Source: a virus
Taxonomy: Duplodnaviria > Caudoviricetes
Reading direction: 5' to 3' (one strand)
DNA: 47,757 bases
IMG/VR virus record: IMGVR_UViG_3300038809_000016
Span: 1 to 47,757 of that record
Shown here: in pieces, positions 1-47,757 of the stretch
Layout: each line of letters starts with the position of its first letter
How positions within the stretch are numbered: position 1 is the stretch's first letter
Notes under the pieces: model-generated
What the model was told of the DNA's origin: nothing
The model's input: only the letters and a program-made list of their open reading frames with translations
Database searches by the model: none
Position numbers and translations under genes: made by a program

Positions 1-51
1 CCCAGGCGCCCCGGCGCCCCGGTGCCCAGGCGCCCAGGCGCCCCGGTGCCC
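1..51. repeat. Tandem 8-bp repeat CCCMGGYG x6
   Basis: cccaggcg ccccggcg ccccggtg cccaggcg cccaggcg ccccggtg ccc read directly. Confidence 0.9.
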
Positions 52-265
52 GCGCTCAACCGGGACATCAGGTCCGCGCGCCGATAGGCCCTAGGCTTCG
101 CAGATTTGGCCGCTGGCGGGCGTTGTCGGAAATCCGCGGGCGATCTACCGGGGCGACGGTTTCGGCCGCTGGCGGGGCGTTTCTGGCGATCCGCTTCCGA
201 TATGGGATTTCCCGTGGCGGGGCCCGTCAATCGCCAGAGACGGGGCGCCAAGGCCCGGAACGCGA

Positions 266-293
266 AAGGCCCCGGCACGGATGCCGGGGCCTT
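266..293 (-). terminator. Intrinsic terminator of the leftward operon
   Basis: 12-bp stem aaggccccggca-cgga-tgccggggcctt just after the last leftward ORF; short T tract on the minus strand. Confidence 0.7.
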
Positions 294-316
294 GATGTCG
301 CCAGTCTGCGGGGCGC

Positions 317-436
317 TTACAGTTCGTGAGGGTCGGCGCGGGAGATGATCCATTCCGTCAACGCGGCGAGGCCTAGGAACGGGAGAGCGAATAGGACGCA
401 AAGGGCGAGGACGGCGAGGGCGATAAGGAGGAGCAT
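317..436 (-). CDS. 39-aa membrane peptide (MLLLIALAVLALCVLFALPFLG...)
   Basis: Hand-translated, below the ORF-track cutoff; starts 3 nt after the upstream stop; hydrophobic. Confidence 0.55.
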   Translation of the reverse strand: MLLLIALAVLALCVLFALPFLGLAALTEWIISRADPHEL

Positions 437-439
437 GGT

Positions 440-751
440 CTAGGCCTTCCGGGTGTAGGTCCAGGCCGCGACGGCGACGGCCGTGAACGGGAGGAGCGCG
501 GGAAAGTTGGCGAGTAGCACAAGGCCCAAGACCGCGCCCGTTGTCGCAAGGAACGCCGCGGCAAGGAGCGCGGCGAGCGAACCGAACGCGCGGCCGATCG
601 TGGCGCGCCGGGCGCGCGTCGCGGCGTCGCGCTCGAAGCGCGCGGCGTAGGCGCCCGGCTGGTACGGCGCCGGGCGCGCGAGGCGGTTAAGGCCCGCGGC
701 GAGGATGTGGCAGGCGAGGTCTCCGGAGACCGTTCGGCGATGGCGCGACAT
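440..751 (-). CDS. Hypothetical membrane protein (2 TM)
   Basis: Hydrophobic C-terminal half; fits the leftward operon. Confidence 0.6.
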   Translation of the reverse strand: MSRHRRTVSGDLACHILAAGLNRLARPAPYQPGAYAARFERDAATRARRATIGRAFGSLAALLAAAFLATTGAVLGLVLLANFPALLPFTAVAVAAWTYTRKA

Positions 752-832
752 GTCAGAGCTTCCCAACGAGGTAGAGGGCGAGGGCGAGAGCGGCGGCGCC
801 CCAAGGCGTCGCTACAAGGGCGAGGGCGAGCC

Positions 833-1222
833 TCACGCGGCCACCTTGAGCGAGGCGAGGGCGGCGCGGGCCGCCTTCGTGGCTTCCGTGACCATGCCCG
901 GGAAGTAGTGGCAGATACAGACGCCGCGGGCCTTGTTGGCGAGCGTGTTGCGGTGTTCCGCGGGCGAGTTGCGATGGTCCGTGAAGAACTCGCGCGGGTC
1001 GGAATACACGGACCCGCAAAGGCTTTCGGTCGCGAGGACAATGCCGGTCGGCTTATGGGTGACGGTCACGTCTGTCGCGAAGGCTTGATACTCGCCGCTC
1101 TCCAGCTTCTCGGCGGTCTCGCCGCTATCGTCAAAGGACAGGTCTAGGTCTTGATCGGGCGAGATGAACGCCTCGACTAGGAAGGTTGCGGTCTCAAAAG
1201 AGAACATGCGTTCACGGGACAT
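833..1222 (-). CDS. Hypothetical early protein
   Basis: GGAG RBS before ATG (MSRERMFSF); globular composition; ends VAA. Confidence 0.75.
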   Translation of the reverse strand: MSRERMFSFETATFLVEAFISPDQDLDLSFDDSGETAEKLESGEYQAFATDVTVTHKPTGIVLATESLCGSVYSDPREFFTDHRNSPAEHRNTLANKARGVCICHYFPGMVTEATKAARAALASLKVAA

Positions 1223-1298
1223 GGCAGGCTCCAGGGTTATGCGTCGAATGTGGCGCCCGGGGCGCCCTCGCTCTCGCGAAGGCGCCAGAGGCGTCACA

Positions 1299-2192
1299 TC
1301 ACGCCGCGGCGGTCTCGCCCTCGATCAAGCCGAGTTGGCGCGCGATGCGCTCCACCTCGCTCCAGGCGATGCGGTGGCAGCCCGCGACAAAATCGCCGCA
1401 CGCCTCGATCCGGTCAACCGTGAAGGCGCCGACGCGGAGGCTGTGACCGTCGCGCACCCACGCTTCGCCCTTGTCGCGGCACGCCTTGACGAAGCGGAAC
1501 ACGCGGACGGCATGGGACAGGGGAACGTCCGCGCCCAACGAGGTCTCCAGGGTCTCGCCCTTGACGCGAAGGAGGGCGGAACCGTCCGGGGCGCGGCCGT
1601 GATAGTAGGCGGTCGGCTCGCCGGACAGCCACGCCTCGCGGAGCTTGGTTTCGCGCTCGAATGTGGCGCGGGCCGCTTCCATGCGCGCCTCGCGGGCCGC
1701 CGCTTCGGCGCGGGCGACACGCTCCAGTTGCTCGGCGACGGCGACGCCTAGGGTCTCCAGGGTGACGGGCGCGCGGTCCAGTCCGAACGTCTCCACCATG
1801 CGCGTCGCGATGCGGCAGTGTTGCACGGCGCGGTCAAGGTGAATGTCGCCGTACTTGCGGGCGCGTTGCGCCTTGCCGACGCTCTCGCGCGCCGACATCA
1901 GTTCACGGTCATAGTCCGCGACGGTCACGCCCGCTTCGGGGCTTTCGACCATGAACACGTCAAGGTGAGAGCAGGCCGAAAGGACTTCCGAACGGTGCTG
2001 CCCCGTGGAAACGGAACGCTTCTCGTTGTTCACGAAAACGACCGTGCGGCCGTCATGCTCCGCGATGCGGGCGAGAAGGAAATGGGTGCCCCAAGAGTAG
2101 ATGCGCGGGCCCTGATAGAACATGTTCGCGCCGTTGCGGTTACGGCCGGTCTGATGCGCGAAGGCGTGAGCGACTTGGGCGTGAGAGGACAT
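1299..2192 (-). CDS. Hypothetical early phage protein
   Basis: 297 aa, GGAG RBS, own promoter at 2240-2268; ends AAA. Confidence 0.8.
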   Translation of the reverse strand: MSSHAQVAHAFAHQTGRNRNGANMFYQGPRIYSWGTHFLLARIAEHDGRTVVFVNNEKRSVSTGQHRSEVLSACSHLDVFMVESPEAGVTVADYDRELMSARESVGKAQRARKYGDIHLDRAVQHCRIATRMVETFGLDRAPVTLETLGVAVAEQLERVARAEAAAREARMEAARATFERETKLREAWLSGEPTAYYHGRAPDGSALLRVKGETLETSLGADVPLSHAVRVFRFVKACRDKGEAWVRDGHSLRVGAFTVDRIEACGDFVAGCHRIAWSEVERIARQLGLIEGETAAA

Positions 2193-2239
2193 GGCGTGGT
2201 CTCCAGAGGTGAGGGGCGCCGCAACGGCGCCGTAAGGGT

Positions 2240-2268
2240 GTTCTAAGCGCGCACTTGAGCGGTGTCAA
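2240..2268 (-). promoter_or_regulatory. sigma70-type promoter TTGACA-N17-TAGAAC
   Basis: Consensus -35 with 17-bp spacing, upstream of 1299..2192. Confidence 0.7.
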
Positions 2269-2636
2269 GCGTGGCGAGCGTGCGCGCGGACAAGATTTCC
2301 GCCGAACGCCGCGGCGGGGCTCTCGAAGTGCGGCACGTCGGCATGGTCGGACGCTTCATCCGCCGGGAAGGCGTCGGCGAGCTTCCAAGCGCCGTTGTGT
2401 TCGCTCCAGCCGGGCGAGCGCGGCGGATCGTAAACGACAGCTTGCGCCGCGCCCTCGCCCGCTTCGTCAACGTGGAGATTGCGCGCGATGTAAGGGCGCC
2501 CCGTCTTAGTGAATTGCGAAATCGTGGCGAGGCGCGCCAAGATGTATTCGGACCCGGCGGGCGCCTCGACAGTGAACGCGGGGAATAGACGCGACAGGCC
2601 GTCATTGCCGTTGCCGTAGGAGATTGCGAAGCGCAT
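2265..2636 (-). CDS. Hypothetical protein
   Basis: AAAGGT RBS, ATG; packed in operon. Confidence 0.65.
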   Translation of the reverse strand: MRFAISYGNGNDGLSRLFPAFTVEAPAGSEYILARLATISQFTKTGRPYIARNLHVDEAGEGAAQAVVYDPPRSPGWSEHNGAWKLADAFPADEASDHADVPHFESPAAAFGGNLVRAHARHA

Positions 2637-2647
2637 GGCGTAACCTT

Positions 2648-2842
2648 TCAGACGAAGCGGCCGTCGCCGCGGGGGAGCTTGACACCCTTCACGATGTCAC
2701 GGGGAAACAGGGCCTTGAAGGCCTCGCGCGCCTCGCGAGGTGTCGCGGCGCAAATGTCGCCTTCGAAGGCGATGCGGCGACGCCCCGCAGGGGGCGCCTC
2801 GCTATGGGTCCAGAGGACGACGAAGCGGCGAAGCGCGGCCAC
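2648..2842 (-). CDS. Small hypothetical protein
   Basis: Tightly packed in the leftward operon. Confidence 0.55.
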   Translation of the reverse strand: MAALRRFVVLWTHSEAPPAGRRRIAFEGDICAATPREAREAFKALFPRDIVKGVKLPRGDGRFV

Positions 2843-2845
2843 GGA

Positions 2846-3127
2846 TCAAGCCTCGCGGACGAAGCGGCCGGACCGGGCGCAACGAAGGCGCCCGTTCGCG
2901 TCGCGGCGCGTGCCGGTGACTGCGGAGACAGGGCCACCGCTGGCAATGATGCGACGGGGCGCGGCGGGGAGCTTCGGCAGGGGCGTGGCGAGGCAAACGA
3001 GGCACGCGGCGATTGCGAGGGCGAGAAGGGCGAGCGCGGCCTTAGCGAGCGGGAAGGCGTCAAGGGCGTCGCCCATGCTGAGCAGAACGGGCGCGGGAGC
3101 GGGGAGGGGGGCGGTGAACATGAACAT
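2846..3127 (-). CDS. Hypothetical single-TM protein
   Basis: ATG downstream of promoter 3162-3190; TM segment ALALLALAIAACLVCL. Confidence 0.55.
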   Translation of the reverse strand: MFMFTAPLPAPAPVLLSMGDALDAFPLAKAALALLALAIAACLVCLATPLPKLPAAPRRIIASGGPVSAVTGTRRDANGRLRCARSGRFVREA

Positions 3128-3161
3128 GGGGGCAGGCCTCAAACCAGGTTTCGACGGGGCT

Positions 3162-3190
3162 GTTATGGCGCCGTTGAGGAGGCCTGTCAA
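3162..3190 (-). promoter_or_regulatory. sigma70-type promoter TTGACA-N17-CATAAC
   Basis: Consensus -35, 17-bp spacer; heads the leftward operon. Confidence 0.7.
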
Positions 3191-3331
3191 GCGCGCACTT
3201 GGATATTCTGTCCGCGATGTTTGAGCGCCAAGGCTATGAGGTATAGCAAGGGCTATATTTGATGCGATTGGCTAAGTAGGTTTGCTGGTGCTAAGGGTCG
3301 GCGAGGTCGGACAGAATTTCCGGGTGCGAGT

Positions 3332-3820
3332 ATGCCTAACCAAACGGGACGCTTTACGCCTCAAGAGGTTGCGTTCATTGAGGCAATGATTGAACGGGGC
3401 GACCCCGTGAAGTGCGCGAGGGAAGCGGGATACTCGCACCCGTCGCAACGGGCCTATGACCTGATGAAGCGGCCGGACGTGGTGGCCGCGATCCATTCGA
3501 CCATTCAGGGCAAGATGCAAACGGAAGGCGCGTCCGTCGCCTTTCGGGTTCTCGTTGAGATTGCGAACGACGAAAAGGCCCCAAAGGCTCCCCGCGTGGC
3601 CGCGGCACGAACTCTCGCCGAAATGTCGGGACTGTCAGCGGGCGCGGGCGCGGGCGCGCTCGACAAGCCGCCGTCAGAGATGTCGCGCGCCGAGTTGATC
3701 GAGGCGCGAGAGCGCGCCCTCGCCGTTCTGGCGAGCCTTGAGGCGCCCCGGATGATCGAGGGGAGCACGATCGAGGCGCCCGAAACGGACACCGCGGCCG
3801 TCTCGGCGCTTTTCGATTGA
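3332..3820 (+). CDS. Terminase small subunit-like protein
   Basis: N-terminal HTH FTPQEVAFIEAM...CAREAGYS typical of TerS, followed by helical oligomerisation region. Confidence 0.65.
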   Translation: MPNQTGRFTPQEVAFIEAMIERGDPVKCAREAGYSHPSQRAYDLMKRPDVVAAIHSTIQGKMQTEGASVAFRVLVEIANDEKAPKAPRVAAARTLAEMSGLSAGAGAGALDKPPSEMSRAELIEARERALAVLASLEAPRMIEGSTIEAPETDTAAVSALFD

Positions 3821-4060
3821 CGCAAAAACCAGGTTCTGGTAGGCCTAAGTCATTGAAAAGACAGGAGGACGCATAGTCCAAGGCAGACTAGAGGGAGACA
3901 CGGCAGGGGGCGAGGCACGGCCCGGCCCGGCTCGAAGGCCGGGGCCGGCCCCTGGGGTACGCCGCGCCCCCACCTTCGTGGACGGCGCCTGACGCTCATA
4001 GGAAGTTGCGCCCCCTGGAAAGTTCTGGACATCCTGTCCGGTCTCGTTTAGACCGATGCG

Positions 4061-4585
4061 ATGAGCACAGAACTTCCCTCCCGAGACGCCCTGATCGAGC
4101 TTTTCGACTATGAGCCCCTGACCGGGCTCTTGAGGTGGCGCGAGCGACCCGGCCGACCCGATTGGAACGCTCAGCACGCCGGAAAGCCGGCAGGCGGTGT
4201 CCCCGACGATGAGGGCTATCTGCGATCGGAGGTGCTGATCGAGGGTCGTCGCTGGCGTCTCCGGCTCCACCGCGTCGCCTTCAAGATCGCGACGGGCCTG
4301 GAGCCGCCCTTGGTCGATCACGAGAACGGCGTCCGGTCGGACAACCGCGAGGCGAACCTGCGGGAGGCCACCGTCCTGACCTCGCGGTGGAACAGCTCCG
4401 GCCGGAAGGGGCGCGACCTGCCGAAAGGGGTCTACCGACAGGGCCACCGCTACGCCGCCAAGGCGACGGTCAACGGCGAGCGGCTCAACTTCGGCACCTT
4501 CGCGACGGTCCACGAGGCCCATTGCGCCTACATGGCCGGGGTTGCTCCGCTGCACGGCGAATTTACCCGTGGAGTTTTCGCTTGA
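4061..4585 (+). CDS. HNH endonuclease with AP2-like C-terminal domain
   Basis: LFDYEPLTGLLRW; HRVAF...VDHENGVRSDNREANLRE; LPKGVY...FGTFATVHEAH. Confidence 0.9.
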   Translation: MSTELPSRDALIELFDYEPLTGLLRWRERPGRPDWNAQHAGKPAGGVPDDEGYLRSEVLIEGRRWRLRLHRVAFKIATGLEPPLVDHENGVRSDNREANLREATVLTSRWNSSGRKGRDLPKGVYRQGHRYAAKATVNGERLNFGTFATVHEAHCAYMAGVAPLHGEFTRGVFA

Positions 4586-4610
4586 CGAGCCGTAACAGCC
4601 CCTCTAAGTC
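4582..4610 (+). promoter_or_regulatory. Promoter TTGACG-N17-TAAGTC
   Basis: -35/-10 with 17-bp spacing ahead of the 4787-8048 cluster. Confidence 0.6.
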
Positions 4611-4764
4611 TCGACACGTCGTCCCGAGCGCAGGACGCCTTGGCCTCCCTATCCCCTCGATCGAGCGGCAGGGGTCCGAAGCGGCGGGACGACACCCGAG
4701 ACCTCGCCGGCCAGAGCGCTTGAAGCAGTCCCGCAGACCTTCCGAACCGGCCGCCGAGGTCTCT
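4609..4764 (+). ncRNA. Putative structured leader or ncRNA (two long stems)
   Basis: gtcgtcccg (4618-26) pairs with cgggacgac (4685-93); gagacctcg (4698-4706) pairs with cgaggtctc (4756-64). Confidence 0.4.
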
Positions 4765-4786
4765 CCCCAGGAGAGAGGCCACCGAC

Positions 4787-4990
4787 ATGCACTCAGACAA
4801 GCCCGAAGACGCCGCTTTCGCCGCCTTGGTCGCAGCGCAATCCGAGCTGGAGAAGCTCCGGCAGCGGACTAATCACCGCGAGGCTGGCCGGGCGTTCGCG
4901 CTCGTGAAGACGAAGCTGGATGAAGCCCGGTTGTGGCTGGACGAAGCGGTCGCCGAAGCGGGTGACACGCTGTCCGCGGAGCAGAACTGA
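4787..4990 (+). CDS. Acb2/Tad1-like helical-hairpin protein (putative nucleotide sponge)
   Basis: 67 aa; GRAFALVKTKLDEARLWL resembles the R-x-x-[SA]-L-x-x-T-K-L-[ED]-E-A-x-x-W hairpin motif. Confidence 0.55.
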   Translation: MHSDKPEDAAFAALVAAQSELEKLRQRTNHREAGRAFALVKTKLDEARLWLDEAVAEAGDTLSAEQN

Positions 4991-5337
4991 TGCGCGCGGC
5001 GACGATCGAGCGGCTGTTCGTGCTCCAGGGCGCAGCGCAGCGGCGGGCGACCTTCGGGGCGGACAGAGAGCTGGCTCAGATCGTCGCCGACGTGATCTCG
5101 ACGCTGGTGGCAGAGGCCACCGTAGCGTCCCGGGAACCGCCAGGAGCCTATCCGTGGATAGGGCTGGCGGTCGGGGACGAGTTCGTTCTCCCGGGAGCGG
5201 TCGATCCGGCCGTGAAGCGGCGGGCGCTGACGAACGTGTCGTCCGCAGGTATAGCGTGGGCGAAAAGGAACGCTCCGGGGCGCAAATTCAGCGTCCGGAC
5301 GTGCGAAGACGGCATTCGCGTGCGCCGTGTGGCGTGA
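4990..5337 (+). CDS. Hypothetical protein
   Basis: TGATG coupling to the upstream gene; YPW..LAVGDEF and KFSVRTCEDGIRVRRV. Confidence 0.7.
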   Translation: MRAATIERLFVLQGAAQRRATFGADRELAQIVADVISTLVAEATVASREPPGAYPWIGLAVGDEFVLPGAVDPAVKRRALTNVSSAGIAWAKRNAPGRKFSVRTCEDGIRVRRVA

Positions 5338-5356
5338 AACAGTAGAGGAGAGCGAC

Positions 5357-6352
5357 ATGAAGCCTGCCAAGACCCCGAAAAACGACCTCGAATACCTTCA
5401 CCCGTTCTTCCTGATCGGCCGTCCGGGCGAAAAGCCTTGCCGCGAGCTGCGCGGGATCAGTGCGATCCGGTTCCGCGGCGAGCAGATCACCGTTCCGGCG
5501 CTCCCGCGGCCGTCGCACGCGGTGGCGAGCGTCCAGCAGCGTACTTTCTTCGTCCGGCGCGAGTTCTACGGCGAGTTCGAAGGGCTTTGGATCGAGGTGC
5601 CGGCCGAACACCCGCTCTGGGACCGCGCGGACCCGATGTCCGGGGCGTTTTGGGACTTCGGGGTGGACGCCGAGCTGGTAGAGCGGGGTTCGCCGGCCAG
5701 GACGGAGCGTCCGAAGCTCCCTCGGCGCTCGCCGGCCACGGTCCACCCGATGTGCGGCCTGCATACGTGCTTCGAGGACGACGAGTGCGCCTTTCCGATG
5801 GGGTGCGTGGGCGAGCACCTCGACCGGACGGCCGCTTTCAAGGCCGGCGAGCCCGATCCGATGGCCTCCCCGGGCAAGTCGGACGCCTCGATCGCCCTGG
5901 CGAAGGTCGCCTCCGGCGAAAACGAGGACATGCGGGACCGGATCGCGGCTGCGAACCTCCTTCTGGCCGGCCAGACGCCCGGCTACGGCGTCTGCGCGAC
6001 CCGGAACGCCTTCGAGAGCGCGCTGGCGTTCCCCGATCGGCCCGTCAGGCCGGAGCGGCCGGCCAAGTTCTGCGCCGGACAGGCCGTCCCGATCCGTCCG
6101 GACGACATGCTCGATCCGATGGACCCCGACGAGTACAACTGGCGGGCCGAAGGGCGCGATCAGGGCTGGACGGCGCCGGATCGCCGGCCCTGGTGGAAGC
6201 GGCTGCCGATCATCCGCCACGCGGCGGCTCTCCGTTTCTCCTGGCAGGTCCACAACTACGCCGGAGGCTGGGCCGCGGTCGGGATCGGGGTCGGCGGCCC
6301 GCATCCGCAAGATCTCTGGGTCGTGGAGGGCTACTGGCATGGCTACATCTGA
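5357..6352 (+). CDS. Hypothetical protein
   Basis: GAGGAG RBS; 331 aa; patchwork, Trp-rich. Confidence 0.7.
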   Translation: MKPAKTPKNDLEYLHPFFLIGRPGEKPCRELRGISAIRFRGEQITVPALPRPSHAVASVQQRTFFVRREFYGEFEGLWIEVPAEHPLWDRADPMSGAFWDFGVDAELVERGSPARTERPKLPRRSPATVHPMCGLHTCFEDDECAFPMGCVGEHLDRTAAFKAGEPDPMASPGKSDASIALAKVASGENEDMRDRIAAANLLLAGQTPGYGVCATRNAFESALAFPDRPVRPERPAKFCAGQAVPIRPDDMLDPMDPDEYNWRAEGRDQGWTAPDRRPWWKRLPIIRHAAALRFSWQVHNYAGGWAAVGIGVGGPHPQDLWVVEGYWHGYI

Positions 6353-6527
6353 TCCGCAGGCGAAGTGTCTGCCCGGTCTGGACGAGCGCGGCATGGTGCT
6401 GGCGCTCGTATCGCTCAAGGCGCAGGAAGGTGTCGGCGTCGGCGACCTGATCGACCTCCTGATCCGATATTTCGAGATCAAGGGGCGCGAGCGGCCGTAC
6501 CACTTCCCGCCTGTAGCCGGAGACTGA
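6339..6527 (+). CDS. Small hypothetical protein
   Basis: GGAGG RBS; overlaps the upstream stop. Confidence 0.6.
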   Translation: MATSDPQAKCLPGLDERGMVLALVSLKAQEGVGVGDLIDLLIRYFEIKGRERPYHFPPVAGD

Positions 6528-6528
6528 C

Positions 6529-6786
6529 GTGGCGGACCCGAAATACACGCATCTCGACCCGGTGCGGGAGGACTTCTTGGACTTCCCGACCGCTTGGGAG
6601 ATCCAAGACCGGGCGCTCGACCGCGGCCCGGCGCTGGAGCATCACCCCCGATGCTCCAGCGTCCCCGGCTGGCACAAGCTGAGCGGCCGGGGCCTCCTCT
6701 GCGACTGCCAAGCGGTCCCCGACGAGTGGCGGCGCCTCGTGAAGGTGCAACAAGCCGCTCGGGCTGCTAAGGAAAGCTGCGGTTGA
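6529..6786 (+). CDS. Hypothetical protein (H/C-rich, possible Zn binding)
   Basis: GGAG RBS; HHPRCS...LLCDC. Confidence 0.65.
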   Translation: MADPKYTHLDPVREDFLDFPTAWEIQDRALDRGPALEHHPRCSSVPGWHKLSGRGLLCDCQAVPDEWRRLVKVQQAARAAKESCG

Positions 6787-6812
6787 CTGCCGCAGCGGCA
6801 CAGGAGACTATC

Positions 6813-7238
6813 ATGCGGTTCCCGAATACGGCGGCGCTCCTCGAACAAGAGGGGCTCGACGTGCTAAAGGCACTCATCGCCGAACCGGCGGTGAAGGCAA
6901 CGATCGAAGCGATCCTCAAGGAGCTTTACATGGCAAGCGTGAAAGAACTGACCGACGCGCTCAACAGCGCCAAGGCCTCGGTGGACACCCTCGTCGGCAA
7001 GGTCGGCCAGACCGGCGGCGGGATCGACCCGTCCGACCTCGATCCGGTCCTCAAGGAGATCACCGACCTCCGCTCGACCGTCGAGGCGATGTCCGCCTCG
7101 CTCCCGGGCAAGCAGGAGGCCACCGACCAGGGCGCTTCCGGCTCGACCGCCGGGACGGCCGCCCAGCTCGGCGGCGTCGGCGCCGCGGGCGCCGAGGTCG
7201 GCCAGGGCCAGACGGCCACGGGCGTCTCGGGCGTCTAA
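6813..7238 (+). CDS. Hypothetical coiled-coil protein with second in-frame start at 6930
   Basis: AGGAG RBS at both ATG 6813 and ATG 6930. Confidence 0.7.
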   Translation: MRFPNTAALLEQEGLDVLKALIAEPAVKATIEAILKELYMASVKELTDALNSAKASVDTLVGKVGQTGGGIDPSDLDPVLKEITDLRSTVEAMSASLPGKQEATDQGASGSTAGTAAQLGGVGAAGAEVGQGQTATGVSGV

Positions 7239-7245
7239 GACTACC

Positions 7246-7277
7246 GGACGCCCCGTCAATCCTGGCGGGGCGTTCTC
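7246..7277 (+). terminator. Stem-loop, possible terminator
   Basis: ggacgccccgtca...tggcggggcgttc after the stop; weak U tail. Confidence 0.4.
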
Positions 7278-7305
7278 CCACTCAGAGCAGTATCGGGAGA
7301 GCACA

Positions 7306-7713
7306 ATGCCCTACGGCAATGACCAGAGCGCGCGTCGCGGCCAACATTCGATCGAGCTGATCGCGCGGACCTGCCACGAGACCAATCGAGCCATTTGCGA
7401 GGCTTTCGGCGACTTCTCGCAAGTCTGCTGGGACCACGCGAAGGACTGGCAGCGCCAGTCCGCAATAGCCGGAGTGCTCTACGCGCTGGAGCATCCCGAC
7501 GCGACGCCCGAGGACCAGCATGAAGCCTGGGCGAAGCAGAAGCGCGAGGCCGGGTGGGTCTACGGCACCGTCAAGGACGAGGGCCAGAAGACGCACCCCT
7601 GTCTCGTCCCCTACGCGCAGCTCCCGCCGAACCAGCGGGTCAAGGACGGCGTGTTCAAAGCCATCGTGAACACGCTGACGATGAAGCGGGTGCCGATGGA
7701 GCCCATAGGCTAG
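7306..7713 (+). CDS. RyR (ryanodine receptor repeat) domain protein
   Basis: HEAWAKQKREAGWVYGTVKDEGQKTHPCLVPYAQLP..QRVKD matches the RyR repeat signature. Confidence 0.85.
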   Translation: MPYGNDQSARRGQHSIELIARTCHETNRAICEAFGDFSQVCWDHAKDWQRQSAIAGVLYALEHPDATPEDQHEAWAKQKREAGWVYGTVKDEGQKTHPCLVPYAQLPPNQRVKDGVFKAIVNTLTMKRVPMEPIG

Positions 7714-7721
7714 AGGAAGTC

Positions 7722-8048
7722 ATGCAGAACGACGAACAGACGATCGAGGCGCTGATCCAGTCCAAGAACCTGACGGCGCCTAGACTGACGCCGGACGATA
7801 TCGACGCGCAGATCGTGGACGAGCAATACCACCAGTGGCCCGGAACGACCTTCACGACCTGTCTGCTGACGCTCAAGAACGGCTACAACGTCTCGGGCGA
7901 GAGCGCCGCGGTCTCTCCGGAGAACTTCGACGCCGAGATCGGCCAGAAGGTCGCCCGCCGGAACGCCCGGGAGAAGATCTGGAGCCTCCAGGGCTATCTC
8001 CTCAAGGAGTGCATCTGCCGGGAGAACGCCGCCAAGGCGCAGGGTTGA
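7722..8048 (+). CDS. N4 Gp49/Sf6 Gp66 family protein (Acb4-like putative sponge)
   Basis: APRLTPDDID; TTCLLTLKNGYNVSGESAAVSPENFDAEIG..ARRNA..KIWSLQGYLL. Confidence 0.85.
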   Translation: MQNDEQTIEALIQSKNLTAPRLTPDDIDAQIVDEQYHQWPGTTFTTCLLTLKNGYNVSGESAAVSPENFDAEIGQKVARRNAREKIWSLQGYLLKECICRENAAKAQG

Positions 8049-8119
8049 CGCCGCACGAGGGGGCAAGTACAGACCTGAAAGGGTCTTGGCAGGCCCCCTC
8101 GTCACTGCTCAGGTGAAAG

Positions 8120-8164
8120 AGGCGGTGCGAAGGCTACACAGCTTTCGTGCCGCCTTTTCCTTTT
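8120..8164 (+). terminator. Strong intrinsic terminator
   Basis: aggcggtgcgaaggct-acac-agctttcgtgccgcct then ttt-cc-tttt. Confidence 0.75.
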
Positions 8165-8199
8165 GGGCGGGTCGAAAGCACCGGATCGAGGTGTTTACG

Positions 8200-9519
8200 A
8201 TGGCCCTGCCCGCATTCCTTCGCCGCCTCTACAGCTTCACTGCGTTTCAGCAGAGCCAGGGCGACAACAGCTTTCCCGGGACGCAGCTCGATACTGAGCT
8301 GGACCAGATCGACAACACGGTAACGGGGCTGCTGGAGCAGCTCGGCGGCCTTCTCCGTCCGGACGGCAAGCTCGTCAACGGGATCGTCACCCGGAACAGC
8401 CTGTCCGCGGACCTGACGATCGGCGTCGGCGCGGCGCGGCCGTGGAAGTCCACGGTGCCCTACCTCGACGGCGAGACAGTCACCCGCGGCTACCTGATCT
8501 ACCAAGCGATCCAGGCCTCGCTCGGCGTGGACCCGGCGGCCGACGTGAACGGCACGACATGGGAGATCGTCGCGGACCTGTCCCAGGCGGTCACGATCGC
8601 GGCCGGCGGCGTGGTCACGGCCTCGATCGCGGACGGTGCCGTGACGAATGCCAAGCTCGCCGGGGGCATCACGGGCGACAAGCTCGTGGACGCGACGATC
8701 CCGCCGGGCAAGATCCAGCCCGGCCTCGGCGTCGTCCCGGTTGGCGCTCGTATCGGCTTCGCCGGTATCACGCCGCCCGCCGGATGGGCCTTCGAGAATG
8801 GCGCGGCCGTCTCGCGCCAGACCTACGCCGCCCTGTTCGCGGCGATCACCTTGACCTTCAAGGCGGACGTGACGATCGGACAGACGGTCCTCGCCAACCC
8901 CTCCCGCTCGATCCAGGGGCTCGGGCTCGGGGCGGCCTATATCGAGGGCCCCGGCATCCCGCTCGGCAGCCGCCTCGCCAATGACGCGGACGGCAACCTC
9001 CAGCTTAACGCCGCGGCCACCGGGACCGCCGCCCAGGCGACCATTCGGGTCTGCCCCTACGGCAACGGCGACGGCGCCACCACCTTCAACCTGCCGGACA
9101 GCCGCGGGCGTGCCGACTTCGGCCGCGACAATATGGGTGGGGCGGGTGCCGGCCGTCTGACGCAAACCGTGGACGGCTCCGCGCTCACGAACGGCGCCTT
9201 TGACGCCGGGGCGGGTGCCGAGCGCGCGACGATCGGCATTAACAACCTGCCGACTACACTGCCGGGCGGCAAGGTCACAGTGACCTATCCGAACTACAAC
9301 ACGCCTACATACGGGCTGCTGCAAAGTCTTGCTGCTGGCGGCGGCAGTATTCCAATCGACGGATTGTGGCGACAGCTTGCGCCTGGACAGTCGGTGCCCG
9401 CCGAAGCTGCACGAGAGTTTAACGTGGCGGGCGCTGCGAACCCTGGCGGCTCGCAGCCGTTCAATGTTCTTCCGCCCGCCTCGATCACGAATAAGATCAT
9501 CTTCCACGGAGTGCTGTAA
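8200..9519 (+). CDS. Tail fibre with tail-collar domain
   Basis: VPVGARIGFAG..PPAGW..NGAAVSRQTYAALFAAI and YGNGDGATTFNLPDSRGR; C-terminal PFNVLPP...NKII. Confidence 0.85.
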   Translation: MALPAFLRRLYSFTAFQQSQGDNSFPGTQLDTELDQIDNTVTGLLEQLGGLLRPDGKLVNGIVTRNSLSADLTIGVGAARPWKSTVPYLDGETVTRGYLIYQAIQASLGVDPAADVNGTTWEIVADLSQAVTIAAGGVVTASIADGAVTNAKLAGGITGDKLVDATIPPGKIQPGLGVVPVGARIGFAGITPPAGWAFENGAAVSRQTYAALFAAITLTFKADVTIGQTVLANPSRSIQGLGLGAAYIEGPGIPLGSRLANDADGNLQLNAAATGTAAQATIRVCPYGNGDGATTFNLPDSRGRADFGRDNMGGAGAGRLTQTVDGSALTNGAFDAGAGAERATIGINNLPTTLPGGKVTVTYPNYNTPTYGLLQSLAAGGGSIPIDGLWRQLAPGQSVPAEAAREFNVAGAANPGGSQPFNVLPPASITNKIIFHGVL

Positions 9520-9521
9520 TC

Positions 9522-10760
9522 ATGTCTGCCAAGATCGTGTCTCGACTGCCGTTCATCTGCGCGACCTTCGGAACGCGCGCCATGCAGGACTTGAAGCTGA
9601 CCCGGAACAAGGTCGGCGGCCTGTTCGGCAACGGCGAGATCGAGAGCCAGGGCTTCAACACCTTGCAGGAGATCGCCCCGGTCGTGGCGGGCTCGGCCGG
9701 CGGCTACGGCTGGATGCAGTGGACCGGGCCGCGCCGGAAGGCCTACCTCGCGTGGGCCGCCGCGCTCGGGCTCAACCCGGCCGACGACGAGACGAACTAC
9801 CGCTATATGGTCCACGAGCTGCTGACGATCGAGACGGCCGCCTACAAGGCCCTCCTGGCGTGTGCGGACGATCCGTCCGTGGCCGCCACCGTCGTCTGCA
9901 CCAAGTACCTGCGGCCGGGCGTCCCGCACCTCGACAAGCGGATCTCGGCCGCGAAGCTCGCCGCCGGCTATCTGGCGATCGGCCTTGCACCGGCCGCTCC
10001 GATCCCGCCGCGGCCGTCCCTGGCGCCCGTAGGCGAGCCTGTCGCCATTCCGCAGGGCCCGAAGGGCGACGTTGCGGGCTCGGGCCCTGTCGGCACGGCG
10101 CCGGCCGTGCAGGTCGAGGCCGGCCGCTGGCCGGAGGACAGCCTGTCCGCCTTCGAGATCAAGGCGATCCAGCAGCGGCTTCTCGACCTCGGCTTCCACG
10201 TCGTCGGTTTCGTGGACGGGAAGTGGGGCAAGCGGACCTCGGCGGCGATCACCGCGCTCCAGCAGCAGGCCGCCAACGAGGGCAAGGCCGTCACGATCGA
10301 CGGGCACTACGGGCCGCAGACCCGGGCGCTCCTGTCGAGCGACGAGATGAAGGCCACCGTCAGCCCGGAGCGCGCCTCCGTCACGTCCAAGACGCTCGCC
10401 AAGATCGGCAACCCGACCGTCCTGGCCGGCCGGAAGATCACATGGTCCTCGATCGGCTCAGTTCTGGCAGGACTAGGCGCTTTCGCGGTGGCCCTCGCCC
10501 AGGGCTGGCAGTCCACGCCTCCGGATATGCCGTTCCCGTTCTCCCTGGTGCTCGGCTTCCTGCCGCCGTGGGCGCTGCCGGCGATCATCGTCGTCTTCAA
10601 CCTCTACAACGCTGCCAAGGCGACTGGCCTGATCGGGACGGCCGTCGATCGGGTGCAGCAGGGGATCGACAACACGGGCGCCCCGGCCGCGCCCGTGCCC
10701 TCGGCGCCGACGACGATCTCCCTGCCCTTCGGGCTGGGCAAGCTGTTCGGGCAGCCGTGA
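9522..10760 (+). CDS. Endolysin: phage-lysozyme-2-type domain, peptidoglycan-binding domain, C-terminal TM helices
   Basis: GNGEIESQGF, GYGWMQWTGPRR; IQQRLLDLGF..VDGKWG..T; IDGHYGPQT; two hydrophobic segments. Confidence 0.85.
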   Translation: MSAKIVSRLPFICATFGTRAMQDLKLTRNKVGGLFGNGEIESQGFNTLQEIAPVVAGSAGGYGWMQWTGPRRKAYLAWAAALGLNPADDETNYRYMVHELLTIETAAYKALLACADDPSVAATVVCTKYLRPGVPHLDKRISAAKLAAGYLAIGLAPAAPIPPRPSLAPVGEPVAIPQGPKGDVAGSGPVGTAPAVQVEAGRWPEDSLSAFEIKAIQQRLLDLGFHVVGFVDGKWGKRTSAAITALQQQAANEGKAVTIDGHYGPQTRALLSSDEMKATVSPERASVTSKTLAKIGNPTVLAGRKITWSSIGSVLAGLGAFAVALAQGWQSTPPDMPFPFSLVLGFLPPWALPAIIVVFNLYNAAKATGLIGTAVDRVQQGIDNTGAPAAPVPSAPTTISLPFGLGKLFGQP

Positions 10761-11284
10761 GCCTCCCCGAAACCCTGGCGGCGGCCAACACCGCCGTCCC
10801 CACGGGCATCCCGACAGGGGCGCCCGTGGCCGCCACTATCGAACAAGCTCAGACCCACGCGCAGACCGCTATGCAGCTCGACATCACGACAGTTCTGGCA
10901 ATAGCGGCGTTCATAGTCTCCATGGGGACTATCTTGTGGAAAATGAGTGCCGACGCGACCCAGAGGAAGGCCTTCGAGACCTACACGACCGCTCGCGATG
11001 TCGAGCGTAACAAGTATCGAGAGGACTTCGAGAAGGCAGTAGAAGCTCGCTTCGCTGCCGTTCAAGCCACGAATACGCTGTGCCAGACGCAGATCGCAGA
11101 GCTTCGAGAGCGTTTGGTCGGTCAATACATGACGAAACCTGAGATCGCGGAGATCGAACGCCGCGTTCAGAACGGCCAGGAGCGCATGAACGCGACCCTG
11201 GAGAAGATCGACGGACGCCTCCACGACCTATCGGGAAAGGTCATGGAGGCGCTCCAGCATAGCAGCGCGAAGAACCATGGCTGA
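10757..11284 (+). CDS. Membrane-anchored coiled-coil protein, lysis-associated (alternative start 10871)
   Basis: GTGA overlap with the endolysin stop; TM ITTVLAIAAFIVSMGTILW then coiled coil. Confidence 0.65.
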   Translation: MSLPETLAAANTAVPTGIPTGAPVAATIEQAQTHAQTAMQLDITTVLAIAAFIVSMGTILWKMSADATQRKAFETYTTARDVERNKYREDFEKAVEARFAAVQATNTLCQTQIAELRERLVGQYMTKPEIAEIERRVQNGQERMNATLEKIDGRLHDLSGKVMEALQHSSAKNHG

Positions 11285-12950
11285 GAACCGCTTCACGATC
11301 GACCCGATCACGCACAAGCGGAAGGGGTGGGTTCCGCCGCCCCGTCCGGACGCCGAGGAGCGTGAGAAGGCCAAGCGCGAGGCGCTCGCCACGATCCGCT
11401 CGCTCGATCGCGAGGAGGCGATCCAGGCGGCTCGCGCGAGCTTCTTGCCCTTCGTCAAGTTCACGATGCCGGACCCGCAGGACCCGGACGACACGACCCG
11501 CTCGGCCTACGACGCCCAGCTCTTTCACGAGGCGATCTGCGCCACGCTGGAGGAGGTCGAGGGCGGCCGTATGCCGTTCCTGATCCTCACGGTCCCGCCG
11601 CGTCACGGGAAGTCGCAGCTCACCTCCAGGCACTTCCCGGCGTGGCTGCTCGGCCGAGACCCGCGCCGGCACATCGTCGTCGCCGCGCACACGGACACCC
11701 TGGCCGAAGACTTCGGGTCCGATGTCCGGAACATCATGGCGACGCCGCAGTACCGGCAGGTCTTCCCCGAGGTGAAGCTACAGCGCGGCGGCGGGGCCAA
11801 GGGACGCCTCCAGACCGAGCAGGGCGGGCTCGCCTTCTTCGTCGGTCGCGGCGCCGCTCTGATCGGCCGCGGTGCCGATTTCCTCATTCTGGACGACCTT
11901 ATCAAGAGCGCCGATGAGGCACGCTCGGCCGCGACCCGGGAGGAGGTCTGGCAATGGTTCATCAAGGTCGCCTCGACGCGCCGGATGAACGCTGAGAGCC
12001 CGGTCATCATCATCATGCAGCGCTGGCACGAGGACGATCCGGTCGGCCGCATCACGGACCCGACGAACCCGAACCACGACCCGATCCTGGCCTCGAAGTT
12101 CAAGATCATCGACCTGCCGGCTATCGCGGTGGACGACGATCCGCTCGGCCGGCCAAAGGGCGCCGCGCTCTGGCCCGAGAGCAAAGGCAAGAGGAAGTTC
12201 GATATCGAGTTTCTGGAGCAGCAGCAGCGCCTCGACCCGACAGGTTTCCACGCGCTCTACCAGCAGCAGCCGAGTGCAGTGGACGGCGTTCTGTTCAAGC
12301 GCGACTACTTTCACCTCTATCTGCCGGACGAGCTGCCGCGTGATCTGACTATGTACTGTGCATCGGACCATGCTACGGGCGACGACAAGGCGAAGCATGA
12401 TGCGACATGCCTGCTCGGCGGCGGCGTGGACAGGAACGGCGACCTCTGGCTGACCCATTGCTGGTGGGAACGCCAGCTCACGGACCGCGTGGTCGAGCAG
12501 ATGCTTGCCATGGCCCGGGAGATCAAGCCGCTCCTCTGGGCGGCCGAGACCGGACAGATCACCAAGTCTATCGGCCCGTTCCTGCGGAAGCGCATGGCCG
12601 AGACGAACAACTTCTTCGCTATCCGCGAGATGACGCCGATCGCCTCGAAGGAAGCCCGAGCACAGTCGATTTCGGGCCGCTCGGCCCAGGGCAAGGTCCA
12701 CTTCCCGAAGACTGCGTTCTGGACCGAGAAGGCGATTGACGAGCTGCTCAAGTTCCCGAACGGCCGGAACGACGACTTCGTGGACGCCTTCTCGTGGTTC
12801 GGTATCCTGCTCCAGAGCATGTTCGCCCCGGGGCCGAGCGCGGCCGAGCGCCGGGCGGCCGAGCCCCGGACGGGAACCTACGCCTGGATCAAGGCGATGC
12901 AGAAGCGCCAGGACCGCGATGCGGCGGCGCAGCGCCACGGAGGGTACTGA
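11277..12950 (+). CDS. terL: Terminase large subunit
   Basis: Walker A PPRHGKS, Walker B LILDDLIK, QRWHEDD, nuclease motif FPNGRNDDFVDA. Confidence 0.95.
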   Translation: MAENRFTIDPITHKRKGWVPPPRPDAEEREKAKREALATIRSLDREEAIQAARASFLPFVKFTMPDPQDPDDTTRSAYDAQLFHEAICATLEEVEGGRMPFLILTVPPRHGKSQLTSRHFPAWLLGRDPRRHIVVAAHTDTLAEDFGSDVRNIMATPQYRQVFPEVKLQRGGGAKGRLQTEQGGLAFFVGRGAALIGRGADFLILDDLIKSADEARSAATREEVWQWFIKVASTRRMNAESPVIIIMQRWHEDDPVGRITDPTNPNHDPILASKFKIIDLPAIAVDDDPLGRPKGAALWPESKGKRKFDIEFLEQQQRLDPTGFHALYQQQPSAVDGVLFKRDYFHLYLPDELPRDLTMYCASDHATGDDKAKHDATCLLGGGVDRNGDLWLTHCWWERQLTDRVVEQMLAMAREIKPLLWAAETGQITKSIGPFLRKRMAETNNFFAIREMTPIASKEARAQSISGRSAQGKVHFPKTAFWTEKAIDELLKFPNGRNDDFVDAFSWFGILLQSMFAPGPSAAERRAAEPRTGTYAWIKAMQKRQDRDAAAQRHGGY

Positions 12951-13147
12951 TGGCCCGGATCACGGATAAGCCCTATCTGGCGGCCTGCCAGAACGAAGAC
13001 GGCACCTACAGCGCCGTCAAGGCCGCGCAGTGGCTCTACGAGGCGTCAACTGGTAAAGCTCTGTCCGACGCCGACGCGGTGGCCCTCGTGGAGAAGGCGA
13101 AAGCGGAGGCCGCGCGACGCCGGCAGGAGAGGGCCACCGATGTTTGA
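12950..13147 (+). CDS. Small hypothetical protein
   Basis: TGATG coupling, GGAGG RBS. Confidence 0.65.
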   Translation: MARITDKPYLAACQNEDGTYSAVKAAQWLYEASTGKALSDADAVALVEKAKAEAARRRQERATDV

Positions 13148-15365
13148 CGAGACCCCCACGGACAGCTCTACCCCGGTGGACAGCGGGTCCGCGCAGTCAA
13201 CGGCTCCCGACGATAAGACTAAGGTCGGGGACAACCAGGTTTCCGAGAGGGACCGGGCGCTCCAGTCGCGGATTTCGAAGACTATACGCGCGGACAAGGA
13301 GCACTTCCGCAAGGTGTTCCGGACGATGCGCCGGGATATGCGGATCGCCATGCGCGGTCATGACAAGGACTGGAACGATACACAGTACAAGGCGAACATC
13401 ACGGGCCGCCACGTCAAGGCGAAGACTGCCGCCCTGTACGCCAAGAACCCGAAGGCGGTCGCGCGCCGGATCGACAAGCTCGACTTCAAGCTCTGGGACG
13501 AGAACCAGCAGAGCTTGATGACGGCATACCAGACCCTCCAGGCGGCGCAGCAGGCCGCCGCGGCGGCCCCGCCGGAGACTGCCGGCGTCGATCCGGCGAC
13601 CGGCGCCCCTGCGCCCGTGCCGCAGCTCCCGCCGGGCTTCGAGCAGGCCCAGGCGCTCGTGCAGGACTTCATGGAGGGCTACGCCGCCCGGCAGGCCGCC
13701 ATGAAGGTCGCGAAGACGCTGGAGAAGCTGTTCGCCCACGCGCTCCGCGAGCAGCAGCCCCTCGGCTTCAAGGAGAGCATGAAGCAGACCGTCCGCCGGG
13801 CCTGCACGACCGGCGTCGGCTACGTCAAGCTCTGCTACCAGCGCCAGATGGGTCCGGAGCCCTCCGTCGAGTACCGGCTACAGGACAGCCGCGCCCGCCT
13901 GGAGCACCTCCAGGCGCTCGCCAAGGACATCGCGGACGGCGACACGGGCGACCTCGACGCCGAGAAGGCTGAGCTGGAGGCGATGATCGCCGATCTGACG
14001 GCGCAGCCCGAGCGCGTGGTCTCCGAAGGCCTCGTCTTCGACTTCCCGCAGAGCACCCGGGTCATCCCCGACATGCTCACGAAGTCGATCGAGGGCTTCG
14101 TCGGCGCCCGGCACCTGACGATCGAGTACCTCTACACGCCCGAGGAAGTGCAGAGGATCTTCGGCGTCGATCTCGGCAAGGACTTCAAGCCCTACAACGC
14201 CAGCGGCCGGGCCGCCGACGCGGGAAGCTCTGACTTTCAGCAGCAGGGCGACCTCCTCGACGGCACGAGCTGGAGCGGATACTCGGACGACGAGAAGAAG
14301 GGCGACCTCTGCCTCGTTTGGGAGTATTTCGACAAGACTTCGGGCCTCGTCTACTACATCTGCGACGGTCATCCGGGCTTCCTCAAGGAGCCGGCCTCTC
14401 CGGATGTCTACGTGGATCAGTTCTGGCCGGTCTGGGCGCTCACGTTCAACTCGGTCGAGAGCGAGGAGGAGCTGTTCCCGCCGTCCGACGTGACGCTCCT
14501 GCTCGACGTGCAGAAGGAGTACAACCGGGCGCGCGACGGCAAGCGCGAGCACCGCCGGGCCGCCCGGCCGCGCTGGGTCTACCCCAAGGGCGCGTTCGGC
14601 GAGGAGGATCTGGACTGGCTCGCGACAGCCGGACCCTTCACGGCCACGCCCCTCAACATGGACCCGAACAAGGACATCAAGACCGTCCTCCAGGCGGTCC
14701 CGATCCCTGGCGTCGATCCGAACCTCTACGACACGGGCGAGATCATGTCGGACATGCAGGCCGTGGTCGGCACGTCCAATGCGGCGCTGGGCGTCCCGAC
14801 CAAGGGAACGGCCACCGCCAACCAGATCGCGGCCGGCGCCACGAACACGTCGGACCAGTCGTCCGTGGACGACCTCGACAACTTCCTGACCGCCGTGACC
14901 CGGGGCGCCGGACAGATCCTCCTCCGCGAGATGTCCGCCGATACCGTGATGCGGGTTGTCGGGCCGGGCGCGAGCTGGCCCGAGATGACGCTTCAAGACA
15001 TCGCCGACGAGATCTACTTGGAGATCGAGGCCGGATCGACCGGAAAACCGAACCAAGCGATCGAGGTCGGTAATTGGGAGAAGATGCTGCCGCTCCTGAT
15101 GCAGATGGGCGGCATCGCTCCGGCGTGGCTCGCCCGCGAGACCCTGCGGCGTCTTGACGATCGCATGGACCTCACGGACGCCTTCATTGACGACATTCCG
15201 TCCATCGTGGCGCAGAACCGGCAGGTCGCGGCGGCTCCCGCCAACGCCAACGCCGATCCGGCGGCGCAAGGGCACAACGGAACGGCGAACGGGCCTGCTG
15301 CCCCAGGAGGGCCGGTAGGGCGCGGTGCGCCGATGGGGGCGGCCCAGGCCCCGCCACCAGTATAG
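13140..15365 (+). CDS. Portal protein
   Basis: 741 aa after TerL; P22-like features (TTGVGYVK, TATANQI, EIEAGST). Confidence 0.85.
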   Translation: MFDETPTDSSTPVDSGSAQSTAPDDKTKVGDNQVSERDRALQSRISKTIRADKEHFRKVFRTMRRDMRIAMRGHDKDWNDTQYKANITGRHVKAKTAALYAKNPKAVARRIDKLDFKLWDENQQSLMTAYQTLQAAQQAAAAAPPETAGVDPATGAPAPVPQLPPGFEQAQALVQDFMEGYAARQAAMKVAKTLEKLFAHALREQQPLGFKESMKQTVRRACTTGVGYVKLCYQRQMGPEPSVEYRLQDSRARLEHLQALAKDIADGDTGDLDAEKAELEAMIADLTAQPERVVSEGLVFDFPQSTRVIPDMLTKSIEGFVGARHLTIEYLYTPEEVQRIFGVDLGKDFKPYNASGRAADAGSSDFQQQGDLLDGTSWSGYSDDEKKGDLCLVWEYFDKTSGLVYYICDGHPGFLKEPASPDVYVDQFWPVWALTFNSVESEEELFPPSDVTLLLDVQKEYNRARDGKREHRRAARPRWVYPKGAFGEEDLDWLATAGPFTATPLNMDPNKDIKTVLQAVPIPGVDPNLYDTGEIMSDMQAVVGTSNAALGVPTKGTATANQIAAGATNTSDQSSVDDLDNFLTAVTRGAGQILLREMSADTVMRVVGPGASWPEMTLQDIADEIYLEIEAGSTGKPNQAIEVGNWEKMLPLLMQMGGIAPAWLARETLRRLDDRMDLTDAFIDDIPSIVAQNRQVAAAPANANADPAAQGHNGTANGPAAPGGPVGRGAPMGAAQAPPPV

Positions 15366-15433
15366 CCATTGCTATACCTTGAAGGCCTGGACAAACTGTC
15401 GTAGTGAACGACGTGCAGTGAACAGAGGGTCAG

Positions 15434-16483
15434 ATGCCGGGACCAGAAGATCAGGCCGCGGGTGGTGAGAGCCAGGGCTCGGAGAACGAGCTGGAGCTGG
15501 AGCTTACCCAAGGCTCGGACGGTTCGGAGGGCGCCGAGGGCGCCAAGCCGAATGATGGCGAGGGCTCGTCCGCCTCGCAGACGCAGGAAGCCCCCAAGGA
15601 CTTGCTGTCCGTCGTCCGCGATGCGGCCCCGGCCAAGGCCAAGACCGAAGGGGATGCCGCGGCTTCGTCAGCCGAAGGTGGCGCGAAGGCGGGCGACAAG
15701 CCCGGCGACGCTCCCAAGGGGCCACCGCCCGAAGACTATTCGGACGTGCCCTTCAACAAGCATCCGCGTTTCCGTCAGCTCCTACAGGAGCGGAACAGCA
15801 ACGTGGAAGACGCCACTCGCTACCGGCAAGTGGACACGTTCATCAAAGACAACGGGATGACAGCGCAGGAAGCTGCGGATCTTCTCATTGTCGGCGGCAT
15901 GGCGAAGACGGACCCGGCGAAAGCCTGGGAGCTGGCGAAGCCGTGGGTCGAACGTCTCCTCCAGGCCGCAGGCGAGGTTCTGCCCGCCGACCTCGCCAAG
16001 ATGGTGCAGGACGGCACGATGACGGAGGAGGCGGCCTATCAGGTCAGCCGATCCCGCGCGACGGTGGCCTCTGTCGAGGCGAGCCGGACCTTCGAGCGGC
16101 AGAAGCAGGAGCGCTCGGCGCAGGAGACTGCGGAGGGCGAGTACCGGCAGGCGGCTGTTGATTGGGAGACCGATCGCCGGGCCAAGGACCCCAACTTCGA
16201 AGCCAAGCTCGAACCGATCCTCCGCGAGATCGCGTGGCGGAAGTCTCAGGGCGATGTCCCGAAGACCCCGGCCGAGGTCACGGCGCAGCTCAACGCGGTC
16301 TACAAGGCCGTGAACGACGCGCTCAAGCCTCCGGCGAACCTCGCGGCTCCGGCTCCCGGCGCACGGCCAGCTCCGCAGCAGCGGAAGGCCGTCACGCCGG
16401 TCGCGGGCGGATCGGTCTCTGGTGGCAACGCGAAGCCTGCTCCGCGGTCCATGCTGGAAGTCGTCCAGCAGGCGCAGGGCTAG
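15434..16483 (+). CDS. Scaffolding protein
   Basis: Acidic disordered N-terminus, PFNKHPRFRQL motif; between portal and capsid. Confidence 0.75.
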   Translation: MPGPEDQAAGGESQGSENELELELTQGSDGSEGAEGAKPNDGEGSSASQTQEAPKDLLSVVRDAAPAKAKTEGDAAASSAEGGAKAGDKPGDAPKGPPPEDYSDVPFNKHPRFRQLLQERNSNVEDATRYRQVDTFIKDNGMTAQEAADLLIVGGMAKTDPAKAWELAKPWVERLLQAAGEVLPADLAKMVQDGTMTEEAAYQVSRSRATVASVEASRTFERQKQERSAQETAEGEYRQAAVDWETDRRAKDPNFEAKLEPILREIAWRKSQGDVPKTPAEVTAQLNAVYKAVNDALKPPANLAAPAPGARPAPQQRKAVTPVAGGSVSGGNAKPAPRSMLEVVQQAQG

Positions 16484-16508
16484 GCAAGCATAGTCTGAGG
16501 ACAAGGAC

Positions 16509-17588
16509 ATGCCTTTTACTGCGAACGAATTGGCGAACATCGCCAACTCTGCTCTCGACTACTACCTCAACAAGGGGAAGACCGAGAAGCAGAACATTCA
16601 GGACAAGCCGATGTCGCAGGCCTTCGAGGCGGCGGCGGGCGAGTTCCCGGGTGGCAAGGGCCTCGTGTCGATCGGCGTCAAGGGCGGCCAGGGTGGAGGC
16701 CAGTTCCAGGGCTACACCCACGACGATCAGGTCACGTACTACAATCCGGCGGCCAACCTGCGGGTCGGCTACCCGTGGAAGGAGCACCACATCGGTCTCG
16801 GCATCACCCACACCGAGTTGAAGATCGACGGAATTACTGTCCGCGAGGACGGCGCCGATCAGGATACTTCGGAGAAGGACGGCCGGGAGCAGTTCGCGCT
16901 CGCCAATCTGCTCGAAGGCAAGCTCGAAGACTTCGATGAGGACAAGAAGAAGTCCTGGGACGCGCTGATCCACGGCGACGGCACCGGGGACGCTAAGGCT
17001 CTCGCGGGCATCCGCTCGCTGATCCTCGACAACCCGGCGGTCGGCTCCACGGGCGGCCTGTCCCGCGTGACCTACGCATGGTGGCGCAACCGCGCCGCGA
17101 CGGCCGCCGCGGCGGCTGCTGGCGGCATGGACGCGATCACCAGCTCGGCGGCCGGTGGCGGCGCCCTGCTGACCTTCCTCCAGAAGGAGGATCGCCAGCT
17201 CAAGCGCTTCTCGCAGGGCGGTGTGCGTCTGCGCCGGTTCGCCGGTTCGGACTTCCTGGCCGCGCTGGAGAGCGAGATCCGGGCGAACGGCAACTACTCG
17301 CTGAACGGCTTCCGCGCCGCCGGCACCGTGGATGGCAAGATGGCCGACCCGACCTGGGACGGCCAGCAGATCATCTACGATCCGACGCTGGACGACATGG
17401 GTCTGTCCAAGCGGATGTACACGATCGACATGCGTCGGGTCCGCCTGATGTACATGATCGGCGAGAAGAACAAGAAGGCGAGCCCGCCCCGCCCCTATGA
17501 CCGCTACGTGATGTACCGCGGCCTGACCTCGACTGCTGTCATGGTCGCGTCGCAGCTCAACACCTCGGCGGTCTACGACATCAAGTAA
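16509..17588 (+). CDS. Major capsid protein
   Basis: 359 aa, strong RBS, biased codons, synteny; followed by a hairpin. Confidence 0.85.
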   Translation: MPFTANELANIANSALDYYLNKGKTEKQNIQDKPMSQAFEAAAGEFPGGKGLVSIGVKGGQGGGQFQGYTHDDQVTYYNPAANLRVGYPWKEHHIGLGITHTELKIDGITVREDGADQDTSEKDGREQFALANLLEGKLEDFDEDKKKSWDALIHGDGTGDAKALAGIRSLILDNPAVGSTGGLSRVTYAWWRNRAATAAAAAAGGMDAITSSAAGGGALLTFLQKEDRQLKRFSQGGVRLRRFAGSDFLAALESEIRANGNYSLNGFRAAGTVDGKMADPTWDGQQIIYDPTLDDMGLSKRMYTIDMRRVRLMYMIGEKNKKASPPRPYDRYVMYRGLTSTAVMVASQLNTSAVYDIK

Positions 17589-17593
17589 GACTT

Positions 17594-17621
17594 GGGGCGG
17601 CGGCGCGAGCTGCCGCCCTTA
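17594..17621 (+). terminator. Hairpin after the capsid gene
   Basis: gggcggcggc-gcga-gctgccgccc-tt. Confidence 0.5.
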
Positions 17622-17676
17622 GTCCGTCTGGACTACGCGACTACAGCAGCAACGAGGCCCAGGAGGCTCGAAGATC

Positions 17677-18414
17677 ATGGAACAGGCCAACGCATTCGTC
17701 GCCCTGGCTGGCGACAAGGGCAACAGCGTCCCGAAGACCGTCACGCCCGCCGAGGTGGAGATCCTGCGTCGCGTCCACGGCGACGACGCCGTTCACGACA
17801 TCTCGGGCGTGTCGCAGATCAATCGCTCGAAGCAGCAGGAGCTTTCCCGGCTGCACGAGGCCTACCACCAGCCGCGGGACGAGGACGGCAAGCGCCTTGT
17901 CGCCACGATGTTCCCGAGCCACACCCTCCTGCCGATGACCTTCGAGGAGCTGTCGCTTCCCGCGGAGTTCTACGCCGCCACCGGACGCGCTGTCCCGCAG
18001 CGGACGGTCGAGGTTCCGGTCGAGCAGGTCCACGGCCGTCCCGGCGAGGAGCCGCTGCGGACGAACTGGCCGAACACGGGCTTCGAGCCGATCGAGGTCC
18101 CGGCGGACCCAGAGACGCAGCCCGAGCAGGTCGGCCGCATGGTCGATCCGCGGACGCAGCACCAGAACGACGAGGCCCCGGGCGCCGCGATCCAGGCGAC
18201 GGACGACGGCAGCGCCGACCAGCTCCGCGCCCGCGCCGAGGCCCAGGGGACCGGACCCGGCTCCGTGCCGACCCAGACCGGCGCCAGGACGCAAGGCGGC
18301 CCCGTGGAGACGGGCGGCTCGAAGACGGCCGAGCAGATGCACGCCGAGGTGGCGCCGAAGCCCCAGGAGGGCGATAAGGGCTCCAGCAACGCCGCTGACG
18401 CTCTGTTCAGCTAA
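17677..18414 (+). CDS. Hypothetical protein, head module
   Basis: AGGAGG RBS; VTPAEVEILRRVHGDDAV domain plus long disordered tail ending ALFS. Confidence 0.8.
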   Translation: MEQANAFVALAGDKGNSVPKTVTPAEVEILRRVHGDDAVHDISGVSQINRSKQQELSRLHEAYHQPRDEDGKRLVATMFPSHTLLPMTFEELSLPAEFYAATGRAVPQRTVEVPVEQVHGRPGEEPLRTNWPNTGFEPIEVPADPETQPEQVGRMVDPRTQHQNDEAPGAAIQATDDGSADQLRARAEAQGTGPGSVPTQTGARTQGGPVETGGSKTAEQMHAEVAPKPQEGDKGSSNAADALFS

Positions 18415-18434
18415 GACGACCCGGAGAGACGGCC

Positions 18435-19136
18435 ATGGCCCGTAATCAGACGCTCCTCAAGCTGCTGGACGACCTGCGGGCCGAGTGCCGTCTCTCCTCC
18501 AATCCGGCGCACAACGCGCAACAGCGCGACACCCAGGTCCGGACGCTCCAGCGAATGCAGGAGTGGCTCTACGACGACTTCGCGTGGCCCCATCTCCGTA
18601 TCGAGCGGACGTTCTACGGACAGGCCGGCCAGCGTTACTATCCTCTGCCGGACGACATCTCCCTGGAGCGTATCCAGCACCTCGAAGTGCGCTACGCCCA
18701 GGCGTGGATACCTCTGGAGGCCGGGATCGAGCCCGGCCAGTACGCGATTTTCGACAGCGACATGGGCCAGACCGACACGCCCGTCCGGCGCTGGCGGATC
18801 TGGGAGCAGGACCGGATCGAGCTATGGCCGATCCCGGCCCTCGACGCCGGCCCGTCGAGCCTGGAGGGGACGATCAAGGTCGTCGGGATCAAGCGGCTAT
18901 CGAAGTTCCGCGACGACGCCGACACGGCCGATCTGGACGACCGCCTGATCGTGCTCTACGCCGCAGCCGAGCTGCTGGCCGCGGCCGGCGGCAAGGACGC
19001 CCAGCTCAAGCTCCAGCAAGCCGCCGCGCGCTACGCCGCGCTCAAGGCCGACCTGCTGCCGCGGCGGCGGGTCCGGCTATTCGGCGGCGAGACCGCGCCG
19101 CGCTATCCCCGGTGGCCTCCGCTGCCCCGGTACTGA
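18435..19136 (+). CDS. Head-tail adaptor / tail tubular protein A-like
   Basis: Size, synteny, FAWPHL and IELWPIP motifs. Confidence 0.7.
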   Translation: MARNQTLLKLLDDLRAECRLSSNPAHNAQQRDTQVRTLQRMQEWLYDDFAWPHLRIERTFYGQAGQRYYPLPDDISLERIQHLEVRYAQAWIPLEAGIEPGQYAIFDSDMGQTDTPVRRWRIWEQDRIELWPIPALDAGPSSLEGTIKVVGIKRLSKFRDDADTADLDDRLIVLYAAAELLAAAGGKDAQLKLQQAAARYAALKADLLPRRRVRLFGGETAPRYPRWPPLPRY

Positions 19137-19148
19137 GGAGGGCCACCG

Positions 19149-20759
19149 ATGGGCACGCTATGGGTCAGAGAGTTCACGGGCGGACTAGACACCCGGCGGC
19201 TCCCCGAGACCTCGAAGGGCGGCACGCTCATCAAGGCAATCGACGGGCATATCAATCGAGGCGGCGAGTTCGAACAGCGCGCCGCCTTCGTCCCGTTCGC
19301 GAAGCTCCCCAAGGGGACGGTCGGTATGGCCTACGTGCCGGCCGGCCTTGTCGTCTTCGGCTCCGGTGGACAGCCGGCCGACCTGCCGGCGAACGTCATC
19401 TACCAGCAGCTCCAGCACCCGAGCAGCAACGCGAAGTTGACGAAGGTTCTGAGCTACGACCTGTTCTCGGGCAAGCTGTTCGTCGCAGCGAAGTTCGATG
19501 ACGGCTCGATCAACCAGTATTACGACGGCAACGTGGTCACGAACTACGGCTCGAATAGCGCGATCGTGCCCGGAAACTTCGTACAGACGTTCGGCCGGAA
19601 GATGTACTATCTGACCGGACCGAACGTCATCTATTCTAACCTCGCCGATCCGACAAACTTCGACCCGGACAGCGGCATCATCAAGTCGGACGGGACGGTC
19701 TCGACCTCCACGACCGACGCGGACGGCAAGACCACGACCTACACGAAGACCCGCAAGACCAATGCGGACGGCACGATAACAGTCACCGTCAAGACCGACA
19801 ATCCGGACGGCACATCCACGACCACGACTAGCGTAGAGCAGCCGGCGTCTTCGGGCGTCGGCGCGGGCTTTAACGACTTGTCGGAGGAGGACTACGGGTC
19901 CGAAAACCTGGTTGCGATCGGTAGATATCAGAACTACCTCGCGTTCTTCTCGGACCGGACCATCCAGATCCGGTATATGGACCCCGACCCGGCCTTGTCG
20001 AAGGCTATTCAGGCGCTCCACAACACAGGGACACTCAGTCCGCGGTCCGTGACGCAGTTCGGCGACAGCGATCTGTTCTATCTGGACAGCTCGGGACTTC
20101 GCTCGCTCCGCGCACGCGACGCTTCGAACAGCGCCGCGACTTCCGACATCGGCTCGGCGATCGACGTGCTCCTGACGCAGACCGTGCGCGCCAGCTCGGC
20201 CGACGACGTGAACGGGGCCATCGGCCTGATCGAGCCCCGCGACGGCCGCTTCTGGCTCTCGCTGGGTTCGCAGATCTTCGTGTTCTCCTACTTCCCGGCA
20301 GCGAAGGTTAGCGCATGGTCGATCTACAATCCGGGCTTCCACGTAGACGACATGACAGTCTACGAGCGCCGCGCATACGTCCGATCTGGCGACCAGATCT
20401 ACGTGTACGGGGGCCTCGGCGAAATCGCTACTTACGACGACACCGAAGCGGTCGCTTGGCTGCCGTTCCTCGACGCCGACACGCCCACCGAGGAGAAGGC
20501 GGTGCAGGGGATCGACGCTGCGGTGAAGGGGACGTGGCTGATCGAGCTGGGGATGGAGCCGGCGCGCCTGGAGGTGTCCGACAAGATCGGGACGATCACC
20601 GAGACGACCTTCTCGGGCAATCGCATCCCGGCGCACCACCGGGCGACGCACATGTCGCTCCGGTTCACCTCGAAGGGCCGGCCGGCGGGCGGTGGCCCTT
20701 GCATCCTCGGCTCGGCCGCCGTCACCTTCTCGGCCGAGAGCGACAAGGCCAAGGCATGA
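19149..20759 (+). CDS. Tail nozzle / tubular protein B-like
   Basis: EFTGGLD N-terminus, beta-propeller-like composition, KVSAWS. Confidence 0.75.
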   Translation: MGTLWVREFTGGLDTRRLPETSKGGTLIKAIDGHINRGGEFEQRAAFVPFAKLPKGTVGMAYVPAGLVVFGSGGQPADLPANVIYQQLQHPSSNAKLTKVLSYDLFSGKLFVAAKFDDGSINQYYDGNVVTNYGSNSAIVPGNFVQTFGRKMYYLTGPNVIYSNLADPTNFDPDSGIIKSDGTVSTSTTDADGKTTTYTKTRKTNADGTITVTVKTDNPDGTSTTTTSVEQPASSGVGAGFNDLSEEDYGSENLVAIGRYQNYLAFFSDRTIQIRYMDPDPALSKAIQALHNTGTLSPRSVTQFGDSDLFYLDSSGLRSLRARDASNSAATSDIGSAIDVLLTQTVRASSADDVNGAIGLIEPRDGRFWLSLGSQIFVFSYFPAAKVSAWSIYNPGFHVDDMTVYERRAYVRSGDQIYVYGGLGEIATYDDTEAVAWLPFLDADTPTEEKAVQGIDAAVKGTWLIELGMEPARLEVSDKIGTITETTFSGNRIPAHHRATHMSLRFTSKGRPAGGGPCILGSAAVTFSAESDKAKA

Positions 20760-21250
20760 TCCTCCAGGCAGTCACCCCCGAAGCAGCCTACGCGGTCGGC
20801 CTCCAGTGCCGGCCGCGAGACCGGCAGGAGTTCGGCGCCGCCACGGGCATCCGCCAGCCGGACGAGCTGGCGCAGTGGATGGGCGAGCGCTACGGCAGCC
20901 TCGACGGGCTGCTGACGGCCAGCGACGACGAGGGCGAGCTGATCTGCGTCGGCGGGGCGATCCACGTCCGCCCCGGGACGTGCGCGCTGCTGTTCTACGC
21001 GACGGACAGCTTCGAGGAGATCGCGCTCTCCATGACGCGCTTCATCAAGCGCCAGTATTTCCCGCAGCTCGAAGCCGGCGGCTACCACCGGATCGAGTGC
21101 GTGACCTCGGCGGCTTATCCCGAGATGCAGAAGTGGCTAGAGATCCTCGGCATGAAGCGCGAGGGTCTGCTGCGCGCCTACGGGGCCGGCGGCGAAGACT
21201 TCGTGCAGTATGCCCGCGTGAGCTTCGCAGGAGGCCACCGTGAACAGTAG
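20756..21250 (+). CDS. GNAT-fold protein (T7 gp13-like)
   Basis: RPRDRQE; HRIEC; KWLEILGMKREG. Confidence 0.7.
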   Translation: MILQAVTPEAAYAVGLQCRPRDRQEFGAATGIRQPDELAQWMGERYGSLDGLLTASDDEGELICVGGAIHVRPGTCALLFYATDSFEEIALSMTRFIKRQYFPQLEAGGYHRIECVTSAAYPEMQKWLEILGMKREGLLRAYGAGGEDFVQYARVSFAGGHREQ

Positions 21251-21791
21251 AGGGGAGGTGATCGACATGAAGCCGAAGGCTACCACGTCAGCGCCCCGGG
21301 CCGAGAGTGCGAGCCGGCCCGGGGCGTGGCTTGTCCGGCTGGCGTGCGAGCAGGACCGCGAGGTGCTGGTGGGGCTCTGCTGCGACGCGGTGCGCGAGAG
21401 CGTCCGCGAGATCGAGCCGGACCCGGCGATCGTCAACGAGACCTTCGACGCCTACCTGCGGACGGCCGAGCCGACCTTCTTCGTGGTCGAGCAGCTCGTG
21501 GCCGGACGCCGCGTCCTCCAAGGGTTCCTCATGGCCTCGATCGGGGGCTATGCCTTCGCGTCTGGCATCTTCACGACGCAGCAGGTAATGTATGTTCGCC
21601 CGGAAAAGCGTGGATCTCGGGCGGCCACTCTCCTGATCGAGCACCTCATCGCCTGGAGCAAGAGGCTCGGCGCCCTGGAGATCACAGGCGGCAACAACAA
21701 CGGCCTCTATACTGAGCAGACCGTGAAGCTCCTCCGGAAACACGGTTTCGAGCAGGTCGGAGTGTTCATGCGGCGCCGAGGAGTGGACTGA
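21240..21791 (+). CDS. GNAT acetyltransferase
   Basis: MYVRPEKRGSRAA acetyl-CoA motif; LLRKHGFEQVG. Confidence 0.8.
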   Translation: MNSRGEVIDMKPKATTSAPRAESASRPGAWLVRLACEQDREVLVGLCCDAVRESVREIEPDPAIVNETFDAYLRTAEPTFFVVEQLVAGRRVLQGFLMASIGGYAFASGIFTTQQVMYVRPEKRGSRAATLLIEHLIAWSKRLGALEITGGNNNGLYTEQTVKLLRKHGFEQVGVFMRRRGVD

Positions 21792-22411
21792 TGTCGAAGA
21801 AGGATGGTGGCGCCGGGAAGCAGGCGAATATCGCTCGAATGGAGGAGGCCCAGCGGCAGGCAACGATCCGCCAGGGCACCGACGACATCAATAAGAACTT
21901 CGATAGCCAGTTCACGGACGACTTCTACAACAAGCAACGTGACAACTATCTGTCGTTCCAGCTCCCGCAGCTCGATAATCAGTACGGCGACGCCCAGCGT
22001 CAGCTCACGTTCTCGCTCGCCCGGAACGGCAATCTGGACAGCTCAACCCGCGGTTTCCAGCAGGGTCAGCTCCAGAAGACCTTCGACACGCAGCGGACTA
22101 CGGTCGCCGACGCGGCGAACAACTACGCGAACACCGCGCGCAGCAACGTCGAGCAGGCCCGGTCCAACCTGATCGCCACGCTCAACGCCACGGGCGACGC
22201 GACCCAGGCGGCGAACAGCGCCACGTCGCAGGCCGCGATCCTGGCCGCGCCGCAGGCCTACTCGCCGATCGCCGACGCCTTCGCGGTGACGACCGGCGCC
22301 CTCGCATCTCAGGCCCAGGCGGACCGCGCCCAGGCCATCGCGAACGGAACCTACGGCAGCAGCCCGGGTCTGTTCGGCACATCCGGCGGCTCCGTCCGCG
22401 TCAGCCGCTAA
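21791..22411 (+). CDS. Internal virion/ejection protein
   Basis: Q/A-rich helical; synteny. Confidence 0.7.
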   Translation: MSKKDGGAGKQANIARMEEAQRQATIRQGTDDINKNFDSQFTDDFYNKQRDNYLSFQLPQLDNQYGDAQRQLTFSLARNGNLDSSTRGFQQGQLQKTFDTQRTTVADAANNYANTARSNVEQARSNLIATLNATGDATQAANSATSQAAILAAPQAYSPIADAFAVTTGALASQAQADRAQAIANGTYGSSPGLFGTSGGSVRVSR

Positions 22412-22423
22412 GGAGAGGCCTCC

Positions 22424-23242
22424 ATGTGCGATCCGCTTTCCATCGCCGGTCTGGCCCTCTCGGGCGCCGGCATCGCCGCCAACTCGATCGGCCAGTCCCA
22501 GGCTGCCGCCGCGTCGAACCGCGCCGCGTCGGCGGAAGCGGCCCGGCAGGCGCAGCTCCGGCAGGAGGCCGCGGCCGTCCAGGCGCATTCGAACAGCCTC
22601 TACGACAACTTCGCCGGGAAGCAGGCCGAGAGGGCCAACGACCTGACGACCTACCTCAAGGGCGCCCAGACGCCGGCGCAAGGCCAGACCGCCGTGATCG
22701 AGGCGCCGACCGGCGCCGCGGCCTCGACGGGCGCCGGCACGGGCGGGAACGTCTCGATCACGGCGCAGGGCGAGGCGTCGCAGCGGAAGGCGGCCGGCGA
22801 CTTCGCCGCGCAGCAGGCCGGGGCGCTCGGGGACATGCGGTCCTTCGGCGATCTGCTCGGGACCGACGCGCGCCTCCAGGCGCGTGACGCCGGACAGATC
22901 GGCCAGATCGGCAACTTCATGAAGGGCTCGGCGTCCGTGCTCCCGATGGAGCTGAATGCGGCCAGCCATGCCGGCGACACGCTCAAGACCCTCGGCGGGC
23001 TCGCGGGCGGGCTCGGCAAGGTCGGCGTAGCCGCCGGCACGTCCGGTTCGACCTTCGGTGGCCTCCTCGGCGGCCGGTCGGCGGACAGCGGCAACATCTC
23101 CCTGCCGGTCTTCGCGGGCACGGGCAGCTCGATCGGCTCCTCGATCGCCAACGCCTACGCCAACCTGCCGGCCGCGCCCATGACGGTCGGGAACGCCTTC
23201 GGGGCGGCCCCGTCCTTCGCCTCCAGCCCCTATCGCGTGTAA
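22424..23242 (+). CDS. Internal virion/ejection protein
   Basis: MCDPLSIAG N-terminus typical of podovirus pilot proteins; A/G-rich. Confidence 0.75.
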   Translation: MCDPLSIAGLALSGAGIAANSIGQSQAAAASNRAASAEAARQAQLRQEAAAVQAHSNSLYDNFAGKQAERANDLTTYLKGAQTPAQGQTAVIEAPTGAAASTGAGTGGNVSITAQGEASQRKAAGDFAAQQAGALGDMRSFGDLLGTDARLQARDAGQIGQIGNFMKGSASVLPMELNAASHAGDTLKTLGGLAGGLGKVGVAAGTSGSTFGGLLGGRSADSGNISLPVFAGTGSSIGSSIANAYANLPAAPMTVGNAFGAAPSFASSPYRV

Positions 23243-23251
23243 GAGGCCGCC

Positions 23252-24751
23252 ATGCCTGTCATCCGAGCCAACACCGCCGTCGATCCGCAGCAGATCTCCA
23301 GCTCGTTCGACAACATCGCGGCCATGTTCAAGCCGCCGACCGCCACGGAGATCCTGGCCGGCGCGAAGGCGGCCGAGACGCGCCAGAAGGTCGGCGCCAT
23401 CGCCGAGCTGCTCGCCCGCGGCGTCGCCAGGACGCCCGAGGAGCAGCAGCTTATCGACCAGCGCGCCGGCCTCGTCGGCGCCTACAACCCGAACGCCTCG
23501 CTGACCGCGGTGGATCGGAACAACCTGACCAGCCGGCAGAACAATGCCGCGGACAATTCGCGGGCGCTGACGCTCGGCCGCGAGAGCAACGAGACCGACA
23601 TCACGAAGGCGCTCCTCGCGCCGGTCGGGGCGAACGACACGCGCTTCATTCCGCCCGCCCAGCAGCAGGCCCGGGGCCTCCCGGCGCAGCAGGTCGGTAT
23701 CGTCAAGCTCGGCCAGGGCGACACGGCTACGCTCCCCAACGGGGGCGGCACGATCGCGGGCGCCGTGAAGCCGATGACGCTGGACGAGCGCAAGGGCGAG
23801 GCGTTCTCGCGGCTGCCGGCCAGCCAGCAGGAGGACGCGGCCTTCGGAAACACCCCGGTCGAGACGATCATCCGGAACGGGATGCCCGAGATCGCCTCGC
23901 GCCGGCAGGCGATCGGCCAGACGCCCCAGGCGGACGCGACCAAGGTGCAGGTCACGGACTACGAGCTGCCGGACGGCTCGGGGGCCGGCACCGCGCGCCT
24001 GGAGAACGGGAAGTGGGTGGACACCCAGACCGGCGCCGAGCTGCCGCAGGGCATTCGCACGTTCAAGTCGCAGGTCCAGGGCGGCAAGGACGACGTTCTG
24101 GGAACGACCCTCAAGAACGCCTCGGCGCAGAAGCTCGCGGACATCGCCCAGGCGAAGTCCACGATCCAGCAGTACCGCGACCTCATCAAGAAGAACCCGG
24201 GCGCAATCGGTCCGGTTGGCACCGTGCGCGGTATCGGCCAGGATCTCGTGGCGTCCGCTGGCGAGGCGTCAAAGCTGTTCTCGCCGAAGGTCCAGCAATT
24301 CGAGCAGGATATCCTTAAGGGCCGTGTCGATCCGGAGATCGTGGATCAGTTCCGCTCCTTCGGAAAGTACGATCCGGCGATCCCGAACGCGAAGCTGCTA
24401 GAGCTAGTCATCGCCGCCCAGGCCGCGAAGTCGCTCGACCCGAACGGCCGCGTGTCGAACGAGCGCATGAAGCAGCTCCAGACCGGGCTCGGCGGCGGTG
24501 GCCTCCTCGCCAACGGGCCGCGGACGCTCGCGAACCTCGACGCCCTGGAGAGTATGCTGGACGACCAGACGCGCATCCTCACGCCTACCGCTCCGGGCGC
24601 TGCCGCTGTACTGTCCGGCCAGCCGCTCCCGGGACGCCAGGGCAGGGCGCTCGCCACGGCGAACGCTCCCGCCCCGGCCCCGGCAGCTCCGGCCGCGACG
24701 GGCGGGGCTTTCGTCCGGGGGCCTGACGGGAAGATCGTGAGGGCGCAGTAA
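23252..24751 (+). CDS. Internal virion/ejection protein
   Basis: 499 aa; synteny. Confidence 0.7.
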   Translation: MPVIRANTAVDPQQISSSFDNIAAMFKPPTATEILAGAKAAETRQKVGAIAELLARGVARTPEEQQLIDQRAGLVGAYNPNASLTAVDRNNLTSRQNNAADNSRALTLGRESNETDITKALLAPVGANDTRFIPPAQQQARGLPAQQVGIVKLGQGDTATLPNGGGTIAGAVKPMTLDERKGEAFSRLPASQQEDAAFGNTPVETIIRNGMPEIASRRQAIGQTPQADATKVQVTDYELPDGSGAGTARLENGKWVDTQTGAELPQGIRTFKSQVQGGKDDVLGTTLKNASAQKLADIAQAKSTIQQYRDLIKKNPGAIGPVGTVRGIGQDLVASAGEASKLFSPKVQQFEQDILKGRVDPEIVDQFRSFGKYDPAIPNAKLLELVIAAQAAKSLDPNGRVSNERMKQLQTGLGGGGLLANGPRTLANLDALESMLDDQTRILTPTAPGAAAVLSGQPLPGRQGRALATANAPAPAPAAPAATGGAFVRGPDGKIVRAQ

Positions 24752-24753
24752 CC

Positions 24754-27700
24754 ATGGCGAAGACCATCACCTTCGAGGGCGCGCCCTACACGTTCCCCGA
24801 CGACGCAACGGACGACGAGATCGCGGAGGCGCTGGGGAGCATGGCCCCGGCGCCTTCCGCCGCTCCGGTGCCCCAGGCAGAGGCCACCGCCCTCGCCGAC
24901 CCGGAGCAGGCCGTCAACGCCGCGCCGGCCGCGCCCTCAACGCTGGACAACGTGGGCGCCTCGATCCGGGGCGCGCTCGGCCGGGGCGGATCTGCCGTGG
25001 CCGACGCGCTCGGCTACGGCGGTGGCCCTGCTGTGCCGCCCGCGACCTACCAGCAGAGCAGCGACCTCGACGCCATGATGCGCGGTCAGCCGGCGGCACC
25101 CGCCACGGTCGGCCCGGTCAAGACGCGACCGGCAGAAGGCGGCGAGCGCCGACCGGGCTTCATGGCTGGCGCGCTCGGGCTCGCCGATCAGGCGGCGCGC
25201 GGCGTCGCCAAGGGCGCCGTGTCCATGGTCGGCCTGCCCGGCGATCTGGAGGCGGCGGCCCTCAACGTCGTTCCAGGCATGGCCCGGCTGCGGCAGGCCT
25301 TCGGTCTCGACCCCGTGATCTCGAAGTCCGTCTTCGGCGGGCAGGCGCTCCGCGACGCGCTCGACACCGCGAATGACGCGACCTACCGGGCGCTCAACGC
25401 GAACCTGCCGCTCGCTCCGGACGGCAAGGAGGCGGGCCCCGGCTACGATCTCCCGGTGCGCGAGGGCGCGACCCTGCCGGAGCGGCTGGTGGAGCGTGTC
25501 GGCGAGGAGCTGGGCGGCATGGCGCTCCCGGCCGGCGCTGCGGTCGCCAAGGCCGCGAAGGTCGGCATGGAGGGCGCCAGGGCGATCCAGAACCCGATCG
25601 CCCGGCACTTCGTGGAGCAGGCCGCGGCCGATCCCCGGCGCTTCGTCGCGAAGGAAGCCCTGGCCGGCGTCACGGCCGGCACGGGCGCCGGGCTTGCCAA
25701 CGAGGCGACCCGGGAGATGGGCTACGACGAACACTCCGGCGCTCACGCCGTCAGCGACCTCGCTGGCGCGCTGGGGGGCCTCGGGGTCGTCGGCGCGGCC
25801 AAGTACGGGGTCTCGAAGGGCCGCGACATCGTGGGCGCCCTGACGGGCTCCCCTGGCCTGATCTCGGACGTGTCGAAGGAGGCCGCGGCCTCGCGCCTCG
25901 CCGAGGCGGCCGATGCGCCCATGGTCAAGATCGGCAATCGCGAGGTTCCGGACACCTCGTCCATCGTCGCAGCGATCCGTCGCGGCCGTGAGGGCGAGCA
26001 GATCGGGGACACCGTGTCCGGCTACAAGGACACCCTCGCCGACGTGACCAAGGACCCGGGCATCGCTCGCCTGGAGTACAGCCGGCGCGCTGGCAACTCC
26101 GCGCCGGTCAACCGCCGGGCAGAGGCCAACGAGGGCGCCGTGAACGACGCGATCGACGCGCTCGCGCCGGAGGGTAACGCCGGGGCGCTGCGCCAGGGCC
26201 TTTCAGACTGGCGGTCGCAGCTCCACGCCGGCGCGAGCGCCGAGGCCCAGGCCGCCCAGACCCGGTTCGAGGAAGCGGCCGGCCGGCTCCAGGCGCAGAT
26301 GCACCCGGACGCCCGCGGTCAGGACATCCGCGCCGCCCTGGAGGACGCCAAGGCCGCCGCGCGCGACCTGGAGCGCGGCGCCTGGGATGGCGTTTCTAAC
26401 GGATCGGCCGACATCCGGCCGCTTGTAGAGCGCTTCGGCACAATCACGGATGGCCTGTCTGAGGCTGAGCGACAGGTGTTTATTTTCGGCCACCACGGGC
26501 AGGGCCACATCACTGGAATCCCGCAGCGCTTCCTACCGGCCGATGGCAGAGCGGGCGCCGCGGCGCGCGGGCCGGCGCCGAGCGCGTTGGATGGGCTCGC
26601 CCCGGACGAGCGCGCCATGGCCGAGCGGCTGTTCCGGGACGCCCCGGCGCCGGCCGCCCCTGCGCCCGCCATGTCGGTCGCGGATCGGATCGCACAGGCG
26701 GCCGACGAGGTACCGAAGGACCCGCGCGCCGGCCTGGGAAAGGCGGTCTGGGATATCCGCGCCAAGATCCCGGACGTCTCGGACGAGGACTTCGCCAATG
26801 GCCTTCGCGAACTGATGCGCGACAAGCGCGGCATGGTCTCCTCGCTCAGCGATACCAAGTCGATCAAGCCGACCGAGCGCGGGATCGACCTGGGCGGCGG
26901 CGAGCAGCACCTTTGGGTGCCGGGCGACGAGGCGGGGCGCGGCGACTTCGCGTCCTGGCCGAACGGCCGCCCCCAGGCGCCGGCTCCCGCCCCCGAGGCC
27001 CCAGAGGCGGCTACGGCCGCGCCCGCCACGCCTGCCGCCCCGGAGGCGCCGGGCCCTGTCAATGTCCCCTTGTCAGAGGCTACCGGCGTCCGCTCGGCGC
27101 TCACCGACGCCCAGCGCGAGGCGGCGAGCGCTGGCCAAGTGAATAAAGCTCGCGTGATCGGCCGCTACGTTGATGCGATCGACAGCTACTTTGCGGAGCA
27201 TCACCCGGACGTTGAGGCCTACAACGCAGCCAGGGACTACTCGCGCCAGCTCAACGACCGCTTCACCCGGCCGCAGACGGACGTGGCCCAGGTGCTCGAC
27301 CGCAATCAGGGCATGTATCGGCAGGCCGACGCGAGCGTCCCGGGCCGGTTCGCGCGCCCGGACAGCGCCGACCAGGGCGGGTTCGAGGCGCTGATGCGCG
27401 AGGCGGGGACGGACCCGCGGGCCCGCAACGCCGTGGCCGACCAGCTCCGCGCCAAGGCGGCCGACCTTCGGCGGCCCGAGGACGTGCAGGCCTTCGTGCA
27501 GGAGCACTCCCGGGTGCTCGATCAGTTCCCGGGCATCCGGGCGCAGCTCGAAACCCGGGCGCGGACGCAGCAGTCTGCCGGCATCGCGCGCACCAGGGTC
27601 GAGACCATGGAGCGCGAGCTGGGGACCGAGAACAGCCGCGGCACGTCGGCGGTCGGCCAGTATCTCCACCAAGGGCCCGAGAACACCTCAAAGGCGATCC

Positions 27701-28404
27701 AGGGCGTGTTCAACGCCGCCAAGCCGAAGGAGGCCGCGCGCGAGCTGCTCGACTTCGCCGGGCGCGAGCCCGACGCCGTGAACGGGATGCGCAAGGCGAT
27801 CTGGGACGAGGCCGAGAAGGTCGGCCGGCGCAAGGGCGAGACGACCGCCAACGCGGCGGGCGAGCAGCCGTGGATGACCGGGCGCCTCCGGGCTTTCATC
27901 AATAAGCCGCAGGTTCGCGCCGTGGTCGAGGAGGCCTACAAGGACGATCCGGAGCATCTGGCGAATATCGACAAGCTGCTCGACGTGCTCAAGGGCGCGA
28001 ATACCGGAGCGCGCGGCAAGGTCCCCAACACTTCGGGCACCGCGCAAGGTGTTCTGGAGAACATGAAGAACGCCGTGTCCATGGAGAGCCTCCAGTCCAC
28101 CTACGGCTCCTACAAGCGCGGGCAGGTCGGGGCGTCCTACGCGATCACCTCGATCGCCTCGCGCCTCGCCCGGAACGCCGTCAAGAAGGCGCACCAGCCG
28201 GCGGTCAACAAGATGCTGGACGATGCGCTGCTCGATCCGAAGTTCGCCGAGGCGCTCCTGCGGGACAACAATCCGGCGAACCGGGCCTATCTCCGGCGCA
28301 CCGCGAAGCTCCAGGGGATCTCCTTTGGCGACCGGGCGCTGGACGGCCTGTCCGATGATGACGATGATCCCGTGAAGGGCGCCTTGAGGAGGGTCGGCCA
28401 GTGA
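24754..28404 (+). CDS. Large DNA-ejection protein
   Basis: 1216 aa, Ala-rich; N-terminal TFPDDATDDEI motif. Confidence 0.75.
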   Translation: MAKTITFEGAPYTFPDDATDDEIAEALGSMAPAPSAAPVPQAEATALADPEQAVNAAPAAPSTLDNVGASIRGALGRGGSAVADALGYGGGPAVPPATYQQSSDLDAMMRGQPAAPATVGPVKTRPAEGGERRPGFMAGALGLADQAARGVAKGAVSMVGLPGDLEAAALNVVPGMARLRQAFGLDPVISKSVFGGQALRDALDTANDATYRALNANLPLAPDGKEAGPGYDLPVREGATLPERLVERVGEELGGMALPAGAAVAKAAKVGMEGARAIQNPIARHFVEQAAADPRRFVAKEALAGVTAGTGAGLANEATREMGYDEHSGAHAVSDLAGALGGLGVVGAAKYGVSKGRDIVGALTGSPGLISDVSKEAAASRLAEAADAPMVKIGNREVPDTSSIVAAIRRGREGEQIGDTVSGYKDTLADVTKDPGIARLEYSRRAGNSAPVNRRAEANEGAVNDAIDALAPEGNAGALRQGLSDWRSQLHAGASAEAQAAQTRFEEAAGRLQAQMHPDARGQDIRAALEDAKAAARDLERGAWDGVSNGSADIRPLVERFGTITDGLSEAERQVFIFGHHGQGHITGIPQRFLPADGRAGAAARGPAPSALDGLAPDERAMAERLFRDAPAPAAPAPAMSVADRIAQAADEVPKDPRAGLGKAVWDIRAKIPDVSDEDFANGLRELMRDKRGMVSSLSDTKSIKPTERGIDLGGGEQHLWVPGDEAGRGDFASWPNGRPQAPAPAPEAPEAATAAPATPAAPEAPGPVNVPLSEATGVRSALTDAQREAASAGQVNKARVIGRYVDAIDSYFAEHHPDVEAYNAARDYSRQLNDRFTRPQTDVAQVLDRNQGMYRQADASVPGRFARPDSADQGGFEALMREAGTDPRARNAVADQLRAKAADLRRPEDVQAFVQEHSRVLDQFPGIRAQLETRARTQQSAGIARTRVETMERELGTENSRGTSAVGQYLHQGPENTSKAIQGVFNAAKPKEAARELLDFAGREPDAVNGMRKAIWDEAEKVGRRKGETTANAAGEQPWMTGRLRAFINKPQVRAVVEEAYKDDPEHLANIDKLLDVLKGANTGARGKVPNTSGTAQGVLENMKNAVSMESLQSTYGSYKRGQVGASYAITSIASRLARNAVKKAHQPAVNKMLDDALLDPKFAEALLRDNNPANRAYLRRTAKLQGISFGDRALDGLSDDDDDPVKGALRRVGQ

Positions 28405-29087
28405 GCCTTGCAGACGCAATCCGCGCGACCGCCGCCAGGATCGGGGCCAACCCCCTCGATCTCGCGACGGTGGCCTCCTACGAGAGCGGCGGGAAGCTCA
28501 ACCCGGCCGTCATGGGCGGCGCTGGCGGCCGGTTCGCCGGCATCTACCAGTTCGGCCCGTGGGAGCAGCAGCACTACGGCGTGTCGAACCGGAGCACGCC
28601 CGAACAGCAGACCGAGGCGGCCGGCCGGTTCCTCATGGACCGCGGCTTCAAGCCCGGCATGGGCCTGCTCGACATGTACTCGGCGATCAATGCCGGGCGC
28701 GTCGGCCGCTACAACGCCTCGGACGCCGGCAACGGCGGCGCCCCGGGGACGGTGCGGGATAAGGTCGAGCAGCAGATGGAGGGGCATAAGGCGAAGGCGG
28801 CCTCGCTCCTAGGCGGCATGTACTCGCCGCCGACCGGCGACGCCAAGGTCATGCCCGGAGGGGCCACCGCTACGAGCCAGGGGCAGACGCCGCAGCAAGG
28901 CTCTGCAATCGCCGACGCTCTCGGCGGCGTGACCTTGCCGACCTTCGGACCGACGATCGTCCCGGTTCCTGCGGCTCCCGACCCGCTCGCCACGGCCAAA
29001 GCGGATGCAGCCATACAGGAGCAGCGAGCCGCCGCCGATCAGCAGCGTCGCCAAGCTCTGCTCTCCGTTTCAGCGTTTTATCGGTAG
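28401..29087 (+). CDS. Lysozyme/transglycosylase-fold virion protein
   Basis: DLATVASYESGG, GIYQFG, DMYSAINAG. Confidence 0.75.
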   Translation: MSLADAIRATAARIGANPLDLATVASYESGGKLNPAVMGGAGGRFAGIYQFGPWEQQHYGVSNRSTPEQQTEAAGRFLMDRGFKPGMGLLDMYSAINAGRVGRYNASDAGNGGAPGTVRDKVEQQMEGHKAKAASLLGGMYSPPTGDAKVMPGGATATSQGQTPQQGSAIADALGGVTLPTFGPTIVPVPAAPDPLATAKADAAIQEQRAAADQQRRQALLSVSAFYR

Positions 29088-29337
29088 GCCCGGTTCTCGG
29101 GTTCTGAACGGCGCAGGTATAGGCTAGTATCTGCGCCAGTTCATAGGCGTTCACGTAGTACCCGGACGGCCGGTACTCGTCTTTCCAATCCCATTGCACC
29201 TTGAAGTTCTTGCCGTCCGGCGAGCTGACCCGCAGCCGCCCGCGGTTCGTCTTGAACGAGGCGTGCGGGTCGTGCTCGATCCAGCGCCCCAAGCGGGGCG
29301 ACATGTGCCGGCTCCACGGTATCCAGTCGATCTCCAC
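28870..29337 (-). CDS. Hypothetical protein downstream of the integrase
   Basis: GGGAGG RBS and GTG; first ~80 codons plausible; tail overlaps the convergent gene by ~220 nt. Confidence 0.4.
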   Translation of the reverse strand: MEIDWIPWSRHMSPRLGRWIEHDPHASFKTNRGRLRVSSPDGKNFKVQWDWKDEYRPSGYYVNAYELAQILAYTCAVQNPRTGPTDKTLKRRAELGDAADRRRLAAPVWLHPLWPWRAGREPQEPGRSSVRRSARSRRRERRRLQSLAAASAPGS

Positions 29338-29348
29338 GGTGGCCTCCC

Positions 29349-30356
29349 TCAGAACCGGAGATCCTCGACGGCGGCGCGGCCGTCGTCGGGGCTGTGCTTC
29401 GCGTAGACCTGCTCGACCATCGCCACGGTGTTCCCGAGGATGCCGGCGATCTTCCACAACGGGACGCCCTTGCGGGCCATCCACGTCGCCGCGGTGTGCC
29501 GCAGGACGTGGGGCGTCACGTCCTCCAGGCCGGCCTCGCGCGCCGCCCGCAGGACGCCCGTGTAGGCCTCTGTCGAGCTGCCGAGGACGAATTGGCCGGT
29601 CCGCTCCCGGTGCGCCCGCTGGAGGATCTCCAGCAGCGTCGAGCTGATCGGCACGCTGGCGTTGCGCTTGCCGGCCGCGGCCGAGGAGCCGGCGCGGGCG
29701 AAGTGGATGACCCGGGTCTCGAAGTCGATCTGGTCCCAGGTCAGCGTCTCGATCGCCCGGCGGCGCGCTCCGGTCGCCAGAGCTATCCACAAGAACCGCT
29801 CGGTCCGCGACAACTTGTCCATATCGGCGCGCTGCGACGTGGCGGCGGCGAACAGCCGGCGCGCCTCGTCCTGGGACAGCCACCGATCGCGGGCGTCGGG
29901 CGGCGAGGGCAGGCGGATGTGCGGGCGCTCGCCGGCCGGCAGCTTCCGGGCGCGCTCGGCGTGCGAGATGCAGGCCAGCACCTTCGTCAGCTCCAGGCGG
30001 GCGGTCGAGAGCTGGGCGCCGTTCCGGAGCCGGGCCTGGAGGTAGGCGTCGAAATAGTCCTGATCGAGACTAACGACCGCCCGGCCGCCGAAGTAGTTGA
30101 GCAGCCGCGGGGCCATGCCGCGCAGCCGGATCGCCGTGGGCGTCCCGCGGCAGCTCTCGAAATAGGCCGGCCAGATGTCGGCGAACGTGACGCCGGCAGC
30201 GGGCTCGTCGCGGACGCCCGAGAGCCAGCGGCCGAACGCCTTCTCGGCGGCGGCCTGCTCGTCGGTCCCGGTGGACTTCCGGCAGCTCCGGCCGCCGGAC
30301 ATGAAGTGGATGTAGAAGCGGCCGTTGGCGGCCCGGTCGAGGTAGGGGACGCTCAC
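29349..30356 (-). CDS. int: Tyrosine recombinase/integrase
   Basis: TGARR (catalytic R), TPHVLRHTAATW (HxxR), LGNT..MV..VYA (Y). Confidence 0.92.
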   Translation of the reverse strand: MSVPYLDRAANGRFYIHFMSGGRSCRKSTGTDEQAAAEKAFGRWLSGVRDEPAAGVTFADIWPAYFESCRGTPTAIRLRGMAPRLLNYFGGRAVVSLDQDYFDAYLQARLRNGAQLSTARLELTKVLACISHAERARKLPAGERPHIRLPSPPDARDRWLSQDEARRLFAAATSQRADMDKLSRTERFLWIALATGARRRAIETLTWDQIDFETRVIHFARAGSSAAAGKRNASVPISSTLLEILQRAHRERTGQFVLGSSTEAYTGVLRAAREAGLEDVTPHVLRHTAATWMARKGVPLWKIAGILGNTVAMVEQVYAKHSPDDGRAAVEDLRF

Positions 30357-30601
30357 TGGCCGGCCTCCTGGCGCTGCTGGATCAGGGTCTCGTTGGACAG
30401 GATCGCCGCCATCTGGGCGTGGATCTTCCGGGCCTCCTGCACACAGTCGGCGAGCATGACGAGCGCGAGCTTGCGCTTGTCGGCCCGCAGCTCGTGGCTC
30501 GCCATTTCGAGGATATTCTGGAGGTGGCGGGTCGTGTCGGCGAAGCGCGAGAGCGCATAGCGGCTGTCCTCGTGGAAGGCCTCGTCGTCCATGGCGGTCA
30601 T
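30353..30601 (-). CDS. Small hypothetical protein coupled to the integrase
   Basis: GAGGAG RBS; GTGA overlap with the int start. Confidence 0.65.
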   Translation of the reverse strand: MTAMDDEAFHEDSRYALSRFADTTRHLQNILEMASHELRADKRKLALVMLADCVQEARKIHAQMAAILSNETLIQQRQEAGQ

Positions 30602-30721
30602 GTCGATCTCCTCTGTCGAACAGCGCCTATATGGCACCAGCCGGACGCGATGTCCAGGCCTCAAAACCAGGTTGACGACGGACCTGATGTCCGCCATGTA
30701 GAGGGGGAGAGGTGACGACCC

Positions 30722-30949
30722 ATGGCCCATTTCGACACGAAGCGCTTCTTGCGCGACAACTTTCCGGACTACCAGTCCATGTGCTCCATGATGCAGGCCT
30801 GGGGCTACACCCCGCCGAAGATGGACGCGGCCCGGAAGTGGTGGACCCGCGAGGGTAACATCCCGGGCGAGTGGCTCCCGCTGCTCCTGGCGACGCTGGA
30901 GGCCGAGAACGGCGGGGCGGTGGCCGTGCGCGAGTGGATCGTCCAGTGA
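30722..30949 (+). CDS. Cro-like HTH regulator
   Basis: 75 aa; AARKWWTREGNIPGEW recognition-helix pattern; first gene of a divergent operon. Confidence 0.55.
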   Translation: MAHFDTKRFLRDNFPDYQSMCSMMQAWGYTPPKMDAARKWWTREGNIPGEWLPLLLATLEAENGGAVAVREWIVQ

Positions 30950-31428
30950 GGGTGCTGGGGATCGACCCGGGCGCCAAGGGCGCGCTCGCCCTGGTCGAGG
31001 GGCACACGGTCTCGATCCACGGGATGCCGAACCTCAAGGTCTCCCGGGGCTCCGGCCCCAAGGACGAGGTGGACGGCTACGCCCTGTTCGCGCTCCTCAA
31101 GGAGCTGCGGCCGGATGTGGCCTATCTGGAGCAGGTCGGCGGGATCGAGGGTCAGAGCGCCCCCGCCGCCTTCAACTTCGGGCGGGCAGCCGCCGCCCCG
31201 GAGTACATGCTGGTCGGTATGGGCGTCCGCCTCGCGCGGATCATCCCGACCGTCTGGAAAAAGGCTCTCAAGATCCGCGGCGCCAAGGATGACGCCCGGA
31301 TCGAGGCTATGCGCCGCTGGCCGGCGCTTGCCGCTGAGTTCAAGGCAAGACGAGCAGACTTCTCAGAAGCCGCACTGATCGCCGAATACGGCCGTTTGAC
31401 TGAAAGGGACCTCAATGTATTCGACTAA
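30946..31428 (+). CDS. RuvC-like Holliday junction resolvase
   Basis: VLGIDPGAKGALA, YLEQV, AFNFG, P..WKK, SEAALIA. Confidence 0.88.
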   Translation: MRVLGIDPGAKGALALVEGHTVSIHGMPNLKVSRGSGPKDEVDGYALFALLKELRPDVAYLEQVGGIEGQSAPAAFNFGRAAAAPEYMLVGMGVRLARIIPTVWKKALKIRGAKDDARIEAMRRWPALAAEFKARRADFSEAALIAEYGRLTERDLNVFD

Positions 31429-32182
31429 GATGCCGGAAAGCCTCGAAGCGTTTCTCGAAGGCCGCGCCGATCCTATCGACCACGAGCACCCGGAGCACGA
31501 CTGCATCTGCGGTCATTGCATGGGCGAGCGCTGCCACTGCCCGCCGCAGAAGACAGCGCATGACGAGTGGGACGCGACCCGCGAGACCGTCTTCGAGGTC
31601 GCCCACGCCCAGACCTGCGGCTACCACCGCGGCTCGGACTGCGACTGCTTCGTGTCCGCCAGCCCGAAGATGGCCGACGAGAGCGAGGCGATCGAGGCCG
31701 AGCACCGGACCGGCGATGTCTACGAGACCGTGGCGTCCATGCTGGCCGACGACGGCCACCTGACCGTCAAGCGCGAGCACGGCGCGGACACCCGGGCCGC
31801 CCCTTGGGAGCACCGGCAGGCCGCCTCGCATCCGCTACTCGCCGCCGGCTACGGTGACGTGAAGCAGTCCGGGGCGAAGCGGACCGACCCGAACGACCCG
31901 CGCCTCTGCCGGCACCCGAATTGGGTCCGCGACGAGATCCTGTCGCTGGTCGAGGAGGCGTGCCAGCAGGCCGTGAAGGAGGCCACCGCCCCGCGCCCCT
32001 ACAGCGAGAACGTCACCAAGGCGGACCTCGTGTCCGTCTACCTCAAGGACGGCGAGCCCCACGTCCTGATGGTGCCGGCCGGCGGCGGGAGGATGATCGA
32101 GGCCCGCATGTGCCCGGCGCTGCTCGGGTCGCTGATCGCCGGCCTCGGCGCCATGGCCGGTGCGCTCCTGGCGACGAAGTGA
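31415..32182 (+). CDS. Hypothetical Cys/His-rich protein (start 31415 or 31430)
   Basis: CICGHC..RCHC and HAQTC..CDC clusters. Confidence 0.65.
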   Translation: MYSTKMPESLEAFLEGRADPIDHEHPEHDCICGHCMGERCHCPPQKTAHDEWDATRETVFEVAHAQTCGYHRGSDCDCFVSASPKMADESEAIEAEHRTGDVYETVASMLADDGHLTVKREHGADTRAAPWEHRQAASHPLLAAGYGDVKQSGAKRTDPNDPRLCRHPNWVRDEILSLVEEACQQAVKEATAPRPYSENVTKADLVSVYLKDGEPHVLMVPAGGGRMIEARMCPALLGSLIAGLGAMAGALLATK

Positions 32183-33474
32183 CCGAGCCTCGCCCTCACC
32201 AGCTCGCGGGGGCGCAGTTCCTCGCGGGCGGTGGCCTCCTCCTGGCCGACGAGCCCCGCGTCGGGAAGACCGGCGCCTCGATCGTGGCGGCCGATCTCGC
32301 CCTGGCGCGTCGGATCATCGTCGTCACCACCGCCTCGGGGCGGGCGAACTTCGCCCGGGAGGTCCGCGAGTGGCAGGCCTTCGACCGCCGCGTCCAGGCG
32401 ATCTACGGGACGATCGGCCGGGTGCTGCCCGGGACCGATGTGGTCGTGGTCGGCTGGAGCACGATCGGCAACAAGGGCCAGCTCGACAACCTGCTCGGGT
32501 TCCGGCCCGAGCTGACGATCCTTGACGAGAGCCACTACGCCAAGGCCTTCGAGGCGCAGCGGACGGTCGCCGGCATGGCGCTCGCGAAGGCGGCCGACAC
32601 CGCGTGGTGCCTGTCCGGAACGCCCATGCCGAACAGTCCGCTCGACCTCTGGCCGATGCTCAAGACGCTCGCGCCGGACCGGGTGTCCGACCTGACCTAC
32701 GATCAGTATTTGGAGCGGTACTGCGTCTGGCGGCGCAAGTGGGTCGCCGGAGAGATGAAGAAGATCATCAAGTCCGGCAAGAACGAAGCGGAGCTGAAAC
32801 AGCGCCTTAAGGGGTTGTGGCTGCGTCGAACACAACAGGACGTGGGGATCTCAAAGCCGATCTACTCGCTGCTGTCCTTGAAATCCGACGACAGGACGAT
32901 GCGTCAGATGCGCGAAGCCACGGCGCACATGCCGGAGGCCGAGCTGATCCTTGACGCGATCGAGACCGGCGAGACAAAATCGCTGGAGATGCACCTAGGG
33001 CCCTTGCGTCGGATTACCGGCGCTGCTAAAGCACAAGGCGTCGCAGAGGTCGTGAAGGAGGAGATGGCGGACGGGAAGATGAAACGGGTCGTCTTGATGT
33101 GCTGGCACACCGAGACTATCGACATCCTCGCGAGCCTTCTCAAGGCGCATAATCCAGTCATCCTTGACGGCCGCACCCCGGCCACTAAGAGAGCAAAGGT
33201 CGTAGAGGATTTTCAGTCGAACCGATCCCAGGTGTTTATCGGGCAGATCATTGCCGCCGGGGAGGCGATCGACTTATCGGTTGCGCAAGACCTGATCTTC
33301 GTGGAGCCTTCGTTCACACCGAAGGACATGAAACAGGCGGCGCTAAGGATCACCAACCTGCTCCAGAAGGGGCAGTGCTTGGTGAGAACGGCGGCGTTAG
33401 CGGGCTCTATTGACGAAGCTGTCATGGATGTGCTGACCCGTAAGGTGAAGTCTATAAGGAGCATAGAGCAGTGA
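32179..33474 (+). CDS. SNF2-family helicase
   Basis: LLADEPRVGKT, ILDESH, LSGTP, GEAIDL. Confidence 0.9.
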   Translation: MTEPRPHQLAGAQFLAGGGLLLADEPRVGKTGASIVAADLALARRIIVVTTASGRANFAREVREWQAFDRRVQAIYGTIGRVLPGTDVVVVGWSTIGNKGQLDNLLGFRPELTILDESHYAKAFEAQRTVAGMALAKAADTAWCLSGTPMPNSPLDLWPMLKTLAPDRVSDLTYDQYLERYCVWRRKWVAGEMKKIIKSGKNEAELKQRLKGLWLRRTQQDVGISKPIYSLLSLKSDDRTMRQMREATAHMPEAELILDAIETGETKSLEMHLGPLRRITGAAKAQGVAEVVKEEMADGKMKRVVLMCWHTETIDILASLLKAHNPVILDGRTPATKRAKVVEDFQSNRSQVFIGQIIAAGEAIDLSVAQDLIFVEPSFTPKDMKQAALRITNLLQKGQCLVRTAALAGSIDEAVMDVLTRKVKSIRSIEQ

Positions 33475-33983
33475 CCATCAACATCACGATCTCGACCGAC
33501 AACGCCACCGACGCCGTGCAGGAGGTCCGCACTCTGGCGGGCGCGCTCGGCATGGTCCTGGCGAGCACCACCGCCCCGGTCGCCGCCGTCGAGGTGCCGG
33601 CCGAGCCCGCCAAGGCCTCGACCGCCAAGCCGGCCGGCAAGGGCAAGGACAAGACGGTGGCCCCTCCGGCTGACCCGAAGCCCGAGACCCAGGCCCAGGA
33701 CACCAAGGACGAGGCGGCCGAGACCAAGGCGGCCGAGACCGCCAAGGCCGCGGAAGCCGCCGAGGCCGGGAAGTCGGTCGCGATCGACGCCAACTCGCTC
33801 CGCGCCGCCGGCAAGGCCTACGCGGACAAGTACGGGATGCCGGCGTGCCTGGAGGACGCTCCGAAGATCATCGGCTTCCCGAGCTTCGGCAAGGTGCCGG
33901 CCGAGAAGGTCGAGGAGGCCTACAACGCCATGACGGCGGCCGTCGAGCAGAACCCCTTCGATCGCGCTGAGAAGACGGCCTGA
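33471..33983 (+). CDS. Hypothetical replication-module protein
   Basis: A/K/E-rich linker; typical position before DUF2800. Confidence 0.75.
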   Translation: MTINITISTDNATDAVQEVRTLAGALGMVLASTTAPVAAVEVPAEPAKASTAKPAGKGKDKTVAPPADPKPETQAQDTKDEAAETKAAETAKAAEAAEAGKSVAIDANSLRAAGKAYADKYGMPACLEDAPKIIGFPSFGKVPAEKVEEAYNAMTAAVEQNPFDRAEKTA

Positions 33984-33987
33984 CGCC

Positions 33988-35355
33988 ATGACCGCTGCAC
34001 CCGGACACGCCGACCGCGGGCACTACGAATGGTCCGCCTCCTCCAGCGCTCGCCTCTGGGCGTGCTCCGGGTGCATCGCGCTCACGCGCCGGCTCACCTA
34101 CGCGGACAACGAGAGCGAGGCGGCGGCCTGGGGCACGGCCTGCCACGAGGTCTCGGAGATGTGCCTTCGCTCTGGCAAGGACGCGATCGAGTTTCTCGGT
34201 CGCGTCATCAAGACGAAGCGGCACGAGATCGAGGTGGACGAGGAGGTCGCTGAGACCGCCCAAGTCTTCATCGACTATGTGCGGACGACGAACGAGCGCA
34301 GGACTGAGGAAGGCCAACGCCACGTTTGGATCGAGGAGAACTTCCGCCTCGACGCGATCAATCCGATCTTCGAGAGCGGCGGTACGGCCGACGCGCTGAT
34401 CTACTGCGACGAGAACCGCGAGCTGGAGGTCGTGGACCTCAAGGGCGGTCGCGGGATCGTGGTCGAGGCCACGAACAACAAGCAAGCCCGGACCTACGGT
34501 CTCGGCGCGGTCCTGGCGCACCCCGAGCTGGATATCGAGACCGTCAAGGTGACGATCGTGCAGCCGCGCGCCCCGCACAAGGACGGCCGTATCCGCAGCG
34601 AGACGATGCACCTCGCCGACCTGATGGATTGGGCGAACGAGCTGCTGGAGGCCCAGCGCCGGGCGCACAACGCGATCGTGGACTTCGGGCCCGGCGAGCC
34701 CGACGAGGAGGACTTCAAGGTCTGGGCCGGCGTCTACCTCAAGGCCGGCGATCACTGCACGTTCTGCCCCATGTCGGGCTCCTGCATCGCCCAGGCCGAG
34801 AAGGCAGAGCGCGAGGCGAAGCTCTGGTTCGTGGATCAGACGCTCCCGGCGCCGGTCGTGGAGCGGATGACCGTCGAGCACCTCCGTCCGGAGGAGATCG
34901 GCCGCATCCTCGACCATGCCGACATGATCCAAGACTGGCTCAACAGCGTGCGGGTCCACGCGCACCGCCTCGCGGAGCGCGGCGTCGAGATCCCGGCCTA
35001 TGTGCTGGTCGAGAAGGTCGGCCGCGAGAAGTGGCTGGACGACACCCAAGACCTCGTGCTCGCCGCGGCAGATCTCGCCGGGCTGGAGACCGAGGCCTAC
35101 CAGAACGCGCCGAAGCTCAAGACGCCGAAGCAAGTACGCAAGGCTCTGGGCAAGGCCAACGAGAAGCTAGTGGACGGCCTGTCCACTACGCCCACGGCGG
35201 GCACACAGCTCGTCCGTTCCACCAAGACCGTTCGCGAGGCGGTGGCCCCGGCTGCACATCGGTTCTTCGAAGCTATCGGCGACGACAGCTACGAGAGGAC
35301 CGCGGAGCCGAAGGTCAACGCGGCTGCGAACAAGTTCTTCTCGAAGATCGACTGA
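33988..35355 (+). CDS. DUF2800 Cas4-like PD-(D/E)XK exonuclease
   Basis: SASSSARLWACSG, GTACH, GGTAD, VVDLKGG, QARTY, GDHCTFCP...C. Confidence 0.88.
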   Translation: MTAAPGHADRGHYEWSASSSARLWACSGCIALTRRLTYADNESEAAAWGTACHEVSEMCLRSGKDAIEFLGRVIKTKRHEIEVDEEVAETAQVFIDYVRTTNERRTEEGQRHVWIEENFRLDAINPIFESGGTADALIYCDENRELEVVDLKGGRGIVVEATNNKQARTYGLGAVLAHPELDIETVKVTIVQPRAPHKDGRIRSETMHLADLMDWANELLEAQRRAHNAIVDFGPGEPDEEDFKVWAGVYLKAGDHCTFCPMSGSCIAQAEKAEREAKLWFVDQTLPAPVVERMTVEHLRPEEIGRILDHADMIQDWLNSVRVHAHRLAERGVEIPAYVLVEKVGREKWLDDTQDLVLAAADLAGLETEAYQNAPKLKTPKQVRKALGKANEKLVDGLSTTPTAGTQLVRSTKTVREAVAPAAHRFFEAIGDDSYERTAEPKVNAAANKFFSKID

Positions 35356-35366
35356 AAGGTTCTGTT

Positions 35367-35999
35367 ATGACTTCACGCTCCCCCGACTTCCGCTCGCCGC
35401 TCGCTCGTCTTTCGCGCGTCGCCCTGTTCAAGCCCCGCGACCGCGAGGGCAAGATGAAGTACGAGGTGAACCTGCTGTTCCCCAAGGACGCAGATCTCTC
35501 GGAGATCAAGACGGCCGTGATCGAGGCGGCCAAGGCCGAGTGGGGCGACAAGGCCGTCGAGCTGCTCAAGAAGAAGGTTATCAAGCAGCCGATCCTAGAC
35601 GGTGACGGCGAGCAGGGTGTTTCGAAGAAGACCGGCGAGCAGTACAAGGAGCTGGAGGGGATGTGGTTCATCCGCTGCTCCTCTAACCTCCAGCCGGCCC
35701 TGTTCTCGAAGCAGGTCACGGCCGCCCAGGAGGGCAAGGATCTCTACTCCGGCTGCTTCGGCTACGCCGTTATCCACGCCTATACCTGGGAGAACGACAA
35801 GAACGGCAAGGGCGTCTCGATCGGCCTGTCCATGGTCCAGATGGCCCGTGACGGCGAGAAGCTCGGCGGCACGCCGGCCGACCCGTCGAAGTTCTTCGAC
35901 AAGATCGACACGTCCGATGCCGGCGGTTCGGACGATCAGTCCGGCGGCGACGGCGGTGGCGACGAGGACGACGACGGCGCCGCGGCGCTGTTCTCCTAA
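35367..35999 (+). CDS. DUF2815 ssDNA-binding protein
   Basis: ARLS..LFKP, KYEVNLLFPK, LYSGC, KGVSIGL..VQ..RDGEKLGG; acidic tail. Confidence 0.88.
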   Translation: MTSRSPDFRSPLARLSRVALFKPRDREGKMKYEVNLLFPKDADLSEIKTAVIEAAKAEWGDKAVELLKKKVIKQPILDGDGEQGVSKKTGEQYKELEGMWFIRCSSNLQPALFSKQVTAAQEGKDLYSGCFGYAVIHAYTWENDKNGKGVSIGLSMVQMARDGEKLGGTPADPSKFFDKIDTSDAGGSDDQSGGDGGGDEDDDGAAALFS

Positions 36000-36007
36000 T
36001 CGAGCTG

Positions 36008-36038
36008 GGGCGCCGCGGGTCCTCTGCGGCGCCCTTTC
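36008..36038 (+). terminator. Hairpin, possible terminator after SSB
   Basis: gggcgccgcgg-gtcct-ctgcggcgccc-ttt. Confidence 0.5.
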
Positions 36039-36065
36039 CATGACCAGAGCAGAGAGTGACCTACC

Positions 36066-36488
36066 ATGTCCATGATGAAGACCCGCGCGATCGGTCGCGT
36101 CCTCGGCGGCGCCATGGGGCTCGCCAGCGCGGCAGCCGCGGCGATCACGAACGCCGTCGCGCCCAAGGACCCGAACGCCCTGCCGCCCTCCAGGCCGGTC
36201 CGGAAGCGCAAGCCCGCCAAGGTCCGGCGGATGCTGCACTGGAGCCGGGAGAGCCGCTACACGCCGCACCAGGGGCGCCGCGAGCAGACCCGGCGCGTCC
36301 GCCAGATCCTCCGCGGCTGGCACACCGTCTACACGCCGGCCCCCGTCGAGGAGGCCACCGCCCCGGCGATCAAGGCCTCGGCGCTGATCGAGAACGGCCT
36401 GGAGGCCGAGAAGCGCGCCAAGCGGAGCGAGGCTGCCCGGAAGGCCGCCCGCACCCGCGCGGCGAGGAAGGAGGCCGCCAATGGCTAA
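36066..36488 (+). CDS. Basic hypothetical protein
   Basis: Arg-rich; SRYTPHQGRRE. Confidence 0.7.
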   Translation: MSMMKTRAIGRVLGGAMGLASAAAAAITNAVAPKDPNALPPSRPVRKRKPAKVRRMLHWSRESRYTPHQGRREQTRRVRQILRGWHTVYTPAPVEEATAPAIKASALIENGLEAEKRAKRSEAARKAARTRAARKEAANG

Positions 36489-36771
36489 GAAAACCGAGGA
36501 CCCCGGGATCGGGCACAACAGCGAGAACACCGTGGCGGGCGCCGAGCTTCGCTCGTTCATCGAACGTATAGAACGACTGGAGGAGGAGAAGGCCGGCATC
36601 GCCGGGGACATCAAGGAGGTCTTCGCGGAGCTGAAAGGTCGTGGCTTCGACGCCAAGGCCGTCCGCGAGATCTTGCGCCGTCGCCGGCAGGATCAATCGG
36701 AGCTGCAAGAGTTCGCGGCGATTGTTGAGCTGTACTGTCAGGCTCTCGGGATGAACAATGTCTTCGCGTGA
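36481..36771 (+). CDS. gapR: GapR/DUF2312 nucleoid-associated protein
   Basis: GIGHNS; ELRSFIERIERLEEEKAGIAGDIKEVFAELKGRGFD; ELY..ALGM. Confidence 0.92.
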   Translation: MAKKTEDPGIGHNSENTVAGAELRSFIERIERLEEEKAGIAGDIKEVFAELKGRGFDAKAVREILRRRRQDQSELQEFAAIVELYCQALGMNNVFA

Positions 36772-36958
36772 TAACGACTTCGACCCGGCCGCAGAGGATC
36801 GTCTGCGGCCGGCCAGCGGGATACTCAAGGCGATAATCGCCGTGATCGTCCTCTGGGCCCTGTTCTTCTGGTGGCTGCTGACCGCCGGGGCTCCTCCGGA
36901 GTTCCCGGTCCGGCCCCACCAGAGGGGCATGATGATCGAGCACTCCACCCAATCATGA
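36758..36958 (+). CDS. Small single-TM protein
   Basis: ILKAIIAVIVLWALFFWWLL. Confidence 0.55.
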   Translation: MSSRDNDFDPAAEDRLRPASGILKAIIAVIVLWALFFWWLLTAGAPPEFPVRPHQRGMMIEHSTQS

Positions 36959-37018
36959 CTTGTAGCGGCGCTCCGGCGCCGCTACAGCGTTGTGTGGCCC
37001 TCTAACGAAAGACCTGCC

Positions 37019-37525
37019 ATGTCCGACAATGACGACCTCCCCGGATACCTCCGCGACGCCTTCGACGCCGCCCTCGACGCCGGCCTCCTCTCGCTCCAGC
37101 TCGTCCGCGTCGGCGCGGGCGACGCGAAGATGTGGCAGGCCTCGACCCGCTTCCCGAAGTCGAGCGGCTACCACGTCGAGATCCTGGCGAGCCCCTACGA
37201 CGCCATGATGCACGCGCTCGGCGCCCACGTCCGCCTCGCGAAGGGCCTGGACGACAGCCCCGCCTCGAAGGCCCTGGCCGCGGGCGGGCCGCGCCGGCAC
37301 GTCCTCTGGCGCACGGCCGACAAGGACCGGCCGAAGCCGATCTGCGACGCCAACGGCGAAGTGGTGCTCGGCCAGTGTAAAGTTTGCGGCATGGCCGAGA
37401 TCGAGCTGGACATGGAGCCCGTCTGCCCCGGGCCGCGCGAGCCCGACGTGAAGCCCGAGCCGTCCTTCGTGGAGGACATCAAGGGCGACGACCCCGACCT
37501 CGACGTGGCGGCCCTGTTCGACTGA
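37019..37525 (+). CDS. Hypothetical protein with CxxC motif
   Basis: ICDANGEVVLGQCKVCG...C; ends AALFD. Confidence 0.7.
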   Translation: MSDNDDLPGYLRDAFDAALDAGLLSLQLVRVGAGDAKMWQASTRFPKSSGYHVEILASPYDAMMHALGAHVRLAKGLDDSPASKALAAGGPRRHVLWRTADKDRPKPICDANGEVVLGQCKVCGMAEIELDMEPVCPGPREPDVKPEPSFVEDIKGDDPDLDVAALFD

Positions 37526-37527
37526 TC

Positions 37528-38043
37528 GTGGACCCGTTCGACCCGAGGACATGGGAGTTGGACGAGGCACCGGATGCGGTGGCCTTCCTCCAGCTCTCCA
37601 GCCGTATAGACTGCTACTGCATCCTCGACCGCCAGGACTACGAGTGGGCGAAGCTCCTGCCCTGGTGCCACACGTTCGGAAGCGGGTCGTTCGACCCGGA
37701 GACGTGGACGATTGATCGCCCGGATGGGATCTACGCCCGCCGGTCGGTCCCGATCCCGGGGCGCCTGACACCTTCCGGCCGGCCCGCCTACGGGAACGAG
37801 TGGCTGCACCGCCGCATCCTGACCCGTTGGCAGGGGCCACCGCCAGACCCCTCGTGGGTCGGGGACCATATAAACGGCGACACGCTCGATAATAGAAGGA
37901 TCAATCTGCGATGGGCGTCGAAGTCTCTAAACGCTCAGAACACCGTGAAATACCGGGAGAAGCATGGCGTCCTCTGCCCCGAGATCCTCGATACTTGGTA
38001 TCGACCCACGGTAGAGTGCGAGGACCCTCTGGGCGCATTCTGA
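37528..38043 (+). CDS. HNH endonuclease
   Basis: WLHRRIL, GDHINGDTLDNRRINLR. Confidence 0.85.
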   Translation: MDPFDPRTWELDEAPDAVAFLQLSSRIDCYCILDRQDYEWAKLLPWCHTFGSGSFDPETWTIDRPDGIYARRSVPIPGRLTPSGRPAYGNEWLHRRILTRWQGPPPDPSWVGDHINGDTLDNRRINLRWASKSLNAQNTVKYREKHGVLCPEILDTWYRPTVECEDPLGAF

Positions 38044-38423
38044 GCCCCGGTCGCATGTCCGGAGGCCACATGTCCGTGGCGATCGGCCGGGGCAACTCTC
38101 GTTGCGTTCACGCCCTGGTGCTGGAGGCCTTCGTCGGTCCCTGCCCGCCCGGCCAGGAAGGCCTCCACCGGGACGGCGTTCACGCGCACAACGCCCTCGG
38201 AAACCTCCACTACGGGACGCGGCAGCGGAACAGCCTGGACAAGAAGCTCCACGGTGTGCTCGATCCGTCCAAGCCCCTATCGACCGGCGATGTCGTGGAG
38301 ATCGGGCTTATCCTCCGCGACCGCACGGACACAAGATCTCAACGCCAGCTCGCCAAAGAGTTCGGCGTGTCCGAAAGCATGATAAGCAAGATTAAGCTCG
38401 GAAAGGCGTGGCAGCATGTCTAG
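37911..38423 (+). CDS. NUMOD4-HNH endonuclease with C-terminal HTH
   Basis: EAWRPLP..YLVSTHGRVR; VHALVLEAFVGP; LHRDG..HN...NL; LAKEFGVSESMISKIK. Confidence 0.85.
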   Translation: MGVEVSKRSEHREIPGEAWRPLPRDPRYLVSTHGRVRGPSGRILSPGRMSGGHMSVAIGRGNSRCVHALVLEAFVGPCPPGQEGLHRDGVHAHNALGNLHYGTRQRNSLDKKLHGVLDPSKPLSTGDVVEIGLILRDRTDTRSQRQLAKEFGVSESMISKIKLGKAWQHV

Positions 38424-40623
38424 CATTGAGTGCGAGATCGACTTTGAGACCAAGAGCGAGGTCGATATCAGGCAGGAGGGCGCGTATCGCTACGCCGTCC
38501 ATAAGTCCACGCGCGTCCTGATGGCGAGCTACAGCTTCGACGGCGGCCAGACGATCAAGCGCTGGAACCCGAAAGACCCGTGCCCGGACGATATAGCCGA
38601 GCACATCTTCAACGGCGGGACGATCGTCGCGCACAACGCCAATTTCGAGCGGCTCATCATCGCCTACGTCTGCGTTCCGCGGCACGGCTGGCCGCAGCCC
38701 GATATCCAGCAGTTCCGCTGCACCGCCGCCACCGCAGCCGCGCTCGCCCTGCCCCGAGACCTCGGCACCCTGGGCACCGTGCTCGACCTGCCCGTCCAGA
38801 AGAACGAGGACGGCAAGGCTCTCATCAAGAAGTTCTCGCAGCCGCGCAACTTCATCGCCAAGGACCGCAAGTTCTGGGGCGCCGATATGCCCGAAATGAC
38901 GGTCTGGAACGAACCGGAGGATCACCCCGAGGATTGGGAGAAGTTCTGGAATTACTGCGACGACGACGTGCGTACCGAGGCCGGGGCGCGCAAGGTCATG
39001 CAGAAGCTCCGGACGCGCTGCCAGGAGATCTACTGGCTCAACGAGAAGATTAACGATCGCGGCATCCGGATCGACCTCGTGAGCGCCAAAGCCGCTCTAC
39101 TCCTGGTGGATCGCGCCAAAGCCCGCCTCGACCGCGAGCTGCGCGAGGTGACGCGAGGGGCGGTGGCCTCCTGTTCCCAGGTCGAGAAGCTCAAGGAGTG
39201 GCTGACCGACGAGTGGGGCGTGGACGTGGCGTCCCTCGGCAAGGCCGATATCGAAGACCTGCTGGAGATGGGGAACAACGCCCTGCCGGACGCGCCGCGC
39301 CGGGCGATCGAGTTGCGCCGGGACTATGCGAAGGCCTCGACCTCGAAGCTCAAGGCCTTCCTGGCGCGAGCTGGAGCTGACGGCCGCATTCGAGGCGCGA
39401 TCAGCTTCCGGGGCGCCGGCACGGGACGCTACACGTCGGTCGGCGCCCAGGTCCACAACCTGCCCCGGCCGCGCAAGGAGTTCGGCGACGCGCATCTCGA
39501 CGCCGCCGTGAGCTTCTGGGCGATGCGGCACGCCTCCCCCGAGCTGCTGGACCTGTTCTACGGCCACCCGCTCGGCTCGGCCCTCAACTTCATCTCCGAC
39601 AACATGCGCGGCTTCATCTGGGCCGGCCCAGGTAACGAGCTGCTCGCCGCAGACTATTCCGGTATCGAGGGCGCGATCCAGGCGTGGTTCGCCGGAGAGG
39701 ATTGGAAGGTCAAAGCTCTGTTCGACCTGATCGCCGACCCGAGCCTGCCCGACATGTACAGGCGCGCCGCGGCCGGCATCTTCAACACGACTACGGACCT
39801 GCTGACGAAGAAGGACGTGCGCCGGCAGATCGGCAAGGTGTCTGAGCTGTCGCTGGGCTACCAGGGCGGCGTCAACGCCTTCCTGTCCATGGCGAAGAAC
39901 TACCTGCTCAAGCTCGGCCCGATCTACCAGCCGGCGTGGGACGCAGCGACGCCCGAGGTCCGCGAGCGCGCCTCGAAGCGCTACGAGGAGTGCGTGAAGC
40001 GCGGCGAGAAGCTGACGAAGCTCCTGACCCGGGAGGAGTGGATCGGCGCCGAGATCGTCAAGGTCGGCTGGCGCGCCACGCACCCGGCGATCGTCAAGGC
40101 GTGGAAGCTGCTGGAGGACGCCGCCAAGGAGGCGGTGATGTTCCCGGGGCGCGCCGTCCCGTGCCTCAAGGTCTCGTTCATCGTCCGGAGGGGCTTCCTC
40201 TGGTGCCTGCTGCCGTCCGGCCGCTGCCTCGCCTACGGCGCCCCGGCCATCCGCGAGGTCGTGGTCCCGTGGGCGGACATGGAGGTCGAGCTGGAGGCCC
40301 GCGAGCGCCGGCCGGCCGTGACCTTCCTGGGCGTGAACCAGCAGACCCGGCAGTTCCGACGCGAGGCGCTCTACGGCGGGCTGATCTTCGAGAACGTGGT
40401 GCAGGCCATCGCCCTCGACCTCCTCGACAACGGGCTGCTGATCGCCGAGGAGGCCGGCTACAACCCGATCTTCCACGTCCACGACGAGATCGTGTGCGAG
40501 GTCCCGCAGGGCTTCGGGGACCTCGCGTGGTTTGAGCGGGCGATCTGCGAGCTGCCCGATTGGGCGGCCGGCCTGCCCCTGACCGCGAGCGGCTTCCGGG
40601 GCAAGCGCTATCGTAAGGACTAA
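38416..40623 (+). CDS. Family A DNA polymerase (APSE-like) with 3'-5' exonuclease
   Basis: IDFET, HNANFER; TGR; motif A DYSGIE; motif B RQIGKVSELSLGYQGG; motif C HDEI. Confidence 0.95.
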   Translation: MSSIECEIDFETKSEVDIRQEGAYRYAVHKSTRVLMASYSFDGGQTIKRWNPKDPCPDDIAEHIFNGGTIVAHNANFERLIIAYVCVPRHGWPQPDIQQFRCTAATAAALALPRDLGTLGTVLDLPVQKNEDGKALIKKFSQPRNFIAKDRKFWGADMPEMTVWNEPEDHPEDWEKFWNYCDDDVRTEAGARKVMQKLRTRCQEIYWLNEKINDRGIRIDLVSAKAALLLVDRAKARLDRELREVTRGAVASCSQVEKLKEWLTDEWGVDVASLGKADIEDLLEMGNNALPDAPRRAIELRRDYAKASTSKLKAFLARAGADGRIRGAISFRGAGTGRYTSVGAQVHNLPRPRKEFGDAHLDAAVSFWAMRHASPELLDLFYGHPLGSALNFISDNMRGFIWAGPGNELLAADYSGIEGAIQAWFAGEDWKVKALFDLIADPSLPDMYRRAAAGIFNTTTDLLTKKDVRRQIGKVSELSLGYQGGVNAFLSMAKNYLLKLGPIYQPAWDAATPEVRERASKRYEECVKRGEKLTKLLTREEWIGAEIVKVGWRATHPAIVKAWKLLEDAAKEAVMFPGRAVPCLKVSFIVRRGFLWCLLPSGRCLAYGAPAIREVVVPWADMEVELEARERRPAVTFLGVNQQTRQFRREALYGGLIFENVVQAIALDLLDNGLLIAEEAGYNPIFHVHDEIVCEVPQGFGDLAWFERAICELPDWAAGLPLTASGFRGKRYRKD

Positions 40624-42479
40624 AGCGGCTTGAGGAAGTATATACGGGTCGAGGCGCTGTCCGGAGCTGCGGGGTTCGGAAAGGTCGGATACATGACGAA
40701 GCGGTACTTCTCGCCGATCGTCAGTTTCCGCAGAACGTTGTTCTGGAACGTGAACCGCGTAACACCGGGCCGCCAGTCCCACTTGAAGTAGTTTCCATCC
40801 TGTTCATCGAAGTCCAGGCCGAAACCAAACTCGAAGGACCCGCTGTTGTCCGCCCAGCGCAACGTCGCGGACATGTAGTAAAGACCGGTCTCGGGCACCG
40901 TGTACCAGAAATTAGTCGTGTCCCAGAGGCTTTCAGTATCCGAAACCTTCGTCCCCATGCCAAGACGATAGAACCCGTTCTTCGGAGCGGTCCAGCCGGC
41001 ACCGTTGCCTGTGATGTCCACGAAGTGCGCCCCGGGCAAGCCGGCACTGGCGAACTTCACGAGCCTCTGGCGATTGATCCGCCCCTGCGCCCGATCGCCA
41101 CCGGCAAGGCTGTAGTCGGTCAGGACGGCGCCCAGGTCGATCCCATCCGTCGAGGCCCGAAGCATCGCCTCGTCTTGGTTCGCGGCGTTCTTGTCGATCG
41201 TCCAGCCAAGCGAGACGTTGTTCTGGAGCTGGTTCGGGCCGATGCCCTGCGCCACGGGCGTGAAGCCGTAGCTCCCGGCCGGGCCGGTGTCGCCCTTGTC
41301 GCCCTTGTCACCCTTCGCGCCTTGGATGCCCTGGATACCCTGGTCGCCCTTGGCGCCCTGGATACCCTGATCGCCCTTCGCTCCGGTGTCCCCCTTGACG
41401 CCCTGAATGCCCTGGTCGCCCTTGGCGCCGGTCGCTCCGGTATCACCCTTCGCGCCGGCCGCGCCCGTGTCGCCCTTGGCGCCGGCAGCGCCCGTGTCGC
41501 CCTTCACGCCCTGAACGCCCTGGATACCCTGGTCGCCCTTGGCCCCGGGCACGCCCTGGATACCCTGGTCGCCCTTGGCGCCCGGAGCGCCGTCCGCGCC
41601 GGCAGGTCCGGCCGCGCCGTCCGCGCCCTTGACGCCCGGCACGCCCTGCGGACCGCGGATCTGGCCGACGTTCGTGTAGCCGTTGGCGCCTGAGTTCGAC
41701 CCGCCGACGCCCGTGTAGGCGTAGCCGTCGCCGGCCGTGTAGCCGTCGCCGGACCCGGACATGATGTAGGTGTCGCCGAGCGCCGCACCGGCCGGCAGAT
41801 CGGCAGGAGAGGCCACCGTACCCTTGATCGTGACGCCGGCTCCCTGGTCGCCCTTGTCGCCCTTGTCACCCTTGTCGCCCTTGACGCCCTGGAGCCCCTG
41901 GTCGCCCTTGTCGCCCTTGGCTCCGGTGTTGCCCTGCGCGCCCTGATCGCCCTTGTCGCCCTTCGCGCCCGGAGCGCCGTCTGCGCCATCGTGTCCAGGC
42001 ACGCCCTGGAGACCGCGGTCGCCCTGGTCGCCCTTGGCGCCGGTCGCACCCGTGTCGCCCTTGTCGCCCTTCGAGCCCTGGAGCCCCTGGAGGCCTCGAT
42101 CGCCCTGGTCGCCCTTGGCGCCCTGCGCGCCGGTATCGCCCTTGATCCCCTGGATACCCTGGTCGCCCTTGTCCCCCTTGTCGCCCTTGTCGCCCTTAGT
42201 CCCCTGAGAACCAGGTTCTCCCTTGACGCCCTGGACGCCTTGGTCGCCCTTGTCCCCCTTCTGGCCCTTGTCGCCCTTCTCGCCCTTGAGGCTGGCGAGC
42301 CACTGGACGACGTTGCCATGGAACCCGTTGGCGACCGCCACGCCGTAGGCGTCGAGGGTCTGCTGGAACGCCTCGGCGATAGCGTCCAGCTCCGCGTCGA
42401 GCGCGGTCGCCGGCAGAGGCTTGTCGGGGCTGTTCGTCTGAAATCCGGAGAAGCTGTACTTGCGCTCGTAGCTGGACAC
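40620..42479 (-). CDS. Collagen-like fibre with C1q/TNF-like head
   Basis: GTG with GAGG RBS; two long G-X-Y tracts; C-terminal WDTTNFWYTVPETGLYYMSA. Confidence 0.85.
   Translation of the reverse strand: MSSYERKYSFSGFQTNSPDKPLPATALDAELDAIAEAFQQTLDAYGVAVANGFHGNVVQWLASLKGEKGDKGQKGDKGDQGVQGVKGEPGSQGTKGDKGDKGDKGDQGIQGIKGDTGAQGAKGDQGDRGLQGLQGSKGDKGDTGATGAKGDQGDRGLQGVPGHDGADGAPGAKGDKGDQGAQGNTGAKGDKGDQGLQGVKGDKGDKGDKGDQGAGVTIKGTVASPADLPAGAALGDTYIMSGSGDGYTAGDGYAYTGVGGSNSGANGYTNVGQIRGPQGVPGVKGADGAAGPAGADGAPGAKGDQGIQGVPGAKGDQGIQGVQGVKGDTGAAGAKGDTGAAGAKGDTGATGAKGDQGIQGVKGDTGAKGDQGIQGAKGDQGIQGIQGAKGDKGDKGDTGPAGSYGFTPVAQGIGPNQLQNNVSLGWTIDKNAANQDEAMLRASTDGIDLGAVLTDYSLAGGDRAQGRINRQRLVKFASAGLPGAHFVDITGNGAGWTAPKNGFYRLGMGTKVSDTESLWDTTNFWYTVPETGLYYMSATLRWADNSGSFEFGFGLDFDEQDGNYFKWDWRPGVTRFTFQNNVLRKLTIGEKYRFVMYPTFPNPAAPDSASTRIYFLKPL
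41280..42290 (-). repeat. Collagen G-X-Y coding repeats
   Basis: GDK/GDQ/GAK/GIQ 9-bp units, interrupted at about 41650-41840. Confidence 0.9.
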
Positions 42480-42571
42480 GGCGGCCTCGCGAGGTTTGGG
42501 GCGGCGGTCGCCCGGCCAGGATCTTTTACCGCATCGGCGCCGAGGCCGCCAAACCGGCCGCGGCCCGGGAC

Positions 42572-42601
42572 TTGACGGCTCCGGGTGCAGGCGGATATAG
42601 C
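42572..42601 (+). promoter_or_regulatory. Promoter TTGACG-N18-TATAGC
   Basis: Upstream of the RHH gene, divergent from the collagen gene. Confidence 0.55.
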
Positions 42602-42641
42602 AGTGCCGTTGCGGCACTCGGCCGCGTGACAGGAGATAGTC

Positions 42642-42815
42642 GTGCCCAACCGTCAGCCCCGCGGCCAGCGCCGCGTCCCCATCCATATCGACCCGTCCCT
42701 GGTCGAGCGCCTCGACGCCGTGGCCCGCCTGGAGGGCGTGTCGCGCTCGGGACTGATCGTCCGCCTCGTCCGCGAGGGCGTGTCGAAGGCCGAGAAGAAG
42801 GCCACCGCCGCGTGA
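42642..42815 (+). CDS. Ribbon-helix-helix (CopG-like) regulator, 57 aa
   Basis: Hand-translated, absent from the ORF track; AGGAG RBS; RVPIHIDPSLVERLDAVARLEGVSRSGLI. Confidence 0.85.
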   Translation: MPNRQPRGQRRVPIHIDPSLVERLDAVARLEGVSRSGLIVRLVREGVSKAEKKATAA

Positions 42816-43162
42816 GCATCGCCGCAGCCCTGATCCTCTCGGACGGCGTGACGACCCGTCTCGTCCACCCGGCCGCCATGCCGCCCGCGCTCCGCTCGGA
42901 GATCGAGTTCTTCGTGCTCTCGCAGATCGAAGACGAGCAGCGGGTCGAGGAGGCGGTGGCCTCTCTCGTGTCCACGCCGGTCACGGCCGCGCCCGCGGCG
43001 CCGGCACCCTCGCCCGCCCTGGCCCGCGCCGAGGCGCGCTCCGTCGCCAAGGCCCAAGGCTACACCGGGGACTTCTGCTCGAAGTGCAGCAGCTCCCGCG
43101 TGAAGGTGTCCGGTCACTGCACGGTCTGCGAAGACTGCGGCGAGACCTCCGGCTGCTCGTGA
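42812..43162 (+). CDS. Protein ending in an NrdJ-like Cys-rich C-terminal domain
   Basis: AKAQGYTGDFCSKC...GHCTVCEDCGETSGCS. Confidence 0.75.
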   Translation: MSIAAALILSDGVTTRLVHPAAMPPALRSEIEFFVLSQIEDEQRVEEAVASLVSTPVTAAPAAPAPSPALARAEARSVAKAQGYTGDFCSKCSSSRVKVSGHCTVCEDCGETSGCS

Positions 43163-43467
43163 TGGAAGACCCGCGCACTCTCGAAGCTCTGATCGAGCGG
43201 TTCAAGTCTACGGACGATCAGGACCCGGTGATCTCGGAGGGCGATACCTTCCGGATCTGGCGCGACGAGCTGTTCATTGACGGCGTGGACGGTCCGGACC
43301 CGAGCGGCGTCGGTTTCCGCTACGCCGACGACCTACGCATCAAGATAGTCGAGGAGGGCTACTCGCTACGTTCTAGACATCACGCAGACGACGAAGCTAC
43401 CGAATGGTGCGATCCTGTCGTGCTATCGGACTACGACAGCCTCCACGGCTGGATCTACGAGCTGTGA
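43162..43467 (+). CDS. Acidic hypothetical protein
   Basis: TGATG coupling. Confidence 0.65.
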   Translation: MEDPRTLEALIERFKSTDDQDPVISEGDTFRIWRDELFIDGVDGPDPSGVGFRYADDLRIKIVEEGYSLRSRHHADDEATEWCDPVVLSDYDSLHGWIYEL

Positions 43468-43943
43468 CCTCGATCTACCGCAAACTGTACTTGGAGGACT
43501 TGACTGTGACACCCCGCACCATGGACGAGGCCCGGCGGCTCCTGCCGCACGTTGGCTTCGCCGTCTACGCGATCGACCCGGGTGGCGTCGTCACCCTTGA
43601 GGTGATCGACCCGGACGGCGTGATCCACCCCTTCGTCGCCATGACGGAGAACGGCTGCTTCGCGCTCGCCTTCCCCGATAGCGTCGAGGAGGTCGAGCCC
43701 GGCACCTTCATGCCGCCGGAGGGCTCGCCCGCCCGCGCCGAGCTGGCCGCCTCGCTCGACGCCGAGCCGCCCGAGGTCGCCCCCGACGTGGAGGATCTCG
43801 ACCCCTCTCTGGACGCAGACGGCTACGCCAACGTAGACGGTGCGGCCCAGCGCGCCGCGTTCGCCAACGCGGAGCCTGCCGACCTCCCGACCGTGGAGAC
43901 CCCCGACGTGGATCAGGCTGCCGTTGACAGCCTTTTCGACTGA
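43464..43943 (+). CDS. Acidic hypothetical protein
   Basis: GTGA coupling; GFAVYAIDPGGVVTLEV; ends SLFD. Confidence 0.7.
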   Translation: MTSIYRKLYLEDLTVTPRTMDEARRLLPHVGFAVYAIDPGGVVTLEVIDPDGVIHPFVAMTENGCFALAFPDSVEEVEPGTFMPPEGSPARAELAASLDAEPPEVAPDVEDLDPSLDADGYANVDGAAQRAAFANAEPADLPTVETPDVDQAAVDSLFD

Positions 43944-43979
43944 ACGACCCCGCAACTGAGCAGTGATGAAAGATCAGTC

Positions 43980-44936
43980 ATGACCAACGCTAAGTTCACC
44001 CCGACTATCTGCCTCGATTGGGACGGCGTTATCCACTCCTACACTTCCGGATGGGTCAGTGTCGGCGTCATCCCCGACGCGCCCGTGCCCGGAGCGATGG
44101 ACTTCATCTTCTCGGTCATTCAGTCCGGGCAGTTCAAGCTCGCGATCCACTCGTCCCGGTCGAGCGACGTGATCGGCCTGGGCGCGATGCAGGAGTACCT
44201 GATCGAGCACATGAAGGCCTACCTCGAAGACCGCTTCACGGGCGGCCGGGCGGACACGGCCGCCCGCGAGCTGGTGTTCACCCGGATCGAGTGGCCGACC
44301 TCGAAGCCGGCGGCGTGGCTGACCCTGGACGACCGCGCCTGGACCTTCATGGGGCGGTGGCCCCTGCTGGAGGAGATCGCGGCCTTCAAGCCATGGAACA
44401 AGGTGTCCGACGCGGACCGCGGCCTCGCTGTGATGCAGCGCGCGGAGCAGCTCGGCAACGCCGAGGTGGCGGACGACGTGATCGAAGACGTGACCGAAGG
44501 CGAGGAGCCCTGGACGCTCGGCCGGGTGCTGGAGGAGGGCTTCAAGGCCGCCGGCTGGCGGTTCCCCGGCAACGCCCGGGACATCGCCCTGCTGCGGCTG
44601 GCCGAGCTGGACGAGGGCGTGACGGGACCGGCGCCCGCTCTGCCGCAGGAGCCCGAGAAGGCGTTCAGCCTCTACGACGCGATGACCCACGATCAGGTCG
44701 TGGCGTCGGGCATCCGCCGCACGGTCGGCAAGCCGCGCTCGCCGGCAGACGGCCAGGACCGCAACGCCGCGCTGTTCGACGCCCTGCCGCAGCTCCCGGT
44801 CCAGGGCACCTCGACGCTCGAAGCCGTGCTCAAGGCCGGGCTCCGGAGCCTCGCGCTCGACACCTCGGATATCTCGCTCGACCTGCTCTACACCCACCTC
44901 GTCATCCTGACTGAGAAGCTCCCCAAGGACGTGTAG
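43980..44936 (+). CDS. HAD-superfamily phosphatase-like protein with C-terminal extension
   Basis: ICLDWDGVIH (DxD), PVPGA, HSSR, KPAA..LDDRA. Confidence 0.75.
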   Translation: MTNAKFTPTICLDWDGVIHSYTSGWVSVGVIPDAPVPGAMDFIFSVIQSGQFKLAIHSSRSSDVIGLGAMQEYLIEHMKAYLEDRFTGGRADTAARELVFTRIEWPTSKPAAWLTLDDRAWTFMGRWPLLEEIAAFKPWNKVSDADRGLAVMQRAEQLGNAEVADDVIEDVTEGEEPWTLGRVLEEGFKAAGWRFPGNARDIALLRLAELDEGVTGPAPALPQEPEKAFSLYDAMTHDQVVASGIRRTVGKPRSPADGQDRNAALFDALPQLPVQGTSTLEAVLKAGLRSLALDTSDISLDLLYTHLVILTEKLPKDV

Positions 44937-44981
44937 TCCGCGGAGAACTGAAAGGAGAGGAAAGGCACAAGGTGAGTTGTC

Positions 44982-47282
44982 GTGAGCGAGATGCAAGATC
45001 AGGCCACTAATCACTTCTCCAGTCTGTACGCACTCGGCTACCTTCGCCCTGTGCCCGTCACCCCTCCGGACGCAAACCTCGACCCCAACATGTCTTCGCG
45101 CGAGCGGGGACTGCGGGATCGAGGCAAGATGCCGGGCGTCAAGAAACCAGACGGCTACTGGCGGCGGTATTCGTTCGTCAACGAGCCGTTCGACCCGGCC
45201 GTAGACTTCGCCAAGTGGCACGCGGACGGCTGCAACACCGGCATGGTGCTGCCGCCCGACGTGTTCGCTCTGGACGTAGACTGCCTGGACGGCCCGCTGT
45301 CCGCTCAGATCGTGGCGCTCGCCGGGGTTCACCTCGGCAAGGCCCCGATGCGGGTCGGCCGGCGCCCGAAGGTCATGCTGTTCTACAGGATCGACCCGGC
45401 GGACCGGCTGCTGCTCGGCTACCGCAAGCTGTCCTTCGCGGTCGCCCCGGGCGTGCGGCAGTTCTTCGAGCTGCTCCGGCCGGGGCAACACGTCCTGATG
45501 GCCGGCCGCTATCCGGTGCAGCCGGGCGAGGCGCCGTTCAACTACGAGATCCGCGGCGGGTCCATGTGGCCGCACGCCGAGCTGACGGTCGTGACGTGGG
45601 CGCAGGTCGAGGCGTTCCTGTCGGCCGCCCTGGCAGAGCTGCCCGAGGCGTCCATGGGGACGCTGCGGAAGACGACGGTCGTGCGCGCGGAGGTCGATCA
45701 GGACAGCCTCGTCCAGGGCGACGAGGAGGAGATCGAGGCCCTGGTGCGGCAGATCCCGAACGACCGGGACTATGACGGCATGATCGAGATGTGCGGCGCG
45801 ATCCACGGCGCGGCGCAACGGCTCGCGGACGGCGGGCGCTCGATCTTCCTCGACTGGTGCGAGCGCTGGGAGAACGGCACGCCGGATCTGGAGGAGTGCG
45901 AGGGCTACTTCAACACCCTGCCGCCGCCCTACGGCCTGGGCTTCGACTACCTCGCCAAGAAGGCCGGCAGGGCCACCGGCAAGGCCTCGGCGGCGCTCCC
46001 GTCAGCCTACGGCCTGGGCGAGGAGCTGGAGCTATCCGAGCAGGAGCAGGCCTTCGCGGAGCGCTTCGCCCCGGGCACGGGCCCGCTGGGCGGCGCAACG
46101 GAGGACGAGGACTACGAGATCGGTGCGCCGGCCAAGCCCGAGACACCGATCGAGCTGATCGACCCGGCGTCCTTCTACGGCCGCGAGCCGGCCGAGAAGG
46201 TGTTCTATATCCCCGGCGTCGTCCCGCAGGGCGAGGTGACGATGCTGACCGGCCAGGGCGGCGTCGGCAAGTCCCTCCTGGCGCTGCAAATGCTGATCGC
46301 CATAGCGCTCGGCAAGCCGATCCTCGGTGTCGAGACCGTACAGGCGAAGTGCCTCGGGTTCTTCTGCGAGGACGATATTGACGTGCTCCACGCCCGCGTC
46401 CGCGATATCTGCAAGGCCTATGGCGTGGACGAGCGCGAGCTGTCGGGAAAGCTCTGGCTGGTCTGCCGCAAGTACACGGACAACCTGCTCTGCACCTTTG
46501 AGCGGGCAGGCACCGCGTCGGTCATGAAGGCCACGCCCCTGATGGAGGATCTCGTGGCGGTGGCCCTCTCCCAAGGCGTCAAGGTCTCGTGCCTCGATAC
46601 GATCGCGGACATCTTCGGTGGTGACGAGATCAATCGGCAGCAGGTCCGCCAGTTCGTCCAGGGGTGTGCCGGACGGCTCGCGGCCGAGACGGGCGGGGCG
46701 TGCATCATCCTGGGCCACCCCTCGAAGTCCGGACAGGCGGAAGGTGGTGACGGCACGTCGGGCTCGACGGCGTGGCATGGGTCGGTGCGCTCCAGGCTGT
46801 ATCTGACGCACAAGGGCGCCGTGTCGTCACAGCTCCGCGAGTTGTCGTCCATGAAGGCGAACTACGGGCCGGCCGGAGCACAGTGGACGCTTGAATGGCG
46901 GGCCGGGGTCCTTGAGACCGTGATGGCCGCTGCGACCGCGGAGGAGGGGGTTAAAATGGTGGCGTCTCGCATAGGCGCTGCGGTCCTTGCCGCCGTGAAG
47001 AAGGCCAACGCTGACGGCGTTCGCATGGTGCGGGGCGCCACCACGAAAGCCTCGATCGTCAAGATCCTGCGGACCCGGGAGCCGGGCACATTCAAGGACG
47101 TGTCGGACGCTGAGATCGGGGCGAGCGTCGATCAGCTTATGGCGCTCGGGGAGATCCGAGAGAGCGAGGTCGGCCGCCGGTCGAACCGTCAACCTCTGCT
47201 CGGTCTCGTTGCGCGCGAACAGCTCGTTACGCCTGTCGAGCAGGACGAGATGTCCGCAGAGGAGCGCGCTCTATTCGACTGA
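44982..47282 (+). CDS. Bifunctional primase-polymerase / PriCT / AAA_25 (RepA-type) helicase
   Basis: NTGM, ALDVD; IPND.DYD..I..CGAIH; GQGGVGKS, EDD, LDT, GHPSK, SGSTAW, KANYG. Confidence 0.9.
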   Translation: MSEMQDQATNHFSSLYALGYLRPVPVTPPDANLDPNMSSRERGLRDRGKMPGVKKPDGYWRRYSFVNEPFDPAVDFAKWHADGCNTGMVLPPDVFALDVDCLDGPLSAQIVALAGVHLGKAPMRVGRRPKVMLFYRIDPADRLLLGYRKLSFAVAPGVRQFFELLRPGQHVLMAGRYPVQPGEAPFNYEIRGGSMWPHAELTVVTWAQVEAFLSAALAELPEASMGTLRKTTVVRAEVDQDSLVQGDEEEIEALVRQIPNDRDYDGMIEMCGAIHGAAQRLADGGRSIFLDWCERWENGTPDLEECEGYFNTLPPPYGLGFDYLAKKAGRATGKASAALPSAYGLGEELELSEQEQAFAERFAPGTGPLGGATEDEDYEIGAPAKPETPIELIDPASFYGREPAEKVFYIPGVVPQGEVTMLTGQGGVGKSLLALQMLIAIALGKPILGVETVQAKCLGFFCEDDIDVLHARVRDICKAYGVDERELSGKLWLVCRKYTDNLLCTFERAGTASVMKATPLMEDLVAVALSQGVKVSCLDTIADIFGGDEINRQQVRQFVQGCAGRLAAETGGACIILGHPSKSGQAEGGDGTSGSTAWHGSVRSRLYLTHKGAVSSQLRELSSMKANYGPAGAQWTLEWRAGVLETVMAAATAEEGVKMVASRIGAAVLAAVKKANADGVRMVRGATTKASIVKILRTREPGTFKDVSDAEIGASVDQLMALGEIRESEVGRRSNRQPLLGLVAREQLVTPVEQDEMSAEERALFD

Positions 47283-47286
47283 AACG

Positions 47287-47429
47287 TGCTCAAACTTGTG
47301 CTCAAACTTGCTGCTCGAACTTAGTTTGAGCGGTAGTTTGAGCAGGCCTGCTCCAACTTAGCTAAGTCTTTGAGATCGTTGCGTCATCTGAAGGTTGAGC
47401 AGTGCTTGCTCAAACTGCTCGCTCAAACT
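47287..47429. repeat. Iteron-like (T/C)GCTCAAACT array, putative origin
   Basis: About 9 direct and inverted copies right after the primase-helicase gene. Confidence 0.8.
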
Positions 47430-47724
47430 CCCCTATAAGGACAGGTCGGTGCCCGCCCCCGCGGCTTGGGGCCGCCAGGGCAGCTTCCGCCCCGCGCCTT
47501 ACTCGACCCCTGGCACCCTAAAAGATCGCCTCGCGGATCGGTCGGACTGATTGTCCAGAGAAGGCCACCGACCGAAACTTCCCTGGACGTAGCGTCCGGG
47601 CCTCGCGATCTTCGAGCTGGCGGATCTCGGCGAAACGGATTTCAAAGTTCAGCCCGGGATTTCAGAAACTTTGCAAAACCTTTTTTGAGCGGAAGGTCTC
47701 GGCGAGCCGGAGCGGCGCCCCGAG

Positions 47725-47756
47725 GCCGCGCCCGCCCCGGGCGGGGCGGGCGCGGC
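47725..47756. repeat. 15-bp perfect GC-only inverted repeat
   Basis: gccgcgcccgccccg-gg-cggggcgggcgcggc. Confidence 0.8.
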
Positions 47757-47757
47757 G

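Follow-up and report, generated by a model that had tools for sequence, protein, structure and literature searches.

We wanted to know what role a stand-alone RyR-domain gene plays in a phage genome in which the next gene, starting after a gap of only 8 nt, belongs to the Gp49/Gp66 family. The window, by which we mean the whole stretch of 47,757 bases analysed, is a near-complete phage record (99% by CheckV) that carries genes for terminase, portal, capsid, tail, DNA polymerase A, helicase and integrase; judged by the capsid protein, the isolate closest to it is Rhizobium phage RHph_N65 (60%). A first-pass annotation had proposed the pair as a candidate new immune-signal sponge, in which the RyR protein sequesters a nucleotide second messenger or mimics a host immune domain. 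The reading we prefer, to which we assign a probability of roughly 0.8, is that the pair is an optional counter-defence cassette consisting of a predicted non-cleaving RyR sponge for Thoeris signals and a predicted Acb4-family sponge for CBASS signals. The features to which the text refers are as follows.

4787..4990 (+): 67-aa predicted helical-hairpin gene with a sub-threshold match to PF24729 (Acb2/Tad1 hairpin)
7250..7271 (+): GC-rich stem-loop 3' of the stop codon of the 6813 gene, from RNA folding
7272..7302 (+): predicted stem-loop upstream of the RyR gene, from RNA folding and sequence
7306..7713 (+): stand-alone RyR-domain gene, 135 aa, PF02026 E 2.1e-13
7722..8048 (+): Acb4-family (Gp49/Gp66, PF13876) gene, 108 aa, Pfam E 1.7e-29
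8055..8170 (+): pair of long stem-loops separating the Acb4-family gene from the tail-collar gene

Family membership and genome setting of the gene pair

The RyR open reading frame scores 50.8 bits against PF02026 (cut-off 27.4), and both family assignments of the first-pass annotation, together with the 8-nt spacing between the RyR stop codon (TAG, 7711-7713) and the Acb4-family start codon (ATG, 7722), were confirmed. Its assignment of Acb4 to the Gp49/66 family also agrees with the available part of the Acb4 preprint (10.1101/2024.12.30.630793), which defines the Acb4 family as PF13876 and reports binding of 3'3'-cGAMP by all eight diverse homologues tested. Further, a profile built from 42 homologues of the 7722 protein matched the structure of SPO1 Acb4 (gp1.3, PDB 9E4W) with an E of 2.4e-9, and the two proteins belong to one family by Pfam and by profile search. 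They are nevertheless distant, and most of the base- and phosphate-contact residues differ: among the SPO1 contacts Lys-36, Phe-48, Glu-49, Val-56, Tyr-57, Phe-62, Asn-63, Ile-66, and Thr-70, only Phe-62 and Ile-66 are identical in the aligned stretch (2/9), Phe-48 is replaced by Tyr, and Lys-36, Glu-49, Tyr-57, and Thr-70 are changed. Because of this low identity at the contacts, the ligand of the 7722 protein is uncertain; we note that the protein lies near proteobacterial Acb4 homologues, which, according to the same part of the preprint, bind 3'3'-cAA as well.

The pair sits between the terminase small subunit and tail-collar genes, with the 6813 gene as its direct upstream neighbour, and the 8-nt gap contains a purine-rich, ribosome-binding-like stretch upstream of the Acb4-family ATG. 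We considered whether the split into two genes could be an assembly error and rejected this explanation, as two sequencing runs of a single sample, possibly the one from which the window came, yielded contigs identical to it over positions 6800-8300. In addition, a variant contig of a different study spans 7525-7800 without a gap and differs at 22 letters, none of its 15 listed differences falling within 7676-7724. A programmed frameshift joining the two reading frames was likewise rejected, as no classic slippery heptamer occurs within 7551-7722. A PADLOC search of the cassette and its neighbours returned no match save a weak one to Cmr1 for the 6813 gene (E 0.009). Elsewhere in the window, a phage integrase family gene (29349-30302, minus strand, PF00589) suggests a temperate phage, and two HNH endonuclease genes lie at 4061 and 37911; a search of genome contigs found no prophage relative of the window capsid gene.

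Sponge or glycosidase

Phage RyR proteins were described as anti-Thoeris factors in two preprints of May-June 2026 (PMC13232231; 10.64898/2026.06.04.730250, the latter available in part), and our literature search found nothing further on the family; the sponge can, accordingly, no longer be called new. The RyDEP preprint (PMC13232231) reports one glycosidase, gp78 of mycobacteriophage DyoEdafos, alongside non-cleaving sponge homologues, with binding by six and cleavage by none of eight further homologues. The available part of the second preprint (10.64898/2026.06.04.730250) describes RyR Tad, gp68 of Pectobacterium phage vB_PatP_CB1, as a sponge for 1''-3' gcADPR with a KD of 43 nM, and reports that mutating His-129, Trp-132, Lys-147, His-154, Lys-170, or Asp-171 weakens gcADPR binding. 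In our alignment, these six residues correspond to His-72, Trp-75, Lys-90, His-97, Lys-113, and Asp-114 of the window protein, all of them kept, and the RyDEP pocket residues His-75, Trp-78, His-100, and Asp-117 are likewise present. The window protein is 46% identical to CB1 gp68 and 30% identical to DyoEdafos gp78; across the RyR domain, its identity to the tested sponges is 41-52% (46-52% in the case of RyR Tad). An AlphaFold2 model (mean pLDDT 91.7) has four helices (residues 7-33, 47-62, 68-81, and 108-125), and its best structural match is Repeat12 of human RyR3 (Z 10.0, rmsd 3.7, 124 aligned residues), the first non-RyR row reaching a Z of only 6.6.

We next consider whether the window protein is a glycosidase of the RyDEP type, converting 2'/3'cADPR to linear ADPR with His-72 as base and Asp-114 as acid. 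These two residues align with the catalytic His-75 and Asp-117 of the DyoEdafos enzyme, which is also a stand-alone protein of similar length; however, the His/Asp pair is common to both subtypes, including all the non-cleaving homologues aligned. To separate the subtypes, we used a tree from a quick search (87 rows, 118 columns), in which the phage genes taken for the homologues of the RyDEP supplement were matched by eye (H1, H4, and H8) or are close stand-ins (H5, H6, and H7), and in which 11 DyoEdafos-like loci (one of them DyoEdafos itself and two identical in the domain) gave 10 rows. These 10 rows split off from all others with an SH-aLRT of 100, and the window protein falls on the opposite side of the branch, with H4 and CB1 gp68. 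At 15 contrast columns, where at least 9 of the 10 enzyme-clade rows differ from at least 3 of the 4 non-cleaving homologues, the window protein has the non-cleaving residue at 14 and the enzyme residue at none. The enzyme-clade side of this signature reflects one tested enzyme, and the sponge-side loci were fetched by patterns from the relatives of the window protein, which biases the columns, although this does not apply to the four non-cleaving homologues. Specifically, Tyr-25, Gln-54, Tyr-82, Arg-93, Asp-102, and Glu-113 of DyoEdafos gp78 correspond to His-24, Ser-52, Lys-79, Lys-90, Cys-99, and Gln-110 of the window protein, the counterpart of Gln-54 varying between Ser and Ala with the alignment used.

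The genome context of the enzyme also differs, in that the window has no NARP1 operon: the genome contains no NAPRTase (PF04095), and DyoEdafos Adps and Namat (gp77 and gp79) gave no tblastn match in the window or in 80 sponge-side loci, whereas matches were found at 3 of the 10 enzyme-clade loci, within 2.5 kb. Together with the cleavage result for the eight tested homologues (0/8), these observations make the glycosidase reading quite improbable. Given the six conserved pocket residues, the 14 of 15 contrast columns and the absence of NARP1 genes, we conclude that the window RyR protein is most likely a non-cleaving 2'/3'-cADPR sponge, as predicted from sequence. The 15 columns also provide a testable list for a puzzle of the RyDEP preprint, namely that some members cleave and others just bind. 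We note that eight loci (L091-L098) encode DyoEdafos-like RyR proteins outside mycobacteriophage NARP1 operons, and these are candidates for further glycosidases.

The RyR protein could also be a sponge that has a different main ligand in the host of this phage, such as canonical cADPR, a different TIR product, or another NAD-derived or adenine nucleotide. Its identity to the tested sponges within the domain reaches just 41-52%, the top fold matches are RyR3 Repeat12 structures with bound ATP analogues, and, from the available part of its preprint, RyR Tad binds cADPR and 2'-gcADPR too, below 1 uM. Against this, the gcADPR contacts defined by mutation are all conserved, and both characterised sponge homologues prefer 3'cADPR (PMC13232231). 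We therefore regard a different main ligand as improbable.

Under the preferred cassette reading, the six residues above would line a predicted pocket in which the RyR protein would capture 3'cADPR and 2'cADPR, both of them Thoeris signals, and the Acb4-family protein would bind cyclic dinucleotides of CBASS, for example 3'3'-cGAMP. The two genes would be co-expressed, and each protein would act on its own signal with no need of its partner. By analogy with the homologue papers (some available in part), ligand binding, an RyR homodimer formed through helices 1 and 4, an Acb4 homotetramer, and phage rescue may carry over to the window proteins. Sequestration of a second messenger, as the first-pass annotation proposed, is consistent with the nucleotide-signal binding reported for phage RyR homologues; the class of ligand is most likely the cADPR isomers of Thoeris and not cyclic dinucleotides generally, and mimicry of a host immune domain is not required as an explanation. 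The proposed mechanism is probably right but already published, and what is new here is one more likely sponge pair of described families and no new mechanism.

In comparison with RyR Tad, the window protein shares PF02026, the six pocket residues and, with H4 and H7, the same side of the tree and a site among anti-signalling genes. It differs from gp68, as described in the available part of that preprint, in that gp68 has an extra N-terminal domain in its dimer whereas the window protein, like H4, stands alone; in that the gp68 locus is an N4-like primase hotspot whereas the window is an integrase-carrying 48-kb phage; and in that a separate Acb4-family gene follows the window RyR gene directly. 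With DyoEdafos gp78 the window protein shares the Pfam family, the His/Trp/His/Asp pocket and the stand-alone size, and it belongs to another clade.

RyR neighbours, fusions and the variable slot

A single-protein pattern scan of viral contigs (P0001) gave zero matches, and an alignment scan gave 570 relatives, from which the best 80 loci were used. After near-duplicates and the shortest contigs were dropped, 50 of these 80 were kept for whole-record Pfam searches. PF13876 was found on 3 of the 50 contigs, PF24729 over its cut-off on 8, PF11195 on 1, and PF21825 on none. As expected by the first-pass annotation, RyR genes are associated with sponge genes: of the 12 sponge-family hits, 9 are on the RyR strand and at most 1 kb away from the RyR match, where 0.67 would be expected under uniform placement (p 5e-10), a value that becomes p = 0.04 if both genes are taken to be confined to a 5-kb accessory region. 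However, RyR is usually without these sponge neighbours, since no hit over cut-off to any of the four families was obtained on 38 of the 50 contigs, and the pairing with Acb4, present on 3/50, is optional. Tad2 was rejected as an RyR neighbour (1/50 contigs, 42 kb away), as was Sequestin (0/50 over cut-off).

Fusions point in the same direction as the clustering. Among 62 RyR homologues of 74-237 aa, two carry PF13876 and three carry PF24729 (one of these under the cut-off on rescan). Fusions of RyR with PF13876 occur in P0017, P0034, phiEa2809, SFP10, and L099, and are known in either order, the phiEa2809 and SFP10 proteins having the order PF13876-RyR; fusions with PF24729 occur in P0011, P0053, and L079. 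Sponge fusions also served as the discovery route for Sequestin, according to the available part of its preprint (10.1101/2025.07.12.664507), a part in which the term "RyR" does not occur. The Acb4-Tad2 and Acb4-Sequestin fusions (same preprint; Ab09 gp59) resemble the window pair in joining two sponge families that cover CBASS and Thoeris, and differ in the anti-Thoeris partner, which is an RyR domain in the window and Tad2 or Sequestin in those fusions. The main text of the RyDEP preprint never names Acb4 and so makes no connection between it and RyR, but the supplement includes the long proteins H6 and H8, whose full-length forms have an N-terminal extension, as in RyR-Acb4 fusions. Independently of the two preprints, the genome context bears out the view that RyR domains serve phages as a general sponge building block, recombined with domains of the Acb4 and Acb2/Tad1 families. 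Small additions made here are the RyR-sponge clustering on 50 contigs and the RyR-Acb4 fusions, one of which lies in the matching slot of a close relative.

Some other RyR genes have different partners. In L007 (4013-4507, plus strand), RyR is fused to a T7 gp5.9-like RecBCD-inhibitor domain (PF25708, E 1.7e-13). The gene that comes after an Arthrobacter phage RyR gene (L085, 1981-2268) is annotated as a PnuC-like nicotinamide riboside transporter, and two RyR homologues (P0057 and P0062) have a hydrophobic N-terminal extension; these last two observations may possibly reflect a second link to NAD metabolism.

The terminase gene was used to collect relatives of the window (44 loci), and six of these, at 73-76% identity, were taken as close relatives. 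The slot, which we define as running from the 6813 homologue to the tail-collar gene, varies in its occupancy. L099 has a single 245-aa RyR-Acb4 fusion (2052-2789, plus strand) in the slot and gene order of the window; Acb4 occurs without RyR in L100, L103, and L142; and in L101 and L102 the slot is taken instead by a large gene on the opposite strand. Whole-record searches of five of the six close relatives found RyR in one and PF13876 in four. The large gene of L101 (3540-5777, minus strand) encodes a 745-aa NACHT NTPase (PF05729, E 6e-8), and that of L102 (4425-5798, minus strand) a 457-aa protein without a Pfam or PADLOC match; the two are possibly phage-borne defence cargo that swaps with anti-defence cargo. 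The RyR domain of L099 is 41% identical to that of the window and ranks 137th of 139. The trees set the two apart, which would suggest separate acquisition; we do not claim this, as a common origin was not rejected in a one-clade test (p-AU 0.086).

The variable occupancy of the slot raises the question of whether the RyR gene simply rides along with Acb4 as a passenger, its product being decayed or unable to bind and playing no part in anti-defence. It is missing from 5/6 close relatives at this position, and 2/8 tested homologues did not bind (PMC13232231). However, its frame and pocket are intact, its GC3 of 0.87 is in line with the core genes, it is retained in the variant from another study, and one close relative has an RyR-Acb4 fusion. 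We consider a passenger role very improbable.

Flanking hairpins and the 4787 gene

The pair is bounded by RNA hairpins, as the first-pass annotation had observed. In a folding test, regions 7236-7306, 8046-8110, and 8105-8170 gave z scores of -4.0, -3.7, and -6.6, respectively, with 0/200 shuffles as good in each case, and two control stretches nearby gave -1.05 and -1.24. The first region contains the stem-loops at 7250-7271 and 7272-7302, and the other two correspond to the long stem-loops downstream of the pair. The 3' arm of the 7272-7302 stem-loop pairs with the purine-rich, ribosome-binding-like stretch of the RyR gene (7295-7301), and it is possible that this stem-loop acts as a translational brake on the RyR gene. 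The second of the two downstream stem-loops, which has a U-rich arm at its end, is a possible terminator. A simple terminator scan did not call the flanking hairpins, and Rfam had no match in the window. No RNA data set was among the sequencing runs listed as carrying the sequence.

The first-pass annotation had counted the 4787 gene, together with the pair, as a three-sponge cluster. The RyR and Acb4-family genes belong to described sponge families; the 4787 gene lies 2.3 kb and several open reading frames upstream of the pair, and its score against PF24729 is under the cut-off (19.3 bits against 27). Relatives of this gene are few, with six among 1.84 billion representatives and one more match without an aligned stretch. 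All seven family members match PF24729 at E ≤ 0.1, albeit weakly (best 0.00059), and in the ESM Atlas PF24729 occurs in 10% and 31% of the members of the top two clusters for the 4787 protein, which match with a score of 0.88. A profile of the family searched against the PDB gave T4 Vs.4 (E 1.1) and Tad1 (E 1.7), ranked under four unrelated rows. A literature search on the PF24729 hairpin (Acb2, Tad1) yielded no paper describing short members that stand alone, and the available part of the TadIV-1 paper (PMC13243611) has no bearing on the gene. From these sequence matches, the 4787 gene appears to be a fair lead as a candidate third sponge.

A broader reading would make the slot a swappable immunity cassette of this phage group, with RyR and Acb4 having come together on more than one occasion (as separate genes in the window, as a fusion in L099 with its 41% identical RyR) and working as one two-signal unit, with a hairpin that hides the ribosome-binding site of the RyR gene, and would have the 4787 gene found a minimal Acb2/Tad1-like sponge subfamily with a ligand of its own. 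We regard this combination as tentative and, on balance, doubtful. The stretch that separates the 4787 gene from the RyR gene (4990-7238) contains several small open reading frames that have no Pfam or PHROG match. With respect to conservation in this part of the genome, homologues of the 4787 gene and of the C-terminal part of the 5357 gene each occur in five of the six close relatives, and the 6813 gene is present in all six.
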